The notes under the pieces: generated by a model
Seen by the model: the letters and a program-made list of their open reading frames with translations, nothing else
Told to the model about the DNA's origin: nothing
Databases searched by the model: none
Assembly: GCA_000708835.1 (NCBI GenBank)
Contig: DF237459.1
Location: 2,266-66,265 of the forward strand
DNA: 64,000 bases
Source: Klebsormidium nitens
Lineage: Eukaryota > Plantae > Klebsormidiophyceae
Direction: 5' to 3'
Position numbers and translations under genes: made by a program
In this document: positions 1 through 64,000 of the stretch, in pieces
Layout of the letters: the number at the start of each line of letters is the position of its first letter
Numbering within the stretch: position 1 is the first letter of the stretch

Positions 1-553
1 CATGCTTACTTGATTCACGCTGCTTCGTCCCGTCTGTGAACACCTCAATCCTACCACACTTGCTTCTTCCCTCTGCTCAGAGAATCCGTATCCTTGAGTG
101 ATACATACTAATGGACTTCAAGCTCACTGAATCTGCAAGTAAGAAAGAAAGATGAAAGAAACGAGATTGTGGTCCTGTGCCCCAGCAAGTGTGCCGTCGC
201 ACCCTGGCTAGTGCCGAACTCGCCTCTGTGTCTCTTGTGGCCATTCATCACTGAATTTTCCCGCTTAGCATATTGATCAGAACCTAAAGACCGCGAAAGA
301 TGTTCCGCTGACCTATCAGTCCCCTTAGGACAATCAAGGGGTCCCGTTCCTGTACAAGTAATCTGTCAATTGAGCCTCCGACGACCTCACTGTCTCCGAC
401 CTCCGACAACCTGTGGCCGCTCGATGCGTCCGCTCCGCATGTGGCGCTTTTGCTTCCTTCTCCAGACCCAATTCTAAAACATACTTTTGGATCCAGTATT
501 TGATCTAATTCAGATGTTAGAACGATTGCCCAAGTCCAACTTGTAATTTACAG

Positions 554-3500
554 GTTATCAGCGTCCAAGTCCCGTTCCTCTACAAGTACGCGGTCGACGC
601 CCTTTCCGGCCAACCCGCCGTCTCCGACAACCCGTGGCTCCTTGCTGCGTTCGCATCTCCGGTTGCCCTTCTTGCGAGCTACGGCGTCCTGCGTGCCATG
701 TCGTCACTATCAAACGAGCTTCGGAACGCCGTATTTGCAAAAGTGGCACAGGGCACGATCCGGGTCGTAGCCAAAAAGGTAAGAAGTTCTGAGTGTTGCA
801 AGGTTCAGGTTGTTGAGGTCCCGACTTTCCGGCTTCTTTCGCAAGCTACGGCGTTCTGCGCGCCATGTCGTCGATATCAAACGAGCCTCGGAACGCCGTG
901 TTTGCGAAAGTGGCACAGGGCACGATTTGGGTTGTTGCAAAGAAGGTGAGAAGTACGTAGTTTTGCAAGATTTGGCATGTTGGGGTTCGAACTTTGGGCT
1001 TCTTTCGCGAGCTACGGCGTTCTGCGCGCCATGTCGTTACTATCGGCCGAGCTTCGGAACGCCGAGTTTGCGAAAGTGGCGCAGGGAACGATCCGGGTCG
1101 TGGCCAAGAAGGTGAGGGGCTCGGAGTGGTTGAAGATTGTAGGAAGTTGAAGCTTCAACGCTTGGCTTTTCCCACGGCTAGGGCGGTTTGCGTGCCAAGT
1201 CGTCATTAATAAACGAGCTTTGGAACGCCGTGTTTGCGAGGGTGACAAAGGGGACAGATTCGGGTCGTCCCCAAAAATGGTTTCCATCAGTATTCTGGCA
1301 AGCTACGATCTTTTCTTGGCGCCATATCTCTTTACATCTGGCAAGCTTTTGTCTTTTGTGGCGCCATAAGGGCGTGGTACTTCTGAATGAGCTTTGGGAT
1401 GCCGTCTTTGAGGTGTCGCAGGAATTCTCCCTGGAATGGGAAGCAGATGAGACCTTTTACCCCTTTCAAGGTTTTCAAAACTGCAAAGTTCTTTGTGTTT
1501 GGCTCGTCTGAGGAGCGTCGCAAGTTGTCAATGTCCAAGGAGCTTCACAACCCTGTCTGTGGAAAGGGGGCGACGGGGATGATGCGGTTGGTGAGAATGG
1601 GTATAACTGAAGCTCAGTGTTTCAGAAGTTTAGGGTCTGTAACTTTCTTGACATATATCCAGTATCCCGGGCCCAATCCAAGGCTGCACCGGTACGAAAG
1701 GCTGTTCGTTGTTCGTGAGTCTCTCCCCTCTTGATATTTGCCCAGTTTGTCTCCGCAATTGTCCTCTTGCCAATGAATCCTCTTTGAAAAGCCGTGTGAA
1801 ACCAGGGCAATTTCTTGTGCTACATTAGACCCTAGCCGACGATTGGCCCAGCCGCTCGTTAAAGTTGGAGCATCGTCAAGATTGGAGCGATGCAAACAAG
1901 AGACGAACGAGGAGGCGGCGAACCGATGGAGCAAAGTGGACTGATCAAGAAGCCAACTCAGAGATGATTGTTTGGAAGATAGATCGTTGGAAGAGCTCAT
2001 GTTCCCGCAGGTTTAAGCAAAGGCGAATGAGGAAGCAGCGAACTGATGAAGCAAACGGCACTGATCAGGGCGCCGATGCATTAGAGAATTGATCAAAGAA
2101 GAGTTTACAACCGCAGGTTTTCCTGCACCTTCACAACCTAGACCTGACGTACCACCTCAGCCGCCAGACCGGCGCTCTCAGCCGCACGATTGACCGGGGC
2201 ACGCGCGCCATCAACTTTATCCTTAGCTCCATGGTGTTCAATATTGTGCCGACATTTTTCGAGGTACGTACTCTCTTTGGAAACGTTGAAGTGGACGGTT
2301 CCAGTCCGCCGGATTTCACGGGAGAGTCCGATTCATATTGCTCGACACGCTTTTCGTTCCGCCGTACGGTCTCGATGACAATAAGATACTTTTCCTACTT
2401 CGTTGGCAGCGGAAAGGCATTCTCGCTTTGCTAGGTTCGAGGCTCACTAAAATGACGGCTCGTTGTCACAAACGGAAAGAGTCATCGCACCATGTAAGGC
2501 TTATACTTCATGGCCAGTTGCATTTTTAAAGAAAATTCACTACTTGCGCTGCGCTGGCCTTAACGTGCAAGTTATGACTGCAGACGACGAGGCTTACTTC
2601 TGCCGGTTTTACCAACCTGGTAGGCAAGATTTGATCAGTAGTAGGCAGAGCTTTGATCGGAAAGGCTGATCTTTTTGCTCTGGCCGTTCTTTATTGCCGT
2701 AGAAACGCGAACCCGAGGCTTTGAATCCAAGATCGGTTCACTCCAAAACGCTCAAATCCCCGATCGTGTAATTCTGCAGATTAGCCTGGTGGCGGGCATT
2801 CTGGCTTACAAGTTCGGGGCGCCGTTCGCTTACGTCACCTGCGGGACTGTTGTCGCATACACCATCTTCACGCTCGTCGTAACACAGGTGAGCGTCCGCG
2901 CTTTCAGACTTCTTGACATGTCTTAAGTAAAGCGTCCGAACAGCACGCGACGTCCGAACCCTATGTGGCTCGGAGGACTGTCGCCGTAAGCACCAGCTAG
3001 CACGCCGTTACAGAAGACTTTCGCCAGGCTCGATGATATCTGAAAGGCTGTAGGAAAGCTTTCCGAAAAGCGCACGTTTAAAATTAGATTGTGTCCAAGG
3101 TATGCTAAGTCAGGCGAGGCGACCAAGAGTCATCCGATGTGCAAAGTGTTCGACAAGTTCCTGAGATGATACTAGACATCGAAAGACGCATGGAAATCCC
3201 AGACTTTGGAAGAATGTCCGAGAGAGGTCATCGGACAATGTTTGGATGGCGCTGGCCTTTCTTGTTATGTACGGCAGTCACGGAAACACAGTTCATAAGC
3301 AGCCCAGATTGAGCGTCACTACTCGTTGGTTGCCTCATAACTCGCTCAGCTGGACACGGCGTGCTGGTTCTGAAGAATGAACTCTTCTGGAAGACCGGGG
3401 CTGGGTCGAAACCTTCTCATCCACCCCGCCAGGAGACGATTACCCCCGAAAGTACTTGGGAAGAGATCGAGAGAATGTGCCTACCTGAGAGAAAGAGGTC

Positions 3501-6500
3501 CTAGCGGATCGCGTGACAAGGAACTGTCTACTTTTGCAGTGGCGCACGAAGTTCCGGCAGCAAATGAACGCGGCCGATAACCTGTCGAGCTCCCGCGCCA
3601 TTGACTCTCTCATCAACTACGAGGTACGTCTTGAATGTAATTCACGCCTCCAGTCTTCGCACGTCTTTTTCCGCCTTGCCTTTCTCGTCTCTCTCGTTGC
3701 TCCTCTCTCCACAAGGCACCTTGCAAGAGCCTCCATTTTGCTTGCGTCAAGGTTCTCGCTTCCTTTGACTGCGGGATGTTGACCAGAAACCCGTGAAGGT
3801 GGCGACGTTAGCAAGCGTCTGGGACTACCCGACTTTTCGATATCCATTGGGTTAGATCCTTGGTAGATCAAGAAAATATGGAAGAATTCGTGCAACGCGT
3901 TGGTACAGAGACCCACCAGACTAGCTCGACGATGTTGCAGGTTTGATTCTTGCTATGCAGCGTCGGATGACTGCTCTTCGCAATTCAGAAGCGTACTTCC
4001 GGACCGCACTAAAGTAAATCCGCATTTATCGAAGACGCCTTTCGACTTCTGGAGACCGTCAAGTACTTCAACAACGAGCAGGACAAAGGCAGTTGAATTC
4101 GATCAAACACAAATCACTATGCATCCAGAACAAAGCGCGCGTCTCTGTTTCTACGGACGTCAGGACTTCGACAACGAGCAGAGCGATGACTTCTGAATGT
4201 TTGCAATTTGGTTCTAATTCAAAAACGGGCGAGCTTCCGCTTCTGCAGACTGTCAAGTACTTCAATAACGAACAGCACGAAGCCAGGCGCTATGGCAGTT
4301 GCCTAGAAGAGCACAAGTCGAAATTTCTTGCGCGTTCGTATGACTGCTCTCAACAATCCTCACTTTTCGACAGCTATATATCGGTTCGTAATCATTAATG
4401 ACGCCTTTCCACGTCTGCAGACTGTCAAGTACTTCAACAACGAGCAGCACGAAGCCAGGCGCTACGACAAGTGCTTGGAAGAGTACGAGGCGGCCGCTCT
4501 CAAGACGCAGAGCAGCCTTTCCGGGCTCAACTTCGGGCAGAACCTGATATTCAGTGGAGCGCTTTCCGGAGCCATGATCATGTGCGCGCAGGGCGTGCAA
4601 AACGGGACCATGACCATAGGAGATTTGGTAAGATCTGCATTTGCAGAAAAAGTCGATTTTTTCTAGGCTTTAACTTTCGAGGTTTTGTATGTCGACTGGG
4701 TGGGTTTCTGAAGAGCCTCGCTCAGCGGAGCGCTGTCGGGAGCCATGGTTATTGTTGCGTGGCGCGTGCGAAAAGGGACTATGGCCATTGAGGATTTGGC
4801 AAGATTCTGAATAATTTGTGCTTGAGTCAGGTGTTGGCGCTTGAGAAATCATCACTCCGCTTGGTTTTTCCAAGAGAGAGCCTCACATCCAAGGGGAGGA
4901 ATCAGACCGCTGACGGGCTGAACTCAAATGTGGTGTCCGGTCAAACGGGCGGCTCTTCCAGCTGTCCATGCCGCTGTTTCTGGATCCTTGAACCCTGAAA
5001 CTCCCAAATCCTGAAAAGTGGTAAAGCTCCTCGACAACAAACGGAAGGAGCAGGCTGCAAACGGGCTGGACATTTCTCTCAGTGGACCGGCTGCTGTTCC
5101 AGCTGACCATGCCCTTGCGCTTAAAACCCAAAACCTCAAGACGAGAAACTGGCAAAGATTGACACTTAACGGAAGGTTCAGACTCTTAACTGGCTGGTTT
5201 CCGTTTTGGTGTCAGGTTATGGTGAACGGACTGCTGTTCCAGCTGTCCATGCCGCTCAACTTCCTCGGGAGCGTCTACCGGGAGACACGGCAGAGCCTGA
5301 TCGACATGCAGTCCATGTTCTCGTTATTGCAAGTAAGTAGATACTTCATATCATTTATTCGAGGGTATACTCTTGCAAATTACTCCAGGCTCTCGGCGTG
5401 AAGCGAAAGGTTCTCCTTGGAACGAAAGGCTGTCTCTTAAATCCTTACTGACCCTGCCTCCAGCCGTTTGATCAGTAGTTGAAGACCGAATTTCGCCCCC
5501 AACAGAGCATGGTCTGTCCTCACGCTGATTCGGATCACAGAAGCTGGAAATTGAAGATTTAGACTGAAAGACACCAGCAGTCCACCGTTGAATCTTGCAT
5601 CGATGGGAATTTTTGTTCCTTACCGCCCTGAAATGTTCGAGATCTTTGTGCAACTGTCCGACCGTGTCCTTCGATGAGTCTGTTGAAATCAGTCAGGTCC
5701 GTTAGTTTGCAAAACGGAAGCTCAACCTTTTTGGAGGTTGGCTCCTTTTCTATATCCAAAGGGACCTTTCGGTCCGGAGCGATCGAGTGCCTTGGCCTCA
5801 ATCCCTGGCGGCACCATCGGCTTTTTCAACGCCAACTTTGGGTACCCTCAGAAGACGATCCTGGGCCATGTCTCTTTGAGGGCTTTGTAAGGCAAATTCC
5901 GTTTACAAATGGACGCCTGGTTCCGCCAGGATGTGCCAAATTGGATCTTCGTTTCCAGATCAATCAAGCCGTTGCTTGGGAAAGGACTGACCCTCGGAAG
6001 TGACTCCGTCTGGCGCCGCCATCGCCTTTCATTATCCAATACGGCGAGCTTTTCTGCAAAAAAATGCGATCTATCATCGGACGTCTGGAAAGGTAATTAG
6101 AGCTGATGGCGCTACTAGACAGGTTGCAAGGTAGTGCCTTTGGTTTCTTCTGCACCAAAGGCTCGATTCAGTCACGGCAAAACTGCCATCTCAGGTGGAA
6201 CATCAAAAAAGGTGGAGCATGATTGTGCTTGTTGACGGACCAACGCTCCAACAAAGCTGTCAAACTCTAGAAACGGTCTCTTGGCGAGGGTACTCATTTC
6301 TGACGTCGTTGGAACCCCACCTTCAAAATTCCTCCTCCAACCAGATCGAGCCTTCGGTCGGGAGTGCCAGACCGTCACGCCCCTCAACCTCTCCGGTGAC
6401 GCCATTAGCTTCAGTGACGTCAATTTCTGGTCCTCTCCTAAAGCACGACTCTAGAGCACGTCTCTTTCAAGGTGAAACTCGGCAATCAGTTTGCAAAGTC

Positions 6501-9500
6501 TTATGCCCCTGTCTTTTCCAACCAGATCGAGCCCTCGGTTCAAGAGCGGCCAAACGCAACCCCCCTCAACCTCTCCGGCAGCGCAATCAGCTTCAACGAC
6601 GTCAAATTCGGGTACCTTCCCGAGCGGCCCATCTTGGACCACGTGTCCTTCGAGGTGCCAGCTGGCAAGAGCCTCGCGATCGTGGGCACTAGCGGGAGCG
6701 GCAAGTCGACCATCTTGCGGCTGCTGTACCGGTTCTTCGACGCGGAGCAGGGGGCCGTGAGTCGTATTTCCATTCTCTTTTTTTGCTTCTGTCCTTGCTT
6801 TTGTGGGTAAGGGTTTTGGTCCAAAAACTTTCCGCTTTACTGTGGGTTTGGGTTTTGATTTAGTTTGTTTACCGTGCCATCTCAGTAGTCTCTTGGGAAC
6901 TGGCCAGACCGGCACGTCGACCGATTTGCGCCAGCTGGACCGCCTGTTTGAGGCGGGACAGGGAATTGGAAATTGACTATCGAGAACTCGCGTTGTTTGC
7001 AAGTGTCTTGATTTCGTATTCTCCTTGCAAACGTTCTTGTACTTCTCCCATTCTTTCACCTTAAAACTGTCCGACTTGTACGTCCATTCCAAGGCTGATA
7101 GTCGGCCAGACGCTTCCCTTGCGACTTGACTGTTGCCGAAATATTTTCCAACCTTTCTCCCCGTGATTCAAGGCGACGGCCACAACGTTAGGTAGAGTAC
7201 ATTTCGAAGCCTGCGCAAGTCTGTCAGGGCCTTCGATTTCTGTATGTCCTCATTTGAGGTGAAGAAACGGCGGCAAAATGTTCTCTCATATCCGGATCGA
7301 TGGCCGGTAGCATGAAACCCGGTACACAAATGACCCCCGTAGGTCTATACTAGTCGTCTCGAGACCTGAAGCGATGGCCAGGATCTTTCCTTGCAGGTCC
7401 GCATCGACGACTGTAAAGCACTCAAATCACAATCCAGCGCAACTCTATGCTGCTTGTCTCGAGGATTGAACCAACGGCCTGATCTTTCCTCGCAGGTTCG
7501 AATCGACGGCCAGGACGTGAAGGACGTCACGCTGGACAGCTTGCGGAGATCCATTGGGGTGGTTCCGCAGGACACCGTTCTGTTCAATGACACGATCTTT
7601 TACAACATCCAGTACGGACGCCCGAATGCTTCCGTTGGTGAGGCCATGCACTCCTTGCACACCGAAACATTTCGCTATGCCTGTTACGCCGCGCCTGTGT
7701 TTTTGGGGTATTGTCAACGGTTGGTGTCAAAAGATTCTTTGGCGCTTAAGCTTGGTAGATCAGTAGACCCCGCAATTCGTTGCGGATCCACTGTGGTTTG
7801 TCATCATCACAGAGGCTTCTTTTGTGGTTGAGAATGTATCTGACTCATTGTGCGTCAAGCCGGAGTGGCCCCTTGCTACGCTTGAGACGGCTTCGGATCC
7901 TTGCATCTTCCAACGGGAACTGTAAATGCACCTTGGACCCGTCTCTACGTCCCTACCGTTTGGTCGACGCGGTCCAAGCGCTTGAACTCACAGCTTTTGC
8001 ACTAAAGGATTGTTAAAGATTGCTTGTCTTATGATATTCTGAAGTAGCGATAGGGCTCTCTTAAACTTTAGCAAAAGCTTGAACTTCCGAGGACCCTGTA
8101 CCCGTCTCGGCCGGGGGTGCAGGGAAATCAGTTTTCATTCTTGAAGAAATGAAGCCTCATGCTTCGCTTTGTGTACTCTTGTTTTAGTTTCGTTGTCTTT
8201 TTCTTAAAAATCTTTACTTTCTGTATGATTTTTCCCTTTATGTTTGCTATGATCATCTGATCCATAACGGATTCCCGTGCAGAGGATGTGTACAACGCTG
8301 CTCGCCAAGCTGCCATCCACAACGCAATCATGGCGATGCCGGCAGGGTATCAAACAAAAGTGGGGGAGCGGGGCTTGAAGGTGGTTCGTTTGCAAACGTC
8401 GTTCCATCTTCGCAGCAGGACTTTGAATCCAAGCTGAGAAGCTTCTTTGTGGTTCGAGTTGTTCCCCTTACAGCACTCCTCAGACTGCTTGGCAAGTGAA
8501 AGAAGGTTCGAATATCAAGAGATGAGTGGATGTTACGCAACACTTTGCATACCGCAACAAGTTTGTTTGTAAGGGATACGAAGGGATATGAAGCAACCGG
8601 GGTCGGAGGTCTGTCCACTGAGGAGTGTCTGGGCGCTGAAACTGCCCTTCAAGAAAGAAATTCCACACCATGTTTTCAAGCGTGCTTCACATCTCTTATT
8701 GCAGCACCTTCTTGTCTCGGTGTTGTTTCTCATTCGAGAATCTGCGAAACTACGTACAACCGGTTTTGTTCAGGGCCTGCATGCGGTATCTGAAACTCTC
8801 AGTTTAAACACCTGTCAATTGCCGGTTCTCCTTGTCTCCTTTCTATGCTTCTGTACTGTGAGTATCTGCTCACTGCTGAATGAAAGTGACTCGCAGACCA
8901 GGCTTTTCTTAAGGGGCTCGAGCGCAATGATTATGGCCCTGCCAGAGCTGCCTAGCGCTCGTCTTCTCTACGCAGCTTATCAATGTGACAGCGTTATTTT
9001 GCAAGAACGATTTGTATGGTTGATCGTCGAACACCCTGTCGCACTCACAGAAAGCTTGTCCCCAAACCTGACGCTCCTTGCTCAAAAAGAGTCTGCGTTA
9101 ATGTGTTGTGTGTTTTTCTTGTGGTATGAGCGGCGGGGAGAGAGCAGTTCGTGATTGATTATAGACAAAAGAAAACCTCAAACCTTCACTTAACCAGCAT
9201 GGGTTAACGAACATTTGACGAGCTCAAGTTGATGAGCTTCATGCGAGGTCCCGCAGAGCGGACAGATTACTATGACTTACTGACCTCAGGAATCCATCTA
9301 AAACGTACTGACCTCAGGAGTTCATCTAACGAGCTTGGCTAACGAGCACTTGACGAGCTTGGGTTGAAAAGCCATGTGCCTGCTCTTGCACTTGAGCGAC
9401 GGGGAGAAACAGCGGGTCGATGATGACGCCTACACGTTCTAGTTTTTTGCTCAACAGGCTTGGTTCAATGAGCCTTAATAAGCTCGAATCAAACGAGTGT

Positions 9501-11260
9501 TATCATCTCCCTGCAGTTGAGCGGTGGGGAGAAGCAGCGGGTAGCCCTAGCGAGGGCCTTCCTCAAGTCTCCCAAAATACTGTGAGCACCGCCTGCGTCA
9601 TCCGGAAGACGAAAAGTGACATCCTAAATATAGGATCCCATAGAGTCCTACGTATTGTGCTTCAGCACCTCAACGTAACCTGTTGCTGTGTGGTTGACAT
9701 CGGCAATATGCACAACTTTGCACTCCCTCATGGTCTGTTGCGTTAGCTTCCTGCCTTCCTGTATTGAGCTGTTTTGTCTCCTTGAACAGGGCTTTGCGAT
9801 TATTGCCCTGACTAACGTTGGCAGAACTTGAAATCTAGATTGAGCGGCCACCAATCGAAAGAGTCCGCTTCCATCATTTCAACTCTATTGTAAGCCAGTC
9901 GCTGAATTCACAAGAACATCATCATTGACCAAGAACCATAGATACCTTTTGATTCTAAGCAAACAGCCCATGGAAGCAGACAGCTCCCTTTCTTGATACG
10001 ATTTTGCGAACGTGCTAATCGACCTTTGCGCCGTCCTCGTTTGTCAGGTGATTCGATGAAGGTGTCCATCCTCTCCACCTTTCTTTCGTGTTTTAAGCCA
10101 TCCACAAATCGAAGCATTTACCAAACACTAGAAGTGCCAATTGATCTCAAGAAACAGCCCACAAAAGATGTCATCATACCTGCTGAACGACCTATGCCCC
10201 ATCCTCGGCTGGCAGGTTATGCGACGAAGCAACGAGCGCGCTCGACAGCACGACGGAGGCCGAAATCCTGTCGGCGCTCCGTCAGCTTGCGCAAAACCGG
10301 ACGTCCGTTTTCATCGCGCACCGACTAACCACTGCAATGACCTGCGACGAGGTGCGCTTTTGATGTTGCTAACATGCAGTACTTCGTACTTATAATACTT
10401 GGTCCGACTTTCCCTCTTTGGCTCTTGGTCTTCGCCCACTCGTCCTTTTGGGCAGGTGCTCGACACAAACTCCTCGGTCTCGTTCTTCCCTAGCTCAGCG
10501 TGCACGATATGTAAGATTCCGTTAGCGACAATAAAGGTAGATGGATCGTTGTTAGAAGCTCGTTCAGAGACACCGGTCCAACGAGGCTCCCTTTCTTTCG
10601 CGACGGACACCCGTCAACAGAAGCCAGAACTGAAGGAGCTGAGCAAGGCTGGATTCAATTAGAAACTCTCAAGTCCCGGCACAAAAAAGACCGCCTGGGA
10701 CTTGGCGGGAGTGGCGCAATTGTGTGCTTGCAAGTCAGACTCGACAGGGGCACCCAGACTGCTATGTTCATATGCTCAGCGCAGCAGTTACTCGTTTAGG
10801 AAACCGCTGGGCTCTTCGTGGCCCCGCTTGCCGCGTCACAACTGCCTCTTTCCTTGACATTTACTACTAAGAATCATTGGGCTAGACGCTGCACATTGCG
10901 TGGCCCGTCTAAATCTGTGCTGGTAAATGAGGTACTAAACGCAGAACCCTCAAGATCCGGGAGTCCTCGTGACCGTCTTTTGCGCTGATCCGAACAGCTT
11001 TTTCATGCTTGCGCGACGTGAAAAGGGTCTTAATTCACCCGCGAACAAATGTATTCTGCACAAACCCGGGCCTGATCACAAACCTGATGGTGCCTTTTGC
11101 TGCGCAGATTGTCGTCCTCGAGCAAGGGCGAGTAATAGAGCGGGGCACTCACGAACAGCTGTTGCAGCTAGACGGTCGGTACGCCCAGATGTGGGCACAG
11201 CAGCAGAGTTTAGCCGAAACCGGAGAAGCCGAGCCGTTGCCAGCGATCGAAGTGCAGTAG
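554..11260 (+). CDS. ATM3: Mitochondrial ATM1/ATM3 (ABCB7/ABCB25)-type ABC half-transporter; 5' exons lie upstream of the window
   Basis: Exons 554-778, 2117-2263, 2780-2887, 3540-3623, 4421-4627, 5216-5332, 6526-6756, 7496-7637, 8283-8380, 9517-9581, 10216-10351, 11108-11260; all GT-AG with matching phases. The translation has ATM1-family motifs ([57 protein letters not shown]), Walker [10 protein letters not shown]-loop VVPQD, signature LSGGEKQR, Walker [12 protein letters not shown] and H-loop IAHRL. Confidence 0.95.
840..1420 (+). repeat. Four decaying tandem copies (~167 bp period for the first three) of the 3' ~105 bp of ABC exon 554-778 plus its donor site
   Basis: Exon end 'gctacggcgtcctgcgtgccatgtcgtc...gtcgtagccaaaaag|gtaag' recurs with donor-like GT at 946, 1112 and ~1280 (true donor 779). 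A further remnant lies at ~1297-1420. Confidence 0.9.
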
Positions 11261-12846
11261 CGAGTCAAGTGATGCAATGTTTTGTTCGACCGTTGCTGCG
11301 CAGCAATTTCTCTCGTCGGCTTCTGAATGCCGACAAGACCACCGTCCATGATTGAGCCGATTCGCGATTTGCGCGTCAACACAAATGCGCGCCATCATGG
11401 CATGATGCTGTACTGCCTGCATGATTATGCATGCATCTCTACTTTTCTGGACTAATGTGCTCTCTCCCTGCGCTCAGTGCGCATGTGGGAGACAGCGCTT
11501 TTTTTCGTCATTGGTTTCGATCTTGAAAATTTAATTCGTTCAGTAAATTATTCCACGCCGGTCTAGATTGCTTTCACCGGACAAACCGAATCAACAAATG
11601 CCGCGACTGAGAGCCACGCAGGGTGGAGTCACTGCTACACGCGGCAGGCCTTGGCATTTGTTCTTGGGTTTGCTAAGTAGATAAGCACGCGCATGCAATC
11701 ATTGTTGATTTGCAGGCCAGCGAGCTTCGCCCGGGTGAGTACAGTAGCTATGCATTACGCATATGCAAGCATGTCGGACCATTCAATGATTTACTGAAGG
11801 ACTTTTAAAAGATCGATCTATAGCTAGCTAGATATCCCAAGTCAAAAGCTTGAAAAGCTCAGAAAGCGGGCGGCAGGGCCCGGCCCCATTGGACTGCACA
11901 TACATTGCGTCACATGGCACATCGCTGGCCCGCCGCGCTGAGTTCCACCCCGGTCCGATCGGCGGCTCTGAAAAGTGCTCAGCTAGCCTGTAGCAGCCAC
12001 CGTGCCAGGCAGCTTCTTATGACTTTGAAAGCTATAGGCCACCGTCCGCGTCTGTTGCCGGCCTCCGCACGGTGCGTAATGCATGGCGGGCCGGGGTTAC
12101 CGTACGGGCAGCAAGCCTCAGTGGCGCGGGTCCACATGAGCTGCCAAAGAAGGTCTTATTCACCGTCACCGAGAGACCACACCATCGTCGCGCTGATGTA
12201 GCTTTAAACGCCTCGGCACAAGCCGATACTAACATTAGACTTATCGTCATCAACCTAGCGCATTATGTGATCTGCAGTGAGGTCCTGAGTCTGCCAGGCA
12301 CTGCAAATTGTAAACAGCGCCATCGATTGATCAGGGCAGAACCGGCAATCTGGCCGCGCCCTTCGTCCTTCCATTAATTGTTTGATCTGAAGCCTGCTTT
12401 AACACACAGGTCAGCTATTTTGGTACTGTTTTGCAAGATCAGCGCCTGCCTCGACTGCGTTCTTGTATTTTCATATTTGACTGACGATATCAGCTTAGCT
12501 GTCATCTTAGCTGTCTAATCAGCTAAGTAGCAGCGGATCTGACTGGAAATCAACCGCCGAATGTCGGCCACACCCAGCTAATCAGGACGTGCTCGCTCGT
12601 GAATTGGCTATTGTAATGCAATTAGTGAGCACGGGTTATGCAGCCCAACCACATGTGTTTCACCGGCTGCACACCGCCCTCCCGACAAACCCGGCGACTT
12701 TGAGAGAGAAGAGCTCGCCCTCTTGTCGCCAAGAATTACCGCCGTCCCGCCTACTCTGCGCGAGCGTAAGCGGCGCCGAAACGGACAATCAGAGCGACTT
12801 TTGAAACCGTTCAGAGCTGGCCGGTACGTCGATCGCCGCCGTCCGA

Positions 12847-15800
12847 TCACGCCTGCTTGCCACGTGGCGCGAGCGGGTGCGGCGGATCGTCGGGCCCCTG
12901 GTCCTCGGCTCTTTTTAGAATCGAATCGTTGAAGTAGCGCTGCGTCGAGAGCGCATAGTCGAAGACGGGCAGGTCGGTCGCGTCCGAACCGAACGGGTCC
13001 GCGAGCGCGCACGACAGCTCGCGCAGGCCCAGCAGCGAAACCGTGGTCACGAACATGCCGACGATGGAGTAATAATAGCTGCGTGAGACAGGGGATTGAA
13101 AGGGATGATAATAGCTGCGTGAGAAAGAGTTTTACAGATGAGTCAAAACAGCTGCGTAGAAAAGGAGTTTGAATTTGAGTAATGCTAGCTCGAAAGAAGA
13201 GATTTGACAATGGATAAGTAATCGCTTGAGACAAACGATCAAAGATGAGTCAATACTTATTGCCAGAGACAAAAATGGAATATGAGAAAAAGGGACTGAA
13301 TATAAGTAATACCACCTGCCTGGGACAGGAAAAAAAGATATCTCACCCGTGCAGAAACCAATGAGGTAACATTTCAAGGAAGAGCTCATTCATCAAGGAT
13401 TGAAGGCCCGTCGGCAGATGGGCAAACGTGACAGAGGGAGGGCAAAAGACCTGTCCTCGTAGCAGGAAAGCAGGAGGAAGCAAGAATGATTGCGTATGCA
13501 GTAGAATCAGCCAATTTTTTACGTCTGGAAACATCAATGCATTCAACAATAAGGGGACGTCAGTGCTAGGACGGGTGGGGGTCAATGCGGGTGTGGATGC
13601 GGGTTCGGAGCGTGCACCAAAACGGAAATGGAAACGAATCCGGAAACGGAAACAGAAGTCGAAACGATACGCAAGCAGAAGAAGGTACCACACGAGTACC
13701 GCGTTTAGGAGGTGCCAAACGGACTTCGAAAAGGAAACGGAAACGGAAACGGAAACGGAGACGGAACGAAAACGGAGATGGGAACGGAAAAGGAAACGGG
13801 AACAGAACGGAAATGGAAGCGAATACAAAGCCTTCGTACCTGTACATACAGTACGTGTATGCGAGCAGAAGAAGGTACCCCACGGGTACCGCATCCAGCA
13901 GTGACAAGCGGAAACCGAAGCGGAAACGGAACCGAAACGGAACGGAGATGGGAACGGAACTTTTGTACCTGTACATACAGTAAGTGTGCGCGAGCAGAAG
14001 AAGATACCCGACGAGAACCGCGTTCAGGAGTTGACAAGCGGACACCGAAACGGAACCGGAACGGATACGGAGATGGGAACGGAATTTCGAACCTGTACAG
14101 ACAGTACGTGTACGCGAGCAGAAGAAGGTACCCCACGAGTACCGCGTTCAAGAGGTGGAAAAAGGCGAAGGGGACTGGCATCGCCAGAAAGTCATTGACG
14201 GTCCCGATATTGGCAATGACCTGCAGACACGGATTTGGCGTCGGTTCAGTGCCGCAGTCACGCTGACGTCACTCTGCGACAGTCGTCTCTTAAATGCAGT
14301 TTCGCAAATACAGATAGAAGGGCGCTGCTGTCAGATTGACTTCCAAGGTCGTCACCTTCGGCACTGCTCTGGAGAAAGAGGACTTCAGCTTGTGGACATA
14401 TATGACGGTCTTGACCGGCGCCAGATGTATGCAAACCGTTTGAGTATGCTAAACATTCTGTCAACTGGCACCTCTGGGGGTCGGTTGCTTACGTCGCTCG
14501 TGAACGTCACGAACCGGTCCAACTCGACGTTGCTGATGTCACCGTTCCGGAAGTGCGCGTAGAAGCGCTGGTAGATCCACATGGCTACTTCCTTGAATGC
14601 CTTGCCGTCTGGGAAATCGATCCAAAAACGGGTTAACAGACGGGCAAGCGGGATTACTCAAACAGGTTTGAAGGCGAGCGAAGAAACGGGGAGCCGGGTT
14701 TGAAAGGGGTTAGGAATGGGTGGAAGATAAAAATACTGGATTACGAAGCGGGTAAGTTGGTAAACGCAGAAAAATTAGACCAGGTTACGAAACGCGTTAG
14801 CACGCATGCAACTCTGCCGAGGTCTCACCTAAAGTCATAATGTGTCATAGCGGGGTAGCAAACAAATGGCAAAACCGCAAAACAACAAAAGTCCATTGAC
14901 TTTTTAGCTATTTCGAGCCACTCAAAAAGGATCCGGCTCGCCGATACCTGCACTTACCGAAGGCGGTTAAGCACGACCACGGTCGCTACGTGGAGCACAG
15001 TGCACTGAAAACGGCGACCTCAAAGGTGACACACGGGCCTTTAATTCAGTCGCCCAAAAAAGCTGTCTAGCGCGCACTTTGATTGCTTAATTGAGATCTC
15101 TTGGAGCATCAAAATCACTGGGGACTCTCCGCAGCCGGGTGACCTCAGCAGACGTCAGCAGCCCCGTGTCTTCGACGTGCTGCCAGGCCCACGCGCCAGC
15201 CCCGTTGGTCTTATAGAACGGCAGGTTCGCGTATGCCAAAACTGCACGGAAAGCGTTGCTCTTATATAACGGCGGCTTTGCGTATGCCAGCCCCGTTGGT
15301 CCTATAGACGGCAGGTTTGCGTATAAGAGAACTGCACAGAAAGCGTTGCTCTTATATAACGGCAGGTGCGCGTATGGCAGCACCGTTGGTCTTATACAAC
15401 GGCAGGTTTGCGTATGCCAGAACTGCACAGAAACTTAAAGCTGTCGGTCTTATCATAGAACGGCACGTTCGCGTAACTCAAGACTGCAGGTACCAAAAGC
15501 GCTTGCTTTAACTATAAACGGCAGGTTATCACTTGGACAGAACTGCAGCAATGCGTTGCGCTTACACCAGCTCTCGTAATCTAATCTTGAGCGGCAGGCC
15601 TGCGTATGCAAGGACAGTATGGACAGCGTCCTTCTTTCAAAACGGAAGGCTAGCGCACTGTGTCAAAAACTGCGGGAAAAGCGTTGGTCTTGTAGAACGG
15701 CAGGTTCGCAAACGCCAGAACCGCACGAGAAGCGGCCACGTAAGCTGACAATAGGCTGCGTGACGTCACTTTGACATGTATATATGCCAGCGAAAACATT

Positions 15801-18470
15801 CTCTGTGAGAGTTGAGAGTGATCGGCAGGTCCGCAGACGATTCTCAAAACAATGTCCCGGTTTTCAGCACCCTCTGCATTCTCGACAGGACAACTGTCAG
15901 GTCATCTGTTACGCGAAGTTTGCTGGCGTCACTCACATTCAATCGTGACCATGTAACGGGCGAGCATCAGCCGGGTCTCCCGGGCGCCGGGGCAGCTGCC
16001 GTCAGCAAACGTCATCCGCAGGAGGGGCCCAAGCCGGTTCAGGAACCGTCCCTGCAATCGAGATGGGCTTTGAGTCGTCATCTTGCTCTGAAACCTCGAT
16101 TTCGAAAGGCTACATCAATCGGGTCTTTCGCGGTTATTTTGCTAGCTCCAATCTTTGCAGGAGCCCAAACTGGAACAGCGTCTTGTTTCTTCTGATGCAT
16201 GTGCTTATTCCAATCAGCTTGTTGAGCGGTTCCAAGTTGATTCTGCCCTTGCACAATACCCTCCAACTCTGATTATACGTACCGAACCCGTTCTAAGAAA
16301 CCGGCTCGAGTCGTACGGCTCAGTCTGGAAGAAGCAGAAGTGAGTTGCTTGAAAAAAGAGTGAATGAAATTGAAATCCGATGCTTATTCAACTGGTCACA
16401 AATCAAATGGAACTCGAGAATGACCAATTTGACGTTTTCGTCTAGTGCCAAAACGGGCGAGCTCACTTTCACAAGTCACGTTCACAAGGCGAGTAAACCG
16501 CAGTCTGTTGAAACATGAATGACGAGGAGGAAGGACAATGGGCGGGATGCCTCTCGGGTTGGACTAGCGTCTTCACCGAACGGAAAGCCCGCGCATGCGC
16601 ATTCTGACGGAACACTAATTTTAGATCCAGGATTCAGCGACACGTTTTCACGGCACTGAGGAAGACCGCCTCGACTTAGGGTGTTCCGAAAATGCAGATT
16701 GACGTAACCTGGAATCCTTCATCTGGGAGTACCAATTCTCGATGTCTTCTTCCACAGCATCAACGCGGTCTACTATAGCTCTAACCTCCGAGGAATGTGA
16801 ACGGCTCTTTGGATGATTAAGGCCCGCCTTTCTATCACGGGAAAACGTGGGAAAGTGAAGTAGGAACAAGGTCGAGGAAGTAGAGTTCCGAGGTTTCAGA
16901 GGTCGAGGAAATAGAGTTTCGAGGTTTCAGAGTTGTCCGGTCAAAGTTTCTAGAGTTGAGCGGGTAACTGCACTTACGTCCACACGGGTGATGCATTCGT
17001 ACTGCGCGAAGAAGCGGCTGTAGGCCTGGTTAGTGTGGAAGACCATGAAGAAGACAATCATGGTCCCGGTAATAACTGCAGGGGAAACCGGAGGTTATCA
17101 TTAACCATTGCCACCGTTTAGTTGCGGCCCCATTGACTTGGATAGGTTCCTTCTTTTGGCACAGGGTTGGATCACACCCGCTTTTCCAAGACCCTGTAGC
17201 AGACAACTAACTCTGGTCCTTGAAGCGACGCAGAGAGATCAGCAAGCGCCGGTGGTGTGTATCCAGACAGTCAGAAAGATGGTGGCGCCTTGTTGCGATA
17301 ATTCAAAGCAGGAAATCGTACAAGCAAGCAGCGACACGACAAGCCACTGAATGTTTGGTTCCTTCTGCAAGAATCCACATCTGACTCACATGTTCCCACC
17401 TGAGGACTGAAGACGGTTTCTGGATCTATATCCTTAGTTCTGAAAAGGGCCAGTGGAATGCTCTGCCCGAAGGGGCATGCTCTTTCGTAAGTACCCAGCA
17501 CACGCAACCCTAATCTGGAATGGAGGCAATCCTTGCACAGCTCATCAGTGCCGGCTGTTAGTACCCTTCCGTAACATTTCGACCCGCTTCTGCAGATTGG
17601 GACCAGATGAGACTATCAATGAGGCACCTTCAAATCTGGATCTATGATGGGGTCTGCAAATCAACTGGAATACTTGCTGAACAAACCCGTAGTGATGCTG
17701 TCGTGCTGATGTAACCTGGCTTTACTAGGCTTCATTAAACTATTGTTGAGTTGAGCTATACTTCAGGACCTTGGACTGAACTTCCAGCTCATAAGAGTAC
17801 CCACGTGCTGACAACATGAGCTGGTTGCGCGTAGTCAACATGAACTGAGATGACCCAGCTTAAAAACCTTAACTTGAAAGCATAAGAAGGCCAGAGCAAC
17901 GACTGAGTTTAATTAGCAATATTAATCAGCCCACAACAACTTGTGGCCTTCTGTTTTTGTTTTCGAGCCCAGGAGTAAAAGAGAGTCCTATCGCCCATAT
18001 AAAGGAGATGAAAATACCATCGATAGACAAGTTGAAGAGCCGCTGCCCTCGGACCTTGGAATAAGCGAGCACTCACCGACTACTGTCGGGGAGAGGAACG
18101 GCCACGATTGTTGCTCGCCGTTGCTGCTGGCCAGGAGAATCGGGTTGTGCGAAACCTGGTAGTACACAGCGCACAGGAACACGTGTACGAGCATGATGAC
18201 GTAAAAGTCGGGCCGTCTCAGAACCATTTGCAGCGATGTTCCCGCAAATCTTGTGAGCGCCGCAAAGGGCGACTGTGGATCGTAGAGTATGGTTCTTGGA
18301 GCCACTTTCCTGTCCTTCCGAAGCTCCCACAAGGGATTCTCGTGCGTAGCCGGGGGGGGCGGTGAAGGCTTATAAGCATCCCCCTCTTTGTGGGGCATAT
18401 CCTGAAGAAACTCTTTGTTGATTCTGATCGTGTAGCTGTGCGCAACGTCGGGGGCTATGTCCACGCACAT
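12847..18470 (-). CDS. Bestrophin-like (UPF0187/YneE/VCCN-type) anion channel
   Basis: Exons 18470-18156, [short unresolved exon(s) in 17076-18155], 17075-16978, 16051-15937, 15241-15119, 14608-14493, 14220-14093, 13078-12847. Motifs: ILYDP..FAALTRFAGT, FFMVFHTNQAYSRFF (cf. LLVFRTNxAYxR), GLLTSAE, MPVPFAFFHLL and LLGLRELSCALADPFGSDATDLP. Phases match from exon 17075 onward. Confidence 0.85.
13620..14090 (-). repeat. Three decayed copies of the 3' end of bestrophin exon 14220-14093, interleaved with (GGAAAC)n-type microsatellite
   Basis: Plus-strand 'gcgagcagaagaaggtacc..cgagtaccgcgttca' (exon copy at ~14114) recurs at ~13990, ~13860 and ~13670. Copies are separated by runs such as acggaaacggaaacggaaacggagacgg (13735-13800). 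Confidence 0.9.
15245..15730 (-). repeat. Array of decayed copies of the acceptor site plus first ~40 bp of bestrophin exon 15241-15119
   Basis: Plus-strand 'cgttggtcttatagaacggcaggttcgcgtatgccaaaactgcac' (15202-15246) recurs in degenerate form many times to ~15730. Confidence 0.85.
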
Positions 18471-20269
18471 GAGCGCCGGCAGGGGCGCGGTCTTCCATAG
18501 CTTATACGCGCTTAGTATACAGTTGTAAAGATATATCTGGTTGCTGATGTGACAATATTGGGTAAAGGCTTTCCCAGGGTTATAAGAGCTTAGGAAGCGG
18601 GTGAGGAGCTAGTTGTCGTTATGAGAAGGGGCTACAAAACCGCGGGATGTCGCGGTTTGCTTCTGGGGTGCCCATGAGCGACGAAGCGCAATGTGGGTCA
18701 CCTTGTATATGAGCTAATGCCTCCACTCTTTGCCAACTCTTTGACCAGGGCCTGATCATGAGGCGCAACATTCACTGATCCTCCACGCTTGCAATGCCTG
18801 CCAAAATTTATTGAGAGGGTTCATTGACCTCAATGCTGCCCAGTTGATCAGAACAGCTCATGAATGCCTGGCTGATCCGATCCAAGCATCATCTGACGAA
18901 GTTGCTACCCCTGCCGCCCCCGGCTTTCTGCAGGTAGTGGGCTTATAATCTGAAGTGTAGGAGTGTTCTCCGGAACGAAGTCGACTGGTTGGACAGAGTC
19001 TAGGCGTATGTTTCAAGGGAGAGGACTTTTGAACGCTACTTTGGCTACTGAAACAGTTGAATGAATGAATGCGAGTCTGCTGAAAATGCCAAGGATTTCC
19101 GTCAGTGTACCGCTGGCAACTTCGTCACCGGATCCTGGCGAAGTGCGCGGCCCCTCCTGACAGCGCATGCAGACGCCCTCTTGCGCTCTGGGCCGGGCTT
19201 GAAGCTGCCGAACTTTGCATGGAGCTACCGTCGCTCAAGTTAGGACGCTGGGCCCTGGCAGGAGATCATTCTTGCTCAACACTGTTCAAAGAACTTCTGC
19301 TATGGTACATCGGTAGAATTATTCTCTAATTAATTCGGAGGCGCGAGGCAATGATTATGCTGGCACCGACCGTACCGCGCGCGTTAGCATGATTCGGCGG
19401 CCAACTCACGCGCGCGCGCGCGCTGGTCTCCTATGATTTTTCACAGCTCGCCCAGCACTCTCAACCGGTCCGCCAATGATGACGCTATTCCTGCAGTGCT
19501 GTCTCAGCATCCAAATCCGGTGCAGCGTGCTTGCAACGTGGACAATAGTCAAGTTCAGGCCGCTTAGCCAGCATCGAAGAACTGCGGCATCATACTTCCT
19601 TGGACTTCCTTGGGACTTCCGAATGCGCTGTGCACTGATCATGTCACGATCGTATTTGCACGCCGGGTCTGCATGTGTCAAGCTCGCTAGCTGGAATTCA
19701 GGCAGGCCGTCCGGCTGAATCTTCAAACAGGTTGAATCGGGTGCTCAGTAGGAAACCGCCGACGATAACTAGCTCAGTCGTGTCGAGTACTCTGCGACTC
19801 TGCAAATTATGTTTATGGAGTCAGGTCTAAAGCCAGCCGTCAGCTTAGCTGTAAAAAGAATATTTGCATGGAACATGATATGGGAACTGGAAATCCTGCT
19901 ACATATCAACGGCTAACGCTAAAGCATCGAAAGCATACTCTCCTACATTCGTTGATTCATGTCTCCCATGTCCAGACTGTCTGGCGACGTAAGTAAGGCC
20001 GAGTTAAGTGACGAAGTGACAAGTTTCATATTCATGGGCTGATGAGCTGCAGGACGTGACGCAAACCTCCGGCTGGCGCCCCAGAAGCCACACTTCAGCC
20101 AATTCATCAGACGATAAGCTTTAGCCAACGACTTTGTACCAAGTTGGCTTTGAGCCCGCATTCTAGAGTAGACCGTACCAGCTTGATACTAAGTTCTTCA
20201 TTCGCCTACACAAAGTTTCGAACCGGAAGTCATTCTTCCACCTCGTTATTGCAAAAAGAATTACACTTG

Positions 20270-23200
20270 CTAGAACTTCGCGCAGGACGCGACCTGCGAA
20301 ACCGCCGCCTCGAGGTCCTTCATCCCTATCGTCATCAGCTCGTCAAAATCGTCGGTCTCCGCGCTCAAGCGCCCGTCCAGGTGCTCGCGCGCGTACTCGG
20401 GCAGCGTGCCCGCAAGCCCCCCGTTCCGTTTGCTCCGCTCTTCCGCCGGTATCCCGCTTTCAATGAGCGCTGCGACGGCATCTCGCGTACAGTCTGGGGC
20501 AAGCTTGAAGCCCTGGAGGCACGTGCGTTCCTCAGCTAGCTTGGCATTCATTATGTCAACGATCTGGAGGGGAGTATAGTCCGGGAACTCAATTATGCGC
20601 CCCACGCGACGGCGAAAGCCCTCGTTGCAGTCGAGAACCTTCTTCATAGGTACCGTGTAACCTGGAGTTCGGTGGAGAAGCAATTTGTTTGCATACAGTA
20701 TGCAGGTTGTGCCTTCGACTACAACATTTTTGGCCTTTACACGTTAAGATCGAAAACCTTTATCTGCAGCTATGGGACATAGCTTGTACATCACGCGAGT
20801 ACAAATGCCTCAAACGCAGGCGAGTCAGACGACTGTGAGCCCGCGCCTACGCTTGCAAAGCGGCCTTTGATGAAGGAGGCAGATCGCCTTGAAAAGAGCT
20901 AGACGATCGAAGGCCTCGACCAGATGATTGAATGGACCTGCTTGGTTGTCTTGTAAGAACAAATTCGGAGCCAACCCAAGACTTTGTCAGTTCCACCAGA
21001 GTTCAGACCGCATTCCGTATAGTGACCGAAACTATCTCTAGCTGGTGGTATATGCGTAGAGACCCGGGTCTCACAAAAGTAAAAAGCGTCCTCGTGAAAG
21101 AGCTCTGAGCGAGCTGCCCGTTCCGGCCGCTCTGAGCCCATACCTTCAATTCAAAAATCCTCAGAATTAATCATTCTCACGCATGTTCAACCCGCCAAGA
21201 ACTCACCAAGAAGCGCCGTCCGAACAGATAGGTCCAGCCTTACACTCTACCACTGAAGCTGCTGAAAGTCCTAGAGCTAAAACTTATGTAACATCCAATC
21301 AAAGTTGATAGGAAGAGCACATTGATTCAGGATCACCTGCAAATATAACCACCAGATCTTTGCTGTCCATCTGACTCAGTATCTCGTCCAGCGCTTCCCG
21401 GCCGTAGTCACTCGTGTTGTCTTCCGCCGTCAGCAGCCGATAGGCCTCGTCAACAAAGAGGATGCCTCCCTCTGCTTTGCGCAGCTGCAGATGATTTCAG
21501 GAATTTCGTGAATGCAAACACGGTTGGTCGATCGAGGCAACCGAAAACCGTGATTGCGATGACGTTGCTTTCGAGACAGAGCAATTCATCCCTCTAAATC
21601 GAGTTGGCTGACTCATGTACTCGAGCATTTCCGACGCTGTATTTTGCGAAAACTGGTTGTCTCATATCACCAGAGCTCCAAGCTAACGTGCGAGCAAGGA
21701 ACAACTCAATTGTTCATTTTCGAAAGCCAAGGCCTCCTTCCTTCCTGGTCGTACTTTCTCTATCTGAAGACGGAATTGGGGAAGAAAGAAATGTTTGACT
21801 GTTCACAGGATAAGAAGCTCCATGGATAACGATCCGTTTATATGATACAATGAAGCTTCAGTGAGTGCTCACCTGCGCACGCGTCTTGATCCCCGTACGC
21901 CCAACATAACAGCCGACCAGATCCGTCCTTTGCACCTCGACGACTTTGGCATGTCTTATGGCCCCTATGTTGTGAAGAATGTGCGCGAGCATGCGCGCGA
22001 CCTTGGTTTTGCCGGTCCCAGGGTTTCCAAGGAAAACCATGTTTGGGGGCTTGCGGAGACCAATCTCAGCACCTGGAAGTGCTCAGAATGTCAGGTTAAA
22101 AAGCGTCCGAACCAGGTTACCCAAACCCCTGCTGATGTTGCCGATGAACATAAGGAAAGAAGGCTATCTGCAGGCAAGGTTAATAAGGCAGATGTTTCAA
22201 CAGTTTGCGTTTTGGCACTCGGTGGCTGACAATTGCAAGATCGGAACGTATAGGTCCTAGTCTTCTGCCCGTAAGAGATCATTCTGCATCAAAGGAGCGC
22301 ACTGAAGAATCTCCGCAGAAGCCTCGCAGAAGCCTCGAAGCAAAGAAAAACATTAGGAAGATGGCCAGATTGCTGAACTGGTACCAAACTTCCAACTGTC
22401 TAAGACCATCCTCTGGCTTTTCAGATAGACAATAGAGAAGACTCATGGATGAACTGGAAGAAGAAGTCAGATACTACAGGAATTGTAGATAGTATAGAGA
22501 CAGTGAAGAGCAGAACCTTTTACATGCTTCTTAGCCTGCACAGCTCAAGGAAGCCTTACCTTGGGATCTCCGCTTCTTGTCAAGGGCGTAGCCCTTGCAC
22601 CATTGGAGCAGCATCTGCTTCAATTCTTCCAGGCCAACCAATTCCTTGAAATCATTTTCTAGATCATCCTCGTCCCACCATATAATAGGCACCTCTGGCG
22701 AATCTTCGTCAGATGACTGTTCATTATTTAATGAATGTTCATCAATATCCGAGCAAGTTTCGTTGTCACTTGAACCATCTATTCCATCAGACTCGGAGTC
22801 ACTCTTGAGTGACGTCCTGTCAAGAGCAGTCACGTCAATGTCACCCTGCTGTTCAGCTGTGTCGTTTCCATCCCCAACAATGCTAGCTTTGTCTTCCTCT
22901 TCGTTACTCGAATCATTAAGTGCATGAAATTCTGAGGTTTTCGATGAGATATGCGCAGAGTGAGCAACCGCTTCCTCGAATTTGAGCAATGTTTCGACAG
23001 AGCCGATCCCACAATCCGCCTGGTCTAGCATTAGCTGTGTTCTTTGTCTCCAATGACGGCTCGCTTGTGTTGAACCTGTAAGCTCACCCAAAGCGCTGGA
23101 CAGCCCCGTCTTTAGTTTGTGCAGAGACTCTAAAAGCCTCTGCACCGTCTGATACTTCGTTGCAGGGTTCCGACGAAACCTGCGCCAGCTTCCTGTTGAA

Positions 23201-23545
23201 TTTTGCAATGTCGAGTTTGAGGGTCCGAGGTGCTCGAGACCGGAGGCCACGAATATGGAGACAGGGATGCGCTCTCAGCTTCTCTCCTTCCGAGAGGGCT
23301 CTCTGCCACTTGCTGGCTGGATGCAGAGATCTCTGCGAAACCTCCATGCTTGTCAAGAGCTGGAATATTGCAGAAGATGTGACAAGAGAGACCCCCGCCT
23401 TCCCTGCAGCCGGCGTTGCTAAAGACTCGGACAGAGTTGATGCACGCGAATTGCACAGGAAGCTACCCATAGCAGGGAGGCCATCGCTGAGCTGACCTCC
23501 GAGCCTCTTCCGAACCAGCGAGGATAGCAGGAACAGGCCCCTCAT
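20270..23545 (-). CDS. CbbX/CfxQ/SpoVK-family AAA+ ATPase (plant At3g24530-like ATPase module) with an acidic, non-ankyrin N-terminal region
   Basis: Exons: >=~23000-22560 (LENDFKELVGLEELKQMLLQWCKGYALDKKRR), 22072-21873 (Walker A FLGNPGTGKT, VEVQRTDLVG), 21484-21337 (Walker B GGILFVDEAY), 20661-20270 (NEGFRRRV, FPDYT, NGGL, stop). Phases match. The 5' structure between ATG 23545 and ~23000 is unresolved because it needs a frame change. Confidence 0.85.
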
Positions 23546-25546
23546 GGCTGCAACCGCATGCTATGGGAGGCGGCGCCTTTTCTTAAGACTTTATAGAATA
23601 GCTACCAAAGAAGTGTATGCCTTTGAGGAGCACCTTCCCTCTTTCAAGCCGGTCAGCAGGTCTGGCGGGCCCTATATGATGTGACCTTCTTTCGAAAGTT
23701 TAGGGATCGTTCATGAATCTGATCAGTGGTTGCAATGAGCCAATATTAGTAAGCACTGTGTGATACCGGGCGCGCGCAGTGCGCGCGCCAGGGCTATCAT
23801 AAAGCCACGCACAACCCCGGCGCTGCCCCAGGGGCCTGCGAGCGGCCGCGCGCGCACTCAATCATTCGCTAGCCCGCGCATCTGGCATGCCATGGCATAT
23901 AGCCTCAAATGACGGTCAAAGCGGCGGCGCCGCCGTCACGAGCGGCTGCGAGCTTCTCAAAAGGACATATCTACTGATCCTGGTTTGCAGTAAGCAGACT
24001 GCGGCCCACGAATCAGTCGAGATCAAAGTTCGCTCATACGTGCTACACATAGCAGAGCCTCGGCACTGTCTGAACGGCCACCCTCAGGCTCGTGCATTTT
24101 GTGGAGTCCTCACGCTGTCCGAAGTCCTAATTCGGGGAAGTCTGGACCGCAGGTTAGTCTTAGGACTATCAGCAGTGGCAGCGCTAGCATGCCTCGCTCA
24201 TAGCTTGTCTATCAAATAAATGGTGATGATATGATAGATTGGAGTATAAACATCTCAACTTAACGTCACCATTTAATGGAATCACATGTACAGCCGACGT
24301 GAGGGCGACGCTCTTCGTTGCGGGTGAGCGGCTGATCAGGCAGCCGCGCTCTGACAGGCGACCAGTCCGCACATTCCGCGCGCTTTTACTGCTTAGTAAG
24401 ATCTGGCCAGTGAAGCTTCTACAGCGCGGCATTTGCATGATTATACATCGAAGGTTGCAAATGGAAGACGAATCATTTTCTCGCAATCATATATAGCGTA
24501 CATGCACCGATGACTCACTGATGCTTGAAGGTGGACATACCGGGGACTCGGACTCATCTCTCATGCATCTAGTAGACTATTCGGAGAATTTGCAAGAACA
24601 CCAAGATCGTCAGTGGAATGCATCACAGGGCTCCAGATTTTGAATTACCGGTACATGACGAAGCATAAGCCTGGATCATAAGAAGATACCCGGCCCGGTC
24701 GACCACCTGCCAAGTGCCAGGAAAGTGGGCTTGGACATAACAGTGGACATGAGCTGTGTTCGACTGAGAGGCGCAGCAGACTCAAAGTAATTGATACCCA
24801 AGAAACGAGAGCTTTGAGTAGCTGAGCGCGTGTTACGGGCATATGGAATCGGCGTGTCGGGGTTAAAAACAAGGTACTGGTGGAGCGCCCCCACGGAACC
24901 GTGACATGCAACCCACACATTTCAACAGAATTTGAAAATGCACCCCAAAAGAGTGTCTGGTTACTTGCAAGGCTCGAGCCTTCTCCACGATTGGACCCTA
25001 CGTACCTAATACCTCACAAAATAATCTGATCGCCAACTTTTGAAATGCTGAATGCAACTCGCTACGCCTTGCTAGACACTGATCCTACGCGTGCAAAGAC
25101 GTACCGGTCATGCCAACCAACCAAGGGAGCCCAGCAGTTTACATCCAACTCATGATCTACAAGCTTGTCCCTTTTCGCTTAAACTGAAGCTACTCTGAGA
25201 CGGCTGCCACTCGTTCAATTCTCAATATAGCGGATCGTGGGCGAGGAAGCTTCTAAGCCGCGGATCCTCGCCACAACCGCCCAAACTCGCGCGCGTCTCG
25301 CTCGGCGGACGGAGAACGCCGCTCCCGCCGCTTTGGCGACAAGACATTCTGCTAATCGGACGTGAAGGCGACTTGGAGGGGCGAGAACTGGCGTCAGCAC
25401 CCCTATGCAGCCGCGTGCTGACGTCAACGCGAGCTGCATAATGCACTCTTACACTGGCGACTGTCATGCTTTGACCGGACCCCAATCACGTGTGCTCGCG
25501 CGCGGCTACCTTCTCGCTCTGCTGACGTCATTTGCGGTGCGTGACG

Positions 25547-28500
25547 TCACCACCTGTGCCCGTCGAAGAAGGTGGGCCGGCCCAGCTCGCGCGCGTGCGC
25601 GCTCGGGGACGTGACGGGGCGATCTTTCGCGGGCTCGAGGTGGAAGGCGGCCACGTTGCTCCACAAACAGCCGCCGTCTTGGAACTCGCCCTGCGTAACC
25701 CGCACGTAACCCGAGGTTAGGAGCAAGGTCAATTTAAAGGTTTGCGGCGTTGCGGGTTCGAGGTGGAAGGGCGGCCAAGTTGCTCCCCAGACAGCTGGCG
25801 TCTTTGGAATTCGCCCCGCATAACCGGCACGTAACCCAAGATTAGAGCAGATCGAGCAGAATGCAAAGAAGGTCAGATCCCACTCTCGATCTCACTTGAC
25901 CGGGTTCATAGACTAGGTTTGCGGTGCGCCCATCGTCGTTGCACGACAACTGATTGCGGCGTTGCGGCGTTCCCAAGCAACCGCCGTGCTTGGGAATCGC
26001 CCGTGCGTATTACATGATAGAGAGTCAAGTCCCGAACAGATACTGAGCGCAGCCAGACTATGTATGTGTCAATTTGCTTCTTGCGTCAAATTCAGCGCAG
26101 TACCTTTCAAACTTTCCACCGAACAGCCCAGCTTGCATCGGCGACGGAATGGACAATCCAGCGGTTTCACTTAAATCAACGCAAATATGCTCTTGCCGCA
26201 GGAACCACATCAACTGGGTGAGTTATCGCATGGGTTTAGAATCCAAATGTGCAAACTGCGACTCGAACCAACGGCCCAACTTCCCAGACCGTTCCGCTCA
26301 CTTTGACCCGGAAGTAGTAGTCCGCGCCGGAGCGAAGTCCGCTCAGGTGGAAATGGTCTTCCGTTCCGCTGTAGACCTCGCGGATGACGTTGCTCGTTTT
26401 GACGCCCATCAACACCTGCAGGCGGAGGCGGTAGTCGGAACAATTTGGCAAATCCCGGGAAAGAGCTTCTACTATTTGTGGGTGGATTCGGTTGATTAAT
26501 CAATGGAACCTACCGGTCAAAACTGAAAGGTCCCGTCTACGTGGAAACTGAAGAAAGCACTTATACGCGACGGTTGCGAACAACCAGATCTTTCCGACTG
26601 ACGCCTTTGTCAAGAACCAAGGCAATGAGATCTAAAACTTCGAGTGGAATTCCTCTTTGCCATGCAGCCGGTAAACCATTCTTTGTCACAAACCCGGCTG
26701 AATTCTCAGATTTGAATCCACACAACAACCTATCCTCGGCATCACATGGATAAAGTGTCTGTCTATCTCAGGACTGAAAAGGCGACTGCGGCGACCTTGG
26801 GCTGTGATACCGGGTTTGACGTTGTCACAGAATTTGAGAACACGCATCACGCGGCTCAGATGAGCGGCATCCAGCTGCCCTGCCAATTGCAGTGATCGGC
26901 CCGACGCTATACAAAAATTTGGGCAACAGGTGATTACTGAAAACATTATTGAATGGCCAGACCGAAGACCTAGTTGGCTGTGCTGGTAAATCCTTTTTCA
27001 GGGCCTCCAATTGACAAAACGGCCAAAGTCGAAGGCGTTCTGTGGAGAGAAGTCATGGATGCCGGCAAGGTGGGCTTTTGATCAAGGACGCGCTTAAGTC
27101 CCTTCTGTAAGGCATGGTAACCGAACTTGGTAAGGGGCGTCGCCGTCTTACCTTAAACGCAACAGCCCTTTTTTTGTGCTTCGGCGGTACGCGCCAGGTC
27201 ACGTCGACGGCCCGCGGCTCTTTCGGATCCGCGTGCGCCTCCGCTGTAAGCGAAGAACAAACCAGGTTGGAAGCGGGTTAATGCGCTACTTAAGCGGTTA
27301 TCTTTGGCGGCGATAAGGCGGATGTGGATGGGGAAAAAAATGCAGAATGTCAACAGAAGACTGGATGCAGCAGAAGGGTCTCATTATCCGGAGGGCGCGC
27401 GGCTATTCTGGATCCGCGTGCCCTTTTCTGTGAGCGGTGGACAAAACTGGGCAGACGGGGGTTTGCATTCTGGTCGAGCGGTCAGTTCAAGGCGAGGTCA
27501 ATTATCTCGCTTCTTCCCCATTTAACCTGAGTCTGAGTGTCTGAAAATGTAAAATGCCAGTGCGCGATGTTCGAAGGCACAAACGAACCAGCTCGCTCCC
27601 AAACCTCTTGCCTTCAAACAGCAAAAGATCTTGAAAGACTGATAACCCACCTGCAATCTCGTCGTTTCGAACTGCCCGGCTCACAAAGGCCCCCTCCGGA
27701 ATCTGGATGTCGACCGTGTCCAGAAGGATCAACGAATCTGAGAAGAGATAGACACCCTTCGGATCAGAATAGACCGATCGCAGCCAACAATCTGATGGTG
27801 CCGCGTAGAGAGTAGTATTTGGTTTCGAACAGCTGCATATTGACGCATGTTTCCTGGAAGCGGCAAAAGAAGCAACGGGCCTGGGCGAAAGCGAACCGCA
27901 TGAAATGAATACCGAGAAAAATGCAGCCCTTGAGTAAGTGTGATATCAGGAACAGACTACTTTTGTCGAAATGAACAGCGAATCTAGAGCTTAGATCGAC
28001 AATGTCTGGCCTGAACGCAACTTCGAAGACCCTCTCGACATTTTAAGAGGAATTGCTAACCCGAACAAGTCACCATCCTATTTGCTCGCACAAATGGGGG
28101 CGCCCTTCTGCCGCTCGAGTCCCCTCGCTTTCCCCTTTGCGCCCTTTGCGGCGTTGCAACAACTCAATCAATGAAAGAGGCAACAGCACCAATTGGAGCA
28201 TTACACACCCGTCCGAGAAGCAAAGTTTCAAAATCGCGTGACGATATTCTCCCACCGTCTCCGCTTCTCTGCTTCCGCAAGAAAACACAAGTGGGCGGGC
28301 AGCAACAAACACTTTCAAAAGATAGGAACAGAAAATCAAGCGCTACAAGCTCACTCGTCTTATCGGTTGGATGCCAGCACAGTAGCTTATTGTCCACAAA
28401 CGCGGTTAGGCGCAGCCTCCTCTCGGGGGATCCCTCTCCGGGCGCTTCGCTCAGCTTTCGGGGCCGACCGGAGGGATCCCCCGGCAGGCCCGCTTGGCTG

Positions 28501-31500
28501 CCGCTGAGCCTGGCGGGTCCGGCGGAGTCCGCCGAGAAGCCGGCGAGGCCGGAACCGGAGTCGAGGGACTCCCAACAAAGAAGCTCTGCAAAGAAAAGGT
28601 CGGATTGCCCCTCGTTGATTTTCGGATTTCTTGGGTTCTCTCTTTTGTTTCAAGCAGGCTCTTTGTCAATATGTGCTTTGAATCATAACGGTATTCAGTA
28701 CGACAGGGCGGGTGGGAGCCAGTGATTGGAAACTTGGAGGCGGCGGTCTGACTCCTGAGCGGAAACGAGGGCGTCGAACCAGAAGATAGAAAACTGAACG
28801 CAACGTTCAGCTGACTTCTTTCACTTGAAGAATTCAAGCCCAGGCGGGTGACAAAGCATGAACAACAACATTAGGCGCCGATTCCTGATTCACGGGCATA
28901 TTGCAGATTCCCTTAACGTCCGGCCAACTTGACGACCCGGCTGCCTAAAAAATAAAGAAACGAAACGGAGGCGACAACTCCAACACGTGGCGATCCAGCG
29001 GCACAGATTGGTTGAGGATTCAGTCGCTGCGATGTCGCCATTTCGAGCGACCGTGAAAGGGAACCCTTTGGCTAATGGGGCGCTGTGAAGGACGTTTTTC
29101 GAGTGTCCCCGCTCCAGAATTGGATCTATCGAACTCCCAATCTATGTTGAAGAGAGAGAGAAGAAGAGAAGTGGAAGAGAGACCTTACGGAAATACAAGA
29201 AGAAGAAATAGGAGGTGAGAACCACGCTCGCTACTTTACGCACCTGTGTCAAACATGAACGCGTCGAAGTAATGGGGGGAAACAAGAGATTAGGAAAGCA
29301 TTTGACGCTCGTTTCACGCACCTGAGTGGAAGATTAACGTGTCGAAATAGGAACGACAAGAGCTGAGAAACGAAGAAAATGACAAGGAAAACCCAAGTCC
29401 TCTTCCACGCACCTGTGTCGAACATGAATGTGTCGAAGTAATGGTGGCCCCGGTCGTGGCCGCCGCTGATGAGCAGGTACCGCCCTGCGGCCAGCGGAAC
29501 GTTGAGCGGAATGAGGGAACGGAAAGTGTGGGCAAAAGTCAATCTTAGGACACCTGCACGTTATTCCTCAACACGTGCATTACCTCTTGCAAGAAGTGGC
29601 GCCTCAGCCAAATCCCCGACCTCAAATTGTGTTCCACCTGGATCTTCGGTGACTGGATCAAGGCTTGAAAGAGCGTCCAAACCGCGCCTCCACCCCCTTG
29701 AGTATGTTCATCAATGTACATCTTAGCTAGAACCTTAATCCTCTGAAACCCTAGGATAGTAGATACACTGTACACTAAAACTCTAAACTCACCGATCATT
29801 GTTGCCGCATGGCCCTCCCGGGGCGCTGGCGGGGTGCCCATGACCATTGGGGGGCTGCTCCACTCCAGTCCGGGCACGTTCAGCACGTGTATCTGGAAAG
29901 ATCACAAAGGCCGCCGAAACTCATCATCCATACGTTTCTGAGACCAAGGATTCAACGAGAGAACCCAGAAGATAAGCCAACTGAGTCTCAAGTTTGGGTT
30001 CTTGTTTGACGGACGAGATCAGACCGTAAAGAGATTCACAGATCAGTGACGGAGGGAAAGGAAAGTACGAGCATAAGTTATAACGTAAGAGAGAACTGAA
30101 AGAAGGACGAAATGTAATGATAGAGGTGAGTTTGCACAAAAATTATTGCTTACGTCATTGCGACATGCGCCGTCCTCGCCGTAGCCGCCGAATGCAAACA
30201 CGCTTTGCCCATCTTCCGCTGCGGTGAGCGTCATTCCGCACCGCTGGGGCGGGATTCCGGTCGCGGGGCAGATGCGCCACGTAAACGTCTGCGGTTCAAA
30301 CAAACACCTCTTTCACCCCAGAGCACGGAGGGATGTTTTATCGATTGGAACGGCCCGGCTGGTGACGCCACCAATTGATACACCGCCCAAATGGAATCTG
30401 AAAAAGAGGACCCTCATTTCTTTGATTTCGACCATCGAACCTGCCGTACTCATTCAGATCGGAACATTCAATTCAAGTTGAAATCTCAGCGGATTGCCTC
30501 CTGTAAGTCTTATCAAGCACTAAAACCCAGCTTCCGCAAGAATCCAAGCCCCTACAGAAGATGGTGCCCCTGATATTCGAGTTCGTCAAAACATTTGAAC
30601 CGCTTGGCGGAAGGAGCGGAACGTTAGAAACGCAGACCGCTGACCGACCTCTGACCGGAATCCCTCACATGCAGGCACGCTTTCGCTCAAAAACGCACTG
30701 CAGCATTCCTTATCGCGCCCGGAATTGCTTACGCCAATGACTGACGCAACTCTCTGCACCATAAATGAAGGCCGCGAGGGCATGTTTGCCTGACCGAACG
30801 GAAGAACGGATCGGAACAGCGGAACGGAATCAGCTAGCGGAACGTCTCACCTCGAGGTCTAGCTCGAAGAGGCCCTGCAGGACTTGGATTCCCGGGTCGT
30901 TTTCGCTGACGTCACCGCAGTCTCCCCCCAGCAGGAGTACCCGGTTGCCAACAACCACCATGGCAGCTTTCTCCACCAGGGGGGGCGGAACGCCACTGGT
31001 TTTCAGGGGGGTCCACTGCAGGAAAAATCTCAAGAAATGTGAATCACATGGGCTGTTCCCTGGGGTTCTTTGAAAACCGCAAATCGTCACTGGTCGGATG
31101 AGAGGAGGTTATAAACAGCCCCCCCGGTCAATCTAGAACCGGCTGCTGGCTGGCCCCGCCCTCAAGGCCTATTTGTTGGGAGAAAGATAAACGCCACTCG
31201 TGTTTAGGGGAGCCTACTGAGAACCGCTTGGAAGAAGGAGAGGCTGACTTGGAGGAGCAGGGCTTTCAAACATCGTTGGATTGGATAGCTTCGCTGTTCC
31301 CTAGGAATGAATGACAAGGGCATTCGCCGCCTAATTTGTACAATAAAAAAGAGAGCGGCGCTTAAACCGTTCCAATACATAAACGGACCCGCCGACTTCC
31401 AGGTTTGGTTCAGGAGAAGATTGGTTCCTTACAATGCCGGAGTCGACGTTGAAAAGGACGCAGTCGTTCAGCAGCGGATTCCGGCGGCCGCCGAAGACGA

Positions 31501-34500
31501 GCAGCCGGCCGCGGGGCAGCGCGACCGCGCAGTGACCGCCACGCGCGCACGGCGCGTCGCCGCTCGCGCGCACGCGCTCCCAGAGCGACAGCTCGGCGCC
31601 GTACGCGAAGAGTTCGTTGGTGCCAGAGCCGCCGCGGGTGGTGCCGCCGAAGAGGTAGAGCTTGGAACCAATCTGAGGAGGATAGCAGATGAGGAATGAT
31701 ATGACGTCACATTCTGCCAGCATAAAATCAATGAATGGGAAGGCGGTATTCAGGAAGGCTCCGTGAGCGTTCAATGAGTCGACGCTTGGGCGGTGCCGCC
31801 AAAGAGACCCAGCTTGGAGCCAATCCGAGGAGGACAGCAGATGAGGATTGGTATGACGTTAGATCAGGATTACGTCACTTTATGAGAGTGCCCTATGTTG
31901 CGGCTCTATCAACGCGTTCAATTGTTGGTGCCGGAGCCCCTGGGCGGTGCCGCCAAACAGGTACAGCTTGGTGCCGATCTGAGAAGGACAGTAGGTAGAT
32001 GAGGATTGGTATGACGTTAGATTCAGGATTACGTCACTTTTGAGAGTGCGGTGTACATGACGGCTCTATTAAAGCGTTCAATTGTTGGTGATCGAGCCGC
32101 CGCGGGTGGTGCTGCCGAAGAGATACAGCTTGGAGCCGATCTGACAGAGGAAGCAGATGACATCAAAAGCCATCTTAAATCCCTGTATAGTTGCTTCTAA
32201 GAAGGCGGGAGATGCTGATAGGAAAAATGTTGCAGTCGATATAGTCTTCGCTTCAAGAGAACGCGGTAACGTCACGGCTTCGTGTCGGTGAAGATGCTCA
32301 AGTCCCCGGGCACCACTGCGGCACATTGACTCGTGTCCGGCCCGATAAGTGGAAACTGTTTTCTATCCAGCCAACTCGCGTTTCGTTTTGTATTATCGTG
32401 AACAATCGAGTCTTGAAACAGGCCTCGAGATACGTTTCTGGCAAGCGAGTCGCACTTCCCCTGTGAAAACGAGTGTGCTCATCGGAGGAAATCCGGATCA
32501 CGTAGAAGGCATGTGCATTTTTATCAAGCGATGCGGTGAACTCCCACTCCAATAAGGTGCTGCGGGGCTTCATTCCGTGGGCACTTTCGAAATGCTGTCC
32601 GTTGTATTCTGGGGGCCGCATGTGGCGTTTTGTCATTACAATCAAGCCGTGATAAACACAAAAGAAAACGAACAGAAGGGATTGCGCTGAAGTGACTCGA
32701 AACCAACTAATTCTCACCTTGGTAAGCGTGCTCCGGTCCCGCTCCGTGGGCACGTTCACACTGCTGTCCGTCAGCTTCTGGCGGGTGTGCTGGAGCGTCC
32801 ATGGCAATGCGCCGACGAAGACGGTGTGCGTGCTGCGCGCCATTGCTAACCGTAAGTCGTCCGCACTCTGCTGCGCCGTCCGAAGAGCGCCTTCCAGCCG
32901 ATTGAGGTTACTCTGCAACGAAAATTCGACAGATGCGTTTACATTATAGTCGCGAAACTGATCTGTTCTAAGAGTTTCTGTTCTAAGAGTTTCTGACGTT
33001 TTTCGCCCTCTTCCGATCAACATCCGTTGCTAGGAAGCGTAGTCCTCCCACCTCTGCCGCGCTGTCCGAAGAGCGCCCTCCAGCCGATTCACATTGCTCT
33101 GCAAGAGAACGTTAGTCTCAACTCTTTCGCGGATGTTTCAAACGTCGGTGAACGCCTCCGAGCTGTTTAGTCTTCGTATTCGCATTTACTGATGGTACGT
33201 CGTCCGCACTGTGCTGCGCCGAAAGCCGAGCGGCCTCCAGCCAATCTGGACTGTTCTGCAAGAGCATGTCTACTTTTGTAAAACTCATCAGTTCTGGTTA
33301 TCTTCCGATTCCACATTCGCACTTAGGAAGCGTAAGTCGTCTGCACTCCGCTGCGCCTTCTGGAGGGCGCCTTCCGCCTTCCAGATTACTCCGCTAGAAG
33401 AGTTTCAGCTCGTTTCCTTGATTATCTTTTACGATAGGAGTGAACTCGCGAGCTCTCCGCCTTTTCCGTCTTCAAAGCTATTCGCTTATGCCTTGGAGGG
33501 TAGCATGCCGTCTGCAGTCTGCCGCGCCGTCCGAAGGGCGCTTCTAGCCGAAACGGGTCAATCTGCAAAATCCTATTCCGAAGAGCGGAGTCGTCAACTC
33601 CGAGCTCAGTTTCTGAAGTCCTACATGCTTAGTTACTTTCGAAGATCATTTGCTTAGCCTTTCGACAAAAAACAGATGGTCCACTTAGTCTCTCTTGATC
33701 GCGTTTGCCAACTCTCCCTTTTACCCTTTCCCTACCGTCCTTTCTGTCCTGCCGTGCTCTTTTTCTTTGCTTCCAGTCGAAAGCACACCGAAAGATAGGC
33801 GACCAACAGAAGCAAGAAAGCAGGCAAAGTGTCGCCCTCACCTCGTATATCCGAATCTTCGCCTCCCGCCCCTCTAGTTCTGCCTCTAGTTCCCTTATTC
33901 TCGCCAATGTCTTTTCCCGCTCCGCAACGACCGCCCCCGCCTGCGCCATCTGCTGCCGCGCAATCTCTCGTTCCCGCTCTAGTTCCTGGACCCGCAAGTC
34001 TCGCGCCTCTAGTTTCGCCGTGAGGTCGTCGACGGTCTTTTGGAGGTCGCTCGCGATGGCCGAGCGCGCGGCGAGCTCGCGCTCCATGTCGGCTAGGACG
34101 TCGTCGCAGTCCTGGGGGCAGAGCGGAAGCTTAGCGAGAAATCCGGAGCGGAACTTATCAATATCAAGAGAATCGAGGAGGGACGAAGTCAGGATAGATA
34201 CAGAGCGCGAAAGTGCCGCATCAAGCGCGAGATGCCGCACGTGACAATTTGGCTAAGATGTCGTCGCAGCCCTCGAGGCAGAGAGGAAGCTTAGCGAGAA
34301 TTCCGGCGCTTCAGAAGATTTCTAAAGAACATCAAAAAGGAAGAAATAACAGGAAGATAGATGAAAAGCGCGAGAGTGCCGCACGTTACATGTCGGCTAG
34401 GACGTCGTTGCAGTCCTGGGGGCAGAGCGGAAGCTTAGCGAACATTTCGGAGCGGAGTCTCGAAGATTCTGACAGACTCGAAAAGTAGGGCCGAAATGAG

Positions 34501-36448
34501 GATAGATACGAAGCGCGAGAGTGCCGCATCAAACCACACGTAACAATTGGGCTAAGATGTCGTCGCAGTCCTCGGGGCAGAGAGGAAGGTTAGCGAGAAA
34601 CACGGAAGTGCAGCTTCAGAGACTTTCAAGAGGACAACAAGAAGGAAGAACGACAGCAAGATAGATAACAAGCGCGAGAATGCCGACAGTACATGTCGGC
34701 TGGGAAGCGTAGTGGTCTTGGGGGCAGAGGGGAAGCGTAGCGCCACATTCAAGATGCAGGCTTGCTTGGGGTTGACGTAAGGCTATCCTATCTAAAGAAC
34801 TATGCGTTTCTGCTTGATTGTAGCCTTGACTCCAGGGCCCGCCAGCGCGGCGCCTGCTAGCGGAAGAGTTGCATTCCCTCGAACCACGAATCAGCCACTT
34901 TCGAAACTGACAGGAAGAATGACGATCGGCTCTTCGCAAGAAAAGCAGCAACGTTCACGTGAATGTAGACAGAAAAGCCGTGCTGTATGCCAGCTGTGTA
35001 AAACGTCCCACCAAAATTACAAGGTTCAAAATTCTAAACAGCCCAATCCATGGCCAGAAAAACAATCTACCCACCTGTTTGACCGTGATGATCTCTCTCC
35101 GAAGGTCGTCCCGTGCCCGCATGAGCTCCTCCGCTCTCTTGTCCGCAAAGGCGGTTCCTAATTTGGCCTGCAGAACGAATCCAAGCGCTAATTGTCAGCC
35201 ATTTTCGATAACACGAAACCTAGTTTCCAGAGGGAAAGTGAAAGCCCCCAACGTAAGGGGACGGGTAGGATCTTTATCATGGGAATCGACACTAGGTAGG
35301 CCTTAGTCTAGGATCTGACATGCCTCTTAGATGCATTTCTCCTGTAAGTAAAAGGACCACTTTCCTCAACATTATTTGAAAGCAGACCGGAAGCGGTGCA
35401 ATGCATCTGATTCGATTGCCCGTCCAAAACTCTCCCTCATTGGGGCAGCACGGCTACAGTGAAAGCTCCTGAGCAACGAGAAGGGGTTTAGACTGAGAAC
35501 ACAGATTGAAGAGGGACTCAGACGTGCCGTGCCAGACTCTCATTTGTATGTGCTACCATGTCCTAACTGCGGCGTTGGGGTGGTGTGAAAGGTTGCCAGA
35601 CTAAATAGAAATCTAAGTCTCGAATGGCCCAAGACAAAATAAATTTACTTGGATGCTTTCTGGATGATTATGCTGGTGTCTGGTTCTATATCGCATGTGA
35701 ACTCCTGCAGCTCTATCAGTGTCATCAACCATGCCAAAACAATCTCCTCAATGATTTTACTTGACATGGAATTCGACAGACACTGGGGGGCAGGACGAGG
35801 GCTATATCACAACAGGCATGGTTACCAGGTACGTGAGAAGAGACCAGCAGGGATCAGCAAGGTCAGCTTACGTAACGGCGAATTGGAGATTGACGGTGCA
35901 TCTCCAGAACGTCAGATTTCGACTTGACAAGAATTCATGGCGGAACAGTGCGGTAAAGTGGTTGCATGATTCGCAGATGTCGTCCTCTTTGTGGAAAGAA
36001 AGTCAAACAAGCGGGAGCTTTCTTAACATCCAGCAAACGTAAGCATGATACGGAGGGTAGAATTTATCTTCTTGAGTACGGCATAAATGGGAATCAAGCT
36101 CTCTACAAAAGCACAAAGGAAATGCAACAGACAATCGGATTCGCAGGGAATGATTTCGAGGGCAGTTTTTAAACAAGTTAATAAATTCAAGTCCGATACG
36201 TATTGGCTTCACAGCATTGCAATACTTTTTATGTAGCCAAAGAACGTATTACTCATCTCAACCCCAAAACAAGGATACATCACAAATTCCATGTCCCTTC
36301 CAAGGAAATAGCGGCTCCTTCTTACCTCCTCTAGTTCCAGCATCAACTGAGCAATCCGCTCATCCTTCTTCAGTGCATCTCTGTCTGCATCGCTGACCCC
36401 GTCCGCGGCCTTGTCTGCCTTTGCGCTGCCCTTCCCTTTCTTCGCCAT
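25547..36448 (-). CDS. ~685 aa protein: N-terminal coiled coil, Kelch-repeat propeller, C-terminal FN3 domain
   Basis: Exons 36448-36326, 35167-35075, 34111-33842, 32912-32718, 31672-31433, 31015-30851, 30288-30154, 29892-29793, 29484-29413, 28585-28355, 27737-27651, 27243-27152, 26415-26302, 25690-25547; all phases match. Kelch motifs: PTERDRSTLTKIGSKLYLFGG, ARGGHCAVALPRGRLLVFGG, PAPREGHAATMIGGRYLLISGG. FN3 motifs: VDVTWRVPP, EVYSGTEDHFHLSGLRSGADYYFRVK, LWS. Confidence 0.85.
29235..34745 (-). repeat. Multiple intronic arrays of decayed exon-junction copies in the Kelch gene
   Basis: Donor copies of exon 29484-29413 at ~29235 and ~29310. Acceptor copies of exon 31672 at ~31790-31830, ~31940-31985 and ~32095-32145; of exon 32912 at ~33040, ~33210, ~33330 and ~33500; of exon 34111 at ~34250, ~34390, ~34550 and ~34700. 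Confidence 0.85.
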
Positions 36449-37148
36449 TTTGGCAGTGGTCAAGCGCAACTCAGAATGTTAACATCAGGACGTGCCAGCT
36501 AGCTAATTCATACGCAGATTCATCCTGTATGTATCGTTTACCTTCAAAATTCAGTCTCTAGGATAGAATATTGTCCCTAGTCCCGCGATTGTTGTGACAC
36601 CAACCTAGCAGCTGCAGCAGATTCGTTGATGGGAACAGTCTAAGGTTGTTCTGCCCAAAAGCATGTTACCGTCACAGTTCAGTCAATGAGTCCAGTGCGG
36701 GCCTGGCAAATGAGAAAGCAAGGCTGCTCAGCTGGGAATGTCTATCGCTGGAGAGTCTGCACACTTTCAGGGAAATGGGCCACATGTAGATTCCTCGCAG
36801 AAAATATCTTGAGCATCGCACAATCTGCTCAACTCGCAACTTGTGCATATCAAGCAGGGCAACTCGAACCTAGTGATGGTCAGGGCTGTCAGAACGCCGG
36901 TGAATTCAACTTGCTGCTCTTCAATCAAAGTTTGGAAGATTCCAAAAGCAAAGTGCGTGTCAGAAAAAGAGCAGCTTGTCAGAAATAGAGCTTGCCATGA
37001 GGTTGCCATGGAGCAGCTCAGTGTTTCTGGCTACGCCATCCATGCTCTAGGACTACGCATCATGCAAAGAACTGGGTCGATGACTGATTGCGTTTGTAGC
37101 ATGCAGCTTGTCAAAGTCAAAGAGCCGCAAAGCTAGCCTGCCTAAAAG

Positions 37149-37338
37149 AACTCGGACTAATTTAGGTATAATAAGCGGCAGGTATAATATTAAGCTCCAC
37201 AGGCTGGGACGGGTGGGGTTAGTTTGGGGGTTAGGGTGGGTACGGGTGTGGAGCAGGTAGATGGCTGGGTTAGGGTTTTAGTGTTAGTTGGAGCTTATTA
37301 TACCTAGCTCTTATTATACCTAAATTAGTCCGTCAATG
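37149..37338. mobile_element. Non-autonomous foldback/MULE-like MITE, copy A (190 bp, 9-bp TSD)
   Basis: Direct repeat gcctaaaag at 37140-37148 and 37339-37347. Inverted arms ggactaatttaggtataataag (37154-) and cttattatacctaaattagtcc (-37331). G-rich core tagtttgggggttagggtgggtacgggtgtggagc is shared with copy B. Confidence 0.75.
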
Positions 37339-38437
37339 GCCTAAAAGTGCGCGGGGGAAGCGCGCTGCGCCTGGTGAGCTACCGGTACCTTTCAGCTACC
37401 TATTCTCGCGAGTCCGCAATGACAGATTCTACCGACAGATGACTCGTCAATCCAGTACATGACATAGTAGTACCTGAGCAGTAGCGTAGTGTGGCCTGCA
37501 AGTGATCCTTGGCGCCCAATCGCCCAACCCAATCCTGATCAACAGTCCGATCAACACCAGTACACCAGTAAGATGCTCGCGCGCACATCATCGATTACTA
37601 ATCGGACGGTTATCAAAAACGATGAGCTGATCGCACGGCCATGCTGGGTTCCAAGCAAATTGGACTTACATAGTGACTGCATGGGGCGCAAACCTAAGGC
37701 TGTAGCTAGAGCCCAGCTTTGCAGTTTGAGCAGACGGGGAGCAGACTCACCATGCAACGGGTCTTTCCACACCCCTTCCACACAGATCGAGCGGGTGTTC
37801 CAAGTTGTTTTGGGCATTCGCTGAGCACTCAAGGTGTTGCGCGCAAAGTGGTCCGGGTGGCCTCGTGCGACGGTCGACTTGATCATTTAATGCAGAGGTT
37901 CATTTCAGCCCCATCACGTTCTGGAGCACGGTGGTAGTGGCGATTTGATTCAACTGAACACTGACGTACCGCGGTGTTTTTGCGATGAAGTATGACACGA
38001 CTAGCTGTAAGAGTCGGCGGATGGGACGCGGTAAATTAAATACTCGTGCAATGTTTTCTTGGCAACGGCGTTGAACGTTGCGACCCCGCCGCTGTACAGT
38101 CGCTCGCCAAACCTGGCAACAACACCCGCTCTGTGTATAAAGTCGGACACTTGCCAAAAGACAGTGATCAACTTGAAATTGACATGGCGCGCTAGTTAGT
38201 GTGCTGTATGTTGGTCGTGTTTGAGGCCCCGTTGCTCGTGAATAGAGAGAATGTAGATGGTGTTGTACTTTTGTTGGCAGCCTCTCAGCTAGGTGGGCCC
38301 GAGAACAAAGACCTAGACTCAGTGCAGATCGTTTACCATACACATAAATGACAAGAAGCGTTTCGATCAGGACAACGTAGACAAGCGGGATAAACTGCGC
38401 CGATTGCGACCAACATAACCAATTTTTTTCTGTTATT

Positions 38438-41400
38438 CTACTTGTTTGACGACATGCGTTTCGTGTGGTCTTGCCATGCAAGCATTGCAGCCCCAACAGC
38501 CGGGTCCTGCTTTGATATGACTGCTTTCGCATGGGGGTATTTTTCTGTAAGCTTCCTGGTCACTTTCTCGGCCACGAAACTGCCGTCCGACAACACGCCT
38601 CCTACCAGAACCAAGGGAAATGACGCGGTACCATCTGCAGAAGGGATCGGAAGTCATATCAATAAAGCGCAAAAAAAGGTTGACGAAAGCGCGAGCTCAA
38701 AAGAGGAGGTGGCCTTGTGTCATAGTTCTTTGAAAGTAGCTTTAGAGGACAAAAAGGTAACAAAGGATGATAAGAAGTGGCTGTATACAGCACGAGGAAA
38801 AATTGGACCGCCGGAATCGGGATCCAGTTAAACCGGTTGCTATGCGGCTGTGATCTACGAACTGATACTTAAAGCCACACCCATCCACGTGCAACATCAC
38901 GATGGAGTTTTCAACGGCAAGAATGAACAAGAATAGACTCTTTTCGCAAAAGAGAGAGACAGAGTATAGCCCAAACTTCTGTACCTTCGCCTCCTAGCTT
39001 TGGCCGCCACACAACCGCCTCGACGGGGCAATGATTGGAAGAGAACGATTGTTGTCGCAAAAAACTGGGGGAGAGAACATGGCTGAATTTTGTACCTTCG
39101 CCTCCTAGTTTCAGCCGCCTCACAACCGCCTCGACGGTGCTCGCCAGCTCTTCCACAGCCTCTTCTAAGATCCGCAGTGCGACCGCGTCTCCCGCTGCGG
39201 CCGTGTCTTTCACGACGGGAACCAAAGCGGCGACGCGAGCCCACGAGTGGTCCTTATAGGCCCAACTGCGGAGAAGAAACCGAGAGTTTCCGCATCTGCT
39301 TCCGAAGGGGATATGACAGTTTTTGCGGCTTTCAGGGACTGCGACAGAGCCGGCAGATACTTTCTCTACGGCGGCCAACAACGAAGATTATAGAAGCACT
39401 CAAGAGGAAAACCAAAGGGCTAAGAGTGAAGACGTCTCCGGCAACTGATGTGAGTCTCACGCCCCGAACGAACAAGGTTGGTTTGAATCCACCACAGGAG
39501 CCGACGGTCACATGAAGGGCAATGGCTGACTAGATCAGCGGCGGAACGCGGCCTGCCAGCCCCTGGGAATGAATTCTGCGTGATTGCAAACGAGTTCGCC
39601 GTCCTTTGCGGAAACGAGAACGAGAATTGGATGGAAATCGCATGACCTTGGAGTAAGACACAAGTACGGAAACTCGAAAATCCTCTTTTTCAGAGAAGAT
39701 GATTAAAGCAGCATGCCAACGTATCTGAGCACCGCAACAAATCTCGGGATAAACCATCGGACTCGTCTGTGAGTGTTTCCAACTCTCCAAGCAGGAGTAT
39801 GAGAGACAGAAGAGCAAAGTTTCGTCATCAGCCTTATCGAGCAACTCAAGAATTGCTCGAGCGCAGCCCAACCAAACGAAAGCCCATGTGCTCCAGAAAG
39901 CAAGGAGACTCGTCTGAAACTGACAGTCGTAAGGGGGATAGTCACATAAGTACCTGAAAAACCACGACACGTTAGTTAATCAACGGCCTTCGCAGGCTCG
40001 CCTGAGCATACCTCTGAGACCGCTTCACCACAATTGTAAACCCCATGTTGCAAAATGTCAAAAGCTCACCCTATAAGATCCTCTGGTTTCGAAAGCCCCA
40101 GCTTCGCGAGGATTGCGCCCGTCAACTTCGTCTCGGGGCCCCGTCCGTCGTCCGCCCGCATCACTGCGGACAGTGCTTCGGACGCAATAGCGTGGCCGCT
40201 GCAGCAATAGGAGTGAGGTGGAGCGGCTCAAAAGTCTTTTCCAGGGGCAACAGAGCAGCGCCGCTTGAAGGGCAGAACCTGACGCAAGCCTTATTCTATT
40301 AGCTCAGGTTTCTGAAGGCATTAGAGCTCAGGTTTCTGAAGGCATTAGAGCGACTTTCAGTCAAAGTACCTTCGTGAAGCGATTGCAACGGCCGCAGGAC
40401 ATCTGCTGCCCTCGAGCACCTAGCATGATCATGACAAGCTCGATTTGTAAAGATATGAGGCTAACACCAGACCCAAAGACGTCCCCGCACCCTCGCCCTC
40501 CCTTTATCCCTGCCTGAACCCACCCATCCGGGAAGGTCGTGTGATCATGAAATGCGCTCATCCTAACGAAGTCAGAAACGACTCTCACCTCCCCCGGTCC
40601 CCCAGAGCTGGCCCCGCCCCCGCAGCACGACACGTTCTCCCATCTTCCGCAACACCATAGGCTATCGTCCCCGTCCCCGCTATAAGCACGCAGCCGTGAA
40701 GCTTCCCGCCAGTCCCCGTGGCCAGAGCGGCTATGGCATCGTTATGGACTGACACGTCAACAGTAGGGTCCGGAAAAATCGACCTGTAGAAACGCGTTGG
40801 AAATAGATTGTAAGTCTCTGAAGCGGGTTTGCTGGTGTTCGAAGAGAGTAAAGACTGAAAGCCCTGCAATCGACGGCAACTGTGTTTGGAGGGCTGCCGT
40901 AAGCAAGTAACCGCTAGTTACAGCCAGATGAGACACCCCAACTCTAGCCTGACATAGCTTGTTGTTGGCTGGTGAGTTCACTCCTCAAGACGACTTGGCA
41001 CAAGACCTAAGACGCTGAATAAAGTAGCACATGCTTTGAACACCACAAGGACTTGCTTCATGGACCAACAGGATCGAGTTTGGCCCATCGCGACACACCT
41101 TATTCACCTTTGTACAAAACTTGTGAAAGACTCCAGATGCTGTTCCAACAAGCGCCACTACAAACAACACGAACTTTTGCAACCATGACGTAAGAGGATA
41201 AGTTCAGCTGATCAGGACACACCTTATCCATCCTAAGACGAGCTCGATGTCAGATGGCCTGTCCACTCCTGACATCCCCATGCAGACTCGTTGCACGGCT
41301 GCCCTTGGGACTCGAGCTGCGGAGAGCGCCTTTGCAATTGCCGCCTCGATTGCCCTGTGAGCCGTCTCCTCTGCAAACCAATGTGGCGACCTTCCGTGAA

Positions 41401-42244
41401 CAACTTCGGTTGTTGCACCATCTGGTTTTTAAATATGGACATGTCGCTCTATTAGTGTTCCACCAGAATGCTCCTTGAAAGGGACTGCACGTATGCTTTT
41501 TCATATTGAGGATACATTGTCTCATCCTTTCAATGTCCTGGTAAGATGGCCAAAAAGCTGTCATTTCAAGAAATAGGCGACCACTCTCAGCAATCCGTTC
41601 AGATTCTATCCTGCCAGCTTTGGTTTACCTTTTCAAAACAGAGTTATGTACGCTGTTTGAGCCTGCAGACGGTCAGAATAACGATTTGTATAGTTCCTCC
41701 TAATTGCTGACGATGTTTTAGTGCACCATCTTTAAAGGACAAGTCTCTGTCCAACAGAGTTAGGCAAACCGTCAATTCCCCAGGGCCCCCCATGCTTGTG
41801 TTTAAGAGAGCGCCTGGGAGTCACCTCCCAAGCAGGCATGCCAGCTTCTTCAATTGAACACCAGATCTTCCTCAATGTGCCCTGCAAACATGCTTGATTG
41901 CCGGGGAAAAAAACCCAATCTATAACGACCTCCAGCTGGTAAAACACCGTTCTGCAGGGCTCTTTCAGCTCCCTCCAGCTCATCAATTTCTGCTCAAACC
42001 CTGACACCGAGGTCAATGACGACTCACCCCCAACGCTGTGGTAATTTGAGCTCCCAGCTGATCCCCCTCCCAGCACATTCCCACAAGCGACAGAATCTGA
42101 CCCGCTTTTTGGCTCTGCACATTCCATCACGACACACGAAGTATTGGTGCCTCCGCCGTCAACCCCAAGTACGACCTGCGCCCCGCCTCTGTCAATCCAC
42201 TCCCTCGCAGAGATCTCGTTGGACCAGGGGGCAGGATCGGCCAT
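38438..42244 (-). CDS. NAGK: N-acetyl-D-glucosamine kinase (BadF/BadG/BcrA/BcrD ASKHA family), ~351 aa
   Basis: Exons 42244-42028, 41370-41223, 40783-40589, 40198-40070, 39265-39096, 38634-38438 (1056 nt; phases match). Motifs: VLGVDGGGTNT, VCMGMSGVDRPSD, VHNDAIAALATG, VLIAGTGTIAYG, GAGPALGDRGSG, WARVAALVP, FPLVLVGGVL, DPAVGAAMLA. Confidence 0.93.
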
Positions 42245-42458
42245 GCTACCTGCTCACAAAAGCGACGCTTGCCAACTCTACTTCAGTCTTTACCTAAGTT
42301 CACCTTCAACTCTGCTCAGAGTCAGACTGCCTGGCAACTATATGGCGTTAGTTAACCTGATCTGGTTATGACGAAAACCGAAGGTTAAAAACCTCTGGCG
42401 TCAACATCTATGTATTCACGTGAAGGAGAAAGCGGCATCCCTGTCAACGATCCACGCC

Positions 42459-42464
42459 TATATA
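42459..42464 (-). promoter_or_regulatory. Possible TATA box for the NAGK gene
   Basis: TATATA ~215 bp upstream of the NAGK ATG (42244); positional inference only. Confidence 0.3.
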
Positions 42465-43253
42465 AGAGGGCACGTCTTAATTCATGACTTCACGTACTTT
42501 GACACCATCACCCGTGCACGGGTTTAACCAGATTTGCTTCCCCAGAGGCAATATTCAGGCTTGCTGGGTTTTGCTCGCGCGGTTCGCGGCCGGCACGTTG
42601 CAGCCGCGGCCGCGGGCGCTTGTGCTGAGCGCCACCGTCCGGCCCCGGACGGTTCAACTTGAACGTCTGAGGTCTCCCGGCAGTCCGGTCATCAGTGCAT
42701 CTCAATGCATGCATATATGGAGGTCGCAGCGCTGCCAGGCACCGCAATGAGGCCCGCTCGTCCGGTCCCGGGCCACCTTTCGAATGATGTGCAATTTACC
42801 ATCGGTAAATTGTGCAAAGCACTTACATATGCGCCGTGCACCGATCATTTCACACATGTGCGGCGTTCAAATCTACTTAATGCATGATTGATGCCCATAT
42901 GGCTGAATGGGTTCGAGCCCTGGCCCTTGCTAGCCGGATCTACAAACGTGGAAAAAGCTTCAGTTGAGATACACGGCCTCAAGAGACTCGTGCCGGACGT
43001 GAGCTTTGAAAGTGTGTTGCGGTGTTTGTGACTCATATCTTGGACGGGGCCCCGATTGGTACATAAGCGTGACTGCAAAACCTTCTCAAATTGCGCAGCC
43101 ATTGCACATGACCTGGCCGCTTGGTAGATTGGCTTGAACGTCCCGGATCATTGGCTTTAAGTGCACAAATCCACCCTATGTGACATCAAACCGAAGACAC
43201 CAGGGAAACGACTGAGGAAAAGCTTAGGAACATAGCCTCTCTCCTGACTTCTG

Positions 43254-51976
<8,723 letters not shown>

Positions 51977-52403
51977 GTTTGAAGCTCCGCCTGGGAACAA
52001 TCCTGTCAGATGCGCGGCCCAGTTCGAACTTTGATGAAGAGAGACCATGGAACTGCCTGTGGAAGGAGGGATGTGAGAAGAGTGCTCGCATGCTTCACGG
52101 TGTTACCACAGAAAAGCAGAATGCTTTAGAACGTCAGCGGTAACGACTCCCGTCCCGTTTCGCAAACAGGTTGAGAGGGGGTGTTACCGCTGAAGTGGCA
52201 AAAAACCGCCAATTCCCCGGCGCCATGGTGATCCCTTCCTTCTGAAGCCTGAGCAAACTTCACTTCCCAGAGCAGAGTACCTACTAAACTGAGAGTACCT
52301 ACTAAACCTCATGATGCCTCAGGCAAGTTTTGTGATGCATTTCACGTTGGCGCTTCAGAAGCCTCTCAACAGAGCTCAGAGCCCTTTTCCTGCAATCAGC
52401 GCC

Positions 52404-53090
52404 ATGCCTGCTTGTGATGTCTGTGGATGCGAGACAAAGAATCGGTGTGGCCGGTGCCAAGCCACTCTCTACTGCACTCGGGCGCACCAGGCGGAAGCCT
52501 GGAAGCAACACAGGCCGTCGTGCATTTCGCCAGCTCCTGAAACAAATGTCCATTTCCCAGGGTATACCCCACAGCCGAGTTATGATCAAAGGGGCGAAGC
52601 TAGATGGGCCATGGACTGAGGTACAAATCGACGAAGACGACCCCATTTGGACGGAAGGTGTGATCTGTCCAGTCCCGCATCTGTTTGGGTGCCTTTGATT
52701 ATTTGGAGGCACATCCGAAGGGACCCACTTTCTTCCCCGCGTGACCAAAAGCTCGACAACCAGCCCGCAACCTGGCTCATGATCGATCCGCACACTGGGT
52801 TCGCGCCTCCCGCCTGGCAAGGCAATGTAGGCCCCGTGACGATCGCACGGAGCGATAAGCAGCCGTTGCTATCGGCGCAACTTGACGTGATCCATGAGTT
52901 CATGAGCCACTTGCTGGACATGTTTGGTGTGACGGGAATGCCTGGTTCGGTTCCCCGCGACAGAATGGGCAGGGACGCGTTCCGGCGGTTCTGGCGAATG
53001 ATGGTGCCCGGGAAGAAAGCGGACCAGCTGGTGTATGGACGGAACAGGGCCAATCAAGTGGACTGGGATGCGGTGCCGTGCCCTTGCTAG
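52404..53090 (+). pseudogene. Intronless MYND-type zinc finger gene with two compensating frameshifts
   Basis: ATG 52404 encodes CDVC-x7-CGRC-x4-YC..AHQAEAWKQHRPSC (MYND pattern). The protein-like middle segment (RVMIKGAKLDGPWTEVQIDEDDPIWTEGVICPVPHLFG) is in the +1 frame. The C-terminal segment (PLIIWRH..DNQPATWLMIDPHTGFAPPAWQGNVGPVTIARSDKQPL) returns to the first frame, which has TGA at 52617-52619. Confidence 0.65.
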
Positions 53091-55210
53091 TGGGCGAGAG
53101 AAAAGGTGAGTTCAAATTTGGCTGGTAATGTGATGTAAGAGCTCTGACCACGTATGGTCTGTTTCAGCTTGGTTGGAATTCTAGCGAATGCATCTGTGGT
53201 TTTGGTTTCAATTGCTGATAGAGCCATTGAGCAAATGAGCTGTTAAGGTGCTGTCAAGCTGTTAAGCAGTTCAGCTGCGGTTAAACCGTTGAGCTGCCAG
53301 CTTCTTCAGCTTTCTGTCCTCCTAATGAGAAGCTGCTGATTTCTTCAGGATGTTCCTATCTCTCTCCTTGGACAATCTGGCTGGTGACTCTCTTATATTC
53401 AGGGCTGGAGACATGCAAGGCTAGAGTCGGACTCTGTCCTGCACTTAGAATGAGGCTTGTTAAGCAGCCTCTGAGCATGATGAATCTTCATTCTGAGCGT
53501 GGTGAATCTGTTAGCAGTAGCTTTTGTAACTGAGTGCTGGCAGTACCATTCAATAAAAAGCCTACAAATGTACCTCACGTCGTGAACTACCTCAGACTTC
53601 ATTCTGCAATCATCTCAGCATGACTGGTGGTAAGTGGCACTTGAATGCCAGCTGGACAAATGCAGCAACGCAAGGACCAAGGCTGTTGAACCATCAGATG
53701 GGTTGACATTACCGATGTTTTGGGGAGGGACCCATGAAAGTGTTCTGAGCAACCCAGCTCTGAGAGGTTCCAAAGCCTCAGTACGAGGGAAGCATTTGGA
53801 GCTTTGCTGGTGGCTTACCAACTAGTTTACCTTTCTGTGACTTAGCTGTCGTCCTTCCAGACTTTCGATTTTGTCAACTTCCACTTCGATGATTTCAGAA
53901 CTCTGGGCAGTGCCGGGAGCTAGAGTGAGCGTGTCCTGATTCTTTGTCTCTTAGTCTGATGTTTGCAACAGCTGCGGCAGTTAAGGATTGCTTTTCCTTT
54001 TCGCTCAGAGCATTGATGATTCCGTTTGAGCGACGCCCCAATAAATTTTGGCGGAGGAAGTGTCCATAAAGAGAACCGCTTTCAGCCATCGGCTTTGTTT
54101 CCAGGTAGTATTTCAGGGCAATGGAAAGCGAAATGGATCTTCGTCACCAAGTTTGCGGGCGACTCAAGTCCTGGCACACAGTGGGGAACGAGCTCCGGGT
54201 TGGCTTCATCGAAACTTCTTGTCTATGAGTAGAGGATAAAAGTTAATGTATGAACCATTTCTGTTGGCTTATCAATCTGCGAACGCTTCTTGTTTGTCTG
54301 ACGTGCAGGTCAACTAGACATGTCGCTGTTTAAAGGAGGCCTGAACGACGCCTGAAGACAATTTAGCCAGGCCAGAACGACGCTTGAGAACAATATGTAA
54401 ATAGAGACGGACTAGGGGAGATCGGCACTTTTGCTGCCCGTTTTCAAACGGCGCGTGAACCCGGATGAGCAGCTCGATGCCATGATGTCGAGTCAAGGCT
54501 TTGATGTGTTTGATGCTGCCAGTAAATCGTGCCAAGAAGCTTTTGGTCGTCTATGCAAAGAAGGCTGTGGAAGCAAGTTTCTCTACAGGTTTGTTTCGGA
54601 GGCATGGCTTTGAGTTCCTTGGCCATGTTAATGGTAAGAACTTTGACAACAATATATAACAACTTTGTTTTTGGATCCGATCACTTACAGCTTCAAATCT
54701 GCAAGCTGTCATTACTGAGGAAACGGCTAAAAGCAATCGCATCCCAACTTGAATGGGTTGCCTCAACAATGACCGTTGTGGGCGTTTGGGCTTATTGTGG
54801 GCACCACAGTGTAAACGTGGAAATATGGTGAACGGCATCGACTGACACAGTATAGCCTCATGCGGTTTTCACAGTCTTCTCACATGTGCCACTGCAATCC
54901 GATGATCGATCTGCGACACATGCACGCGTGATATTGATCTGTGACACATGTCATACTCAGTGATCTGATGATCTGTTGGAACCATCTCAAAGTTTGTCGA
55001 CCCTGCCGGATCATATGAATCAGAGTCTAGCGGTGGAAACTATAATCCTATACCTTTTAAAACCCCCATTCAACCGAAGCCAATTGAAATATCGGCCCTG
55101 CGTCCGTAAACGTGTGACTAGTATGCATGGGGCCTTTCTATTGAAAACAGTTTTGAGTAGAGACATGATACAGTGGAAAGACGAAGGAGGGTACGTTGCA
55201 TTCGCCGATA

Positions 55211-56193
55211 TCATGCATACATGATGCGCATCATGCCGCGGCGTTCGTTGGAAACTTCGACTAACCCATGCTTGATATAGAGCTCAGGAAATCTCTCAGC
55301 GCTCTCTTTTCCTAGAGCTAGGAAAAAGTACTGACGATGTGGCACACAACTTGAACATGTATCGTGTGCATACCTAGTACATATGAAGCAAATTATGAGC
55401 GCAAGCGTGGAGATCGTTGAGAGCTGGCTGGGCCATCCACCCATGCCGCCAAGGAGCTGGCAATATGACGTGCCCAATGGTCCAACAAAGGGCAGGGGCA
55501 GGGGCAGTGGCCTACGATACACCTTCTGCGCAGTCTCTAGTTAGTCGGTCTCATTATAGAAGGCTTCAAAATCTAAGTTGGTTCGAGGATAAGCAAGGTG
55601 CCCTTACATCCTGGAAAGCATCACCTATAATGATCTCTCTTGCAGAGCAAGCCTAAAGAGTAAGAAAGTTACAACCAGGTCAATACCTTGTTCCTTGTCT
55701 ACCTTAGCTAGGTTGGAGATGTGATACAGCACCCTGTTATATGAGTAGGGGCCCAAACTTGAAACATGGCCTCAGGCGCGTTCTAGGACAGGGGTCCTGA
55801 AAAGATGGCAGATTTGCTAGCTCAGAGGGTCTTCGCAACAGAAGGGCAGACGCAGGTACACTCCACAGTTGGAGAGGGTGCCAGTGGCCTCTCCGTCAAC
55901 CCAAGCAAGTTACCATATACAAGGGGAGCGGTCAAAAGCGTAGCAAGGAAGCCTATAAACACGTAAATGTCAGTGCTTCTGTCGTTCAGAACTTCCGCAA
56001 CTTCTAAATCCAGTATTTCTTCTTCTGTCAATGTTCTATCCTCATCCTTTTTGAGGCCCCTGACGATTGTTCGACTTTGACGTCGACGAGGAAGCCTGGG
56101 GGAAATTCAGGTGCGTTCTTCTGAAAAATGCCAATTCCCAACTCACGCCTGCCCACAGCGCATCGCTTCCCATAGCTTCCTGAACAAAGACAT
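55211..56193 (-). CDS. Tentative small orphan protein with two hydrophobic segments
   Basis: Model: 56193-56147 (MSLFRKLWEAMRCGQA), 51-nt GT-AG intron, 56095-55914 (..EEEILDLEVAEVLNDRSTDIYVFIGFLATLLTAPLVY), then 55536 downward (..STISTLALIICFIC..). The first two junctions are phase-consistent; the 3' end is uncertain and I recognise no family. Confidence 0.35.
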
Positions 56194-57151
56194 GGCGGGC
56201 CCGCCTTTACGATCTGGGCTCCTAATTGTTGTTTTTTTGCCGCAGGGGAGCAGTACTCGAAACCTGCCTGGCAAGAACAAGGACGGCTGCAAACGGCTGA
56301 TTGTGGGGGCGCCATGAAATGGGTCAACAGGCTATGATGAAGGAGCGGCAAGGATCCTGTAGGTTGGAGAAAGCAAGTTTAGGTGTATCTCAGGCTGATC
56401 TGCTTCTCTGCTGTTCCCTTATCATTTTTCAGAATGAACAGATCGGCCAATTTATTGTCCTCAGTGCACTGGTGGGCCCGGGGCTACTCGACTTAAGGGA
56501 TCACTGTTGAGCCGGTAGCTGCCGGTTCTCGTCCTCAGGCTCTGGCTTACACGAAATTTACCGACTGACACCCACGGCAAGTATCCCCGAGCCTGCACGT
56601 GACCGTGCCAATACGCTATGTACACGGGGCTGACGGTTATTACATCGGACGGTTTCTAGGCACTACCGATCATCCGACGGTGCATTTCTGATTGCCTCCT
56701 TCCTTTACGACTTGTACGTACGACTTCTCGATGATTCGGAGTCCTGAGTCAGCTGGGCTGCCCAGCAAGACTACGGGTCCGAGTCGATCAGTACGGTAAT
56801 CAGAAGTCTAGGTACCGACTGCTACTGTAGCTGCATGAGCTGCATGCTCCTTGCATCATGCCGGTCTGGCCAGTCCTTGCTCAGCATTCAAGTCGCGAGC
56901 CGTCTGACACATGTTTCTGAGCTGGCAAATGATTGATCGGAGGTTGAGACCGTACAGGATGTTCTGTCGTGAGTTGGAGCTGTCAGACTCAGGGATCTTC
57001 TCAGGTTGTGCTTTCAAGGAGCCGTAACGTACGCTTGCAACGGTTTTTGTCGTGTCTGACGTTGCGTTGTATGCACGGATGACACGTCTGCACCGACAAC
57101 CTCCTGTGGCAACCTGTGCTGTTCTGCTGTGTGCAGCCCGTGTGCAGTGAC

Positions 57152-57242
57152 TTCCCATTAAGTTGCTGGGAATTGTCATTACTGTCGGCAATTGTCGGCA
57201 ATTCCCAATTATTGCTGGGAACCGTGAGACGGGAGTATAAAA
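57152..57242 (+). promoter_or_regulatory. Putative promoter of the primase-helicase gene: two TTCCCA-N8/9-TGGGAA dyads plus TATAAAA
   Basis: ttcccattaagttgctgggaa (57152-57172) and ttcccaattattgctgggaa (57202-57221) are separated by tgtcggcaat x2. TATAAAA is at 57236-57242, ~490 bp before ATG 57730. Confidence 0.5.
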
Positions 57243-59473
57243 GACCTCCAAATCTCACTTTGCAACTTCATTTTCCGAGTTCAAGATTCAGGAGCGCCAG
57301 TAGGAGTCGCCGTACTCAGCCACTGCCTGAGGCTCAAAGCTGCTACTGTCTGCACGTAACCCTCAAGCTCCTAAGTGGATGCTGACTACTCTTATACTCT
57401 TGTCCGAGTCAGTCTTGTAACCCTAGATTGGCCTAGATCATGCACTTGGTTGGGCTTCACTGAATACTCACTGAGGTCTGCCACCTTATACCGGCCAGGC
57501 TACTAGCTCAAGTGACCCACTCAACCACCGTGGCCACAGACTCTCTCAGTAAATACTAGCACCACTTCCAAAATGGAGCTGGTTCATTGTCCAATATAGC
57601 TGTACACCCATACAGCCCATACAGCAAGCCCATACTACAGTAAGCACAGCCACCTGCAACCCCACTGCTGGCCTCTTATGATACTGCCAGTGGTACAGTA
57701 AAGAGTGTTACTATTGAAATAAGTAAATCATGGGGCTTTACAACCGTAAGGACTTTGAAGACTTTCAACGGGACCTGCGGGCAGCGCAGGCAGCTGCAAC
57801 AGCAGAACCCGCAGCACCAAGCTGTACAACCACGTCCGGGTCAAACGAGAAAGCGCAGGAGAGTCTCCACACGCCAGGCCACAGCAGAGACTTCTTGGCA
57901 GTAAGAAGCTCAGCTCCCTTCCATAAAGAGGTAACACGGTGTTATAGAGCTTCTCCATGTTTGTTTAGACAAGGCCGGGCACAAAGGCATGGATCATGCA
58001 GACCTGGGGGCTGCAGGTCCTCGTATGATCTCCGTCTAACACTCTGTTCAACTGGATGAACAGTAATCACACTTACCTTCTTGCAGGAAGGATTCGCAGA
58101 ACTCCAAGCTGAAGTTGAGGCGGCGCCGGCTGCTGCCACTAGACGCCTGATCAAGGGCCAGCGAGTACTAAGAGAACAAGCGCCCGCCGGCCCTTTCAAC
58201 GACGCTGACAACGGAGTATTGGCCGATCTTGTTGAAGAAACGGAACTGTACAATCATGTTCCACCGAAGGAAGCGCGCCGGCGAATCGTGCTTTCGCAAG
58301 AGCAGGTGCGTTATTTCCCTTCGTTAATTAAAAGGGTGATTTGCCTCTTTAGTTCACAGTTGTATTACCTTATTCACAACCTGGCAAGCGGATCTGGTAG
58401 GCTTGCTCTTAGTTTTCAAGCTTCAAGGATCTGAAAGCGCATGACCTCAGCCGTCACACCGTTTAGTGCGGGAGCTCGAGCTCTTTGTCAGCTGCAAAGA
58501 GATGCATCCAGTCTTGGGAAGGGCGCTTGAGACCTGTTGCAGACTGGATCCCCGCAAAAAATGCCTTTTAAATCGGAGAGTCGGACGTGAAGGTGTCTTG
58601 CAGCTCTATGCAGGATCCGTGCTGATCTCAGATGACTTTGTCCGTAGAATATGCTGACAGCACAGCTTTCTGCATGCAAGGAGGACGACGGGGATTCGGA
58701 GCTCGACGACGGGATTGACCTGGAAAACAGCGAGGAAGAGTTTCGACCGAGAGCCCCCCAGCCATCCAGAAACATCCGAGGCGTGATCGATGACTCCCCA
58801 ATTTCCGATGATCTTCACGCGCTGAGACAGATGGACATCGAGTTGGACATCAGGACGGAGGCTGCGGCAAGCAGGGAGGGAGACTTCTTGGCCCAATTAG
58901 AAGCGAAGTACACTGAGAAGCGCACACAGTCCAAGGTGAGCTCGACCTGCAAACGGTGGTCATCCAGCTGCCCGAGTGGCCAGTTGCAGCTGAGTGCATG
59001 AGTGACAACTGACCTCAGACTGCACAACTTGCAGAGCATTAGCGGTTGCCAAACGGACACAAGTTTCTCGTTTCCCGATGTCTTTTGTAGCGGCCGGTTC
59101 TGTGAGTCCAACGTCACGAGATTGTCCACTCAAAGACAGAGGCCCTTGAAGCCGATTGCAATTGCTTGGATGCAGATCTGGGTTCCCGACTGACAAAGTT
59201 GGCCGGGCCAACACAGAGACTAATCAACTTGGTTTATACTTTGATTTCGATCTGGTCAAAGCTGACAACGAACAAACTTACTGAGTTCCAACATTCTTCG
59301 AATGCAGGAAACTAATGTAAGGCGGAAAAGGAAGCGGACAGGGGGCGATGATGATAGTGCAACGATGCCGCTTCCGGTGCGTGCCAACGAGGTTGAGGCT
59401 GGACAGGAACTTGACGTAAGCAACGCTTGAGAGGTTTCCGCAAGTGCAAACGTGCTTGTGCGAATCAAAGCCC

Positions 59474-62357
59474 GGGAGTAAAAGTTTCCTGAATGTATGT
59501 ATTGACTCATCTTAGGGGATTTTTACTCCCAAGTTGGTAAGGCTTTCGTAGTGACGTCTGCTTAGATGACGAGCTGGTTTGAACGGGGCAGTGTTTGCTC
59601 CAAGTGAGCACGTCGACTGGTCGGTTTTGGCTATGTCTTCTTGCGTTATAACAACAGTTTTCCCGACTGGTTGCAGCCCGGGACTGATGCCGAATTCCGC
59701 CCAGGACCGCCAGGCTACCGCCGGGGTGAGGGGTCCAGCAATCCGAAGCCTCAAATGGTGAGCAGCTTCGAAGCCGGAGTTCTGGACTCTGCTTGCTTGC
59801 TCACTTGCCTGCCTAGTAGGTTCCTGCAAGCTACGGAGTGCTGGACAGGAGCGCCGATTTTCCAAAGCTGCTTTGAAGTCCGGAGGGATTTCTGATGATG
59901 GGCCTAAAGAATAGATCAGGCAAGAGATGCGGGATCACCAGAACAGGGAGGAAAACGCCCTTCTAAGTATAGCAATTGACTTATCTCAAAGGGTTTTTAC
60001 TCCCGACCCTTGAGACTAGAACGCTCAAATCCTGAAGGGCGCTGCAAGACAGGGAGCAAAAACTCTCCTAAAGTATAAGAATAAGTCCACTCAGGAAGTT
60101 TTTACTCCCGACCCCCTGCCATACCTCCTCACACCGGACTGTCTCCTCATGCAGGACACGTTCGGCCAGGGCTGGTTCTACAAGAAGGCCGAGGCGCTCG
60201 CATACCAGTCTGACAACGACCATGCGCTCATCGTTGCCAGTGACATCAGCGCCGGCAGCGGGGCCAAGAAATACACCAGCTTTGCTGACGTGGACGCTCT
60301 CGTTGCCTACCTGGAGTGCTTGCGGGCCAGCGAAATCTCTCCGTGCCTCAACGAGTGCCTCGAACAAGACACCCCCTGCTTGATGTACTTCGACCTGGAC
60401 TACTCCGTCCCGGCGCAGGCTGATGCCGACTTTGAGGAGCGCTCAGGGCACTTCTTCCAGGTTGCGCGCCGCTTCCTCAAGTAGGTCCTCGAGATTCCCC
60501 CTGAAGCAATCGCTTTCCAAATAGCCACGGCCCACGGCCCGGCTGCTTCTGGAGACGGGTACAAGCACAGCTTGCACGCGTGCGTCCCAGGGTTCTACCT
60601 CACCGGCTGCAAAGCCCGTGCAGCATTTAAAAACGCCCTACAAATGTTCACTGCAAACCCTCCCGAGGACCTGCGGCGCAGCTGCGAGTTCCTCAGGTAC
60701 CAAAAGGCGAACGGCAAAGAGGACTGCATCCTCGACTTTGCTGTGTACGGGCGGGGCCAGCTGTGGCGCACTCTCTACTCCGAGAAGCTGGGAACGGGTC
60801 GCCCCCTCGTGCCATCAGTCGGCAGCTCGGACAAGGTGGAAGACCACCTGGTGGGCATCTACAGCACGGTCCCGACAGCGTCGGCGCTGAAACCGTGTTC
60901 GACCGACCTGCTGGTGGCATACACCCGGCCAGCTGGCGGCGCGCGCGCACGCGGGGAAAGCCAACGGCCCCAACCGAGGACTGCTGTGGCAATCCGAGCG
61001 CAGTATGCCGACGAAAGGCCCCAACCCGTCAGCCCATTGACCCAAGTCGAATGCGACCGGCTGCTGAAGAGGTACCAGAGGGATCACCCTGGAGCTTCGA
61101 TCGCTCGGGCTCCCGAGCATCTTGGTGGCACCATTTTTGCGGTGCACTTTGATGTTCCGGAACCGTACTGCTGGATTGCAGGGCGCGCCCACCAGTCCCC
61201 TGGCAACTCTTGTGGTTATCTGGTCTACGACAGGGCCCACCCATCAAAGGCCCTGTACCGCTGTCACGCTGGTGATTGCAGGTAAGCTGTCACGCGCCCT
61301 CAGATCAGCTCGTCACCAATTATTGCAGCAAAGCGTGCTTGCTTCGAATGTATTCAGAATTTGTCACGCGCCCTACTTCTGAAGAATGTGAAACACTTGC
61401 AAAGATGCTTAAGTTCGTTGCACGATCCTGGATCAATTCCGAGCACGCGGCCAAGCTTTTGGTAAAGGTTCGCACGCAATTGAAGCATCCGTTCTTGATC
61501 GTTTGCAGTGGGACCGGCAGCCATGGCCAGAGACTCCAACGCGTTTTGCTTCTTGATGGGGACCACATCGAGAGCTGGACGGAAGAGTACGAGCTGGTTG
61601 GGCGGATGCGCGCATACCCTGTGCCCGATCTGAGCCCCGGCGCGACACCTCTCACGACGATGGTGATGGCCAACATGGGGGCCGGGAAATCAAAGGCGCT
61701 GTTGCAGAAGCTCCTTCCAAAGATTCCCCCGAGTGCTTCGATCTGCATCATCGCTCCGAACATAGCGCTTGCTGACAAATACTTAGAGGATACCAAAGCT
61801 CAGGAGCCTGGCTTCGTGTCCTACCGAGACGAAAACCTGACAGGGAGAATCACGTCAAAGCGAGTCATCGTCTGCGTCAATCCCCTCCCCCGGGTGCTGC
61901 CCCGATTCGACCTGGTGGTTCTTGACGAAGTCAACTTCACGCTGACTAACATGGCATCCACGGTTATGAAGGACAATAAGAAGGTTTTCTTCGCTCTCGA
62001 GGGCATTGTGGCGAGCGCCAAAGCAGCTTTCCTCTGCGACGCCCATCTGAACAACCCGAGAGTGGTAGAGTGGGTTCAGGCGCTGCGGCCGGACAGTAAG
62101 TTTCACAACATCCGCAACACTGGGGTCTGGCCCACAGAACGCAAAGCGGAGATCCTGCCCATGCCGGGGCCCCTGAAGGGGAGGGGCCAGCCTGCAGCCA
62201 CTTTCAGCTGCATAATTGAAGAGATTCTGGACCACGTGGCGGACGGGAAGAAGGTGATGGTAAGGGCCCCGTTCCAAGGCTATACTTTTGCACTCTGAGT
62301 GGGAGTAAAAGTTCTTGAAGGTGATCATTTCATATACTTGAGCGGACTTTTCCTCCC
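59474..62357. repeat. Four 57-59 bp palindromic units, consensus GGGAGTAAAA-N37-39-TTTTACTCCC, all intronic in the primase-helicase gene
   Basis: U1 59474-59530, U2 59946-60004 (left arm gggaggaaaa), U3 60052-60109 (left arm gggagcaaaa), U4 62301-62357 (right arm ttttcctccc). Arms extend imperfectly to ~20 bp around an AT-rich centre. Confidence 0.85.
60155..61281 (+). other. PrimPol/herpes-UL52-clade archaeo-eukaryotic primase domain with C-terminal Zn finger (sub-feature)
   Basis: GAKKY (cf. GxRxF), motif I NECLEQDTPCLMYFDLDY (DxD), motif II YKHSLH, motif III LDFAVYGRGQLWRTLYSEK, and Zn finger PYCWIAGRAHQSPGN..YRCHAGDC (C-H-C-C spacing as in PrimPol/UL52). Confidence 0.88.
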
Positions 62358-63441
62358 ATTCAACCTCCCTGCCCAGCAGCGCGCGCATAGCTGGCAGCAA
62401 AAGCTTCCCAGATGCACATGCTGTCCTGCTTGTAGATGTGAGCTCGGATTCCGGCCCTCAAGCTGTGCCAAACCTCACTCTAACTGGCCGATCGGTTTAA
62501 TGACTGCAGGTCCCTGCAACGAGCAAGACTTTTGTTGAGTTACTGGAAGCCGACTTCACAAGACGTTTTCCAGACAACTCAAAGACGATCATCGCGTTCC
62601 ATGGAGGCAAGAGGGGTGGGAAAGACAAGGCTCTGCTCCGAGATGCAATCCGTCACCCTGACAAAGCCCTTCTAGCAGACGTGCTGACCTTCACGCCCAC
62701 GATTGGCCCTGGGGTCTCGATTGAGAAGAAGCAGAGCTACGATCTTGTGATCGGGGTGGCCGTGAACTCTGATAACCACCCTGATGCACAGGTTATGATG
62801 CAGCAAATCCACCGAGCGCGAGATGCAGGTGACATTCGCGTTTTCTATGGCGAGCTGAAAGGCAGTCAAAAGGTGGTCTACCCCGGGGACAAGGAGGAGG
62901 TTTTTCGACGTTTGGAAGCAGACGATGAGTGCTTGGCGGACATGATGAAGGAGGTGGGCAGTACTGACCACTTGGACATGATCAGGGGAAAGTCTGGCGA
63001 ACGGGCCATCTACGATCGGAACTCTCCAGCCTGCAACCTCTACGCCAACAATATACTCGGAAGGGCTGAGAGTCGACATCGGTATCCTGAGCTTTTGGTC
63101 GAGGATATGCGGCGACAGGGGTTAGCCGTGTCCGACTTCACCGGTTTCAAATCGGTTGACCATCGACCAGAGGCGGAGGATGTGCAGATGGAGGCTGAAG
63201 AAGAGTTGACCGTCGAGGAGTGGCGGTCAAAGCATCTGATCTCCTACGACACCTTCGAAGACATTCAGAGGAGATTAAGCAAGGATGTGAGCCCCGTCGA
63301 GGTTCTGAACTACAATATCTGGGAGAGGGCTATCACGGAGTATGGGGTCATGTACGCGAATCTGGATCAGGACTTTGCAAAGACCTATGTGACGGGGAAG
63401 CAGGCGGAATCTCTGAGGAACAAGTTTCTCAACTACCGGAG
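61509..63441 (+). other. SF2 helicase of the herpesvirus origin-binding protein (UL9) type (sub-feature)
   Basis: Walker A VMANMGAGKS, Ia ICIIAPNIAL, VIVCVNPL, Walker B FDLVVLDEV, III FLCDAHL, IV KKVMVPATSK, V DVLTFTPTIGPGVSIE and VI MMQQIHRAR. Motif order and content match my recollection of the UL9/Herpes_ori_bp family. Confidence 0.85.
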
Positions 63442-64000
63442 GTGAGCGAGTTCTCTGCCCGAACGCACATTGACTCCTATGTCGGCCCGTTCAAAACAAG
63501 CTGTACGACTGCTACAATAGCGTTATGAAACCAAGTGCTGGCCGATTTTGATTGTGGTCAATACAACAATGCAAATACCTGCAACCGTCTCTCGTTCCGT
63601 TCATATCCGTTGATCAATCGTCGTTCAGATCTTTGGGAAAGAATATGTTGCAATCATGACCGTAGCTAAGAGGACTGGTCACGCGCTTTCCTAGTTGACT
63701 CCAACTTCTCTTCTGTTTTCCATCATGCAGATTCGTCACCTCCGACTTCGAAACCCAATCGAGGAGCCTCCCCGACGCCGTTCGAGAAGGTGAGGAGCAG
63801 AGGAACATCCAAGATTATCTGGAGTTTCGGAACCAGCCGAGCAACGGCGTGGCATACGCTTGGGCGATTTTGGCGGCTCTCCAGGGCGTGGCACCGGAAG
63901 AGGTTGACAATGGGGTGCTCCTTTCTACTCCGTACCTGGTTTCGGAGAAGAAGTTGCTGCAAGTCTTCGATATGCCGAGATTCAGGATCGTATCATTATT

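Follow-up and report, generated by a model that had tools for sequence, protein, structure and literature searches.

The stretch of DNA analysed here (the window, 64,000 nucleotides from Klebsormidium nitens) raises the question of what four short palindromes, laid out like herpesvirus origins, are doing inside a gene for an origin-binding type of helicase. An earlier note on this DNA had described them as GGGAG(T/G/C)AAAA-N37-39-TTTT(A/C)CTCCC, beginning at 59474, 59946, 60052 and 62301, and all four are indeed there. Copies 1 (59474-59530, 57 bp), 2 (59946-60004, 59 bp) and 3 (60052-60109, 58 bp) lie on the forward strand and copy 4 (62301-62357, 57 bp) on the reverse strand, inverted relative to the others; copy 1 has both of its 10-bp boxes perfect and the highest symmetry of the four. 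No other match to the pattern occurs in the window, and none of 100 dinucleotide shuffles yields any. The exact half-site GGGAGNAAAA is found eight times, every time within one of the four palindromes. A profile made from the four copies found no fifth in the remaining 61 kb (best other match 8.2 bits, E = 0.37), in agreement with the earlier note, in which no copy had been noticed in the other 57 kb. A cluster of four sites spanning 2.9 kb in a window of 64 kb has p = 3e-4 under uniform placement, a value that counts copies 2 and 3, which are not independent. An exact 15-mer shared with the core of copy 1, lacking arms, was also observed at 13233-13260 on the reverse strand; one of 400 shuffles reaches such a length.

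Once the four copies are oriented alike, their ends differ sharply from their interiors. No variation is seen in 19 of the 20 end columns, whereas only 8 of the 37 inner ones are free of it (Fisher p = 8e-8), a pattern unlike the even decay of neutral copies, and the palindrome ends are thus under more constraint than the interior. The right 10-bp box is identical in all four copies and the left box varies at base 6 only. Between like-oriented copies the inner scores are 17-19, against 10.7 ± 1.6 for 134 unrelated matches to the same pattern. The four palindromes are one polar family in which copy 4 is reversed relative to copies 1-3. The arms had been said to be better conserved than the spacers, which holds, but the spacers are still homologous and polar and hence not free to vary. 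The centres, described as AT-rich, measured 68-71% A+T, against about 50% G+C in the window as a whole. The imperfect arms of some 20 bp fared less well: the 10-bp boxes are strong, but beyond them strict Watson-Crick pairing is found at only 4-6 of 9 positions, and the full length is reached mainly if G-T pairs are counted.

The host is a spliced gene on the forward strand at 57730-64000 (predicted start), which continues past the window end and is laid out as an AEP primase, a zinc-binding region, a UL9-type SF2 helicase and a C-terminal helical domain. The exons modelled from 58107 to the window end comprise 1227 codons with a single stop, and introns make up 38% of the gene. The primase exon (60155-61281) contains the motifs DxD, SxH and D, read directly, followed by a C/H-rich region; it matches Pfam AEP_C962R at E = 3e-4, which is below the family cut-off. 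Helicase exon 1 (61509-62259) has intact Walker A and B motifs and matches Pfam Herpes_ori_bp at E = 1.6e-12, and exon 2 (62510-63441) holds the rest of the helicase and the start of the C-terminal domain. Pfam and fold matches alike therefore support the identification of the gene as an origin-binding helicase, more precisely a UL9-family helicase fused to an AEP primase.

All four palindromes fall between exons, as had been claimed. Copy 1 lies in an intron at 59377-59676, whose GT..AG joint is seen in one contig of run X5, and copy 4 in an intron at 62260-62509, whose GT..AG joints are seen in runs X5 and X6, both runs being probable RNA by our guess and not on record as such. For copies 2 and 3 the host intron (59758-60154) is a prediction based on its GTGAGC..TGCAG ends and the continuity of the frame, with no RNA joint listed for it. 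The intron around copy 4 matches in position an intron of the paralogs, and the exon-sized open reading frames of relatives lose similarity at that point. The gene thus appears to be transcribed and spliced, insofar as the guessed RNA status of these runs is right.

The idea that placement in introns preserves the reading frame did not survive for this copy, in which an in-frame TAG (60482-60484) interrupts the primase exon; a DNA contig of run X3 that covers 59686-61319 shows no differing letter. As regards the primase, this copy of the gene has likely become a pseudogene recently, by virtue of that one TAG. In runs X5 and X6 a paralogous helicase matching 61906-62089 was observed on a contig of 2.8-3.9 kb at a depth of 82-130, compared with 2-8 for the pieces of this copy. 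Contig depth is a poor measure, yet an expressed intact paralog is plausible.

How far does the likeness of the protein to UL9 extend beyond the helicase? The family profile matches OBP chains at E = 1e-47. The model of an intact paralog, P0162 (mean pLDDT 83), has HSV-1 OBP-OriS as its best PDB match, with residues 459-1143 placed on 41-812 at Z = 24, and its N-terminal part matches the fold of human PrimPol at Z = 21. Results for the C-terminal domain come from this paralog, the last part of the window gene extending past the window. With the C-terminal 295 residues of P0162 alone, the top match among 48,161 chains is again OBP, 170 residues aligning on 547-812 with Z = 5.9 (within the chance range for helical domains) and an rmsd of 5.4. 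Such a Z proves little alone, but given the rank of the match and its corresponding position in a homologous protein we regard it as suggestive. Foldseek found no match for the C-terminal domain alone at E 0.001, and sequence similarity to UL9 is confined to the helicase. In UL9 the C-terminal region holds the origin-binding subdomain, which is responsible for origin recognition (available portion of PMC13483431). The string RVKNL is in none of the Klebsormidium proteins and in one of 186 proteins, a distant relative. Near the protein end, a basic helix is found in three of the Klebsormidium paralogs and also in their nearest relative from outside. As far as these models indicate, the family seems to have retained a C-terminal domain of UL9 type, though a diverged one.

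The closest named relatives of the gene are themselves K. nitens proteins, at 55-66% over the helicase exon; two further paralogs bring the named K. nitens members to four, namely KFL_011070010, KFL_005960040, KFL_002040040 and KFL_001380250. Other relatives include many exon-sized ones, a 90% cluster of eight members in other data sets and several broken copies; multiple paralogs, a tight cluster and broken copies together look like a mobile multi-copy family. More distant relatives are proteins of about 1100 residues (624 at E 0.001), whose fold matches are giant-virus origin-binding proteins. The fusion of AEP to a UL9-related helicase, which is the hallmark of the viral primase-helicases, is present here according to both Pfam and fold matches. 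The same order of AEP and UL9-related SF2 helicase is described for mimivirus R8, ASFV F1055L and some mriyaviruses in the accessible part of 10.1101/2024.02.29.582850, and giant-virus genes have already been reported in the Klebsormidium genome (PMC5294986, in the portion available). Protein-based scans of viral, metagenome and prokaryote contigs found no locus for a protein of the Klebsormidium clade.

Two of the paralogs and a K. nitens Prim-Pol/D5 primase gene (P0005, P0048 and P0156) have an ESNPGP motif ahead of their replicase domains, which we take to be a 2A-like ribosome-skipping motif. This hints that the elements are built to a common plan into which different primase-helicases can be fitted.

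Upstream of the helicase gene lie a MYND-finger gene and open reading frames without assignment; the downstream side is beyond the window. The MYND-finger gene (52300-53090, forward strand, Pfam E = 1e-9) consists of two adjacent open reading frames and may or may not be part of an element with the helicase gene. A coding-like fragment spread over two frames, without Pfam match and possibly a pseudogene, was seen at 54416-54659 on the forward strand, and exons that by eye resemble a NOP2/Sun RNA methyltransferase gene at about 43250-52340 on the reverse strand. Neither an integrase nor a capsid gene was identified near the helicase gene, and no recombinase, HUH or transposase gene was identified among the upstream open reading frames, few of which were covered by Pfam.

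Could the palindromes simply be transposons? MITEs are short non-coding elements with terminal inverted repeats, and a tiny non-autonomous MITE-like transposon with 10-bp terminal inverted repeats might have inserted repeatedly into the introns of this gene, either by short-range hops or because insertions into this gene family are tolerated, with its ends conserved through recognition by a transposase. The palindromes resemble such elements in being short and non-coding, in having terminal inverted repeats that begin with GGG, in occurring in both orientations and, for copies 1, 2 and 4, in having flanks unrelated to each other. Other small elements with terminal inverted repeats occur in the window, and an intron-only location is what purifying selection would leave of any insertion in a gene with this share of introns. 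Yet none of the four copies, despite intact ends, has a direct repeat touching both ends, so that the absence of target-site duplications reported earlier is confirmed, and the rest of the window is empty of copies. Copies 2 and 3 do have common short flanks (ACA before, GACCC after), from which local duplication of that pair is likely. The palindromes further differ from MITEs in being only 57-59 bp long and in clustering in one gene.

Read contigs bear on the same alternative. Four runs were compared with window positions 56500-64000 at 80% likeness, two of which (X3 and X4) are DNA from one sample. In each of these two, one extra contig, and no more than one, matches copy 2 with its flanks, skips 34 bases and matches copy 3, all at 80% or above, in a homologous intron context. 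Past copy 3 the contig runs on into a paralog-like intron end: 30 shown letters resemble the 3' end of this intron, and the further letters do not match the primase exon at 80%. Paralogous coding sequence was matched in short stretches only, at about 80% at best (36 differences in 184). A second homologous locus therefore appears to have kept copies 2 and 3 no less well than the exons, on the evidence of one contig per run in a comparison that omits differences near contig ends. An identity of 90% for copy 2 was set aside for that last reason. Depth over copy 1 was flat at 80% likeness, which argues against a young high-copy family, although older copies at 60-75% identity would escape such a comparison. 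Taken together, the lack of target-site duplications and of other copies in the window weakens the tiny MITE family without refuting it, and we regard it as a rather unlikely explanation.

The other small inverted-repeat elements in the window are of a different kind. Two elements of about 180 bp, at 37153-37332 and 44222-44399, have terminal inverted repeats of 37-38 nt that are 92% complementary, and each has a direct repeat of 8-9 bp situated 5-6 nt outside the arms. Their arm sequences differ and their G-rich interiors are 77% alike; they resemble MITEs of the Mutator type whose arms can be exchanged. Several tandem arrays, degenerate and repeating every 90-190 bp, were seen at 674-1268, 13728-14154, 15195-15433, 31787-32160, 32838-33541 and 34063-34742, and are apparently duplications on the scale of introns and exons.

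The folding of the palindromes bears on two further alternatives. If they were hairpins in the transcript, serving as small-RNA precursors or as splicing or silencing signals, they should fold on the sense strand, as copies 1 and 4 do strongly (z = -4.6 and -4.3) in a gene whose transcription and splicing, on runs of guessed status, fit this idea. But sense-strand folding is weak for copies 2 and 3 (z = -1.6 and -2.2), copy 4 is inverted relative to the rest, and no match in the window reaches the gathering score among 4227 Rfam families. We consider intronic RNA hairpins improbable. A strand-specific model with G-T hairpins was likewise rejected, as the better-folding strand is inconsistent among copies.

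That same inconsistency counts against sites for a site-specific recombinase or for a nuclease that recognises single-strand hairpins, by which copies of some larger element would be cut out, flipped or resolved. Site families with attC- and dif-like features provide the model for such sites. The length of 57-59 bp, the polar core and the unequal arms would suit them, as would the hybrid-like make-up of copy 1, whose 3' half resembles copy 2 (83% over 30 nt) and whose 5' half resembles the reverse complement of copy 3. Against this, the nearby open reading frames so far assigned by Pfam, few in number, include no recombinase or HUH gene, and exchange between the copies would sever or flip the very gene that carries them. 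To our minds recombinase sites have a slim chance of being the right explanation.

The search for the palindromes in relatives gave a mixed answer to the expectation that they be conserved in paralog introns: copies 2 and 3 recur at the second locus, but no close copy is evident in the intron read-through tails of 10 relatives, which scored at most 8.3 (nulls to 9.3, positive controls 17-25). A palindrome that by eye seemed to be encoded in the read-through peptides of relatives was not confirmed in 25 tails and then in these 10 (P0028 8.3, P0172 6.3). Decoding P0010 and P0157 in two frames gave GGGA..TCCC-like ends with 14 of 25 positions paired (z about 1.8 versus the window copies), which is a weak lead.

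Beyond Klebsormidium, matches to the bare pattern were found in at least 134 loci (15 viral and at least 119 metagenome) and were dismissed as unrelated, none of the 134 encoding a relative and the best inner score being 15.25 against the 17-19 of the window copies. Fourteen of the 15 viral loci (L001-L006 and L008-L015) belong to one jumbo-phage-like family, in which a 61-bp stretch with the same ends and an unrelated centre lies between a helicase-like gene and a ribonucleotide reductase gene, both labelled by eye.

Two giant-virus relatives were fetched. In one of them, about 10 bp past the stop codon, a perfect inverted pair of 12 bp flanks an AT-rich spacer of 43 bp (L136:8347-8413), an arrangement that 8 of 100 shuffles of that locus yield somewhere. 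The other has only a short hairpin directly after the stop of its AEP-UL9 gene (L135:7879-7918). Hairpins can mark transcript ends in giant viruses (PMC4402537, in the part available), and since these two palindromes may be of that kind rather than origin candidates, they lend weak support.

The closest functional model is HSV-1 OriS with its initiator UL9 (OBP; PF02399; PDB 9hgi and 9hgj). In the available text of PMC12543377, OriS consists of inverted Boxes 1 and 2, one base apart, around an AT-rich spacer, and the comparison with two inverted boxes around such a spacer, drawn in the earlier note, holds for each of the four copies. The two systems have in common a UL9-family SF2 helicase, probably a related C-terminal domain, unequal inverted boxes, the AT-rich spacer and several redundant sites (the last three, for HSV, from the same portion of PMC12543377). 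They differ in the sequence of the box, in the want of a Box 3-like partner and in the protein, which lacks RVKNL: neither the HSV box sequence (Table 1 of PMC12543377, as far as available) nor the third box of OriS* is present, and there is no extra exact half-site beside the elements. Unlike in HSV-1, the algal primase is fused to the helicase, and the gene is spliced, nuclear and carries the sites in its own introns.

The roseolovirus oriLyt offers a second parallel. Its OBP-1 and OBP-2 sites are bound by U73, and dyad symmetry extends between the boxes (accessible section of PMC4944276). It shares with the palindromes the two boxes of 9-10 bp, the inter-box dyad symmetry and the AT-rich spacer; it is, however, intergenic and single in a herpesvirus genome, and the likeness is one of layout. 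For the protein, the nearest parallels are the mimivirus, ASFV and mriyavirus primase-helicases, which likewise join an N-terminal AEP to a UL9-related SF2 helicase; the best viral fold matches are giant-virus proteins of this AEP-SF2 type. These viral genes are intronless, in contrast to the algal gene, and the accessible part of 10.1101/2024.02.29.582850 names no palindromic sites for them (neither 'palindrom' nor 'hairpin' occurs there).

On sequence and analogy, then, the explanation that we prefer is that the palindromes are conserved candidate cognate binding sites, and probably origin sites, of the UL9-type primase-helicase of a virus-derived mobile gene family, a reading to which we give an even chance of being correct. 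Under this binding-site reading, the C-terminal domain would bind two boxes, a strong (perfect) one and a weak (variable) one; melting of the A+T-rich core would fall to the helicase and priming to the fused primase, much as UL9 acts at OriS together with separate helpers. New copies of the site might arise by local duplication and inversion, with no need of a transposase. Their place in introns could reflect the scant other non-coding room in a compact mobile unit and the purging of insertions into exons. An intact paralog could still act on the sites of the TAG-bearing copy. In a variant of the same reading, the gene would repress itself through the same sites. The further step, by which a spliced, virus-derived replicase gene with its own herpes-type origins in introns would be a mobile element that amplifies itself within the nuclear DNA of a streptophyte alga, follows by the same analogy and is put forward tentatively, at well below even confidence.

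Each of the parts is known, but their arrangement, in which a spliced nuclear gene for a UL9-type replicase carries origin-like sites within its introns, appears to be new. In searches of full-text papers we found no description of palindromes for this primase-helicase family, nor of a cellular multi-copy element that spreads by way of a herpes-like initiator. Herpesvirus UL9 proteins have known cognate DNA sites, and in the literature available to us, seen in part, none were found for the fused primase-UL9 helicases of giant or small eukaryotic DNA viruses. A 10-bp box that is present eight times, with graded strength, inside the gene itself offers a cheap and direct binding test for this whole class of proteins. 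If the sites do fire as origins, a cellular genome holds a multi-copy element that copies itself by means of a herpes-like initiator, and a UL9-type initiator and its cognate origins would be at work outside any virus.
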